The notes beneath the pieces are model-generated. The model had not been told where the DNA came from and ran no database searches. It saw nothing but the letters and a program-made list of their open reading frames with translations. From contig JAIOSD010000020.1 in the NCBI GenBank assembly GCA_021107835.1, positions 1 through 40,792 on the forward strand: a DNA stretch of 40,792 nt, in the 5' to 3' direction. Shown here piece by piece: positions 1 through 40,792 of the stretch. Each line of letters opens with the position of its first letter. Position 1 is the first letter of the stretch. The translations under genes and the position numbers were made by a program. The stretch is from an archaeon. GTDB taxonomy: Archaea > Nanobdellota > Nanobdellia > SCGC-AAA011-G17 > PNOQ01.

Positions 1-3000
1 ATAACCATCAGAATCACCATCAGTACAAGTGCTAGAACTTTCACCAACCATTATTTCTTCTATCTCACTTTCTAACAAAGCACGATCATAAATTCGAACC
101 TCATCCAAAGAACCAGCAAAGTTAGAACCAGAAGAAATACTTCTCCTACCAACAACTAAATGATCAGAAGTAGCAACAGGAGAACCAGCAGAACCATCAT
201 AACTAGTTGTTATCAAATCCCCATCTAAATAAAGTAATATATCATCAACACCTGAAATAACCGCAGCAATATGAGCCCACTCACCAACATTAAGTATTCC
301 CCCATCAGACTTTACAATCCTTCTAAAGGTGGAAGTATCACCACCATCATCTCCAAAGCCAGCATAAATTTTCCCACCAGAATCTGCAACAGGAGTTATA
401 AACATAAAATATCCAGCATAGTTAGTACTATCATCTGTTCGTATAATTGGATGAACACTATCCAAATCAGCTAAATTAACCCAAGCTGCCAAAGTTACTG
501 GAAGTGTTAAACCATTCAAACTATCTTCAAAGTCTAGATAATTATCAACTCCATCAAAAGAATAAGCTCCATCAATCTGTCCCAAAGTTTGTGTTGGACA
601 ACTAACACAACTAACACTTAAAGCACTATCAGAATGATCATTATAATCAGAATCTAAAGGTAAGTATAAAACCGCATCATCAGGTGATACAGGAGTACAA
701 TCATTATCATTATCAATAGTACAACCACTAGGACAACAACCATCACCATTTATACAAGACGTTATTTCTGTTCCTGGAATACAACTCCCTGCAGAACAAA
801 TATCATTTTCAGTACAATCATCTCCATCATCACAAGGGATTGTATTATTAGTATATTCACAAACACCTTCTAGATTACAAACATCATTTGTACAAATATT
901 ATCATCATCACAATCTGAAGAACTATCACATTCAGTACATCCAGAAGTATCAAAAGTAGTACAACCAGACTCACAAGCTAAATCTCCACTGTCAAATCCT
1001 TCACTAACACAAGTAGCAATTCCAATATCATCATCGCTAGTTCCAAATATTAAATCAACTCCAGCATCACACTGTTCACCACCTTCTCTAACCCCATCTC
1101 CACATTCAGGAGCAACCCCATCAAAGCTTACAGGATAACCATTACTTGCTACCCCGTTTTCATCTATAACAAATAAATATGCATCTTCACCTAAAGAAAA
1201 ACTTCCTTGATTTACTGTGAATTCTATAGTTGAACCATCCCACGTTGTGTGTGGTATTTGTATCTCACAATGTGCACCATTACTTTCTTTTTGACTCCAA
1301 GAAGAAACATCACAGATTTCTACTCTTGCCCAAGTATTATCAACATAAACGTCATCAAAGTAAGTCCTCACATAACTTTGCGCACCAAATCCTTGGTACA
1401 TATTACCAATATCTATTGCTCTGAATTTCCCATCAACATCTTGGAGATTAATATATTCTTCATGAACAACTCTCTTTCCATCAAACCAGGTAGAAATCGC
1501 TCCATCATCAGCAGAAATAACACTTTCAGTTTTAGCATATTGTTCCATTTTATTCCAAACATTTGAAGTTTCAGAAAAAGAATCTCCAGATCCAACCCAA
1601 TCAAAGTTTGTAGTGGGATTATTTTGAATAGCTGACTGCCAATTTGGTCTTGTGGGCATAATAGCGCCGATCATAGCTGTTGGACATTGATAAGCACCAT
1701 TTGTACATTGACCGTTACCAAATACATAACAAACTTTATGATTTATTGGTAATATATTTGGATCTGCAACATCAAGATATCTCTTAAAATTAAAATAGAT
1801 TTCATCATAAGGCCCTTCACTCCCCCATCCAAAATAAGACTGTGTATTATCATTCCAATCAACAACCACAGTTTTAGAACCAGAAGGAGCATCTATGGGT
1901 AAACTAGACATATCCTTAACATAGGGTTCAATAGATGTTGTAGTCCCCGATGTCCAAGTAAAACCTACAACTGGAGAAACGCCTTTAATAACTTGACCAT
2001 CAGAATGACCTTCAAAATTATCCCAGGATAATGGCCCAACAGGACTCTTAACTCCAAAATCACCCCCACTAATACTAAAAATTCCACCATCACTCAAAAC
2101 ACCAGAATTAGAAACACTATCAACATGGGGCTCTCCAGTAGAAGGAAGAGTAACTTTCAAATAATCGCTAGGTTCTATTGTTTCTTCACCAAAGATAGCT
2201 CTAAAAACATATTCAGGATCTGAATCAACACCACCACTATCTTCAACCCATTTAGTAACCCAATTAAGATTTATTTGATTACCACTAAAAGTAGCTTCAG
2301 TTGGAAAACTAGTACCACTAACTAAATCATAATCAGTAAATACTAACCAATCATCAACTTCATATAATTCTAAACTAATTGTTTCCCCCTCACAATTTGC
2401 CCCATTAATAGTTAAGCTAACTTGAATTCCTTCTTCAACTTCAGAATCACTCCAACTAGCAGAAGTAAAAGTACAATCAGGTTCATCATAACAATTATCT
2501 GAATTAATTGTCTGGCAATTATTAATACATGATAAACTTCCAGCACTATAACCATAATTAGCACAAGTAACTCCATTAAAATTAGTTCCGTCACAAACCT
2601 CATTAATACCCGCATCATTTGGGGTTTGTATTATACCATCGCCACAGATTTCAGTAACTTCAGAACCCACAATATTTATCGTTTCTTCATTATTAGCATT
2701 TACTTGTGTATAATAAGTAGAACTAACATAAATATCATAAGGCGCATCCATAACTCTATTATGTACTCCACTAGGCCTAGAATCACCACTCTCAGTATAT
2801 TCCACTAAATCTAATCTAACATAACCAATACTATCCGTATATCCATTTATTTCAGAACCACTTCCTTGTGGAACTGCCCTGACAAAGGCATTAGTAATCG
2901 GATTTTGGTTATCATCCAAAACATTAACATTCAAATAATTAATTTTGGTTAAATCATAAGCAGCAATAGATTCTGTAGCTCTAAACTGATAAGAATCAGA

Positions 3001-4893
3001 ATTAAATCCCCCTAGAAATTTATTATTAATCAACCTAATATTGCTAGCTAAATGATCATAATACCCAATTTGGATTGCTGCATCAGGGTAACTGGGGGTA
3101 TAATAAATATTAGGTACACTAACAAAAGTGTTATTTTCAATCCACATGTCAGTACTACTACCATAAAAACTACTTATCCAAACAGCTTCATCATTAGCTT
3201 CAAAATAATTGTTATAGAAAACCCGATTATTCACTGGGTTATTATATGCCATTCCACCAATATACAAACCATAAACATATAATAAATCATTATCATTTTT
3301 TTTAGTTAGATAAAAATCGTTATCATGAACGGAGGTACCATCCCCGCTATTACTATGGAAAATACCAGAACTTAAAGGTCTACATAATGGATGTGCACTA
3401 TCATAATAATACTCCCCTGAAAGATAAAAAAGATTATTATATATCTCATTATTAACCCCTACATTCTCATAATAGTCGTTAATCCTTATAGCATTGGTAG
3501 AGTAATCTTCATTATTATATTCTGGATTACAAGGTTGAGCTTCACTATAAAAGACATTATTATAAACTAAATTATTATCTGCTTTAAAAAGTAAAATTCC
3601 GCTACCTCTTATTGGATCAAAGACATTGTTATATATCTCGGCACTGCCAATATGCCCCCCCATCATAATGGTATAGTGATTTGTAACTGCTTGATCATTT
3701 CTTAAAACATTATCATGAATTCTAGCTCCATCTCCACCAACATTAATAACTCCTTGGCCCCCTTCCGCATAATTATGATGAAAATCACCATTACCAATAG
3801 AAATGCTACAATGACTTAAACTTTGTCTTGTGGTTATCCATGGTTGATAATTATAAAATGTAGAATAAGAAATACTCCCTGATGATGTTATATGGGCGGT
3901 TTTAGAATCAATACCTGATTCATCTACTCGAACATTTTCAACATGCACCGTCCCCCCTAATAAATCAGAGAATCTAAATCCACGAGAATTATGACTAAAA
4001 GCGCCAGAAGTAATATATCCATCTTTTATTATTACATCGGGAGCTATAACACCAGATTGGCCAAGATAATCCGGGGCATGACAAGTACTAACCCCTGTAT
4101 AAGAATTACATCCTCCTTCAGCATAGATCCTTATAGAACCAATACCCAAATCATGTGCTGGAACAATCCCCGCAAGATCTAAATAAGTACTAGAAACTGT
4201 GGTAACTCTTAATCTATAATTTCCAACTGGCTGATCATCAAAATCGCAAAAAGCAGTTCTTCCTTCCCCATAAGAATCATTAGGAGATTGTAAAGTACAA
4301 ACAATTCCATTTTGTTCACTTTCCACTTGAATAGTTGGACCATTAGCATCTGCACCAGCTCTAAAAACTATCATCCCCCTATAGTGCCTATTAGCAACAG
4401 GTAAATAAACCCAATCAGAAACTATTGTTTCTCCACCCGCCATAAACGCATTGTTCCCTTCAACTATCCTAATATCATCCTGATCTCTTTGCTCAATACT
4501 AGGTGCTAAAGAAACATCCCAGTAATCTGGAACTCCACCGGTCCAACCCTCAAAATCATAATTTGGAATCATAGGATAATTTGCATCTTGATAAGTTATT
4601 GTATAACCATTCAAATCTAAAGTAACATCTCCCCCTAAAAAAATACAGGACATTGTATCAGAAAGATCTTGTGTTAATAATAAATAAGCACCACTTGGAT
4701 AATTATAAAACCCACAAGAACTAACTTCAACGCAGTTTGGATGAGTAATATCTCCACAAGTTCTAGAACCTGGAGGAGAAACAGTCGCACCAGCACTATC
4801 TCTTATAGATTGCTCAAATCCAGGAGGCAAATCACCATAAACACAGTTGACAAAAAATAATACTAAAACTAAAAACAATACCCCTTTCTTCAT
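1..4893 (-). CDS. Giant secreted surface protein, C-terminus cut by the window edge. Signal peptide, right-handed parallel beta-helix repeats, Cys-rich CGDG and CDDG-type modules, LamG/ConA-like lectin domain
   Basis: Absent from the supplied ORF track, which seems to omit edge-truncated ORFs. Reverse-complement reading from ATG at 4893-4891 gives MKKGVLFLVLVLFFVNCVYGD... (signal peptide). The frame was checked at several points. 2646-2491: CGDGIIQTPNDAGINEVCDGTNFNGVTCANYGYSAGSLSCINNCQTINSDNC. 1104-937: CGDGVREGGEQCDAG...TCVSEGFDSGDLACESGC. 900-781: NICTNDVCNLEGVCEYTNNTIPCDDGDDCTENDICSAGSC. 300-241: GILNVGEWAHIAAVISGVDD. 120-61: FAGSLDEVRIYDRALLESEI (typical LamG_3 ending). The region around 2900-4000 reads as NN-rich beta-helix repeats (IYNNVF.., VFYNNYFEAN). 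Other frames hold only tiny ORFs. Not every codon was verified. Confidence 0.8.
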   Translation of the reverse strand, partial: MKKGVLFLVLVLFFVNCVYGDLPPGFEQSIRDSAGATVSPPGSRTCGDITHPNCVEVSSCGFYNYPSGAYLLLTQDLSDTMSCIFLGGDVTLDLNGYTITYQDANYPMIPNYDFEGWTGGVPDYWDVSLAPSIEQRDQDDIRIVEGNNAFMAGGETIVSDWVYLPVANRHYRGMIVFRAGADANGPTIQVESEQNGIVCTLQSPNDSYGEGRTAFCDFDDQPVGNYRLRVTTVSSTYLDLAGIVPAHDLGIGSIRIYAEGGCNSYTGVSTCHAPDYLGQSGVIAPDVIIKDGYITSGAFSHNSRGFRFSDLLGGTVHVENVRVDESGIDSKTAHITSSGSISYSTFYNYQPWITTRQSLSHCSISIGNGDFHHNYAEGGQGVINVGGDGARIHDNVLRNDQAVTNHYTIMMGGHIGSAEIYNNVFDPIRGSGILLFKADNNLVYNNVFYSEAQPCNPEYNNEDYSTNAIRINDYYENVGVNNEIYNNLFYLSGEYYYDSAHPLCRPLSSGIFHSNSGDGTSVHDNDFYLTKKNDNDLLYVYGLYIGGMAYNNPVNNRVFYNNYFEANDEAVWISSFYGSSTDMWIENNTFVSVPNIYYTPSYPDAAIQIGYYDHLASNIRLINNKFLGGFNSDSYQFRATESIAAYDLTKINYLNVNVLDDNQNPITNAFVRAVPQGSGSEINGYTDSIGYVRLDLVEYTESGDSRPSGVHNRVMDAPYDIYVSSTYYTQVNANNEETINIVGSEVTEICGDGIIQTPNDAGINEVCDGTNFNGVTCANYGYSAGSLSCINNCQTINSDNCYDEPDCTFTSASWSDSEVEEGIQVSLTINGANCEGETISLELYEVDDWLVFTDYDLVSGTSFPTEATFSGNQINLNWVTKWVEDSGGVDSDPEYVFRAIFGEETIEPSDYLKVTLPSTGEPHVDSVSNSGVLSDGGIFSISGGDFGVKSPVGPLSWDNFEGHSDGQVIKGVSPVVGFTWTSGTTTSIEPYVKDMSSLPIDAPSGSKTVVVDWNDNTQSYFGWGSEGPYDEIYFNFKRYLDVADPNILPINHKVCYVFGNGQCTNGAYQCPTAMIGAIMPTRPNWQSAIQNNPTTNFDWVGSGDSFSETSNVWNKMEQYAKTESVISADDGAISTWFDGKRVVHEEYINLQDVDGKFRAIDIGNMYQGFGAQSYVRTYFDDVYVDNTWARVEICDVSSWSQKESNGAHCEIQIPHTTWDGSTIEFTVNQGSFSLGEDAYLFVIDENGVASNGYPVSFDGVAPECGDGVREGGEQCDAGVDLIFGTSDDDIGIATCVSEGFDSGDLACESGCTTFDTSGCTECDSSSDCDDDNICTNDVCNLEGVCEYTNNTIPCDDGDDCTENDICSAGSCIPGTEITSCINGDGCCPSGCTIDNDNDCTPVSPDDAVLYLPLDSDYNDHSDSALSVSCVSCPTQTLGQIDGAYSFDGVDNYLDFEDSLNGLTLPVTLAAWVNLADLDSVHPIIRTDDSTNYAGYFMFITPVADSGGKIYAGFGDDGGDTSTFRRIVKSDGGILNVGEWAHIAAVISGVDDILLYLDGDLITTSYDGSAGSPVATSDHLVVGRRSISSGSNFAGSLDEVRIYDRALLESEIEEIMVGESSSTCTDGDSDGY

Positions 4894-5083
4894 ACACTTA
4901 TAAATAAAAGAGAAGTATTTAAATATATCTACAAATAAAAACATTTAAATAAAAAAGAACCAAAACAAAACTAGGTGGTTTAAAATAACAAAAATAAACA
5001 TTCTATACGGGGTCTTAATTTTAGCTGCACTAGTTGCAATATTTACACCAAACATAGATATTAATCAACCACAATATTCACCA

Positions 5084-5284
5084 ATGGAAAATCAAGATGT
5101 AAAACTTCCAACAAATCTCGGTGTATTGCACTCAGAATGTGCAAAGGCATGTGTAAATATAGATAGCTGCTCAACTTCAGAATCATACAAAGAAAATGAT
5201 TTATACATCTGCAAATGCAGTGACTGTAAAACTTCAAAAGAAACAGTAACTTTAACTTCAACAGATAGAACAAATTTTAAATAA
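5084..5284 (+). CDS. Small Cys-rich protein; may start upstream at a non-canonical ATA (4985), which would add a signal-anchor helix
   Basis: 66-aa ORF with 6 Cys (HSECAKACVNIDSC...YICKCSDCK). The frame stays open back to 4949. Codons upstream of the ATG read KITKINILYGVLILAALVAIFTPNIDINQPQYSP, a TM/signal-like segment. AGGTGG lies at 4973-4978, 6 nt before ATA at 4985. Confidence 0.35.
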   Translation: MENQDVKLPTNLGVLHSECAKACVNIDSCSTSESYKENDLYICKCSDCKTSKETVTLTSTDRTNFK

Positions 5285-5725
5285 TTATTTTTTCTTAGTA
5301 ATTTTCTTTTTCACAATCTTCTTCTTAACTAACTTCTTTTTAGGTTTCTTCTTAACTACTTTTTTCTTTGGTTTTTTCTTTTTATACTCATCAAAAATTT
5401 CCCAAATCGGATATGTTTTTCTTGTATAAGGAGAGTTTTTCCAAACCTTCACAACTTTTCCATCCCGAATATCAATTCTACAAAAAGTATAATAAATTGG
5501 TGCCCGCATATATTCCGCTTCTCTTATAACAAATTGAATATCATAACTCCCAGCACTCCAGTTTCCAGTAAATTGATGCATAAATCTCTTAAAAACAATC
5601 AAACCTTCACAATCTTTCTTTTTTATATTTAAATATTTATTTTTATGATATGGTGCTTTATATGTATCTCTTATCTTTAATACTAGCATAGACCTTACAA
5701 AATTAATTTTAATGACTTCATCCAT
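5285..5725 (-). CDS. Hypothetical protein with an extreme Lys-rich C-terminal tail
   Basis: 146-aa ORF, 27 nt downstream of the Rpp30 gene on the same strand. C-terminus is KKKKPKKKVVKKKPKKKLVKKKIVKKKITKKK. No family recognised for the N-terminal ~110 aa. Confidence 0.6.
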   Translation of the reverse strand: MDEVIKINFVRSMLVLKIRDTYKAPYHKNKYLNIKKKDCEGLIVFKRFMHQFTGNWSAGSYDIQFVIREAEYMRAPIYYTFCRIDIRDGKVVKVWKNSPYTRKTYPIWEIFDEYKKKKPKKKVVKKKPKKKLVKKKIVKKKITKKK

Positions 5726-5752
5726 TATCTAATAAATATACAAACAATCTAT

Positions 5753-6247
5753 TTAAAGCTTTCCCAAAACCCGACCAAAAACCTTCATCAAATCTTCACT
5801 TCTCAACTCATATTTATCCTTAGCAAATGTAGAAAAAACCATTCTCACTTTAAATTTCTTACAAAATCTATAATTTTGCCTCATTCTACCTAAAATCTTA
5901 GATCTCTCTTTACAAACACTATTCAACAAACTAGAAAAATTAAAACCAATCGCAACATTATTCTTAGCCGCCAACTTACAAAGCACTTGATTTAATCCAG
6001 AATTTCTAAAAAACATAAAATCTTTCTTATCATTTTTTTCAGGACTTAATAAAATATCAACTTTTTTAGTTTCAACAGCAAGTCTATTTAGTTTCAAATC
6101 TCCTCCTTGAACAATAATTAAACCTTTAGATTTTTGAATCTCATTTCTAAATTTATTCAAAGGAACATCAATCACACTAACTAATTCAGTCTCAATCTCT
6201 AACTTCTTTTCAATTTCTTTATCCTGAACAAAAGTTAGTTGTTTCAT
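5753..6247 (-). CDS. rnp3: RNase P protein component 3 (Rpp30 family), compact form
   Basis: Aligns by eye to the remembered Pyrococcus horikoshii Rpp30. [25 protein letters not shown] matches [65 protein letters not shown] matches [41 protein letters not shown]. Only 164 aa. Confidence 0.75.
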   Translation of the reverse strand: [164 protein letters not shown]

Positions 6248-6288
6248 AAGTAATAAACTAAAAATTTATGTTTAAAAAGATACCCCAT

Positions 6289-8460
6289 TTAAAATAAATT
6301 CAATATATCTAAAAAAAGATAAAAAGGATTAATAAAAGGTGCCAACCTTACTGGCCTTATTTTAATCTTCCCCATTCTAGAATTACAATCAGAAAAATCA
6401 AACTCACAATCAACACAATCCAAATCACCAGAAATATATCCATAATCTAAACAAGTTTTTCCATCTAAATTAAAACCATCACACTCTTCATCAACATCAA
6501 CAACCAAATCTCCACAAAAACTTTCTCCAAACTCCAAAGCACCCATATCAGGACCATCACCAACAGAATAATCATTTATGTTTGGAATTAAAACACCACT
6601 ATCAACACAAGGACTTCCAGAATCCAACTGAATATCAAAAGATCCAACATTTTCAAACAATGGATTTAGTTTAATCCCATGTTCTTCATTACCCGTAGCA
6701 GAATAAAATTCAGAAGGAGTAAGATAATTATTCCCACCCCATTTAATCCAGGAATAAGATCTAGTAGTAAAAAGACAATTATAATCCCAATCATTATTTA
6801 CGGGATCATAACCAGAATAACTTTCAAAAACATATCTATCACTATATCCAATATTATTTCTCAAAACCAAGTTCCCAAAATTACCAGAACCAAAGATTTC
6901 AGTAGGGCCAAATCCATTGTTTCCGTCAAATCTTACTGCAGTATTATGATATAAATAAACCCTTCCGGCATATCCTCCAACTTTATAGAAATTGCCGGTA
7001 TATTTTTCAGTAGTTGGAGCAAAAATTTGATTTCTGATTGCATATACCGGACCAACATTTATAGGCACAAAAGACAAAGGGTTGTGAGTGGTTCTAAATT
7101 CATTTGAAATTATCCTAAAATTAACCGTTGCACCTTCAGGTTCAACTCCATCATCCTTTATATCATAAAAAATATTTCTATAAACCTCAACATTATAATT
7201 TAAATTAATATTATTTAAATCACCCCAAATAGAAGCACAAACCCCATTCATATTTCCATGAATCTCATTATCTCTAACAGAATTTCCTCCGCGACCTTTC
7301 AAACTAACTGCACACCCTTCGGTATCATGGGCTTTATTTCTTTCCCAAGCCCATTCAAAAATAGAAGTATCATAAAACTCATTATTTTGGATTAGATTAT
7401 TATAGGCTTCTCCAACAACACTAACCCCATATCTAGTATTATGTAAAATATTATTTTGTATAATTATATTATTAGAGTCTTCAATTAAAATTGCTTCATC
7501 ACCAGAACTTCTGCCAAAGAAGCCTAAATTAAATCCGTCTAGAATAATATTAGAAACCCCATTTAAATTAAACCCATTATATCTTCCAGCAACATGCATC
7601 TCATGAGAATCTGGATCCGAACCATCTGGCAATTTTACATACAACCAACCATTGTCATTAGAATAATAACCTCCAAAAACCCCATCACTCTCTAAAACAC
7701 CATTAGAAAACTCATCAAAAGTATAATGCTGAGAGTAATATTGTTGATTATAATTAAACAATCTCGTATCCTCATCAAAAGCAACATGATATGTCCTAAA
7801 TCCGATATATGCTCTATAAGAATCTGAACCAGAATCGTAAATCCAGTCATCAGTTCCCCCAATAGTTTCAAAACTTTCAATACTGCCTCTTACAAAAACG
7901 TCATCTTCTGCCTTAAAAACAATATAATTATTATCACTTCCAGAAACAGAAAAATCGACAGTTTCATAATAGATGCCTGGATAAACATGAACAACATCTC
8001 CAGCTTGTGCAACATTAGAAGCTCGTTGAATTGTCCTAAAAGAATCACCAACATTTAATCCAGAATTAGTATCATCCCCATTTACAGAAACATAATAATC
8101 ATTTCCCCCATAATTTATATCACTGTTTAATGTTTTTACTTGACTTATTAAATAACTACCATCAACACTAACTCTTACATCATAATCTGTATTCTCTTCT
8201 AAATAAAAAACACTCCCATAAGCAGAGTTAGAATCATGAACATACAAATCATGACCTTGTTTCCAAATAGAAGAAGAGCTTTCTTTAAATTCTAATTGAA
8301 TACTCTCTAATGGATCTCCAGAATAATCCACACGCACACCAATAGATTCATAATTAGAATTTAATGTCAAAGAGTCTAAACTAGAAGTAGCAGAAACACT
8401 AAAACTAAATAAAATTAACAAAATAGGAACGATTAAGATTCTCATAGGAATAAACATCAA
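6289..8460 (-). CDS. Secreted parallel beta-helix (pectate-lyase-fold) protein with a C-terminal Cys-rich CGD module and a hydrophobic tail
   Basis: Signal peptide MMFIPMRILIVPILLILFSFSVSATSS. Beta-helix N-cap-like YYVSVNGDDTNSGLNVGDSFRTIQRASNVAQAGDVVHVYPGIYYE. PbH1-like repeats NNIIIQNNILHNTRYGVSVVGEAYNNLIQNNEFYDT. C-terminal module CGDLVVDVDEECDGFNLDGKTCLDYGYISGDLDCVDCEFDFSDC at 6516-6385. Confidence 0.85.
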   Translation of the reverse strand: MMFIPMRILIVPILLILFSFSVSATSSLDSLTLNSNYESIGVRVDYSGDPLESIQLEFKESSSSIWKQGHDLYVHDSNSAYGSVFYLEENTDYDVRVSVDGSYLISQVKTLNSDINYGGNDYYVSVNGDDTNSGLNVGDSFRTIQRASNVAQAGDVVHVYPGIYYETVDFSVSGSDNNYIVFKAEDDVFVRGSIESFETIGGTDDWIYDSGSDSYRAYIGFRTYHVAFDEDTRLFNYNQQYYSQHYTFDEFSNGVLESDGVFGGYYSNDNGWLYVKLPDGSDPDSHEMHVAGRYNGFNLNGVSNIILDGFNLGFFGRSSGDEAILIEDSNNIIIQNNILHNTRYGVSVVGEAYNNLIQNNEFYDTSIFEWAWERNKAHDTEGCAVSLKGRGGNSVRDNEIHGNMNGVCASIWGDLNNINLNYNVEVYRNIFYDIKDDGVEPEGATVNFRIISNEFRTTHNPLSFVPINVGPVYAIRNQIFAPTTEKYTGNFYKVGGYAGRVYLYHNTAVRFDGNNGFGPTEIFGSGNFGNLVLRNNIGYSDRYVFESYSGYDPVNNDWDYNCLFTTRSYSWIKWGGNNYLTPSEFYSATGNEEHGIKLNPLFENVGSFDIQLDSGSPCVDSGVLIPNINDYSVGDGPDMGALEFGESFCGDLVVDVDEECDGFNLDGKTCLDYGYISGDLDCVDCEFDFSDCNSRMGKIKIRPVRLAPFINPFYLFLDILNLF

Positions 8461-8479
8461 CCACCATTAATAAAATTAA

Positions 8480-8923
8480 CTACTTGTACACATGAGCATT
8501 TACTCTTATTTTTTGAATAACTCTAGAATTTTTATGAGGATAATGTGATCTCTCCCGTGATATCTCCCCCATCATATTTATAATAGCCCAAGGATCTCTA
8601 GAATCTATCAACTGTCTTGTTTGTGTAAGCGAATATTGATTATTGGCACAAATTTCTCCAACTCTTGTCCAAAAAACATCATAATCTATTTCATTTTTAG
8701 AAAGATCTGATTGTCTATTCCCCACATTCTGATATGCATCTGGAACCCCATCAAGAAATTCTTTGATAGTGGGATCATCAATTCTTAAAACATACTCCAA
8801 ATAAGCAAGTCCAATCCTATCTTTTTGATCATCAGATAAAGCAGTTTTTTGGGAGTTCCATAACTCTTCTAAGGATGCAAGGACTAGATCATCCCATTCA
8901 AAACTTTTTTCTTCTAAAGCCAT
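8480..8923 (-). CDS. Hypothetical protein
   Basis: 147-aa ORF in a co-directional gene string. No recognisable motif. Confidence 0.55.
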   Translation of the reverse strand: MALEEKSFEWDDLVLASLEELWNSQKTALSDDQKDRIGLAYLEYVLRIDDPTIKEFLDGVPDAYQNVGNRQSDLSKNEIDYDVFWTRVGEICANNQYSLTQTRQLIDSRDPWAIINMMGEISRERSHYPHKNSRVIQKIRVNAHVYK

Positions 8924-8969
8924 CTTTTTTTGAATTGGATTAAATTAATAAAGCTTTAGTAAATCAAAA

Positions 8970-9452
8970 CTATATATTATTAATAAACTTAACGATATCT
9001 TTCAATTTATAGCCTTCAGTAGTATCAACAACCAATAAATTATGTTTTTCCCCTTTAGCTTCAATAACAACAGTATCAAATATTTCTGCCTCGACATTAT
9101 CTTTTATCTTATTAGCATTATATCCTCGTTTCTTTAATCTCTCTCTTAACTCACCAATCTCACAAGTTGTAACAATACACACATCAACATATTTCCTAGG
9201 TAAATAATGACTTAGGTGAGAATCAATAATTAAATTCTTTTTAGAACTTTCAATAAACTCAATTAAAAACTTGTTTAATTTTTTTACATCAACAATCTCA
9301 CACTGATTTTCTTTATCATAACCAGAAGATAAATTATTTTCTTTTATTAATTTAATAACCTCAACATACTCATAATTCAAAGCTTTGCTCAATTTCTTAC
9401 TCAAAGTGGTCTTACCACTACCTACTGAACCACTAACACAAACAACTTTCAT
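8970..9452 (-). CDS. Fap7 / adenylate kinase isoenzyme-6-like P-loop NTPase
   Basis: Walker A GSVGSGKTT at the N-terminus, DSHLSH motif, RLKKRGYNANKIKDNVEAEIF segment, ~160 aa. This is the typical archaeal Fap7/AK6 layout. Confidence 0.7.
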   Translation of the reverse strand: MKVVCVSGSVGSGKTTLSKKLSKALNYEYVEVIKLIKENNLSSGYDKENQCEIVDVKKLNKFLIEFIESSKKNLIIDSHLSHYLPRKYVDVCIVTTCEIGELRERLKKRGYNANKIKDNVEAEIFDTVVIEAKGEKHNLLVVDTTEGYKLKDIVKFINNI

Positions 9453-9482
9453 AAAAATAAATTAAAAAAGAAGTTTAAAAAC

Positions 9483-9797
9483 TTATTGGGCATATTTTAC
9501 TGCAGTACCATAAACCAAAACTTCAGCAGCACCCTTCATAATATCTGCAGTTTGATATCTTATATTCACAATTGCATCGGCACCAAGTGCATTAGCTTCT
9601 TCAATCATTCTTTGAACAGCTTGTTTTCTTGCATCTCTTATTGCTTTAGTATAGACTCCAATCTCTCCACCAATAATAGTCTTCAAACTTGCACCAAAAT
9701 CTGCAAAAAAGTTTCTAGCTTTTACTGTATTTCCCTGTACTATACCCAAAACTTCATATTTTTTACCAGGTATATTTTCTGTATTTATAAGTAACAT
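9483..9797 (-). CDS. YbjQ/UPF0145 family protein
   Basis: 104 aa; GIVQGNTVKARNFFADFGASLKTIIGGEIGVYTKAIRDARKQAVQRMIEEANALGADAIVNIRY matches the YbjQ_1 family signature. Confidence 0.9.
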   Translation of the reverse strand: MLLINTENIPGKKYEVLGIVQGNTVKARNFFADFGASLKTIIGGEIGVYTKAIRDARKQAVQRMIEEANALGADAIVNIRYQTADIMKGAAEVLVYGTAVKYAQ

Positions 9798-9828
9798 ATA
9801 AAATATAACTCTATTACACTATATAAAC

Positions 9829-10506
9829 CTAACTAATCAAAGTCCCAACAAAATCTTTCCCTTTTAACAAACTATCTAAATTCTTCAAATCATTAGAAAC
9901 AATATAAGTTTTAATTTTAGAACGATTAATTATCTTAGCAGCAGATTGATCTAAAACAAAATGTTGCCCCGCCTTAAACTTAATCTTATTAACCCGTAAC
10001 ATAAAATCTTTAAAACTAACAGAAGGAATAAATTTAGCATTTTTACTTATTTTAGGATTAGAAGTATACAAACCATCAACATTAGTCATATTAATTAAAT
10101 AATCTGCTTTTATCATCTCAGCAACTTCAGCAGCATTACCATCCGAAGTCATATTCTTTTGCATTCCTAAAGCACCACACACAACTAATTTTCTCAAATG
10201 CAAAGCACTTTTAACACCATGTAAAGTTTCAGGGATAGTTTCTTTCATTCCAAACACCCCACTAACCAACCTAGCATTTAATCTAGTAGTCGCAATACCA
10301 ACAATACTCAAAATTTCTTGTTTAGAACCAACATGTCTCAAACCTTCAATATATTTCCTAGCAGTACTTCCACCACCAGTAACAATAACAATTTTATTCT
10401 TACGAGAAAACTTTTTAATAAATTTAGCAAATTTCTTCAAATAACTATAATCCACTTTATCAGGAACAATAATAGAACCACCTAAACTTATCACCACTTT
10501 TTTCAT
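9829..10506 (-). CDS. pyrH: Uridylate (UMP) kinase, archaeal type
   Basis: MKKVVISLGGSIIVP...VIVTGGGSTARKYI...ATTRLNARL...MTSDGNAAEVAEMIKADYLINMTNVDGLYTSNP is collinear with archaeal PyrH. The start is placed at the internal ATG (10506). The track's 23-codon N-terminal extension is hydrophobic filler. Confidence 0.85.
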   Translation of the reverse strand: MKKVVISLGGSIIVPDKVDYSYLKKFAKFIKKFSRKNKIVIVTGGGSTARKYIEGLRHVGSKQEILSIVGIATTRLNARLVSGVFGMKETIPETLHGVKSALHLRKLVVCGALGMQKNMTSDGNAAEVAEMIKADYLINMTNVDGLYTSNPKISKNAKFIPSVSFKDFMLRVNKIKFKAGQHFVLDQSAAKIINRSKIKTYIVSNDLKNLDSLLKGKDFVGTLIS

Positions 10507-10618
10507 ACTAATAAATTTAATAAAGCAATATTTAAAGCTTACTAACAAAAAATAACCACTTACAAGTAAACACAATAGAAAGATTTATAAAGGAAAAACA
10601 AAAATAAAAGCTAGAAAA

Positions 10619-11182
10619 ATGATTAGTTTAAAAAAAACATTATATTTTACAGGGGGGTTACTTTTAGCAGGATGTACTACTCAAAAAAGTAGTGTACCAA
10701 ATCCAAGAGTAACACCTTATGTCAACGCAGCACATCAAGTTGTAGAAAATCTTGAATCCGGAGCAACAGATAGCACAATAACACATAATGGACTAACTTA
10801 TCAAGTAGTATTACCAAAAAAAAATGAAATCTTAAGAATTGATATTTTAGGCTACCTAACAGATAACATCCGAGATAATAACGGAATTCGTTCAGCAAGT
10901 TTAGGTTTTTACAAAGATGATGTAACACTAACTGTTCAAGAAGCAGGAAGAATGACACCAAGTCATCAGTTTACTTTTAGTGAAAAAGGCCCATACATGG
11001 GGGTAAGAACCGCAGTAAAAGATGCAACAATTTATGATTTAAGTCTATTCGGTGCAAAAACCAAAATTAACAGGATACCACAAACCCTAGAAAACATGAG
11101 TGAATTAGATGAACCCCATAGTAAAGAATTTACAGGACACACAAGTTCAGAACTATTTGTTCAAGCTAGTTTAAGAAGATAA
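10619..11182 (+). CDS. Putative lipoprotein (lipobox LLAGC)
   Basis: N-terminus MISLKKTLYFTGGLLLAGCTTQKSS: positive n-region, hydrophobic core, L-A-G-C lipobox. No family recognised for the remainder. Confidence 0.65.
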   Translation: MISLKKTLYFTGGLLLAGCTTQKSSVPNPRVTPYVNAAHQVVENLESGATDSTITHNGLTYQVVLPKKNEILRIDILGYLTDNIRDNNGIRSASLGFYKDDVTLTVQEAGRMTPSHQFTFSEKGPYMGVRTAVKDATIYDLSLFGAKTKINRIPQTLENMSELDEPHSKEFTGHTSSELFVQASLRR

Positions 11183-11229
11183 TTCTAATTAAGAGAAAAT
11201 ATTATAAACAAAAGAATTTTTCAATCATT

Positions 11230-11418
11230 ATGGATTATCATACTTTATCAGATATAGGCAATTATGTTATGAAAGGATTAGAAACTGCATCAGAGATTGG
11301 ATGGTGCAGTATTCTTCCAATCCTTATACTCAAAGCAGGGTATGATATTTATACAAAAAAACCAAAAGAAAATAATATATCTCCAAATGAATTAGAAAGA
11401 AAGTCTAATCAACAGTAA
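11230..11418 (+). CDS. Small hypothetical protein (one hydrophobic segment)
   Basis: 62-aa ORF only. Its 3' end overlaps the convergent DUF357-like gene by 14 nt. Confidence 0.3.
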   Translation: MDYHTLSDIGNYVMKGLETASEIGWCSILPILILKAGYDIYTKKPKENNISPNELERKSNQQ

Positions 11419-11683
11419 ACAATCTACTATCCTTAACTAAAAATATTTTACTTCTAGCACCAGCATCTAACCAACCATGTGCATAATTTAAAGCTGCAAA
11501 AGCATTAATCAAATCGCCCTTAGAATAAAAATGCTTAGCATCAGAAATATAACAAGAAATCATATTTAAAAAATCTTCAGCAAGAACTTTATCCTTTCCA
11601 ATATTCTTCTTAGCCATTTCAAAAGCTTCTTCACTAATTGAAAAATACTTCTCAACCTTTCCTTTAGTTATTTTATCTTTCAT
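11405..11683 (-). CDS. DUF357-like small archaeal protein
   Basis: 92 aa; ...AFAALNYAHGWLDAGARSKIF..LFTVD resembles the conserved YAxGWLDAG core I recall for DUF357. Confidence 0.55.
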   Translation of the reverse strand: MKDKITKGKVEKYFSISEEAFEMAKKNIGKDKVLAEDFLNMISCYISDAKHFYSKGDLINAFAALNYAHGWLDAGARSKIFLVKDSRLFTVD

Positions 11684-11704
11684 AAATCTCTCTAAAATAA
11701 AACC

Positions 11705-11712
11705 TTTATAAA
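11705..11712 (+). promoter_or_regulatory. TATA box (TTTATAAA) for the yjbQ-like gene; implies a near-leaderless mRNA
   Basis: TTTATAAA ends 22 nt before the ATG at 11734. No Shine-Dalgarno sequence is seen. Confidence 0.45.
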
Positions 11713-11733
11713 ACTTTACAACAAAACAAAGAT

Positions 11734-12132
11734 ATGGAATTCCAAGTAAAATCTACAAAAAAACAAGAAATAATAGATATAACAGCACAAATAAAGCAAA
11801 TTCTAAAAGAATCACAAACAAAAAAGGGTATCCTAATAATTTACACACCACACGCAACAGCAGCAATAATAATAAACGAAAATTATGATCCAAATATTTG
11901 TGATGATATCTTAGAAGCATTAGATAACTTAATCCCTCAAGGAAAGTGGAGACATGACAAAATAGACAATAACGCAGCAGCACACATAAAAGCCTCAATT
12001 ATAGGTCCTTCACAAACAATACCAATAAAAGATAACAAATTACAACTAGGAACCTGGCAAAATTGTATGTTAGCAGACTTTGATGGCCCAAAAAATAGAA
12101 GAGTAATAGTAAATATTATACAAAATAAATAA
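11734..12132 (+). CDS. YjbQ/UPF0047 family (secondary thiamine-phosphate synthase-like)
   Basis: 132 aa; IIYTPHATAAIIINENYDPNICDDILEALDNLIP...HDKIDNNAAAHIKASIIGPSQTIPI..KLQLGTWQ is the classic UPF0047 signature. Confidence 0.9.
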   Translation: MEFQVKSTKKQEIIDITAQIKQILKESQTKKGILIIYTPHATAAIIINENYDPNICDDILEALDNLIPQGKWRHDKIDNNAAAHIKASIIGPSQTIPIKDNKLQLGTWQNCMLADFDGPKNRRVIVNIIQNK

Positions 12133-12161
12133 TTATAAACAAACTAGTATTCTCTTTTCCA

Positions 12162-12752
12162 ATGTTTCCTACACAAAAAAAAGGTATAGTTATCGCTATA
12201 GACGGCCCACCTAAAGCAGGAAAAAATATTCAAACAAGCATTATTAAAGATTATCTAAATTTTTTAACTGGAAATGATATATATTCTCCCTCCGAACCTT
12301 GGGCTAGCCTAGAATCTAAAGACAGAAAAAAGCGGATTCAATATATAAAAGATATAACTCTACAAGAACAAACCAGTGTAATATTATATGCATATCATTG
12401 TTCATCTTTTGCATATATGCACGCACAAGGAATGCCTATAGAAGAAATAGTTAAAGCAAATATGGAGTCTATAGTTCCAGATTTAACATTCTTACTAAAT
12501 GCCCCAACAGGAGTGCTTTTAGAAAGATCAAATCCCGAAGAAAGAGAAAAATTCGAAACTGAAGGATTTTTAGAAAGATTAAATCAAAATTTCCAAGATA
12601 TAGATAATTACCTAGCAAAATTAAACAGAGCAAGAGAACCGTTTGGAGTTTATCCCACTGAAACTATAATAAGAATAAACGCAAATCAAGATTCAGAAGA
12701 GGTTTTCAGAGACATAAGACCTCACCTAAATTGGTTAATGAGGAATACATAA
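12162..12752 (+). CDS. Divergent thymidylate-kinase-like P-loop protein
   Basis: IAIDGPPKAGKN (Walker A with Asn in place of Ser/Thr), SEPWAS (cf. Tmk REPGGT), SSFAYMHAQG (cf. SSxAYQG), VPDLTFLLNAPTGVLLER (cf. PDLTxxLDxxxxxxxxR). Its stop overlaps the thyX start (TAATG). Confidence 0.5.
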   Translation: MFPTQKKGIVIAIDGPPKAGKNIQTSIIKDYLNFLTGNDIYSPSEPWASLESKDRKKRIQYIKDITLQEQTSVILYAYHCSSFAYMHAQGMPIEEIVKANMESIVPDLTFLLNAPTGVLLERSNPEEREKFETEGFLERLNQNFQDIDNYLAKLNRAREPFGVYPTETIIRINANQDSEEVFRDIRPHLNWLMRNT

Positions 12753-13660
12753 TGTCTAAAATACAAAGAGCAACATCACCAGAATTAGAAGCAATACTAG
12801 GAGAAACTTTCCCAGTCCTAGATGATGGATTTATTAGGGTAATAGACTATATGGGAAATGATCAATCAATAGTTCAAGCAGCAAGAGTTTCATATGGGGC
12901 AGGAACAAAAAAAGTCTCAGAAGATAGAGGATTAATTAGATATCTCTTAAGAAACAATCACACAACTCCTTTTGAAATGGCAGAACTAAAACTCCATGTC
13001 AAAGTACCAATGGACGCATGGAGACAATGGATACGCCATAGAACAGCTTCAGTAAACGAAATTAGCTCACGTTATTCAATAGTCACCAATACTGCTCAAA
13101 AAACAGATCCAAATGAATGGAGAATCCAAGGAACAGGAAACAAACAAGGTAGTGAAGGAGTTCTAGATCCAGAAATAGGTAAAAAATTAACACAAGAAGA
13201 AGAAATTTTTCAAGAATATGCTAAAGCAACCTACGAAGGGAGAATAGCTAAAGGAGTAGCAAGAGAACAAGCAAGAAAAGATATTCCATTATGCACCTAC
13301 ACCGAAGCCTATTGGAAGATGGATCTACATAATTTACTACATTTTTTAGATTTAAGGATGGATCCACATGCACAACAAGAAATTAGATCATACGCAGATG
13401 TAATCGGAAATGAAATAGTTGCTAAATGGGTTCCTCTAACATGGGAATCATTTGAAGATTACAAAATAAACGCAAGAGGATTAACAGGTTTAGAAGATCC
13501 TTTAATTGGTGCCCTAATAAATAATCAACCAGAAAATGCAGTTAAACTTGCAATATCTTATGGCTGGTTAGAACAAGGAAAGAAAGGATTAAAGAATAAT
13601 AGGGAAAGACAAGAATTTGAAATCAAAGCTAAAAGGTGGAAATTACCTATTCCCTGGTAA
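12752..13660 (+). CDS. thyX: Flavin-dependent thymidylate synthase ThyX
   Basis: ThyX motif RHRTASVNEISSRYS, plus DYMGNDQSIVQAARVSYG and HTTPFEMAELKLHVKVP. The start is taken at ATG 12752 (MSKIQ...). The track's 12731 start lies inside the upstream gene. Confidence 0.9.
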   Translation: MSKIQRATSPELEAILGETFPVLDDGFIRVIDYMGNDQSIVQAARVSYGAGTKKVSEDRGLIRYLLRNNHTTPFEMAELKLHVKVPMDAWRQWIRHRTASVNEISSRYSIVTNTAQKTDPNEWRIQGTGNKQGSEGVLDPEIGKKLTQEEEIFQEYAKATYEGRIAKGVAREQARKDIPLCTYTEAYWKMDLHNLLHFLDLRMDPHAQQEIRSYADVIGNEIVAKWVPLTWESFEDYKINARGLTGLEDPLIGALINNQPENAVKLAISYGWLEQGKKGLKNNRERQEFEIKAKRWKLPIPW

Positions 13661-13661
13661 A

Positions 13662-15563
13662 TCATAACCCATCTTCAATCTTCTTAACACACTCAGGATT
13701 AACAAGAGTCGTAGTGCTTTTTATTTTTTCCCCAATCAACAAACTTTTCAAAATCCTACGCATAATCTTCCCAGATCTAGTTTTAGGTAAATCATCAACA
13801 AAATAAATTTCCTTAAGAGACGCAATCGGTCCTATACGAACTCTAACATCATTCACTAACTTCTTCTTCAAAACATCCGAAGGCTTTCCCTTCTCCAAAA
13901 CAACAAAAGCAACTGGGACTTCTCCACGAATCTTATCAGGAACAGAAACAATTGCAGCTTCATTCACACAATCATCATCATCCAATGCGTTTTCCATTTC
14001 TGCAGTTGATAATCTATGTCCTGCAACTTTTATCACATCATCTATTCGACCAGTCAATCTAATATTCCCATCCTTATCCATAAACGCCCCATCCGAAGTA
14101 TCATATTTATTTTTAAATTTAGACCAGTAAGTTTCTTTGTATCTTTTCTTATTTCTAAAAACCCCCTGCAACATTCCCGGAGCAAAAGGAGATAACTGCA
14201 CAAGGTGCCCAGGCTTTCCAACCCTAACTTTATTCCCTTTCCCATTTACAATTGCCATCTTTATTCCAGGAAAAGGTTTTCCAGCATAACTAGGAATAAA
14301 AGGTCCAACACCAGGCAAAGAATTTATAACATTAGCACCAGTTTCAGTCTGCCACCAAGTATCAATCAAAGGTAACTTAGACTTACCAATTTTCTTAAAG
14401 TACCAATTCCAAGCATCTTCATCTATAGGTTCACCTACAGTACCCAAAATTTTCAAAGAGTTTAAATTATACTTCTTCAAATATTTCTCTCCAAATTTCA
14501 TAAACAACCTAATAGCAGTGGGAGCAGTATAAAACACATTAACTTTATTCTCCTGTATAATCTTCCACCATCTTCCAAAATTAGGAAAATCCGGCGAACC
14601 TTCATAGATTAACAAAGTCGCTCCCAAAGACAAAGGTCCATAACAAGAGTATGTATGCCCTGTAATCCAACCTACATCTGCAGTACACCACATAATATCA
14701 TTCTCATGTAAATTAAAATTAAATTTACTAGTTGTAGAAGCCTGAGTCAAATATCCACCAGTATCACGCATAACTCCTTTTGGTTTTCCAGTAGTACCAG
14801 AAGTATACAAAATGAATAAAGTATCTTCAGATTTCATAATTTTAGGTTTACAAAAAGATTTTTCCTTCCTTATCTCTTTAGTATAATTAATAAATCCCTT
14901 AGGAACTTTCTTCTCAAGTCTAGGCACAACAATAACTTTCTTAACTTTAGTTCCTTTAACAGCTTTCTTAACTTTTTTTAACAAATCAACTTTCTTCCCT
15001 TTTCTAAAATATCCATCCGCAGTGATAAGAACTTTAGATTTCCCATCCTTCATTCTAGATTGCAAAGCCTCTTCAGAAAAAGCAGAGAAAACAACAGAAT
15101 GAATCGCACCAATTCTTGAGCAAGCCAACATAGAAATTATTACTTCAGGAATCATTGGAAGATAAATAGAAACTACATCCCCTTTCTTAACTTTTAATCT
15201 TTTTAGAAGATTTGCGAATTTGTTTACTTTTTCATGTAACTCTTTATATGTTATTTTTATTGGTTTTTCTTTAGTAGGTTCAGGCACCCAGATCAAAGCA
15301 GTCTTATTTAATCTAGTTTCCAGATGTCTATCTAAACAATTCATAGAAGCATTTAACTTTCCACCAACAAACCATTTAAAATAAGGTAATTTTTCTTTGT
15401 AAGGCAATTTCCACATAGTATCCCAATCTAATTCTTTGGCTTGTTCTTCCCAAAATTTTATAGGTTCTTGAAAGTAAACTTTCTTAGAACTAATCCAAGC
15501 CCCTTCTTTCATTTCCTTTGTAGGCCAATACTTACTTCCTCTTTTTGTTACATATTTTACCAA
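13662..15563 (-). CDS. acs: Acetyl-CoA synthetase (AMP-forming)
   Basis: 633 aa; LYTSGTTGKPKGV AMP-binding motif, DTWWQTETG, GEPI, C-terminal LPKTRSGKIMRR. Full-length collinear with Acs. Confidence 0.93.
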   Translation of the reverse strand: MVKYVTKRGSKYWPTKEMKEGAWISSKKVYFQEPIKFWEEQAKELDWDTMWKLPYKEKLPYFKWFVGGKLNASMNCLDRHLETRLNKTALIWVPEPTKEKPIKITYKELHEKVNKFANLLKRLKVKKGDVVSIYLPMIPEVIISMLACSRIGAIHSVVFSAFSEEALQSRMKDGKSKVLITADGYFRKGKKVDLLKKVKKAVKGTKVKKVIVVPRLEKKVPKGFINYTKEIRKEKSFCKPKIMKSEDTLFILYTSGTTGKPKGVMRDTGGYLTQASTTSKFNFNLHENDIMWCTADVGWITGHTYSCYGPLSLGATLLIYEGSPDFPNFGRWWKIIQENKVNVFYTAPTAIRLFMKFGEKYLKKYNLNSLKILGTVGEPIDEDAWNWYFKKIGKSKLPLIDTWWQTETGANVINSLPGVGPFIPSYAGKPFPGIKMAIVNGKGNKVRVGKPGHLVQLSPFAPGMLQGVFRNKKRYKETYWSKFKNKYDTSDGAFMDKDGNIRLTGRIDDVIKVAGHRLSTAEMENALDDDDCVNEAAIVSVPDKIRGEVPVAFVVLEKGKPSDVLKKKLVNDVRVRIGPIASLKEIYFVDDLPKTRSGKIMRRILKSLLIGEKIKSTTTLVNPECVKKIEDGL

Positions 15564-15564
15564 T

Positions 15565-17430
15565 TTACATCAACAACACAAACAACAACGAAATTATCGC
15601 TATCAATTTAATCAAAATATTTAAAGCAGGCCCAGCGGCATCCTTGAGACTGTCCCCCACACCATCACCAACAACACTCGCTTTATGAACAACAGAACCA
15701 TACCGAGTTTCTTCGATAAGTTTCTTAGCATTATCCAAGGAACCCCCAGCATTTGCCATAAAAATAGACAATAAAAAAGCTGAAACAACCGCACCAGCAA
15801 TCAAACTCCCCAAAACAGCAGAACCTAATAAACTCCCAACAGCAAAAACCAAAACAATAACAATCAAAACAGAGATTAACATCTCCCGAATTGAATTCTT
15901 TGTAGCAATCTCAATAGGGGCATTATAATCCAGTTTCCCAGACTTAAACTGGCTACGAACATTTGCAACAATTTTACTAGAAGTTCTACCAACCGCACCA
16001 ATAACTAAAGAAGAAAACAAAAACGGAATAAACCCTCCAATAAATAAAGCAGCCATATTCTCAATTTGTAAAATATCAATAACATTTATCTCAGCAATAA
16101 CAATAAAACTAGCTAATAATGTCAAAACAGTCAAAGCAGCAGAAGAAATCGTAAAGCCCTTACCAATAGCAGCAGTAGTATTCCCTAATGAATCCAACTT
16201 AGAAGAATTAATCTTAGCCTTCTTACTCCCAGACAACTCCGCAATCCCAGCAGCATTATCAGTAATTGATCCAAAAATAGTAGAAGCTAACACAACCCCA
16301 GTTATACTTAACATACTAACCGCAGAAATCGCAATTCCTAATAATCCAAGAAAATAATAAGAAAGCACCATAACCAAACTAATAACAATAACAGGAACAA
16401 TAGTCGATAATAATCCATTTGATAACCCTGCCAAAACATTCAAAGCCGCCCCACTCTCAGCAGCTTTAGCAATTCTTTTTGTTGGAGCAAACTTAATAGA
16501 AGTAAAGTAAAATACACTAAACCCAATTAATACACCACCAACTAATCCATATAAAATAGGCATAAAAAAACTATTCAAAAATAGATAAGATAATCCCAAA
16601 ATAAAAATTCCTGCAACTAATAAAGAATCCAATACTGAATAAATCCTTTTTTGCTGAACAACTAATATTGAAACTAAACAAGAAATTATTCCAATTGCAG
16701 CTAAAGTTAATGGAACAAAGATATTCATTCCAAGAGCACTAAGTAATACCATTGTAGCAATTATTGAAGCAACATAACTCTCAAATAAATCAGAAGACAT
16801 TCCTGCGACATCTCCAACATTATCTCCAACTAAATCTGCTATAACCGCGGGATTTTTCGGAGAATCTTCCGGTAAACCTTTCTCAATTTTACCAGTTAAA
16901 TCTGCAGATAAATCAGCAGATTTAGTAAATATTCCTCCCCCAACTCTCATAAACAAAGCAACTAAGGATGCTCCAAAAGCAAAACCATACAAGATTTTAG
17001 GATCACCAAATAAACTCTGTAAAATAATTATAGCAATTAAACCAAAAAACATAGCAAAAATACTGACCCTCAAACCAGAAAGATAAGCAATTTTCATTCC
17101 AGAATGCACACTTTTCTTAGAAGCTACCACAGTTAAAACATTAGCTTTAGTAGCAACATCCATTCCAACCCGACCAATAACCAGAGATAACAAAGCACCA
17201 AAAAAGAAAGTTATGGCAAAAGCATAACTAAAAAGTAAGATAATTAAAGAAATCCCCAAAATCAGAATCCACAAAACGTTATGTTCTATCTTCAAAAAAG
17301 TTTTAGAACCCTCTCTAATCTTTTTAGAAAAATCATTCATAGACTTATTACCAGTTTTTTTGCTTTTTATCCAGATATTAAAGATTACAAGAAATACAAT
17401 CGCAGCAACTAAAGCAACTAATATAATCAT
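15565..17430 (-). CDS. hppA: Membrane-bound ion-translocating pyrophosphatase (V-PPase)
   Basis: 621 aa and polytopic. GGIFTKSADLSADLTGKIE, ADLVGDNVGDVAGMSSDLFESY and VGDGVGDSLKDAAGPALNILIKL are the hallmark H+/Na+-PPase motifs. Confidence 0.93.
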   Translation of the reverse strand: MIILVALVAAIVFLVIFNIWIKSKKTGNKSMNDFSKKIREGSKTFLKIEHNVLWILILGISLIILLFSYAFAITFFFGALLSLVIGRVGMDVATKANVLTVVASKKSVHSGMKIAYLSGLRVSIFAMFFGLIAIIILQSLFGDPKILYGFAFGASLVALFMRVGGGIFTKSADLSADLTGKIEKGLPEDSPKNPAVIADLVGDNVGDVAGMSSDLFESYVASIIATMVLLSALGMNIFVPLTLAAIGIISCLVSILVVQQKRIYSVLDSLLVAGIFILGLSYLFLNSFFMPILYGLVGGVLIGFSVFYFTSIKFAPTKRIAKAAESGAALNVLAGLSNGLLSTIVPVIVISLVMVLSYYFLGLLGIAISAVSMLSITGVVLASTIFGSITDNAAGIAELSGSKKAKINSSKLDSLGNTTAAIGKGFTISSAALTVLTLLASFIVIAEINVIDILQIENMAALFIGGFIPFLFSSLVIGAVGRTSSKIVANVRSQFKSGKLDYNAPIEIATKNSIREMLISVLIVIVLVFAVGSLLGSAVLGSLIAGAVVSAFLLSIFMANAGGSLDNAKKLIEETRYGSVVHKASVVGDGVGDSLKDAAGPALNILIKLIAIISLLFVLLM

Positions 17431-17509
17431 AAGTTAAAACTCAAATCCCAAGTTTAAATAATTTCCTATACGATAATTTTATATAATCCCAATTTCAAAT
17501 TTAACTAAA

Positions 17510-19030
17510 ATGAAGGTGAGTGTTCTTATTGGTGGAAAAGCAGGACAAGGAATTAATAAAGTTTCCCAAATAATCTCAGACGTCTTAATAAAACAAGGTC
17601 ATTTCACTTTCAACTATAGAGACTACCCTTCCTTAATAAGAGGGGGGCATAATTTCAACATATTATCAATTTCAAACACAAGAATTGGTAGTCATGAAAG
17701 CAAAGTAGATTTTATTCTAGCAATGGACAAAAACACAATAAAAATTCATAAAAAAGAATTAAAAAAAGAAGGGATAATCATAAGCTATGAAAAATTCAAA
17801 GATTTAGGAATAAATCTAAATATAGCATTAGCTGGAGCATTCACAAAAATCTTAGGGATTGAAAAAAAATACTTAATCAAAGAAATAAAAAAAGAATTAA
17901 ACAACCCAGAATCTATAAAAGCAGCAGAAAAAGGTTTCAATTCTCAAGAAGTAAAATTCAACTTAAAAAAACAAAATAACAAAATAAAAATTATAAGTGG
18001 ATCACAAGCTGTAGCACAAGGAGCAATCAATTCTAAAATAAATAGATACTTTGCTTACCCAATGACACCTGCAACAGGGGTTATGAATGAATTGGCCGAA
18101 AAACAAATAAAAAACAAATTTATGGTTTTTCAACCAGAAAATGAAATAGCAGTAGTCAATGCAGCATTAGGCTCTTCTTTCGCAGGAGCAAATACAATGA
18201 TTGGAACTTCAGGTGGAGGTTTCGATCTAATGTCAGAAGGATTAAGTTTTCAAGGGATCTCTGAAATTCCGCTAGTAGTTTACCTATCTTCAAGACCTGG
18301 CCCTGGAACAGGAGTTCCAACTTATTCAACACAATCAGATCTAAATATTGCTTTAAGAGCAGGCCACGGAGAATTTCCGAGAGTTGTAATCGCACCTGGC
18401 GACCCAAAAGAAGCAATTGAAAAAACAAACGAAGCTTTTTACCTAACAAATAAATTCAACTGCTTAAGTATATTATTATCAGACAAACACTTAGCAGAAT
18501 CAGAATTTAGTACAAATAAAAAACCAAATAAAATTCTTAAAGTAATAGCAAATAAAAAATTACCAGGAAAATCTATTGTAAAAGCTTCTAGTTATGAACA
18601 TGATAAATTTGGTAATACAACTGAAGATCCAAAAATAATTAAAAAAAATCAGGAAAACAGATTAAAAAAATATTCACAAATAAAAACAGAAGCTAAAAAG
18701 TTTGAAATGATTAAAATTTACGGCAAAAGAACTTCTAAAAAATTAATAATTGGTTGGGGTTCAACAAAAGGAGTAATCCTAGATGCAATTGAAAACACAG
18801 ATTACAAATTCTTACAAATACTCTACTTAATGCCAATGTCAAACGAGATAAAAAAAGAGATAAAAAAAGCTAAAAAAGTTGTTTTAGTTGAAAATAATCT
18901 TACAGGACAGTTAGGAAGAATTATTAGAGAAAAAACGGGAATAGAAATCAAAAACAGAATTCTAAGATACGATTCTCGCCCATTTTTATGTGACGAATTA
19001 AGAAAGGAGATAAGAAATAAACTAAAATGA
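17510..19030 (+). CDS. 2-oxoacid:ferredoxin oxidoreductase, fused gamma-alpha subunit
   Basis: N-terminus MKVSVLIGGKAGQGINKVSQIISDVL (gamma-type), then ISGSQAVAQGAINSKINRYFAYPMTPATGVMNELAE...GTSGGGFDLMSEGL (alpha-type). Confidence 0.88.
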   Translation: MKVSVLIGGKAGQGINKVSQIISDVLIKQGHFTFNYRDYPSLIRGGHNFNILSISNTRIGSHESKVDFILAMDKNTIKIHKKELKKEGIIISYEKFKDLGINLNIALAGAFTKILGIEKKYLIKEIKKELNNPESIKAAEKGFNSQEVKFNLKKQNNKIKIISGSQAVAQGAINSKINRYFAYPMTPATGVMNELAEKQIKNKFMVFQPENEIAVVNAALGSSFAGANTMIGTSGGGFDLMSEGLSFQGISEIPLVVYLSSRPGPGTGVPTYSTQSDLNIALRAGHGEFPRVVIAPGDPKEAIEKTNEAFYLTNKFNCLSILLSDKHLAESEFSTNKKPNKILKVIANKKLPGKSIVKASSYEHDKFGNTTEDPKIIKKNQENRLKKYSQIKTEAKKFEMIKIYGKRTSKKLIIGWGSTKGVILDAIENTDYKFLQILYLMPMSNEIKKEIKKAKKVVLVENNLTGQLGRIIREKTGIEIKNRILRYDSRPFLCDELRKEIRNKLK

Positions 19031-19803
19031 ATCTAGATACAAAAAACGAAATAACTTGGTGCCCAGGATGCTCTAATTTCATGATTCTAAATTCTGTGAA
19101 AAAAGCAATTAAAAAATCAAAAATAAAAAACTTCACTATGGTAACCGGAATTGGATGCCACGCAAAAATATTCGACTACTTAAACATCAGTGGAATCTAC
19201 GGCCTACACGGAAGAGTTCTTCCAACCATGTTAGGAATAAAAATAGGTAATCCAAAACTAAATGTGATAGGTTTCGCAGGAGATGGAGATACCTACTCAG
19301 AAGGTTTATCACACTTCATAAGCGCAGGAAGATATAATTCAAATATGACCTTATTAGTTCACGACAACCAATCATTCTCCTTAACAACAGGACAAGTAAC
19401 ACCAACTTCACAACAAGGATTCAAAGCTAAATCAGAACCACTAGGAAATTTCAATACTCCATTAAACCCTTTAAAATTAGCACTTTCCTCAGGAATAACA
19501 TTCATAGCTAGGTGCGACTCAAAAGATATTGATCACACAGCAAAGATTATAGAGCAAGCAATAAAACACAAAGGATTTGCATTCGTAGAAATAATTCAAA
19601 CCTGTTTAATATTTAACAAAGAGATGAACAATTTGAGTAAATACACTTACAAAGTAAATAACAGTAACATGAAAAAAGCCATAATTTTAGCAGACAAATG
19701 GAATTATAACTCTAAAAAAGGCAAAATTCCAATTGGAATTATTTACAAAGAAAAAAGGAAAACTTTAGAAGAAAATTGGCCACAACTAAAAAATGGCAGA
19801 TAA
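19027..19803 (+). CDS. 2-oxoacid:ferredoxin oxidoreductase beta (TPP-binding) subunit
   Basis: WCPGCSNF, GIGCHAKI, GFAGDGDTYSEG (TPP GDG motif). The start overlaps the upstream stop (ATGA). Confidence 0.9.
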   Translation: MNLDTKNEITWCPGCSNFMILNSVKKAIKKSKIKNFTMVTGIGCHAKIFDYLNISGIYGLHGRVLPTMLGIKIGNPKLNVIGFAGDGDTYSEGLSHFISAGRYNSNMTLLVHDNQSFSLTTGQVTPTSQQGFKAKSEPLGNFNTPLNPLKLALSSGITFIARCDSKDIDHTAKIIEQAIKHKGFAFVEIIQTCLIFNKEMNNLSKYTYKVNNSNMKKAIILADKWNYNSKKGKIPIGIIYKEKRKTLEENWPQLKNGR

Positions 19804-20647
19804 AAATAATATAGAAAAGATTACAACAGAACTAAAAAGCAAAAAAATGATTGCCTTAGTTGCCCCAAGTTTTGTTGCAGAATTTCAATATCCAAAAATT
19901 CTTATTCAATTAAAAAAATTAGGCTTCGATAAAGTAACAGAATTAACCTTTGGAGCCAAATTAGTAAATAGAGAATATCATTCCCAATTAGCAAAATCAA
20001 AAAGATTACTCATTGCTTCTCCTTGTCCAGGAATTGTTGAATTAATTAAAAAAAGATATCCAAAATATAAGAAAAACTTAGCTTTAATAGATAGTCCTAT
20101 GATAGCTATAGCAAAAGTTTGTAAGAAATATCATCCTAAACACAAAACAGTATTTATATCTCCCTGCGATTATAAAAAAATAGAAGTTTCTCGCACAAAA
20201 TATGTTGATTATGTTATAGACTATGAGCAGCTTCATGACTTAATTAAAAAAAATAAATTAAGTAAAGTAAACATCCCCAAGAAGAAACCCTTATTTAATA
20301 AATTCTATAACGATTACACAAAAATCTATCCTTTAGCTGGGGGACTAGCCAAAACCGCACATCTAAAAGATGTAATAAAAAAGAATGAGGTAAAATCAAT
20401 CGATGGTGTAAAAAAAGTTATGAAATTTTTAGATAATCCAGATCCAAAAGTAAGATTCTTAGATGTTTTATTTTGCGATGGTGGATGCATTGGCGGTCCT
20501 CGCACTTCAAAAAAACTAACAATAGCTCAAAAAAGAAAAAAAGTAATTAATTACATGAAAAAGTCTCAAGGGAAAAATATCCCAGAAGACAGAAAAGGGA
20601 TTTATGATAAAGCAAAAGGGTTGAAATTTACAAGAAAATCGTTTTGA
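19793..20647 (+). CDS. Minimal [FeFe]-hydrogenase H-domain-like protein (Fe_hyd_lg_C-like); function unknown
   Basis: Collinear with the remembered CpI H-domain. LVAPSFVAEF / LKKLGFDKVTELTFGAKLV / IASPCPG (cf. TSCCP) / FISPCDYKKIE (cf. MPCxxKKxE) / YPLAGGLAKTA / LDVLFCDGGCIGGP (cf. EVMACxGGCxxGGG). 284 aa with no N-terminal ferredoxin-like domain. The ATG overlaps the last codons of the OFOR beta gene. Confidence 0.8.
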   Translation: MADKNNIEKITTELKSKKMIALVAPSFVAEFQYPKILIQLKKLGFDKVTELTFGAKLVNREYHSQLAKSKRLLIASPCPGIVELIKKRYPKYKKNLALIDSPMIAIAKVCKKYHPKHKTVFISPCDYKKIEVSRTKYVDYVIDYEQLHDLIKKNKLSKVNIPKKKPLFNKFYNDYTKIYPLAGGLAKTAHLKDVIKKNEVKSIDGVKKVMKFLDNPDPKVRFLDVLFCDGGCIGGPRTSKKLTIAQKRKKVINYMKKSQGKNIPEDRKGIYDKAKGLKFTRKSF

Positions 20648-20713
20648 GAAATACTTTTTATATAACTTACAAATGTAATAAATATACTATCCGAATAAGC
20701 CCTGCTAATACAA

Positions 20714-21451
20714 TTAAGCCTGTTTGAAATGCTTAATAGCAAAAACTCTCAAGAATTTATCTACTTCTAAAAATAAAGGCAAAGATCTTTGTTCATCAAT
20801 TCTTCCCTTTTCTAAGTCATAAAGAGGTCTCATGTTTTTTCCACTAACTAAGCCATCTGGTTTAAAATGCCCTATAACTTCTTTAACCCTTTTTAAGAAT
20901 TCCTCAGCGCCAATCTTTGTTGGACCCTCTATTCTTTTTTCCAAATAAACTGGTTCTCCTCCAAGTGTCTTTTTTACAATCTTTTTTACATTAGAATGTT
21001 GATATAAATCTCGTATATTATTTTTTATCTCTCTAAACCACCCAGCTTCATCTGGATCTATATATTTTTTATCAGAACAAAATATTATGACATTACCCAA
21101 TGTAGCGGATTTTTCTCCAATTTCTCCAATTTCATGAGCTTCTTTCTTTTCTTTATCATATATCAAATCTTTCAGCAATGCTTCACATAAAATCCCACAC
21201 ATAACTATTGTAGCATTATGAAAACCTAAAGCACAGAGATAATATGTCTCAAAATAAAGTTTTCTTATTCCTACCTCTACATGTGGCAATTCTTCATTTG
21301 GAAGTTGTTTTATTCTTTCTATAAACTTCTTTTCTGACTCTTGAACAAATCCTTTGTATGCCTTTTCTGGTCCATTATGTATAGGTAGTTTAATCATTGA
21401 TTTTCCCTTATCCAAACAACCATTTTTTATTTTAATTAATCTAATTTGCAA
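20714..21451 (-). CDS. Hypothetical protein with an Rx4H motif; DUF4145/HEPN-like (tentative)
   Basis: 245 aa. The helix YYLCALGFHNATIVMCGILCEALLKDLIY is followed ~55 aa later by WFREIKNNIRDLYQH. R147-x4-H152 is encoded at 21013-20996 and was verified as CGA GAT TTA TAT CAA CAT. This layout recalls DUF4145-type HEPN domains. Alternative start M19 at 21397. Confidence 0.55.
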   Translation of the reverse strand: MQIRLIKIKNGCLDKGKSMIKLPIHNGPEKAYKGFVQESEKKFIERIKQLPNEELPHVEVGIRKLYFETYYLCALGFHNATIVMCGILCEALLKDLIYDKEKKEAHEIGEIGEKSATLGNVIIFCSDKKYIDPDEAGWFREIKNNIRDLYQHSNVKKIVKKTLGGEPVYLEKRIEGPTKIGAEEFLKRVKEVIGHFKPDGLVSGKNMRPLYDLEKGRIDEQRSLPLFLEVDKFLRVFAIKHFKQA

Positions 21452-21714
21452 TCATCAATACAACCGTCTAAATCCCAGTAACACTCATCAGGATAAGATT
21501 CTTTAGTCCAATATTCTCCATTAATATTTACACTATAATTCATATACATAGCCATACACTCATACATATCTACAACACACCAATCAACACAATCGGTATA
21601 ATCTTCATCTCTGTTTCCATCAAAGAATCCAAATAACCAAAGAAATACCAATATAGTCAAAATAAAAACTGGCCAATTTTTCTTAGTCATTTTAATGTCT
21701 TTCTTTTTATTCAT
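21436..21714 (-). CDS. Small membrane-anchored acidic Cys-rich protein
   Basis: 92 aa. N-terminal TM WPVFILTILVFLWLFGFF, then a 6-Cys acidic ectodomain (DCVDWCVVDMYEC...DECYWDLDGCIDDC). Overlaps both neighbours (4 nt and 16 nt), suggesting an operon. Confidence 0.5.
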   Translation of the reverse strand: MNKKKDIKMTKKNWPVFILTILVFLWLFGFFDGNRDEDYTDCVDWCVVDMYECMAMYMNYSVNINGEYWTKESYPDECYWDLDGCIDDCKLD

Positions 21715-21953
21715 TTTTTCTTCTCCTTAACACCCATTATTATAAAAATAAGCCAAAGGGCATAAGAGAAATAAATAAATGGTTCATATATCTCTGAATT
21801 TATGACGCAATGAACATCTGATACACTGATGTTTGGGCCTGAACTAAGTATAGTTGAATAAAGGCATGAGCCATTCATTGTATCAATTAAAATGAAGAAA
21901 ATCCCCATGCCCATACAGAGCCATGCTAAGGTAAACCATTGTTTCTTTTTCAT
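21711..21953 (-). CDS. Small two-TM membrane protein
   Basis: 80 aa with two hydrophobic helices (WFTLAWLCMGMGIFFILI; FIYFSYALWLIFIIMGV). First gene of the minus-strand cassette. Confidence 0.5.
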   Translation of the reverse strand: MKKKQWFTLAWLCMGMGIFFILIDTMNGSCLYSTILSSGPNISVSDVHCVINSEIYEPFIYFSYALWLIFIIMGVKEKKK

Positions 21954-22033
21954 ACTATTTTCATTGTTTATGTGGATTTAAAAGAGTTTTGAAATTTAAT
22001 AAATCTTATAAGTTATTTTGATTTCCTATTTTT

Positions 22034-22627
22034 ATGACTATTGATACTCTACCAAAAAGAAAAAAATTAGCAAAAAAATATTTGACCAAAAAAGAATGTA
22101 TTAGGTCTGCAAATCCCCCCAAAATATCCGAAAATATTTCCTTTCTCCTAAAAGTGTGTAACTTAGTCCATAAACATAGAATAGAATTTAAATTAAAACC
22201 CTCTAAAACAAGGATTACAGTAACACGTGCAAGTCCTGCCGAGCATTTACACAGATATATATTAATAGAGATGTATGGTTACTTTGAATCAATAAAACTA
22301 GCGCTACCACCTGAAATAATAAAAAAAATAAATTTTCCTGATTTTTATGAAGATGGTACTCTTAAGAAAGTTAGACACACGTTTGCCCATCCGGAGATGC
22401 CATATGAAAAAATAATTACCTCTCTTAATAATTTTGATAAAAAATATAGATTTTTTGATGTAATCGCTGAATTTATAAAATTTAGTGAAAAAACTAATTT
22501 TATGTTAACAAATTATAATGCAAAATTAGTGGCTAGTCGACTTAGTGATAAAGATAAAGAATATTTTTTAGAAAAATTCCCCGATAGTTACATGTCAAAA
22601 ATAATAAAAGATATGGGTGTGAATTAA
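22034..22627 (+). CDS. Hypothetical protein with an Rx4H motif (possible HEPN-like)
   Basis: 197 aa. LKKVRHTFAHPE has R114-x4-H119, encoded at 22373-22390 and verified as AGA CAC ACG TTT GCC CAT. No other family motif recognised. Confidence 0.55.
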   Translation: MTIDTLPKRKKLAKKYLTKKECIRSANPPKISENISFLLKVCNLVHKHRIEFKLKPSKTRITVTRASPAEHLHRYILIEMYGYFESIKLALPPEIIKKINFPDFYEDGTLKKVRHTFAHPEMPYEKIITSLNNFDKKYRFFDVIAEFIKFSEKTNFMLTNYNAKLVASRLSDKDKEYFLEKFPDSYMSKIIKDMGVN

Positions 22628-22704
22628 ACGCCTTCTAAATTGAATCCACATCCATAAAACATAATATCATAAATTTTAAATAGCTTCGGAGATTCTCTTT
22701 TTTT

Positions 22705-23037
22705 ATGAACAAAATAGGACAAGGTCAAAGTAATGCGGGATTATATTTTATTTTAGCTGTTGCTCTTATTTTTATTGTGTATTTCATTGGTAAGGTATTC
22801 AATGATGTTGGCCCAATAATTGTTTTAATTGGTACAGTATTGATTCTTATTGGAATTTATGTTGCAGGAGAAACCAATAATCCCACATTATTAATTATTG
22901 GGGGGATTATTTTTTTAGCAGGGATTCTAATCTGGGGCATTGGTTCTTCAATTATGGATTTTTTTAATAAAGACCAAGTTGGCCAAACATTAAAACACGG
23001 TGCAGAAACCACTTATAACACTACAACTCCAAATTAA
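22705..23037 (+). CDS. Small three-TM membrane protein
   Basis: 110 aa with three hydrophobic segments (LYFILAVALIFIVYFIG; IIVLIGTVLILIGIYVAG; LLIIGGIIFLAGILIWGIG). Confidence 0.5.
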   Translation: MNKIGQGQSNAGLYFILAVALIFIVYFIGKVFNDVGPIIVLIGTVLILIGIYVAGETNNPTLLIIGGIIFLAGILIWGIGSSIMDFFNKDQVGQTLKHGAETTYNTTTPN

Positions 23038-23165
23038 AGAGATAAATCGTAGAGACAACAAACTTTATATACGAGGAATTATATATAATGTTAAGGGGGT
23101 ATGATAGATTAAATTATATGTTGTACTTTTTTAAATCATAAAATTATTGGTTTTTATAATACTTT

Positions 23166-24044
23166 CTAACAAACAATAACCAAAATAGCACCAGCAACCA
23201 TCACTAAAGCAGCAATAACTCTCTTCTTATAATCATGCTCATGAAAGATACGACCACCAATTACAGTTGCAAAGAACACAGCAGTCCTCTTCATAGATAA
23301 AGCCAAAGCAACAGAAGAAGACGATTTAACAGCACTCAAATGAGCATATCTATAACCAATCGTAACAAAAGCTATCAATAATATCCATTTCCAAGAATTC
23401 CCAAAAGAACCTCGTAAATCCTTAAAACCACCAGCAAAAGCAACCATTAAAAGAAATATCAAACCATAAAACAAATGCTGAAATCCCATAAAAGCATTAA
23501 GACTCAAACCAAACCCTTTCAATAAAGCTTTATCTAAGATAGAAGTAATAGTAAACAAAATCAAAGCAAACACAATATATTTATGTCCTTTTAATCTAAA
23601 AAATCCCTTAAAAGGTTCAGTTAACTTAACATGTTCACCAAGCTGCAATAAATAAGTCCCCAACAATAAAAGTGCCATACCAACCAAAGCCAAAGCACTG
23701 ATAGACTCACCAAGAATAAAGAAAGCAAACAAAGCAACAAGACCAGGAGTTAGAACTAATAAAGGCAAAGCATGACTAAGCTCTAAATTCTTTATACCAA
23801 GCATAACAAAAAGAAAAGCAAAAGCTCCTAATACACTCTTAAACAACAACACCCCAATATTTAACAAAGATAAACCAGAAGCATCAATAAAGAAGAAAAA
23901 AGGTACAGCTATAATCAAATTAAAAAGAGCTAAAGTTGTAGCAAAACTCAAAGCTTTTTCCCGAAACAAAACTTTTTTCTGTAAAACCGCTGCAGTAGCT
24001 GAAAATATTGCAGCAATTATAGATAAATAATACCACTCGATCAT
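23166..24044 (-). CDS. EamA/DMT-superfamily transporter
   Basis: 292 aa, about 10 TM segments in two EamA-like halves. Typical length and hydrophobicity pattern. Confidence 0.8.
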   Translation of the reverse strand: MIEWYYLSIIAAIFSATAAVLQKKVLFREKALSFATTLALFNLIIAVPFFFFIDASGLSLLNIGVLLFKSVLGAFAFLFVMLGIKNLELSHALPLLVLTPGLVALFAFFILGESISALALVGMALLLLGTYLLQLGEHVKLTEPFKGFFRLKGHKYIVFALILFTITSILDKALLKGFGLSLNAFMGFQHLFYGLIFLLMVAFAGGFKDLRGSFGNSWKWILLIAFVTIGYRYAHLSAVKSSSSVALALSMKRTAVFFATVIGGRIFHEHDYKKRVIAALVMVAGAILVIVC

Positions 24045-24060
24045 TTTTTAATCGTTATAA

Positions 24061-24450
24061 TTAAAACTTTTTAACAATAGTTATTTTTTTCCCACCTTCA
24101 TGTGCTCCAACTCCAAGAGTTTTATTTGCAACAATTATTTTATGTTTAGGAAAAATCTTTTTAAGATTATAAACCCCAGCATCACAAGCAAGAACAATTT
24201 GAACATTTCCATGAAGTTGAGATTTATGCAATAAATCCCTATTACAAGGAGTTCCAATTAAATCAACATCAACAACATTAAACTTATCTTTCTTTAATTT
24301 ACTCGCAAGTTGTTTCATTACTTTTTCTCCACCCGTACCACACAATCTAGCACAAGTATTACAAGAAATAACACCTATTTTATCAGTCTTTTTTAATTGC
24401 TTTTTTATTTCTGTATAAGGAACAGATTTCGTTACAATCATCTTTATCAC
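24061..24450 (-). CDS. Hypothetical Cys-containing alpha/beta protein, co-transcribed with the ferredoxin
   Basis: 129 aa; IGVISCNTCARLCGTGG...IGTPCN...IVLACDAG. Alternating strand/helix pattern. Family not recognised. 2-nt gap from the ferredoxin gene. Confidence 0.55.
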   Translation of the reverse strand: MIKMIVTKSVPYTEIKKQLKKTDKIGVISCNTCARLCGTGGEKVMKQLASKLKKDKFNVVDVDLIGTPCNRDLLHKSQLHGNVQIVLACDAGVYNLKKIFPKHKIIVANKTLGVGAHEGGKKITIVKKF

Positions 24451-24452
24451 CC

Positions 24453-24632
24453 CTATTTAACCTTAATTGCTTTAGTTGGACAACTTTTAGCTGCTTTTTC
24501 ATTACAACCCACTTCCGCAGGATTAGAATCTATAGGTTTAGCTACATTCCCAACAAGCTTAAAATTATCACACACATCAACACAAGTACCGCAACCAATA
24601 CATTTCTTTTTATCAACTGAAACTTTAACCAT
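24453..24632 (-). CDS. Small single-cluster ferredoxin (Pyrococcus/Thermotoga type)
   Basis: MVKVSVDKKKCIGCGTCVDVC...C..KAAKSCPTKAIKV. The start is taken at the internal ATG (24632) because a TATATAAA box sits 23 nt upstream. The track's 24665 start falls just beyond that box. Confidence 0.8.
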   Translation of the reverse strand: MVKVSVDKKKCIGCGTCVDVCDNFKLVGNVAKPIDSNPAEVGCNEKAAKSCPTKAIKVK

Positions 24633-24654
24633 ATTTAATTTTTGAACATCTACA

Positions 24655-24662
24655 TTTATATA
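24655..24662 (-). promoter_or_regulatory. TATA box (TATATAAA on the minus strand) for the ferredoxin operon
   Basis: The plus-strand tttatata at 24655-24662 reads TATATAAA on the minus strand. It lies 23 nt upstream of ATG 24632. Confidence 0.45.
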
Positions 24663-24683
24663 CATTTCCTTTATTAAATAAAC

Positions 24684-25229
24684 ATGAAAAAAATCTTAGC
24701 AACAATATTTCTAACAATTATAATATTCCTCACAGTCTTAAATACAACTTTTCTAATTGAAATTTCAAAAGATAAAGAATTAAGTAATTTCTACTATAAA
24801 AACATAGAACTCTCAAGCAATTACTCACAAAAAGAAATAACACATATGCAAGAAGTAAAAAACTTAGTAAACCTTTCAATTTTTATTAATTTACTAGTAA
24901 TATTAATAACTTTGATTTTATTCAAATATTCAAACTTAAAAACAGTTGGAAAAGTAGTAATTTCAATTTCATTACTATTGTTCATCGGAGCGATATTCTT
25001 TCAGAAATTCTTTCACACCTTCCATTTAATAATCTTCAACTCAAACAATTGGCTTCTTCCAGCAACTTCAACACTAATACAAAATTATCCTTTAACTTAT
25101 TTCAAAGACAAATTTATTTTAATTAACACAATAAACTTAATCATAGGAATTAGCCTAGCTTCTTCAATTTTTCAAGTTCTTCATTCAAAACTCGAATCTC
25201 ATCTAAAGTGTTATACAAATAAAAGCTAG
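24684..25229 (+). CDS. Integral membrane protein, possibly the DUF1461 / TIGR01906 (Lit-like) family
   Basis: 181 aa. N-terminal TM, an extracytoplasmic loop containing EITHMQEVKNL (cf. the E..HM.DVK.L motif I recall for TIGR01906), then 3-4 TMs. The family call is tentative. The 3' end overlaps the convergent sufS-like gene by 80 nt. Confidence 0.5.
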   Translation: MKKILATIFLTIIIFLTVLNTTFLIEISKDKELSNFYYKNIELSSNYSQKEITHMQEVKNLVNLSIFINLLVILITLILFKYSNLKTVGKVVISISLLLFIGAIFFQKFFHTFHLIIFNSNNWLLPATSTLIQNYPLTYFKDKFILINTINLIIGISLASSIFQVLHSKLESHLKCYTNKS

Positions 25230-26292
25230 CTCTACAAGAACCCCCGATAGAATTAGCATTATACCAACTATGTACACAGTGTGCCCCACTTCTAATCATA
25301 ATATTTTTAGAAGCATCTAAGATAGAAGCAACCTCATGATAATTAACTCCAGGAATATTAAAATTAAAAATCCCCCCACCAGGAATCCCAACAACTTTCA
25401 AACCTTCAGTATCAATAGCTTTAACTAATTTTATTTCATGATCATGCACTTCATTCAAACCAATTTTACTCAAATATTTTGCAGCCTCACCAAGACCAAT
25501 TATCCCCGCATAGTTTTGTAACCCTGCTTCAAACTTATTGGGTAATTTTTCAATTTCAAAACTATCATAAGTTGAATTAACAACAGTCTCACCACCAATA
25601 ATAAACTGATCCATCTTTTCAAGTAATTCTTCTTTTCCATATAACACCCCCATACCAGATGGACCCAACATTTTATGCCCTGAAAACGAGATAAAATCAG
25701 CATCTAATTTACGAACATTAACTTCTTGATGTGGAATAGTTTGAGCAGCATCTAAATGAACTTTAGCCCCTTCTTCATGTGCAATTTTCACAATTTCTTT
25801 AGCAGGAATAGTATATCCATCTAAGTTAGAAGTAAAAACAAAACTAACAAAATCATAATCCTTAACAATTTCAGAAAATTTCTCAATATTAAACCCATTA
25901 TTTACTTTAAAAATTCCATACTTTTTAGTTTGCCAAGGCAATAAATTAGAATTATGTTCTCTATCTGTCAACAGAACTTTATCAAATTTAAAAGAGTTAG
26001 CTAACAAATTAATCGATTCTGTAGCATTCTTGGTAAATATTATTTCTTTAGATTTCTTAGCACCAATGAATTTTTTTATAACATTCCTAGCATCATCTAC
26101 CTCATCCTCAACTTTATTTCCCAACTTATGAATACTTCTCCCAGCACAAGCAGGATATTCAGTATAATACTCATTAATTTTATCAATAACTTGTTTTGGT
26201 CTTAGCGACATACATGCACTATCAAAATATATTATCCCTTTCTTTAAAATATGAAAATCTTCACGTATCTTCTCAACATTCATAACAATCAC
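25150..26292 (-). CDS. Cysteine desulfurase (class V aminotransferase, SufS/CsdA-like)
   Basis: FSGHKMLGPSGMGVLYG (PLP lysine), IRSGAHCV (active-site Cys loop), N-terminal IREDFHIL...IYFDSA. Confidence 0.88.
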   Translation of the reverse strand: MIVMNVEKIREDFHILKKGIIYFDSACMSLRPKQVIDKINEYYTEYPACAGRSIHKLGNKVEDEVDDARNVIKKFIGAKKSKEIIFTKNATESINLLANSFKFDKVLLTDREHNSNLLPWQTKKYGIFKVNNGFNIEKFSEIVKDYDFVSFVFTSNLDGYTIPAKEIVKIAHEEGAKVHLDAAQTIPHQEVNVRKLDADFISFSGHKMLGPSGMGVLYGKEELLEKMDQFIIGGETVVNSTYDSFEIEKLPNKFEAGLQNYAGIIGLGEAAKYLSKIGLNEVHDHEIKLVKAIDTEGLKVVGIPGGGIFNFNIPGVNYHEVASILDASKNIMIRSGAHCVHSWYNANSIGGSCRASFYLYNTLDEIRVLNEELEKLKKLG

Positions 26293-26335
26293 AAATCCAA
26301 TATAATTAATAAAAGTTTCTATCCTTCACAATCAC

Positions 26336-26767
26336 CTAACTATTACTATAAACTTCACATTCTCCACCTTCACAAAGAGTATCATCACAATCTACTTCTA
26401 TTTCATCAGGAGTAAAAAAACAAGTATCTGGATCAGCATCAGGACCATTACAATTATCATACACAACTAAATTATAAATCGCATCAGCACTAAAAGCTAA
26501 ACTAACAAAAAACAAAATTACAAATATCCAAGAAACAACTTCAAAATATTTATGAACCCCTTTAGCCAACCTAGGTGATTTATTCATAACCTTACCAACT
26601 ATTTTACTCTTAACCCTAATATCTAAACCCGATTGACATTTTCTTAAAGTAACTCTTCTAAAAACACAATCAAAAGCTTCTTTAGCCATTGGTCTATACC
26701 CTGCACTAAAAACCGCCAATACACCAAACACTATCAACGAAAGTAAACATATCATCAATCCAAACAA
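26336..26767 (-). CDS. Membrane protein with an acidic Cys-rich C-terminal ectodomain
   Basis: 143 aa with two TMs. C-terminus is YDNCNGPDADPDTCFFTPDEIEVDCDDTLCEGGECEV. Confidence 0.55.
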   Translation of the reverse strand: MFGLMICLLSLIVFGVLAVFSAGYRPMAKEAFDCVFRRVTLRKCQSGLDIRVKSKIVGKVMNKSPRLAKGVHKYFEVVSWIFVILFFVSLAFSADAIYNLVVYDNCNGPDADPDTCFFTPDEIEVDCDDTLCEGGECEVYSNS

Positions 26768-26803
26768 AATATATTAATTTAAAAAGATTTCTATAAGTTT
26801 AAT

Positions 26804-27778
26804 TTATTTGCTTCGTTTACCATACATGGGTTCTAAATCAACCCTATCAAGAATATTCTTAGCAGTAGTGGCACTACAGATTCCCCGCCCCTCAGAAAGC
26901 CTTGCTAATGACAATCTTTCTCCCCCCTTTCTTACATTATCATACCTATTAAACATTTCAGTAAGATCTTCAAAATCATAAGAACATCGCATAGATTTGG
27001 CAACATATTCAGCAGCCTTTCTAGTAGCAAATCCCTCATCTTCAGAAAGTTGGAGTATTCTTAACTTCAAAAGAGAAACCAATTTTTCCTTATTCCCCCT
27101 ACTTTTTTTCCATATTCCATGCTGTCCACTTTCATGCAGATATTGTTCCACCCTTTGACGAGAAAGGTTTGCCCTATCTCCCATTTCTTGCAAAGTTAAA
27201 CCTTCTTCAATAATATCATCCATAGCATAATTCGTCCCATAAGGAATTAAATCTTCTGGAAGCCCTATTCCTTCTTCTCTACAAAGCTCCATAATCCCAC
27301 TTGGTTTAAGCCGAACCTGATTACAAAGTAGTTCTAAAGAGTTTTCACCCTTAGCTAAGGAATTTCTAAGTATTTCAATTCTTTTTTTCCTTGGATTTCT
27401 TTTTAAACTAATACCTCCAAAACTTGCATAAGATCGAATAGTACTAACAGCCAATCCAGTTCTCTCATTTAAAATATCAACATCATATATTTCCTCCTCT
27501 TCCACTAACTTCAGAATTTTTTCAACATTTCGCTTTCGCGACACATTCCTAAGACTAACCCCCCCTAAAGAGGCATAAGATTGAATTGTTCTAACAGCCA
27601 ATCTCATTCTCTCACTTAAAACATCAATATCACTAATTCCTTCATCTTCAACTAATTCACGAATTCTATCAATATTTCTTTGCATAAGAGGACCAACCCC
27701 CCCCTCTAAAGAATCAGAAACAGAATCCCCCCTAGACAGATCATTTCCACAACCATTTTTATCATCTGAGAACATCAT
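26804..27778 (-). CDS. Multi-HTH protein with tandem ~49-aa repeats plus a sigma-70-region-4-like HTH
   Basis: 324 aa. Repeat 1: NIDRIRELVEDEGISDIDVLSERMRLAVRTIQSYASLGGVSLRNVSRKR. Repeat 2: NVEKILKLVEEEEIYDVDILNERTGLAVSTIRSYASFGGISLKRNPRKKR. Repeat 3 is degenerate: IEILRNSLAKGENSLELLCNQVRLKPSGIMELCREEGIGL. Later LTLQEMGDRANLSRQRVEQYL. Confidence 0.7.
   Translation of the reverse strand: MMFSDDKNGCGNDLSRGDSVSDSLEGGVGPLMQRNIDRIRELVEDEGISDIDVLSERMRLAVRTIQSYASLGGVSLRNVSRKRNVEKILKLVEEEEIYDVDILNERTGLAVSTIRSYASFGGISLKRNPRKKRIEILRNSLAKGENSLELLCNQVRLKPSGIMELCREEGIGLPEDLIPYGTNYAMDDIIEEGLTLQEMGDRANLSRQRVEQYLHESGQHGIWKKSRGNKEKLVSLLKLRILQLSEDEGFATRKAAEYVAKSMRCSYDFEDLTEMFNRYDNVRKGGERLSLARLSEGRGICSATTAKNILDRVDLEPMYGKRSK
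27380..27676 (-). repeat. Intragenic tandem duplication (two ~147-nt units) encoding HTH-like modules
   Basis: Codons 35-83 and 84-133 of the 324-aa ORF are clearly homologous at the protein level and partly at the DNA level. A third degenerate copy follows, down to about 27254. Confidence 0.7.
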
Positions 27779-27895
27779 TTTTATTAATTTTAAGACAAAA
27801 TATTCATTTTATAAATCTTTCAATATGTAACCACTAAATAAAAATAACAATTAAACAAGAAACTATTAAATACACCAACTAACCCACAAATAACA

Positions 27896-28645
27896 ATGAT
27901 AGATCCTGTAGCAATAAATTTAGGAACAATACAAATAAGATGGTATGGAATTATCATGGCTTTAAGCTTTGTAATAGCTTATTTCATGATAATAAAATTA
28001 GCAAAACAAAGAAATATTCCAAAAGAAACAATAACAGACTATTTCTTATATTTCATTCCAGCATCAATAATAGGAGCGAGATTATTAGCAGTGATACTAA
28101 ACCACGAAAACTACTCCTCTTTTTACGATATAATTGCAGTATGGCAAGGTGGCATGGCCATACACGGAGGAATAATCGCAACAGTATTAGTAACATTATA
28201 CTTTTGTAAAAAAAGAAACTTACACTTTTATGACATTTCAGATATCTTAGTAATTCCAGTAGCTTTGGGATTAACATTAGGAAGAATTGGGAATTTTATA
28301 AATCAAGAATTTATTGGAAAACCAACTAATCTTCCCTGGGGAGTTTACTTTGATAATATAACAGAAAAAAGACACCCTTCACAAATATATGAATCCCTAA
28401 AAAACTTTTTAATCTTTTCCATAACAATAAAACTCTACGCTTTCAAAAAACTAAAACGTGGAACAATAACATGGGTTTTCTTATTATTATACTCTACTTT
28501 AAGATTCTTAATAGAATTTGTAAAAGAAATGCCAACTTGGTATGAATTAACTTACGGACAGATAGTTTCAATACCAATTATAATCTTATCAATCATTATG
28601 TTGTGGAGAATAGGGAAAAATAACACTGTTAACCATAACCTTTAA
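27896..28645 (+). CDS. lgt: Prolipoprotein diacylglyceryl transferase (bacterial-type Lgt)
   Basis: IRWYGIIMALSF, HGGIIATVL, GRIGNFINQEFIGKPTNLPWGVYF...RHPSQIYESL are canonical Lgt motifs. 249 aa and polytopic. Confidence 0.88.
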   Translation: MIDPVAINLGTIQIRWYGIIMALSFVIAYFMIIKLAKQRNIPKETITDYFLYFIPASIIGARLLAVILNHENYSSFYDIIAVWQGGMAIHGGIIATVLVTLYFCKKRNLHFYDISDILVIPVALGLTLGRIGNFINQEFIGKPTNLPWGVYFDNITEKRHPSQIYESLKNFLIFSITIKLYAFKKLKRGTITWVFLLLYSTLRFLIEFVKEMPTWYELTYGQIVSIPIIILSIIMLWRIGKNNTVNHNL

Positions 28646-28709
28646 ATAACATTCAGAAACTAATCATAAGCTAGAATAATAATCTTATAAAATATACGGA
28701 GGGATAAAT

Positions 28710-29786
28710 TTGGAAGAAAATAATAACTTTGGAGATTTTCCAAAACCAGAAGACAAGAAAATTGGAGAAACTCCAAAAATAAACAAAAAAACAAATAGCT
28801 GGAAAATAGCTACTTTTGTATTTGGTATTCTATTTGTTGTAAGCATTTTAACAGGATCTAGCTTATCAGCCTTATCTATTTCAGGTAATACAGTAGCTAT
28901 AGAAGCAGTAGATTTCATAAATACAAATTTACTAGTAGGAAGTCCAGAAAAAGCAACATTAGAAGACTCTGAAAAAGCAAGCGGTGTTAAAGCAACTATT
29001 TCAATTGCAGGACAACAAACCCCAATATTCATAACTAACGATGGGGAAATGATGTATTTGAATGCAATTCCATTAACACAACAAATAATAACAGAACCAC
29101 AAGAATCACCAGAACCACAAGAACAACCAGTAGTAGAAGTTTCAACAAAATCAGACAAACCTACTGTTGAATTATTTATTATGAGTCACTGTCCGTATGG
29201 TACACAAGCAGAAAAAGGAATTTTACCAGTAATTGAAACATTAAGTAACAAAATAGATTTTGATCTTAAGTTTGTATATTACGCAATGCATGGTGAAAAA
29301 GAAGTAAATGAACAAGCAAACCAATATTGTATACAAAAAGAACAAAAAGATAAATTACTAGATTATCTATATTGTTTCTTAGGATCTCAATCAGGTTCAG
29401 AAACTGAAGCAACAAATTGTAGGGCTGAAGTGGGAATCAACGAAGAGATGTTAACTACATGTATTGAATCAGCAAACACCGAATTTGACCTTGATGCAAA
29501 CTTAAAAGATGAATCATCTTGGTTAAGTGGACAATTCCCATTGTTTAATATAGATAAAGAAGACAATGAGAAATATAGTGTAAGAGGTTCACCAACATTA
29601 GTTGTTAATGGAGAAACTGTAAATTCTGGAAGAGATTCGATAAGTTTACTTAAAGCAATTTGTAGCGCATTTAATGTAGCTCCAGAAGAATGTAACACTA
29701 AATTTGAAGTTGGTTCACCAACACCTGGATTTGGATTTGAAAAAACTACACAAGCAAATGCTGCAACTGCCGGTTGTGGTATTTAA
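28710..29786 (+). CDS. Membrane-anchored extracytoplasmic thioredoxin-fold protein (GILT/DsbA-like) with a CPYG motif
   Basis: TTG start with GGAGGG 7 nt upstream. TM anchor WKIATFVFGILFVVSIL. VELFIMSHCPYGTQAE (one Cys where CxxC is usual). MHGEKEVNEQANQYC resembles the GILT signature HGxxECxxNxxxxC. Confidence 0.7.
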   Translation: MEENNNFGDFPKPEDKKIGETPKINKKTNSWKIATFVFGILFVVSILTGSSLSALSISGNTVAIEAVDFINTNLLVGSPEKATLEDSEKASGVKATISIAGQQTPIFITNDGEMMYLNAIPLTQQIITEPQESPEPQEQPVVEVSTKSDKPTVELFIMSHCPYGTQAEKGILPVIETLSNKIDFDLKFVYYAMHGEKEVNEQANQYCIQKEQKDKLLDYLYCFLGSQSGSETEATNCRAEVGINEEMLTTCIESANTEFDLDANLKDESSWLSGQFPLFNIDKEDNEKYSVRGSPTLVVNGETVNSGRDSISLLKAICSAFNVAPEECNTKFEVGSPTPGFGFEKTTQANAATAGCGI

Positions 29787-29805
29787 TTTCTTTTTTTCTT
29801 TTTTT
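29787..29805 (+). terminator. Oligo-T tract (T3-C-T7-C-T7), likely archaeal terminator
   Basis: Begins immediately after the TAA at 29784-29786. Its last T is the first base of the convergent gene's stop codon (TGA on the minus strand, 29805-29807). Confidence 0.45.
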
Positions 29806-30143
29806 CAAGAAATAGATTGAATTAATTCCTTTCTTTCTTCAACTAAAGAATTCTCTTTAACCAAGATCCAATCAAGTTTTATAAGATTCTTAATAAAAGA
29901 ATTCTCAATATTAAGTTTATAATAATCAGACTTTCCTATCTTTCTAGTTTTAACTAACACTTTAGATTTAACAAATTCAGGGAAAAATATTTTTAAAGAA
30001 TTATAACTAACATTACTTTCCCTTGCTATCTCAGTCATAGGAAAATCAAACATATAATTATCTATTAAAAAATCCAATACCCTTAACTGAGGAGTATCTC
30101 CAAATTGTTTCAAAAACAAACTTTTATTTTCTTTTATTTTCAT
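29805..30143 (-). CDS. Winged-helix transcriptional regulator
   Basis: 112 aa; PQLRVLDFLIDNYMFDFPMTEIARESNVSYNSLKIFFPEFVKSKVLVKTRKIGKSDYYKLN reads as helix-turn-helix plus a beta-wing. Confidence 0.6.
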   Translation of the reverse strand: MKIKENKSLFLKQFGDTPQLRVLDFLIDNYMFDFPMTEIARESNVSYNSLKIFFPEFVKSKVLVKTRKIGKSDYYKLNIENSFIKNLIKLDWILVKENSLVEERKELIQSIS

Positions 30144-30162
30144 TTTCTTGTGTGTGCGAATT

Positions 30163-30184
30163 AAGTATAGTCCAAGTATAGTCC
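30163..30184. promoter_or_regulatory. Perfect tandem 11-mer (AAGTATAGTCC x2) abutting a TATA box; candidate operator
   Basis: AAGTATAGTCC at 30163-30173 and again at 30174-30184, directly followed by TTTATAAA (30185-30192). Located in the divergent intergenic region between two wHTH genes. Confidence 0.5.
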
Positions 30185-30192
30185 TTTATAAA
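30185..30192. promoter_or_regulatory. TATA box (TTTATAAA, palindromic) in the divergent promoter region
   Basis: 42 nt from the minus-strand gene's start (30143) and 70 nt from the plus-strand ATG (30262). A second TTTAAAAA-like box lies near 30233. Confidence 0.4.
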
Positions 30193-30261
30193 TATTTCTA
30201 TTTTAGTGCGATATATTTCAATAATAGAAACATTTAAAAATCGTAATTATAATTAAATTTT

Positions 30262-30522
30262 ATGTTATTAGACTTAGAAAAAGCTCAAATTATGCGTAAA
30301 CTTGCAAGAAAGGGGAATTGGAAGGCATCATACGATAGATTAGAACATTTTAAAAGATTCCAAAGTTTAGATAAAAGTATAAAAGAACTTTCAAAAATAG
30401 GATGGATTATCATCCACAAAAAAGACAGGTACACCGCAATATCTTTAAACCCAGAACATAAAAAAAAGATTATAGAGTATATTGAAAAAAAAATTCCTCA
30501 CTTAAAAGGAATTATTGAATAG
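30262..30522 (+). CDS. Small hypothetical protein, possibly winged-helix
   Basis: 86 aa; KGNWKASYDRLEHF...KSIKELSKIGWIIIHKKDRYTAISLNPEHKKKIIEYI. No firm family call. Confidence 0.45.
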   Translation: MLLDLEKAQIMRKLARKGNWKASYDRLEHFKRFQSLDKSIKELSKIGWIIIHKKDRYTAISLNPEHKKKIIEYIEKKIPHLKGIIE

Positions 30523-31239
30523 TTATTTCTTTTCAGCTATTTTCCACATTAAATTAAATTGTTTATAGAACCCATCAGATAATTCTTTACTTTTAATTAA
30601 TATTATTGTTAAAGGCTCCCAAATCATTATGGCAACATACTCTCCAAAAGCCATCCAAGGGGTTGCAGAAAAAAACTTTTTATCAAGAAATCTATATTCC
30701 ATATGTTTCTCAGGATAAACAAACTCAACATCTTTAAAAGTAATCAACTTTTCTTTCATTCCTAGTTTTTGTTCTTGTTTAAAATAATGTTTGATATCAA
30801 TAGGAAAATTTTTCTTAAATAAAGTTTCATCAATTCCATAAGCGTGTATATTTTTTCTTACTCTTAAAGCCAAATTTAACAAAGTTTTAAATCCCCCCTT
30901 TCCACGAAGAACTTCTATCTTAATTTCTTCTTTATGTTGTTCACTTAGATTTATTAGTTCTGGGAGAATTTCCTTGAGTCCAATTTCTTTTTCCTTAATA
31001 AAATCCATTAATTTAGACGGATGCATAGCAGAATAGAATTTAACATTATTTTCAACAGAATAACTAACTAATCCTTTATTTATTAATTTCTCAATAAAAT
31101 CATAAATTGTAGTTCTATGTAGTCCAGATTCTTCTTTTATTTTACTTACCTTAGAACTACCCAATTTTAACAGGGCCAAATATACTTTAGTCTCTCCATC
31201 AGATAATCCCAAATTTTCCAAAATAGCTTTAGTTTCCAT
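30523..31239 (-). CDS. TrmB-family transcriptional regulator
   Basis: METKAILENLGLSDGETKVYLALLKLGSSKVSKIKEESGLHRTTIYDFIEKLINKGLVSYSVENNVKFYSA is the canonical TrmB N-terminal wHTH. The start is placed at the internal ATG 31239. The track's 33-codon extension runs through the promoter region. Confidence 0.82.
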   Translation of the reverse strand: METKAILENLGLSDGETKVYLALLKLGSSKVSKIKEESGLHRTTIYDFIEKLINKGLVSYSVENNVKFYSAMHPSKLMDFIKEKEIGLKEILPELINLSEQHKEEIKIEVLRGKGGFKTLLNLALRVRKNIHAYGIDETLFKKNFPIDIKHYFKQEQKLGMKEKLITFKDVEFVYPEKHMEYRFLDKKFFSATPWMAFGEYVAIMIWEPLTIILIKSKELSDGFYKQFNLMWKIAEKK

Positions 31240-31272
31240 AACAATTTTTAGCATCACTAGTATATAAATGTT

Positions 31273-31292
31273 GTTGTCGGAAAAACGACAGC
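31273..31292. promoter_or_regulatory. Inverted repeat GTTGTCG-GAAAAA-CGACAGC between TATA-like boxes; candidate operator
   Basis: Perfect 5-bp arms TGTCG (31275-31279) and CGACA (31286-31290), extendable to 7 bp with one mismatch. Flanked by tatataaa (31261-31268) and ctttatata (31297-31305). Confidence 0.35.
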
Positions 31293-31355
31293 ATAGCTTT
31301 ATATACATATGGATTACTATTTCTAAGTAACAAAACAAAAAGGAGGAAAACTAAA

Positions 31356-31760
31356 ATGACAAATTTAATGCAAAAAATAAGAAATTTATCAACTAACGCC
31401 AAGGTTAGAATTGTGGGATTAGCCACCATAGGGTTAGGTATGTACGGCTTAAATAGTTTGGGGGATCAAAGTGCCGCGGAAAGACATCAAGAACATCAAG
31501 CAAGATTAAAAGCCCACAACGAACAAGTGATCGCTTATGCAGATTCAATGGTTTCTATAGATCAGGCCATAGAAGGTTCTCACACTAATCGAGATGGTGA
31601 AGAGCATAGGACGTGGTATATTGATACAGATAGTAATGGATTTGCTGATCAATATACCTCCACAATTATGGATGCACACCAAATAGATGATATTCGGGTG
31701 GCTCCAGGAGATGATTCTTATCAGATGGACGATCTTAGGGAAGAACTCGGTCAAGAATAG
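31356..31760 (+). CDS. Hypothetical membrane-anchored acidic protein
   Basis: 134 aa. AGGAGGA lies 8 nt upstream. TM VRIVGLATIGLGMYGL. Acidic C-terminal part. Confidence 0.55.
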   Translation: MTNLMQKIRNLSTNAKVRIVGLATIGLGMYGLNSLGDQSAAERHQEHQARLKAHNEQVIAYADSMVSIDQAIEGSHTNRDGEEHRTWYIDTDSNGFADQYTSTIMDAHQIDDIRVAPGDDSYQMDDLREELGQE

Positions 31761-31771
31761 GAGTTAATGAA

Positions 31772-32308
31772 ATGACAAGATTAGATTCAAAATTAATTCA
31801 ATTAAGGGAAAGGGAAAGGGAATTAAATGAAACGATACAACAGTCTCAAAATGAACTAGAAGATTTGTATAAAGGAAAAAACTCAGAAAGATATTTAGTG
31901 GTTTCTATGATAGAAAAATACGCTAAGGAGAACCTCATTCCAATTGGGGACCAATATAAATGTGCGGATGGGATAGATGGGGGATGTATGCGACAATTTT
32001 TTTATGATACTTCTAAAAAGGAAGGATTGGACATTAAGGGGGTTCATATTGGTGGATTAGAGTTACATAAGACCATTAATCCCTTGGAATTTGAGAGATA
32101 TGTTGAATTAAGAAGAAGATCAAATAAAGCCTCAAGGATAGCTAATTACGCTGCATGTTCTGTTGTCGGTTTCCCCCTTATACTTCCTGCACTTATATTT
32201 GCTACCTATATGGGGAATAAAGCAAATAAAATATGTAGTTCCCTTGACTCTTTAACAGGCATGGATGTAGTATCTCACATATCAGAAAAAATCGGGGAAA
32301 CATCCTAA
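31772..32308 (+). CDS. Hypothetical coiled-coil protein with a C-proximal TM segment
   Basis: 178 aa. AGGAG lies 8 nt upstream. N-terminal LIQLRERERELNETIQQSQNELEDL. TM CSVVGFPLILPALIFATYMG. Confidence 0.55.
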   Translation: MTRLDSKLIQLRERERELNETIQQSQNELEDLYKGKNSERYLVVSMIEKYAKENLIPIGDQYKCADGIDGGCMRQFFYDTSKKEGLDIKGVHIGGLELHKTINPLEFERYVELRRRSNKASRIANYAACSVVGFPLILPALIFATYMGNKANKICSSLDSLTGMDVVSHISEKIGETS

Positions 32309-32309
32309 C

Positions 32310-32330
32310 TTTTTCTTTTTTTCTTTTTTT
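32310..32330 (+). terminator. Oligo-T tract (T5-C-T7-C-T7), likely archaeal terminator
   Basis: Starts 2 nt after the TAA at 32306-32308. Contains the same 19-mer TTTCTTTTTTTCTTTTTTT found at 29787-29805. Confidence 0.45.
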
Positions 32331-32337
32331 AGTTAAT

Positions 32338-32345
32338 TTTATAAA
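32338..32345 (+). promoter_or_regulatory. TATA box (TTTATAAA) for tRNA-Tyr
   Basis: Ends 26 nt upstream of tRNA position 1 (32372). Confidence 0.5.
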
Positions 32346-32371
32346 TAACCTTAAGTCTTAATTTTAAATAT

Positions 32372-32496
32372 CCCGTCGTAGCTTAACCTGGTAAAGCACG
32401 TGGCTGTAGTTACTATTCGACTGTGTCGTAAAGACTAAGAATGAAAAATAGTCAGCCGAACCCGCGGTATTCCCGGTTCGAATCCGGGCGACGGGA
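32372..32496 (+). tRNA. tRNA-Tyr (anticodon GTA) with a ~51-nt intron in the anticodon loop
   Basis: Acceptor CCCGTCG (32372-78) pairs with CGACGGG (32489-95), discriminator A. The C1:G72 pair is the archaeal/eukaryal Tyr identity pair. D-arm GCTT/AAGC. Anticodon stem CGTGG (32399-403) pairs with CCGCG (32462-66, one G-U). Loop starts CTGTAG, with GTA at 32406-08. T-arm CCCGG-TTCGAAT-CCGGG. The intron is about 32410-32460 if it sits at the canonical 37/38 position. It contains an ACTATT/AATAGT helix. The BHB motif is imperfect. CCA is not encoded. Confidence 0.85.
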
Positions 32497-32514
32497 TATT
32501 TTTTCTTCAAAAGA

Positions 32515-32522
32515 TTTATAAA
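32515..32522 (+). promoter_or_regulatory. TATA box (TTTATAAA) for the hydrolase gene; near-leaderless
   Basis: Ends 22 nt before ATG 32545. The 14-mer TTTATAAATAACCT is identical to the tRNA-Tyr promoter at 32338-32351. Confidence 0.45.
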
Positions 32523-32544
32523 TAACCTAAAAATCCAAAAATAT

Positions 32545-33297
32545 ATGTCATTAGACCACCTCATATGCAAAATAAGAGACTCACGAAGAGTATCCCCACC
32601 AAAATTTGATCCAAATAATTTTATTCACAAAAGACACAGTATAGTTCCAGGATCAAATAAAGTCTACATTATTTTTCCAGGATGGAGATCTGGACTTAAA
32701 CATTCCCAAATATTAAGAAACACCCTCACTAAAAGGGGGCAATCTTGTTTAGAATATGAATTTCATCCAGATATCTTAACTTCAGATCCTCAACAAACAT
32801 TAGACTGTTTCGAACAAATAAAAAAAGATGGATTACAAGAAATAGAAAATCTTAAACAAATATACAACTTTAAAAATATCCAAGTTATAGGCATGAGCCT
32901 GGGGGGGATGCATGCTTACATGGTTTCTAATCACAATCCAAATATCGATAAATTAACTCTTGTATGCACAGGGTATTCTCTAGCAGAATCTCTTTGGGAT
33001 GGAATCGCAACACAACATCTAAGAAAAAATATGGAAAAACAAGGGATAACCCTAGACCAATTAGAAACCCTTTGGGGAAAAATCCACCCTTACAATAACA
33101 TAGATGGATTAACAGGCAAAAAGATACAAGTATTCCTATCAAAGGCAGATAAATTAATAAGATATTCTGGGGGCAAAAAGATAGTAAATGCAATGAAAGA
33201 ATTAGGATTAGATCCACAAGTTGAAGAAAACAGATTTTTAGGTCATTACATAACAATTTGGATGAAATATAATTCGCCTGGAAAAATAATTTCTTAA
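32545..33297 (+). CDS. Alpha/beta-fold hydrolase
   Basis: 250 aa; nucleophile elbow VIGMSLGG (GxSxG); typical length and order of hydrophobic strands. Confidence 0.75.
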   Translation: MSLDHLICKIRDSRRVSPPKFDPNNFIHKRHSIVPGSNKVYIIFPGWRSGLKHSQILRNTLTKRGQSCLEYEFHPDILTSDPQQTLDCFEQIKKDGLQEIENLKQIYNFKNIQVIGMSLGGMHAYMVSNHNPNIDKLTLVCTGYSLAESLWDGIATQHLRKNMEKQGITLDQLETLWGKIHPYNNIDGLTGKKIQVFLSKADKLIRYSGGKKIVNAMKELGLDPQVEENRFLGHYITIWMKYNSPGKIIS

Positions 33298-33543
33298 TTA
33301 TTAATTTATATATTTAAATAAACATAATTTCAAAAACATTTAATTTGTTACAAACCTACAAACTCGATTCTCTATAAGCTAAATAAACTATACCCTTTAT
33401 AAACTCCCCCTCGAAAAACAAAAGCTTTATAAATCATATCGTTCCGCTAAACTCCCATATAAGTAACAACTCTCTCTAAAGATGGCTATCCGAAAATAAA
33501 TTACACATTGTTTTGATAAAAATCTAAAGAGGACTATGCTAAT

Positions 33544-33617
33544 GCCCGGATGGTGTAGTTCGGTTAGCATAAGGCCCTGTCGCGGCCTTGACCCGGGTTC
33601 AAATCCCGGTTCGGGCG
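33544..33617 (+). tRNA. tRNA-Asp (anticodon GTC)
   Basis: Acceptor GCCCGGA pairs with TTCGGGC (one G-U). Anticodon stem AGGCC/GGCCT, loop CTGTCGC. T-arm CCGGG-TTCAAAT-CCCGG. Discriminator G. No intron. Confidence 0.9.
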
Positions 33618-33620
33618 TTC

Positions 33621-33711
33621 GGACCGGTAGCTCAGCTTGGTAGAGCACTTGGCTTTTAACCAAGGGGTCGCGGGTTCAAAACACGAAAGTGTGAAAGTCC
33701 CGTCCGGTCCA
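33621..33711 (+). tRNA. tRNA-Lys (anticodon TTT) with a 17-nt intron in the T-loop (position 59/60)
   Basis: Acceptor GGACCGG pairs with CCGGTCC. D-arm GCTC-AGCTTGGTA-GAGC. Anticodon stem CTTGG/CCAAG, loop CTTTTAA. T-stem GCGGG (33670-74) pairs with CCCGT (33699-703). That leaves 24 nt where a 7-nt loop is expected. It folds as a canonical BHB: central helix TTCA (33675-78) / TGAA (33692-95), bulges AAA (33679-81) and AGT (33696-98), lower helix CAC/GTG capped by GAAA. Excising 33681-33697 yields the T-loop TTCAAAT. Confidence 0.85.
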
Positions 33712-33729
33712 CTTATATTCAGGAAAAAA

Positions 33730-33972
33730 ATGGCAGAAGAATTCGACATCAAAAAACACTCCTTTGTTCCAGTACACATAAAGCTTACAGAAGAAGAAGC
33801 TCAAAAAGTTCTTGAAGAATTTAATGTAACAAAAGATGAAATACCAAAAATTCTAATTTCAGATCCAGCAATTGAAAATTTAAAACCAGATTATGGAGAC
33901 TTAATAAAAATTATAAGAAAAAGTCCAACAAACACAGAATCAACATTTTTTAGGGTGGTAGTTAATGGTTAA
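33730..33972 (+). CDS. rpoH: DNA-directed RNA polymerase subunit H (Rpo5)
   Basis: MAEEFDIKKHSFVPVHIKLTEEEAQKVLEEFNVTKDEIPKILISDPAIENL..GDLIKIIRKSPT matches the RpoH/Rpb5 C-terminal domain. The start is at the internal ATG, because the track's extension overlaps tRNA-Lys. Confidence 0.9.
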   Translation: MAEEFDIKKHSFVPVHIKLTEEEAQKVLEEFNVTKDEIPKILISDPAIENLKPDYGDLIKIIRKSPTNTESTFFRVVVNG

Positions 33973-35452
33973 AGGATACAAAAAAATAATTGAAAATTAT
34001 TTCAAAGAGCATTCTTTTGTAGAATCAAATATAAAATCTTTTAATAGATTTGCAGAAAAAGATATTCAAAAAATAGTTGATATGGTAGGAGAAGTAGTAC
34101 CAACTATTATTCCTCAAGAAGTTGAAAACTTTAAAATAAAACTTTCAAATATAAAACTTGGAACCCCTATGATAACAGAAGCTGATGGTTCCAAAAGAAA
34201 ATTATACCCAATGGAAGCAAGATTAAGAAAACTCACCTATTCTGCTCCACTAACTTTAACAGTAAGCGCACACATCAATAATATTCAAAGAGAATCTTTC
34301 ACCACAGAAGTAGGTAAACTACCAATAATGTTAAAATCTAAGTTTTGCCATCTTAACGGCTTAAGTAAAGAAGATTTAATAAAACACGGAGAAGATTCAA
34401 ATGACTTAGGTGGATACTTTATATTAAATGGAAACGAAAGGGTTTTAATTGCTGTAGAAGATTTAGCATCAAACAAACTTTTCATAAAAAAGGCAGCAAC
34501 AGGACCAAGCAAATATGTAGCAAAACTTTATTCTGAACACACCAACTATAGAATACCTCATACAATAGAACAAATGAAAGATGGGGTAATATACATAAGC
34601 TTCGCAAGATTCAAAAGAGTTCCAATAATCGCAGTAATCAAAGCACTTGGACTAACAAAAGATCAAGAAATAATGGAATTAATCTCATCAGAAAAAGTTT
34701 ATGATGATATTATATTAAACTTATACGAAAGTATTAATCTAAAAACACAAGAAGATGCCTTAGAATCCCTAGCAAAAAAAGCAGGGATACTTCAAAAAGA
34801 ATTAAGAGATGAAAAAACAATTGAACAAATGAATAGATACTTACTTCCACACTTAGGAATGTCTTCTAAAGACAGAATATGCAAAGCGCAAAACCTATGT
34901 AAATTAATTAAAAGATTTTTAATGGTAGCTACAGACAAAGTAGAACCAATAGATCAAGATCATTATGTAAACAAAAGATTAAAATTAAGTGGAGACCTTT
35001 TATATGACTTATTCAGAGTCAATATGAGATCTTTAGTTCAAGATATGTTATATAATTTCCAAAGATTAGTAAAGAGAGGAAAATTTTCATCAATTAGAAT
35101 AATCATAAGAGAACAATTATTATCTTCAAGAATTAAAAGTGCAATGGCAACTGGAAGTTGGCCAGGTGGAAGAACTGGTATTTCACAAAACATTTCAAGA
35201 GTCAACGCTATAGACGCAACTTCTCATTTACAAAGAGTCGTTAGTTTATTAACAGCATCTCAAGAAAATTTCCAAGCAAGGGCACTACACAGCACCCACT
35301 GGGGTAGACTATGTCCTGTAGAAACTCCAGAAGGTACCCCAATTGGTCTAAGAAAAAACTTATCATTATTAGCAAATGTAACTGACACCGCACCTAGCGA
35401 TGAAAAAATTATGAAATTACTAGAATCCAATGGATTAAAAAAAATAGATTAA
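33965..35452 (+). CDS. rpoB2: DNA-directed RNA polymerase subunit B'' (N-terminal half of split B)
   Basis: 495 aa; GGYFILNGNERVLIA, HYVNKRLKLSGDLL, LQRVVSLL...THWGRLCPVETPEGTPIGLRKNL. Overlaps the rpoH stop (ATGGTTAA). Confidence 0.95.
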   Translation: MVKGYKKIIENYFKEHSFVESNIKSFNRFAEKDIQKIVDMVGEVVPTIIPQEVENFKIKLSNIKLGTPMITEADGSKRKLYPMEARLRKLTYSAPLTLTVSAHINNIQRESFTTEVGKLPIMLKSKFCHLNGLSKEDLIKHGEDSNDLGGYFILNGNERVLIAVEDLASNKLFIKKAATGPSKYVAKLYSEHTNYRIPHTIEQMKDGVIYISFARFKRVPIIAVIKALGLTKDQEIMELISSEKVYDDIILNLYESINLKTQEDALESLAKKAGILQKELRDEKTIEQMNRYLLPHLGMSSKDRICKAQNLCKLIKRFLMVATDKVEPIDQDHYVNKRLKLSGDLLYDLFRVNMRSLVQDMLYNFQRLVKRGKFSSIRIIIREQLLSSRIKSAMATGSWPGGRTGISQNISRVNAIDATSHLQRVVSLLTASQENFQARALHSTHWGRLCPVETPEGTPIGLRKNLSLLANVTDTAPSDEKIMKLLESNGLKKID

Positions 35453-35453
35453 A

Positions 35454-37256
35454 ATGGTAGACGTATTCCTAAATGAAAGATTTGTAGGCTCGGTCTCAGA
35501 TGTAAATGAATTTCTTAATAACATTAAAAAACAAAGAAGAGAAGGCATTATCCCAGAAAAGCTAAATATAGGTTTCTATGAAGCATTAAATGAGATACAT
35601 GTAGAAACTACCAAAGGAAGATGTAGAAGACCTTTAATCATAGTAGAAAACGGAAAATCAAAACTAACCGAAGAACTATTACAAAAAATAGAAAAAGATG
35701 AAATAACTTGGGAAGAATTAATAAAACAAGGAATAGTTGAATACTTAGACGCAAGAGAAGAAGAAAATACTTTCGTTGCATTAGATGAAAAAGATATAAC
35801 AAAAGAACACACCCATGTAGAAGTTTCACCAATTACAATATTAGGGTTATGTACCTCCTTAATTCCATTTTCAAACTTTGGAAGTTCTTCAAGATTAATT
35901 AGAGGTTCCAAACTTCAAAAACAAGGATTAGGATTATATGCATCAAATTTCCCACTAAGAATGGATACTGATGCAAGCATTTTACACTACCCACAACGCC
36001 CAATAACAAAAAGTTTCATGCATGATGTATTCAATTATGATGCCCATCCAAATGGGCAAAATTTCACAATTGCAGTTATGAGTTACGAAGGATATAATAT
36101 GCAAGATGCAGTTATAATCAATAAAGGTAGCATAGATAGAGGTTTAGCGCGTTCAACTTATTTCAAACCTTATTCTGCAACAGAATTAAGATACTCTGGA
36201 GGATTAAGAGATGAAATAGACATTCCAGATAAAGAAGTAAAAGGATATCGTTCTGAAAGAGACTATAGGCATTTAGAAGACGATGGTTTAGTTTATACAG
36301 AAGCTCAAGTAGAACCAGAAGATGTAATAATTGGAAGATCAAGTCCACCAAGATTCTTAGGTAGTCTAGAAGAATTTAATATTGCGGTAAATACTAGAAG
36401 AGAAAGTTCGATTGCAATCGGAGAAGGTACAAAAGGAATCGTAGATATGACTTTCTTAACAGAAAATGAAGAAGGAAACAGATTAATCCAAACTAGATTA
36501 AGAGAACAAAGAATTCCTGAAATAGGAGATAAATTCTGTTCAAGACATGGACAAAAAGGAGTTATAGGGATGTTAGTTCCCCAAGTAGATATGCCTTTTT
36601 CATCAAGAGGGATAATCCCAGACATAATCTTCTCACCTCACAGTATCCCATCAAGAATGACTGTATCCCATTTACTAGAAATACTTTCTGGAAAAGTTGG
36701 AGCATTAAGTGCAAAACAGATAGATGCTACAACATTCGACAATCCTTCTGAAAAAGATTTAAGAAAAGAATTGCTAGATTTAGGATTTTCCGAAGAAGGT
36801 AAAGAAACACTATACAACCCCCTAACTGGAAAAAAACTTCAAGCAAAAATTTATGTTGGAAATATATATTATCTAAAGCTAAAACATATGGTAGCAAACA
36901 AACTTCACGCAAGAGCAGCAGGAAGAATTCAATTATTAACACGACAACCTGTTGAAGGAAGGGCAATGGGCGGAGGATTAAGAGTGGGAGAAATGGAGAA
37001 AGATTGTTTAGTAGCACACGGGGCTTCTTTATTATTAAAAGAAAGGTTTGATTCAGATAAAACAATACTCCATATTTGTGAAAACTGTGGAATTTTCGCA
37101 ACTTATGATAGTTATAAAAACAAAGCCATTTGCACCAGATGTGGGGGAGAAGCAAAAGTTTCCCCAGTAGAGATAAGTTACGCATTCAAATTATTATTAG
37201 ATGAAATAAGAACAATTGGAATAGACTCCAAAATAAACCTAAAAGAAAAATTTTAG
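35454..37256 (+). CDS. rpoB1: DNA-directed RNA polymerase subunit B' (C-terminal half of split B)
   Basis: 600 aa; MSYEGYNMQDAVIINK, GDKFCSRHGQKGVIG, PDIIFSPHSIPSRMTV, YYLKLKHMVANKLHARA, GGLRVGEMEKDCL, C-terminal Zn ribbon CENCG...CTRCG. Confidence 0.95.
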   Translation: MVDVFLNERFVGSVSDVNEFLNNIKKQRREGIIPEKLNIGFYEALNEIHVETTKGRCRRPLIIVENGKSKLTEELLQKIEKDEITWEELIKQGIVEYLDAREEENTFVALDEKDITKEHTHVEVSPITILGLCTSLIPFSNFGSSSRLIRGSKLQKQGLGLYASNFPLRMDTDASILHYPQRPITKSFMHDVFNYDAHPNGQNFTIAVMSYEGYNMQDAVIINKGSIDRGLARSTYFKPYSATELRYSGGLRDEIDIPDKEVKGYRSERDYRHLEDDGLVYTEAQVEPEDVIIGRSSPPRFLGSLEEFNIAVNTRRESSIAIGEGTKGIVDMTFLTENEEGNRLIQTRLREQRIPEIGDKFCSRHGQKGVIGMLVPQVDMPFSSRGIIPDIIFSPHSIPSRMTVSHLLEILSGKVGALSAKQIDATTFDNPSEKDLRKELLDLGFSEEGKETLYNPLTGKKLQAKIYVGNIYYLKLKHMVANKLHARAAGRIQLLTRQPVEGRAMGGGLRVGEMEKDCLVAHGASLLLKERFDSDKTILHICENCGIFATYDSYKNKAICTRCGGEAKVSPVEISYAFKLLLDEIRTIGIDSKINLKEKF

Positions 37257-37259
37257 AAA

Positions 37260-39830
37260 ATGGCAGAAAACATAACAAAAAAAGTAGACAGCATCCAATT
37301 TAGTATGATAACCCCACAAAACATCAAAAAAATGGCGGTAGCAAAAATAGTTACACCAGAACTATATGACAGGGAAGGATATCCTGTTGATGGGGGCCTA
37401 ATGGATATTAGACTAGGGGTTATCGATCCGGGATTAAGGTGTAAAACATGTGGACAAAAATTAAAAGAATGTCCAGGACATTTCGGATTCATGGATTTAG
37501 CTAGACCAGTTGCCCATATAAAATATGTAGATATGATTTTAAAATTCTTAAGAACTACTTGCAGCCAATGCGGAAGAATTCTCGTAGAAGATGAAAAAAT
37601 AAAAAAACATCTAGAAAATGTTTCTTTAGCAGAAAAAGAAAGAAGATATAAAGTAAAAAATAATTTAGTTTTAGCGTTTATAAATTCTATAAAATTAATA
37701 AAAAAATGTCCACACTGTAAGGCAAAACAAAAGAAAATAACAATAGAAAAACCATCTACAATGTTAGAAGATGGAAAACGATTAAATCCTATCCAAATAA
37801 AGGGAAGATTAGAAAAAATAAACGATGCAGATGTTTCTGCCTTAGGATTAGATCCCAAATTTGCAAGGCCAGAATGGATGATATTAGATATTTTGGCAGT
37901 CCCACCAGTAACAATTAGACCTAGCATTACTTTAGAAAGTGGTGAACGTTCAGAAGATGATCTTACCCACAAATTATCAGATATTGTTAGAATCAATCAA
38001 AGATTATTTGAAAACATAAATGCAGGAGCCCCAGAAATAATTATAGAAGACCTATGGGATCTACTTCAATATCATGTAACAACTTTCTTCGATAACCATA
38101 TTGCACAAGTACCAGTAGCAAGACACAGATCAGGTCAACCACTTAAAACACTAACTGAAAGAATAAAAAGTAAAGAAGGGAGATTTAGACATAATTTAGC
38201 AGGTAAAAGAGTTAACTTCTCTGCAAGAACTGTTATTAGTGGAGATCCAAAAATAAAATTCAATGAAGTTGGTGTTCCACTAGTTGTAGCAAAGGAATTA
38301 ACAATCCCAGAAAAAGTGACTGATTGGAATATAAAATGGTTAAAGGAACTAATAGAAAAAGGTCAAGAAAATTATCCTGGAGCAAATTATGTAATAAGAC
38401 CTGACGGAAAAAAGAAAAGAATAACTGAAGAAACAAAAGAACAATTACTAGAAGAATTACAACCAGGATACATCGTAGAGAGACACCTAATAGAAAAAGA
38501 TATTTCAATTTTCAATAGACAACCTAGCCTACACCGAATGAGTATAATGTGTCACAAAATAAAAATTTTGCCTGGAAAAAGTTTCAGATTAAACCCTGCA
38601 GTCTGCACTCCTTATGGTGCAGATTTCGACGGTGATGAAATGAATTTACACATTCCTCAAACAGAAGAAGCAAGAGCTGAAGCAGAAGTTTTAATGAGTG
38701 TCCAAAACCATATTATAAGTCCAAAAAATGGATTAAATATTATAGGCTCCATAGAAGATGCAATTTCAGGACTATATTTACTAACTAAAGGATTAACATT
38801 TACTAAAGAAAACGCAATAGAATTGCTAATAAGTGCCGGAATATACGACAAAAAGATGAGAAATTCTAAAGACAAAGTAACTGGAAAAGAAATTTTCAGC
38901 ATTTTGTTACAAGAAGATTTCAACTTCGTAGGCACTTCAAAGGACGGAAACAATGTAATAATAAAAAATGGTAGTTTAAAAGAAGGAATTATCGATAAAG
39001 CATTAGTTGGAGAAGATAATGGACAATTGATAAGAGAGATATACGCCAAATATAACGAAGATGTTGGAATAGATTTCTTAGCAAAAATTTTCAAATTAGG
39101 GATAGCAACACTACTATACTCAGGATTTACAATTGGAATATCCGATTCGGACATCCCAGAAAAAGTTGATAAAAAAAACGAAGAACTAGTAAAAAAAGCA
39201 AAAAAAGATGTAAACGCAATAATTAAAATCTATGATGAAGGAAAATTAGAATCATTGCCTGGAAATACAGTTGAAGAAACTTTAGAACTAAAAATAACTG
39301 AAGTTCTAAATAAAGTTAGAAATGATATTTCTAAACAAGTAAGCAACACTGTAAACGAAGACAATCCTACAATCATTATGGCAAACTCAGGAGCAAAAGG
39401 AAACCTACTAAACGTAGCAATGATGTCTTCATGTGTAGGCCAACAAGCAATAAGAGGAAAAAGGGTAAAGGGAAAAATGCATGGAAGGGCCCTTTCAATA
39501 TTCAAGAAAAATGATTTAAGTCCAGAAGCCCATGGGTTCATAGAAAAAGGATATAAAAAAGGAATGTCTCCTCACGAATATTATTTTGGAGCAATGACAG
39601 GAAGGGATGCCCTAATGGATGTAGCATTAAGAACACCAAAATCAGGTTATTTGTATAGAAGATTAGCAAATGCATTACAAGATTTAAGAATAGAATATGA
39701 TTCCACTGTAAGAGACGCAGAAAAAAGTATTGTTCAATTTAAATATGGTGAAGATGGTATAGATATATCAAAAAGTGATGGTGGAAAAATTAATGTTAAA
39801 AAAATAATAAAACAGATTCAAGGAAAATGA
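37260..39830 (+). CDS. rpoA1: DNA-directed RNA polymerase subunit A'
   Basis: 856 aa; CKTCGQKLKECPGHFG zinc motif, RFRHNLAGKRVNFSARTVISGDP, NRQPSLHRMSIM, active-site YGADFDGDEMNLH. Confidence 0.95.
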   Translation: MAENITKKVDSIQFSMITPQNIKKMAVAKIVTPELYDREGYPVDGGLMDIRLGVIDPGLRCKTCGQKLKECPGHFGFMDLARPVAHIKYVDMILKFLRTTCSQCGRILVEDEKIKKHLENVSLAEKERRYKVKNNLVLAFINSIKLIKKCPHCKAKQKKITIEKPSTMLEDGKRLNPIQIKGRLEKINDADVSALGLDPKFARPEWMILDILAVPPVTIRPSITLESGERSEDDLTHKLSDIVRINQRLFENINAGAPEIIIEDLWDLLQYHVTTFFDNHIAQVPVARHRSGQPLKTLTERIKSKEGRFRHNLAGKRVNFSARTVISGDPKIKFNEVGVPLVVAKELTIPEKVTDWNIKWLKELIEKGQENYPGANYVIRPDGKKKRITEETKEQLLEELQPGYIVERHLIEKDISIFNRQPSLHRMSIMCHKIKILPGKSFRLNPAVCTPYGADFDGDEMNLHIPQTEEARAEAEVLMSVQNHIISPKNGLNIIGSIEDAISGLYLLTKGLTFTKENAIELLISAGIYDKKMRNSKDKVTGKEIFSILLQEDFNFVGTSKDGNNVIIKNGSLKEGIIDKALVGEDNGQLIREIYAKYNEDVGIDFLAKIFKLGIATLLYSGFTIGISDSDIPEKVDKKNEELVKKAKKDVNAIIKIYDEGKLESLPGNTVEETLELKITEVLNKVRNDISKQVSNTVNEDNPTIIMANSGAKGNLLNVAMMSSCVGQQAIRGKRVKGKMHGRALSIFKKNDLSPEAHGFIEKGYKKGMSPHEYYFGAMTGRDALMDVALRTPKSGYLYRRLANALQDLRIEYDSTVRDAEKSIVQFKYGEDGIDISKSDGGKINVKKIIKQIQGK

Positions 39831-40792
39831 CTAAATTGTATGAAAAATATCAAGATAAGCTCCCAGGAAGAGTACTAGATGAAATCAAAAAAGAATCTAA
39901 AGAAAGAAATCTTAGTTCTCAACAAATATCAAAAGTTTTAGCACAAGCACAAAAAGAATACGAAGCAACATTAATTGCACCTGGAGAAGCAATTGGTATA
40001 ACTACTGCAGAAAGTTTTGGTGAAGCAGGAACTCAAATGACATTAGATGTATTCCATTTAGCAGGAGTTGCAGAAATTCAAGTTACAAGAGGATTACCAA
40101 GATTAATCGAATTGTTTGATGCAAGAAAAGAACCATCCACCCCGAGCATGGAAATATATTTAAAAACAGAACACACAAAAAATGAAAAAACAATAAGAAA
40201 AATTGCTAGTTTTATAAAAGAAATTAAATTAGAAGAAATAAGTTCCGAATTTTCGTTAAATATAATGAAAGGGTCTATTGAAGTAGATTTAAACATGGAA
40301 AAAATAAAAGCATTTGGATTTAAAAAAGAAGAAATAATAGAAAAAGTAAAAAAAGAATTAAAAAATGTTAATGTTAAAGAAACAAAAAGGGGATTAATAA
40401 TTACTTCGGAAGTTGAAGATTTAAATTTAAGTGGAATGTATAAATTAAAACAAAGTGTTAAAGCAGTTCTACTTAGAGGAATTAAAAAAATCACACAAGT
40501 CCTTCCAACCAAAAAAGATGGAAAATATGTAATTATGTGTGCTGGCTCAAATATGAAAGATATCCTAACAATGAACGAAATTGATGCAAAATTAGTAACC
40601 TCAAACAATATATTTGAAATCGCTTCAACACTAGGTATAGAAGCTGCCAGACAATCAATAATAAACGAGGCAGTATCTGTCGTAGAAAATCAAGGATTAG
40701 ATGTGGACATAAGACATGTTATGTTCCTTGCAGATATAATGACTCAAACAGGGGTTATAAGAGGAATTACAAGGGGAGGGATAAGTGGAGAA
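39827..40792 (+). CDS. rpoA2: DNA-directed RNA polymerase subunit A'' (3' end beyond the window)
   Basis: Not in the ORF track because it is edge-truncated. ATG at 39827 overlaps the rpoA' stop (ATGA). Reads MTKLYEKYQDKLPGRVLDEIKK...IAPGEAIGITTAESFGEAGTQMTLDVFHLAGVAE...GLPRLIELFDARKEPSTPSMEIYL...GIEAARQSIINE...VDIRHVMFLADIMTQTGVIRGITRGGISGE. Confidence 0.9.
   Translation, partial: MTKLYEKYQDKLPGRVLDEIKKESKERNLSSQQISKVLAQAQKEYEATLIAPGEAIGITTAESFGEAGTQMTLDVFHLAGVAEIQVTRGLPRLIELFDARKEPSTPSMEIYLKTEHTKNEKTIRKIASFIKEIKLEEISSEFSLNIMKGSIEVDLNMEKIKAFGFKKEEIIEKVKKELKNVNVKETKRGLIITSEVEDLNLSGMYKLKQSVKAVLLRGIKKITQVLPTKKDGKYVIMCAGSNMKDILTMNEIDAKLVTSNNIFEIASTLGIEAARQSIINEAVSVVENQGLDVDIRHVMFLADIMTQTGVIRGITRGGISGE

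Follow-up and report, generated by a model that had tools for sequence, protein, structure and literature searches.

The window analysed here, the whole stretch of 40,792 nt, comes from a small archaeal (DPANN-type) genome and contains a 2.5-kb islet of five ORFs (Table 1). The islet is flanked by an operon with a POR/OFOR alpha and beta pair and a gene like the Fe-hydrogenase large subunit C, and by an EamA transporter gene, which agrees with the position between an OFOR/hydrogenase-like operon and a transporter given in an earlier note on this DNA. That note described two divergent, mirrored cassettes, each pairing a HEPN-like protein with tiny membrane proteins. Its reading of the DNA itself mostly stands. 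The five ORFs lie at the coordinates and on the strands that it gave, the 80-aa and 92-aa genes overlap by 4 nt, the 80-nt divergent spacer is AT-rich, and the two motifs are in place (RDLYQH at 21013-20996, RHTFAH at 22373-22390). A hydropathy scan gave 2, 1, and 3 TM segments in the 80-, 92-, and 110-aa proteins, respectively, and the sequence of the 92-aa protein has the acidity and the 6 Cys described for it. One gene model had to be corrected. The earlier note used the longest reading of the first minus-strand ORF, with 245 aa and a 16-nt overlap with the 92-aa gene, but all 10 homologues (10/10) and the NCBI call align at the ATG at 21397, with lengths of 218-236 aa. Thus, the protein has 227 aa and the overlap is an artefact; there is really a 38-nt gap.

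Table 1. Genes and other features of the islet (positions are those of the window)
Feature	Position	Strand	Basis
Gene of the 227-aa protein, predicted stand-alone DUF4145-type HEPN (NCBI K8R33_01050)	20714..21397	-	ORF and homologue alignment
245-aa ORF reading of the same gene (longest, from TTG at 21451)	20714-21451	-	ORF list
RDLYQH, predicted HEPN catalytic motif with R129 and H134, followed by invariant N136 (numbering of the 227-aa protein)	20996..21013	-	
Gene of the 92-aa protein, N-terminal TM and acidic 6-Cys domain	21436..21714	-	ORF, hydropathy
Gene of the 80-aa two-TM protein	21711..21953	-	ORF, family alignment
AT-rich divergent spacer, 80 nt, between the 80-aa and 197-aa genes	21954..22033	.	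Sequence
Gene of the 197-aa soluble all-helical protein (K8R33_01065)	22034..22627	+	ORF, five-member family
R114-H-T-F-A-H119-P-E121, conserved motif of the 197-aa family	22373..22396	+	Alignment of 5
Gene of the 110-aa three-TM protein (K8R33_01070)	22705..23037	+	ORF, hydropathy

The spacer is presumed to carry the promoters of both divergent genes; the promoter/terminator scan used a sigma-70 model, which is not meaningful for an archaeon. When the window was scanned, the islet borders had no integrase, convincing tRNA, direct or inverted repeat, att-like repeat, or GC/compositional shift, and thus we only infer a mobile origin of the islet. The PADLOC scan matched none of the five proteins to a known defence family, and NCBIfam and PHROGs yielded no usable match for any of them. 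None of the islet's neighbours in the window is a nucleotidyltransferase, as a HEPN-MNT type II/VII toxin-antitoxin system would require. Elsewhere in the window, the ORF-poor first 5 kb consist of a single giant ORF that continues past the window edge; an rRNA operon as their cause was rejected, as Rfam found none.

All five ORFs are annotated by NCBI too, and it is very unlikely that some of the small ones, above all those of 110 and 92 aa, are chance frames in AT-rich DNA among two or three real genes. Many hydrophobic chance ORFs occur in AT-rich genomes, and both of these proteins are single members of their 90%-identity clusters without a detectable family; the 110-aa protein had a sub-threshold match to DUF973 only. 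However, the 110-aa ORF starts with ATG, has three clean TM segments, and is preceded by sequence that resembles the upstream region of the 197-aa gene (repeat D2). The 92-aa gene has a counterpart with the same 4-nt overlap behind a 96%-identical twin of the 80-aa protein, which itself belongs to a conserved family. By 90%-identity cluster membership, the earlier note's term ORFan fits the 110-aa and 92-aa proteins only, whereas the 227-, 80-, and 197-aa proteins have small families.

Both soluble proteins carry the Arg-x4-His motif that the earlier note took for the catalytic signature of HEPN RNases. Read by eye, Rx4H is a poor predictor of HEPN proteins. It occurs in 14 of the 45 ORFs of the window (31%), and the stricter form in which the Arg is followed by a polar residue (R[polar]x3H) in 9 of the 45, so that in a single sequence the motif is not above chance. 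Therefore, only its conservation in families carries weight, and in both families it is invariant across homologues.

The 227-aa family has 11 members of 218-236 aa with 33-68% identity. R129, Y132, H134, and N136 are invariant in all 11 sequences, down to 33% identity, as are E72 and N61, and the residue after the motif Arg is N or D. PF13643 (DUF4145), a family of the HEPN superfamily, was matched by 10 of the 11 members (best E 4e-6), and the relative P0008 bears a precomputed match to it. By itself, the window copy reaches 16.9 bits, below the Pfam cut-off of 23.1, and thus the assignment to DUF4145 is made through the family. The AF2 model is mostly helical (pLDDT 81.3, pTM 0.72), with low confidence in the motif loop (residues 131-146). 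In a Foldseek search of the PDB with this model, HEPN proteins filled most of the top 14 ranks, each of them non-significant; the top matches were Csm6, AbiA, HepT, AF_0298, and sacsin, with E >= 0.5 and TM-scores of about 0.3. A profile search of the family against PDB sequences gave nothing relevant, tblastn of the protein against phage and plasmid collections gave no match, and neither did a scan of IMG/VR viral contigs with the family alignment. The profile matches, the invariant R129/H134/N136, and the HEPN-rich Foldseek ranks agree with the earlier note's assignment of this protein to the DUF4145 type. Judged from its family, the 227-aa protein belongs to the DUF4145-type HEPNs as a divergent member, and the family appears to be a divergent DUF4145 clade that has so far been seen in DPANN-type archaea.

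The published context of DUF4145 proteins is "in operon with R-M" (Anantharaman et al. 2013, PMC3710099). In DPANN archaea, genes related to that of the 227-aa protein likewise lie in islands of restriction-modification, Abi, and toxin-antitoxin genes and near integrases, with no neighbour conserved. One relative adjoins genes for AIPR, an N6/N4 methyltransferase, RadC, MNT, and RHH-PIN (L001). At L006 the neighbours are an integrase, Vsr, and the restriction-modification system HinP1I, at L009 an Eco57I/TaqI_C methylase, and at L004 another integrase. The family thus resembles published DUF4145 proteins in its context, its profile matches, its helical core, and its Arg...His motif, in which the Arg is followed by a polar residue. 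It differs from them in an N-terminal helix of about 45 aa, in a conserved C-terminal alpha/beta extension of about 90 aa, in having no fused REase, helicase, Zn-ribbon, or TM module, and in the sub-cut-off score of the window copy. A working model for a trigger-activated suicide RNase that cleaves ssRNA/tRNA is RAZR (PD-T7-4), a zinc-finger and DUF4145 RNase that acts in abortive infection as a single gene and whose R/H mutants abolish defence (Nature 2026, PMC13017515). Both are DUF4145 HEPNs in a single polypeptide. Unlike RAZR, the 227-aa protein comes from an archaeal host, has no Cys4 motif in its N-terminal sequence where RAZR has a zinc finger, and matched no PADLOC model, that of RAZR / PD-T7-4 included, at E up to 10. 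The spacing of the motif also differs (R146...H154 in RAZR, R129-x4-H134 here).

By analogy with these proteins, the 227-aa protein probably belongs to a known type of defence RNase (DUF4145/HEPN). RNase activity and a defence role are what we infer for it: the protein would act as a dimer with a composite Rx4H active site and, when triggered, would shut down translation as a single-gene RNase in an abortive-infection or toxin-type defence. The regulatory part would be its own N- and C-terminal extensions, not a membrane partner. A published study reports that compact single-gene defences are enriched in DPANN genomes (PMC12988326). Few defence systems have been recognised in host-dependent DPANN archaea, and a clade of stand-alone DUF4145 HEPNs would add a testable candidate.

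The two small genes beside it probably have another history. The 80-aa and 92-aa genes are probably translationally coupled. The twin of the 80-aa protein (P0019) lies beside an integrase on a JGI contig, in the order integrase, 80, 92 (with the 4-nt overlap), 77, 305, and further on AAA_25; the 92-aa gene there is presumably homologous to that of the window. As far as sequences from this contig were compared, no gene downstream of the twin pair is related to that of the 227-aa protein; the 305-aa gene may encode a different nuclease. Since different genes follow the twin pair, the pair appears to carry variable downstream genes and to move independently of the 227-aa gene. Five further relatives of the 80-aa protein (29-55% identity) have other neighbours. 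In the family alignment, EIYEPFIY is invariant where TM2 starts, and integrases adjoin 80-aa family genes in two loci; at one locus (L020) two tyrosine recombinases and a PIN gene lie beside the 80-aa relative. The N-terminal TM anchor of the 92-aa protein begins with "WP" and is followed by the acidic 6-Cys domain, which is predicted to be extracellular. Scans of IMG/VR viral contigs with the 80-aa family alignment and the 92-aa protein gave nothing. Any function of these small membrane proteins is likewise putative.

The 197-aa protein is very rare. It has only four relatives among 1.84 billion cluster representatives, so that the family counts five sequences, with 32-34% identity. G108, L110, K111, R114, F117, H119, and E121 are invariant, and the consensus DGTLKxLRHxFAHxE contains an invariant R-x4-H-x-E. 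The Arg and His are thus conserved here as in the 227-aa family, but the sign of a HEPN fold is one sub-threshold Pfam match: PF18735 (RiboL-PSP-HEPN) scored 22.1 bits (E 1.6e-4), short of its 28.4-bit cut-off. This match covers residues 90-149, including RHTFAH, aligned to the C-terminal motif region of the model, and is not colinear over the full length. The other four of the five members had no match to PF18735 and no significant HEPN match, and unlike in RiboL-PSP-HEPN loci, no RiboL-PSP or RNA-repair gene is among the neighbours of the 197-aa gene. A Pfam scan with consensus sequences gave no match and was uninformative because of their X residues. The AF2 model is all-helical (pLDDT 81.3, pTM 0.76). 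Foldseek searches of the PDB and BFVD with it returned generic helical bundles, none with E < 0.3, and HEPN toxins came only at ranks 15 and 23 (probability <= 0.28). A profile search of the family against PDB sequences gave nothing relevant. By hhalign, the profiles of the 197-aa and the 227-aa (DUF4145-like) families are unrelated (probability 0.2%). The protein had no match by tblastn in phage and plasmid collections, the family none in IMG/VR viral contigs and metagenomes, and a genome scan with the family gave only the already-known Woesearchaeota locus (P0014). From its motif, the 197-aa protein is possibly a divergent HEPN-like enzyme.

With these families in hand, the mirrored cassettes could be compared across loci. 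The earlier note proposed one system, or two paralogous ones, in which tiny membrane or ectodomain proteins sense an envelope signal and control a HEPN RNase. We consider this highly improbable, even though the five genes are adjacent, the two gene sets diverge from a common spacer, and Rx4H is conserved in both soluble families. At eight other loci with 227-aa homologues, the neighbours differ and tblastn detected no relative of the 80-, 92-, or 110-aa genes; tblastn of the five window proteins against every fetched locus gave only the expected homologue in each. No relative of the 110-aa protein adjoins any 197-aa homologue, and the 110-aa gene may have no functional tie to the 197-aa gene. 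The two unrelated soluble families are found together at no locus besides the window, and the 80/92 pair is found without a 227-aa relative. As the loci have no partner gene in common, a mirrored-cassette system is unsupported. Homologues do occur without the small membrane genes, which is the very finding that the earlier note had named as speaking against its proposal.

What recurs is looser. Small membrane ORFs flank the 227-aa-family gene in four of eight distinct loci, the window counted (the others are L022, L010, and L011), and 197-aa family members in three of five (L015 and L012 besides the window). These TM neighbours are mutually dissimilar, no two loci share a homologous one, and the other four of the eight 227-aa loci have no membrane neighbour. 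Small TM genes make up about 13% of the window genes, and by a rough binomial estimate the excess over this background is not significant (P ~0.1). The soluble proteins may still be loosely tied in function to membrane proteins that are not homologous to each other. Control of a cytoplasmic HEPN RNase by envelope signals is a published idea, and TM-fused HEPNs, among them a bacterial group with DUF4145 and a "WP" TM helix, were reported in 2013 (PMC3710099, section 15). This tempers the earlier note's remark that no such combination had been described. The WP at the start of the 92-aa TM segment recalls that group, but it is possibly due to chance in a protein with five Trp. Moreover, in the published proteins the TM and the HEPN are one polypeptide in a conserved family, whereas in the islet the membrane proteins are separate and not conserved as neighbours. 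A new two-cassette system of HEPN plus membrane sensor is therefore not supported, and the main value of the comparison is negative: the supposed system dissolves once the neighbours of the loci are compared.

Instead, the islet is probably, if by no means certainly, a mosaic of three accessory conflict modules with independent histories. The first would be the single-gene 227-aa HEPN. The second would be the 80/92 pair, a recurring unit found by an integrase with variable downstream genes, whose downstream slot the HEPN gene would occupy in the window. The third would be the 197-aa helical protein, maybe a divergent HEPN-like enzyme, with the unrelated singleton three-TM ORF next to it.

The loci of its relatives bear on what the 197-aa protein might do. 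Two of them are conserved genes of YD-repeat polymorphic-toxin operons in Woesearchaeota. P0014 is part of a tight operon with the order RHS gene (1849 aa), YD gene (398 aa), three small TM ORFs, P0014, and a 210-aa gene. The YD protein ahead of P0015 shares 52% identity as far as a DPxGH motif and diverges beyond it. These two loci resemble YD-repeat/RHS toxin loci, in that a conserved YD core ends at DPxGH and both the C-terminal domain behind it and the small membrane ORFs vary. In polymorphic-toxin systems, orphan immunity genes occur commonly. Rather than a nuclease, the 197-aa protein might be an immunity protein or an accessory of archaeal YD-repeat/RHS toxins, kept as an orphan, with R/H/E in a structural or binding role; the 110-aa gene might then be another orphan that confers immunity to a membrane-active toxin. 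The operons of P0014 and P0015, the divergent TM-rich domains and small TM ORFs that follow DPxGH in the YD toxin cores, the missing HEPN matches of four family members, and the non-significant Foldseek searches would fit this reading, and yet we think it rather unlikely. P0014 and P0015 still share 40% identity, although the C-terminal domains of the toxins and the TM ORFs in between have been replaced, unlike a cognate immunity gene. Three of the five loci have no adjoining YD gene; these are the window, which has no adjoining RHS gene either, the locus of P0016 (L016), which has a methyltransferase-like neighbour, and the P0013 contig, where the relative adjoins a gene with a faint HEPN match. 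There is no match to a Pfam Imm family, and an invariant R-x4-H-x-E in so divergent a family looks more catalytic than like a binding surface. As a separate candidate, an orphan RHS toxin tip was rejected for the 197-aa protein, which has no YD core or DPxG leader.

The same loci allow a bolder reading, in which the 197-aa protein would found an undescribed family of HEPN-like RNases (DGTLKxLRHxFAHxE), confined to DPANN/Woesearchaeota-type archaea, that are conserved accessories of YD-repeat operons and act with fast-evolving small membrane proteins. This is decidedly unlikely. If true, it would give a loose rule for both soluble proteins, that a small non-homologous membrane protein adjoins an Rx4H protein in these archaea. 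With the mosaic as the preferred reading, the 197-aa family and the Woesearchaeota YD-repeat operons offer a small lead into cell-cell conflict in these archaea.

The most plausible reading of the islet is a mosaic of three accessory modules, each with its own line of inheritance. It comprises five ORFs (NCBI locus tags K8R33_01050 to 01070). Its flanks encode POR/OFOR alpha and beta, an EamA (DMT) transporter, and a protein carrying the C-terminal domain of the Fe-only-hydrogenase large subunit. Archaeal genes elsewhere in the window encode RNase P p30, TrmB, ThyX, and H+-PPase. No integrase or island borders were found within the window. The ORF listing contained all five ORFs where the earlier note had placed them. 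The 4-nt overlap of the 80- and 92-aa genes, the 80-nt AT-rich divergent spacer, and the positions of both Arg-x4-His (Rx4H) motifs were correct on sequence check, and a hydropathy scan reproduced the TM counts of the 80-, 92-, and 110-aa proteins. The 245-aa ORF, however, had been read from a TTG start, while every homologue, like the NCBI model, is 218-236 aa long and aligns from the ATG at 21397. Thus, the true length is 227 aa, and a 38-nt gap, not a 16-nt overlap, separates this gene from the 92-aa gene.

Islet ORFs and related features at other loci
Feature	Location	Coordinates	Strand	Remark
245-aa ORF	window	20714-21451	-	ORF listing; longest reading, TTG start
92-aa ORF	window	21436-21714	-	ORF listing; 1 TM segment (hydropathy scan)
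80-aa ORF	window	21711-21953	-	ORF listing; 2 TM segments (hydropathy scan)
197-aa ORF	window	22034-22627	+	ORF listing
110-aa ORF	window	22705-23037	+	ORF listing; 3 TM segments (hydropathy scan)
124-aa three-TM ORF	L022	372-746	+	23-nt gap before P0002 gene; unrelated to the window's membrane genes
DPANN YD-repeat/RHS polymorphic-toxin operon	L015 (Candidatus Woesearchaeota DPANNHV_H1.bin.22)	33-9198
DPANN YD-repeat/RHS polymorphic-toxin operon	L012	38-2135

The Rx4H motif of a single sequence had been taken as a HEPN signature, but it is uninformative here, being present in 14 of the 45 window ORFs (9 with a polar residue after the Arg). Searching 5.8 billion protein clusters through a word index recovered 11, at 33-68% identity, which form the 227-aa family. 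R129, Y132, H134, and N136 (227-aa numbering) are invariant in the 11-member alignment, and so are N61, C67, G68, E72, and K76 of the long helix before the motif. When the members were scanned one by one, 10 of the 11 matched Pfam DUF4145 (best E 4e-6); the window copy by itself scored 16.9 bits, below the cut-off of 23.1. DUF4145 has already been recognised as a family of HEPN proteins (PMC3710099). With these matches and the invariant R129 and H134, the HEPN assignment of the larger soluble protein was right and, judged from its sequence family, this protein of 227 aa belongs to the DUF4145-type HEPNs. AF2, given the alignment of 11 sequences, produced a confident, mostly helical model (pLDDT 81.3, pTM 0.72). 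Foldseek of this model against PDB returned nothing significant (best E 0.5). HEPN proteins (Csm6', AbiA, MntA-HepT, and AF_0298) occupy most of the top 14 ranks and the sacsin HEPN is further down the list, which weakly corroborates the predicted HEPN fold.

The R and H of DUF4145 are needed for phage defence by RAZR/PD-T7-4 (PMC13017515). The 227-aa protein has no zinc finger and a PADLOC search with it gave no match, which sets it apart from RAZR orthologues. From the analogy to HEPN effectors, RAZR among them, we infer that it would be a single-gene, trigger-activated HEPN RNase, probably dimeric with R129 and H134 forming a composite site, and that it would act in abortive-infection or toxin-type defence. 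DPANN genomes have been reported to favour compact defences (PMC12988326).

The neighbourhoods of the 227-aa family are typical defence-island and mobile contexts. The Woesearchaeota homologue (P0003, locus L001) has AIPR, an N6/N4 DNA methylase, RadC, an MNT-type nucleotidyltransferase, and RHH-PIN as neighbours. Integrases are found near P0009 (L006), together with a C5 methylase, R.HinP1I, and Vsr, and near P0007 (L004). An Eco57I/TaqI_C methylase is the neighbour of P0005 (L009), and the neighbours of P0010 and P0008 (L010 and L011) lack annotation. The closest homologue, P0002 (L022, 68% identity), has a PD-(D/E)xK fragment, an upstream 124-aa three-TM ORF, and a downstream Zn-ribbon protein whose coiled coil is rich in Lys/Arg. 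DUF4145 genes have been described in restriction-modification operons (PMC3710099), and these contexts agree with that. No neighbour family is common to different loci, and tblastn against all the loci named here found no relatives of the 80-, 92-, 110-, or 197-aa proteins. In four of the eight distinct loci (the window counted), the HEPN gene has a small membrane ORF beside it; these ORFs vary in orientation and have no mutual similarity. Small TM genes make up ~13% of the window genes, an estimate from one window and a crude hydropathy scan. The excess beside the HEPN gene is not significant, since a rough binomial estimate gives P ~0.1.

An exact-sequence look-up placed the 80-aa protein in the same 90% cluster as a JGI protein, P0019 (96% identity). 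The 8.5-kb contig of P0019 (8,513 bp, JGI sample 3300072015) encodes, in this order, a tyrosine integrase (449 aa) and proteins of 80, 92, 77, and 305 aa, while its opposite strand carries a block including an AAA_25 protein. The 80 and 92 genes overlap by 4 nt as in the window, and from its length and this overlap we infer that the 92-aa gene is the counterpart of the window's. What follows the pair is not the same on the two contigs that carry it, and the homologues returned for the 227-aa protein from the 5.8 billion clusters do not include the 305-aa protein. A metagenome scan gave five more relatives of the 80-aa protein (29-55% identity), and EIYEPFIY at the start of TM2 is invariant across the family. 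The neighbours of these five vary from locus to locus, and no relatives of the other four window proteins were found beside the 80-aa relatives. The copy in L020 adjoins two tyrosine recombinases and a PIN protein. Thus, the 80-aa ORF is a real gene with a conserved family, and it recurs beside integrases and is not tied to HEPN. The earlier note had proposed conserved, mirrored cassettes of HEPN proteins with tiny membrane partners; by that note's own refutation test the proposal fails, as neighbours are unshared between loci and the 80/92 pair recurs beside an integrase without a relative of the 227-aa protein.

Membrane-linked HEPN domains are already known as fusions, including DUF4145 with a 'WP' TM helix (Anantharaman et al., PMC3710099). 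The TM helix (residues 13-33) of the 92-aa protein (gene at 21436-21714, minus strand) begins with WP (NWPVFIL...). This is a lead rather than evidence and may be a coincidence in a protein with five Trp.

Through the word index, the 197-aa protein retrieved only itself; phmmer, run exhaustively on 1.84 billion cluster representatives, found four relatives (E 1e-19 to 1e-25, 31-35% identity). Both families are small (11 members for the 227-aa protein and 5 for the 197-aa protein) and their profiles are unrelated. G108, L110, K111, R114, F117, H119, and E121 are invariant (consensus DGTLKxLRHxFAHxE), as are some N- and C-terminal positions. RiboL-PSP-HEPN was matched by the window copy only, over residues 90-149 including the motif (E 1.6e-4; 22.1 bits, below the cut-off of 28.4). 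The AF2 model is confident and all-helical (pLDDT 81.3, pTM 0.76). It had no significant Foldseek match in PDB or BFVD, with the HEPN toxins 8XDJ and 8YUF at ranks 15 and 23 (probability <= 0.28). The claim that both soluble proteins are HEPN stands for the 227-aa protein with its DUF4145 matches. With a sub-threshold profile match and no significant structural one, the evidence for the fold of the 197-aa protein is thin, and therefore HEPN is about an even bet for it.

Two members of the 197-aa family lie in YD-repeat operons. P0014, from a Candidatus Woesearchaeota MAG, is in a tightly packed, same-strand operon. Its genes encode, in order, RHS/YD (1849 aa), YD (398 aa), three three-TM proteins (99, 143, and 134 aa), P0014, and a 210-aa protein that has a TM segment at its C-terminus. 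The YD protein before P0015 is 52% identical to the 398-aa YD protein up to DPxGH and unrelated beyond, which is a hallmark of polymorphic toxins, and a two-TM ORF unlike those of P0014 sits between this YD gene and P0015. At L015 and L012, divergent TM-rich, Gly-rich C-terminal domains past DPxGH are followed by differing small multi-TM ORFs, which are likely to be immunity genes, and then by a conserved 186-189-aa Rx4HxE gene. A cognate immunity gene is expected to change with the toxin tip, whereas P0014 and P0015 are still 40% identical although the tips diverge. Thus, on sequence grounds their behaviour is that of a conserved accessory gene, and a cognate immunity role is disfavoured. An adjacent YD gene is absent for P0016, P0013, and the window copy. 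P0016 comes after a SAM-methyltransferase-like gene, P0013 adjoins a gene with a faint HEPN match, and the window copy adjoins the singleton 110-aa three-TM ORF. The TM neighbours of this family show no similarity to each other or to the 110-aa protein.

The 197- and 110-aa genes share an 18-nt similar pair (repeat D2) at 22020-22037 (GATTTCCTATTTTTATGA) and 22691-22708 (GATTCTCTTTTTTTATGA), each ending on the ATG of the gene, which may be a shared translation-initiation context. The JGI sample 3300072015 metagenome contains both P0019 beside its integrase and P0013, on two contigs, and a close relative of the window's archaeon or its mobile elements may live there.

The apparently ORF-free first 5 kb of the window is one giant ORF (1-4944, minus strand, >1648 aa) extending past the window start. 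Its signal peptide, Cys-rich repeats, and LamG/concanavalin-like C-terminal region suggest a large surface protein. A Laminin_G_3 protein is also encoded in the opposite-strand block of the P0019 contig. Rfam found a 125-nt tRNA at 32372-32496 that was missed by ARAGORN and probably contains an intron, and a 58-nt tRNA-like match at 33621-33678, directly after tRNA-Asp (33544-33617). The 284-aa protein at 19793-20647 (plus strand) is the Fe-only-hydrogenase large-subunit C-terminal domain alone; there is an 11-nt overlap between its gene and that of POR/OFOR beta, and an oxidoreductase would not usually have such a gene as its operon partner.
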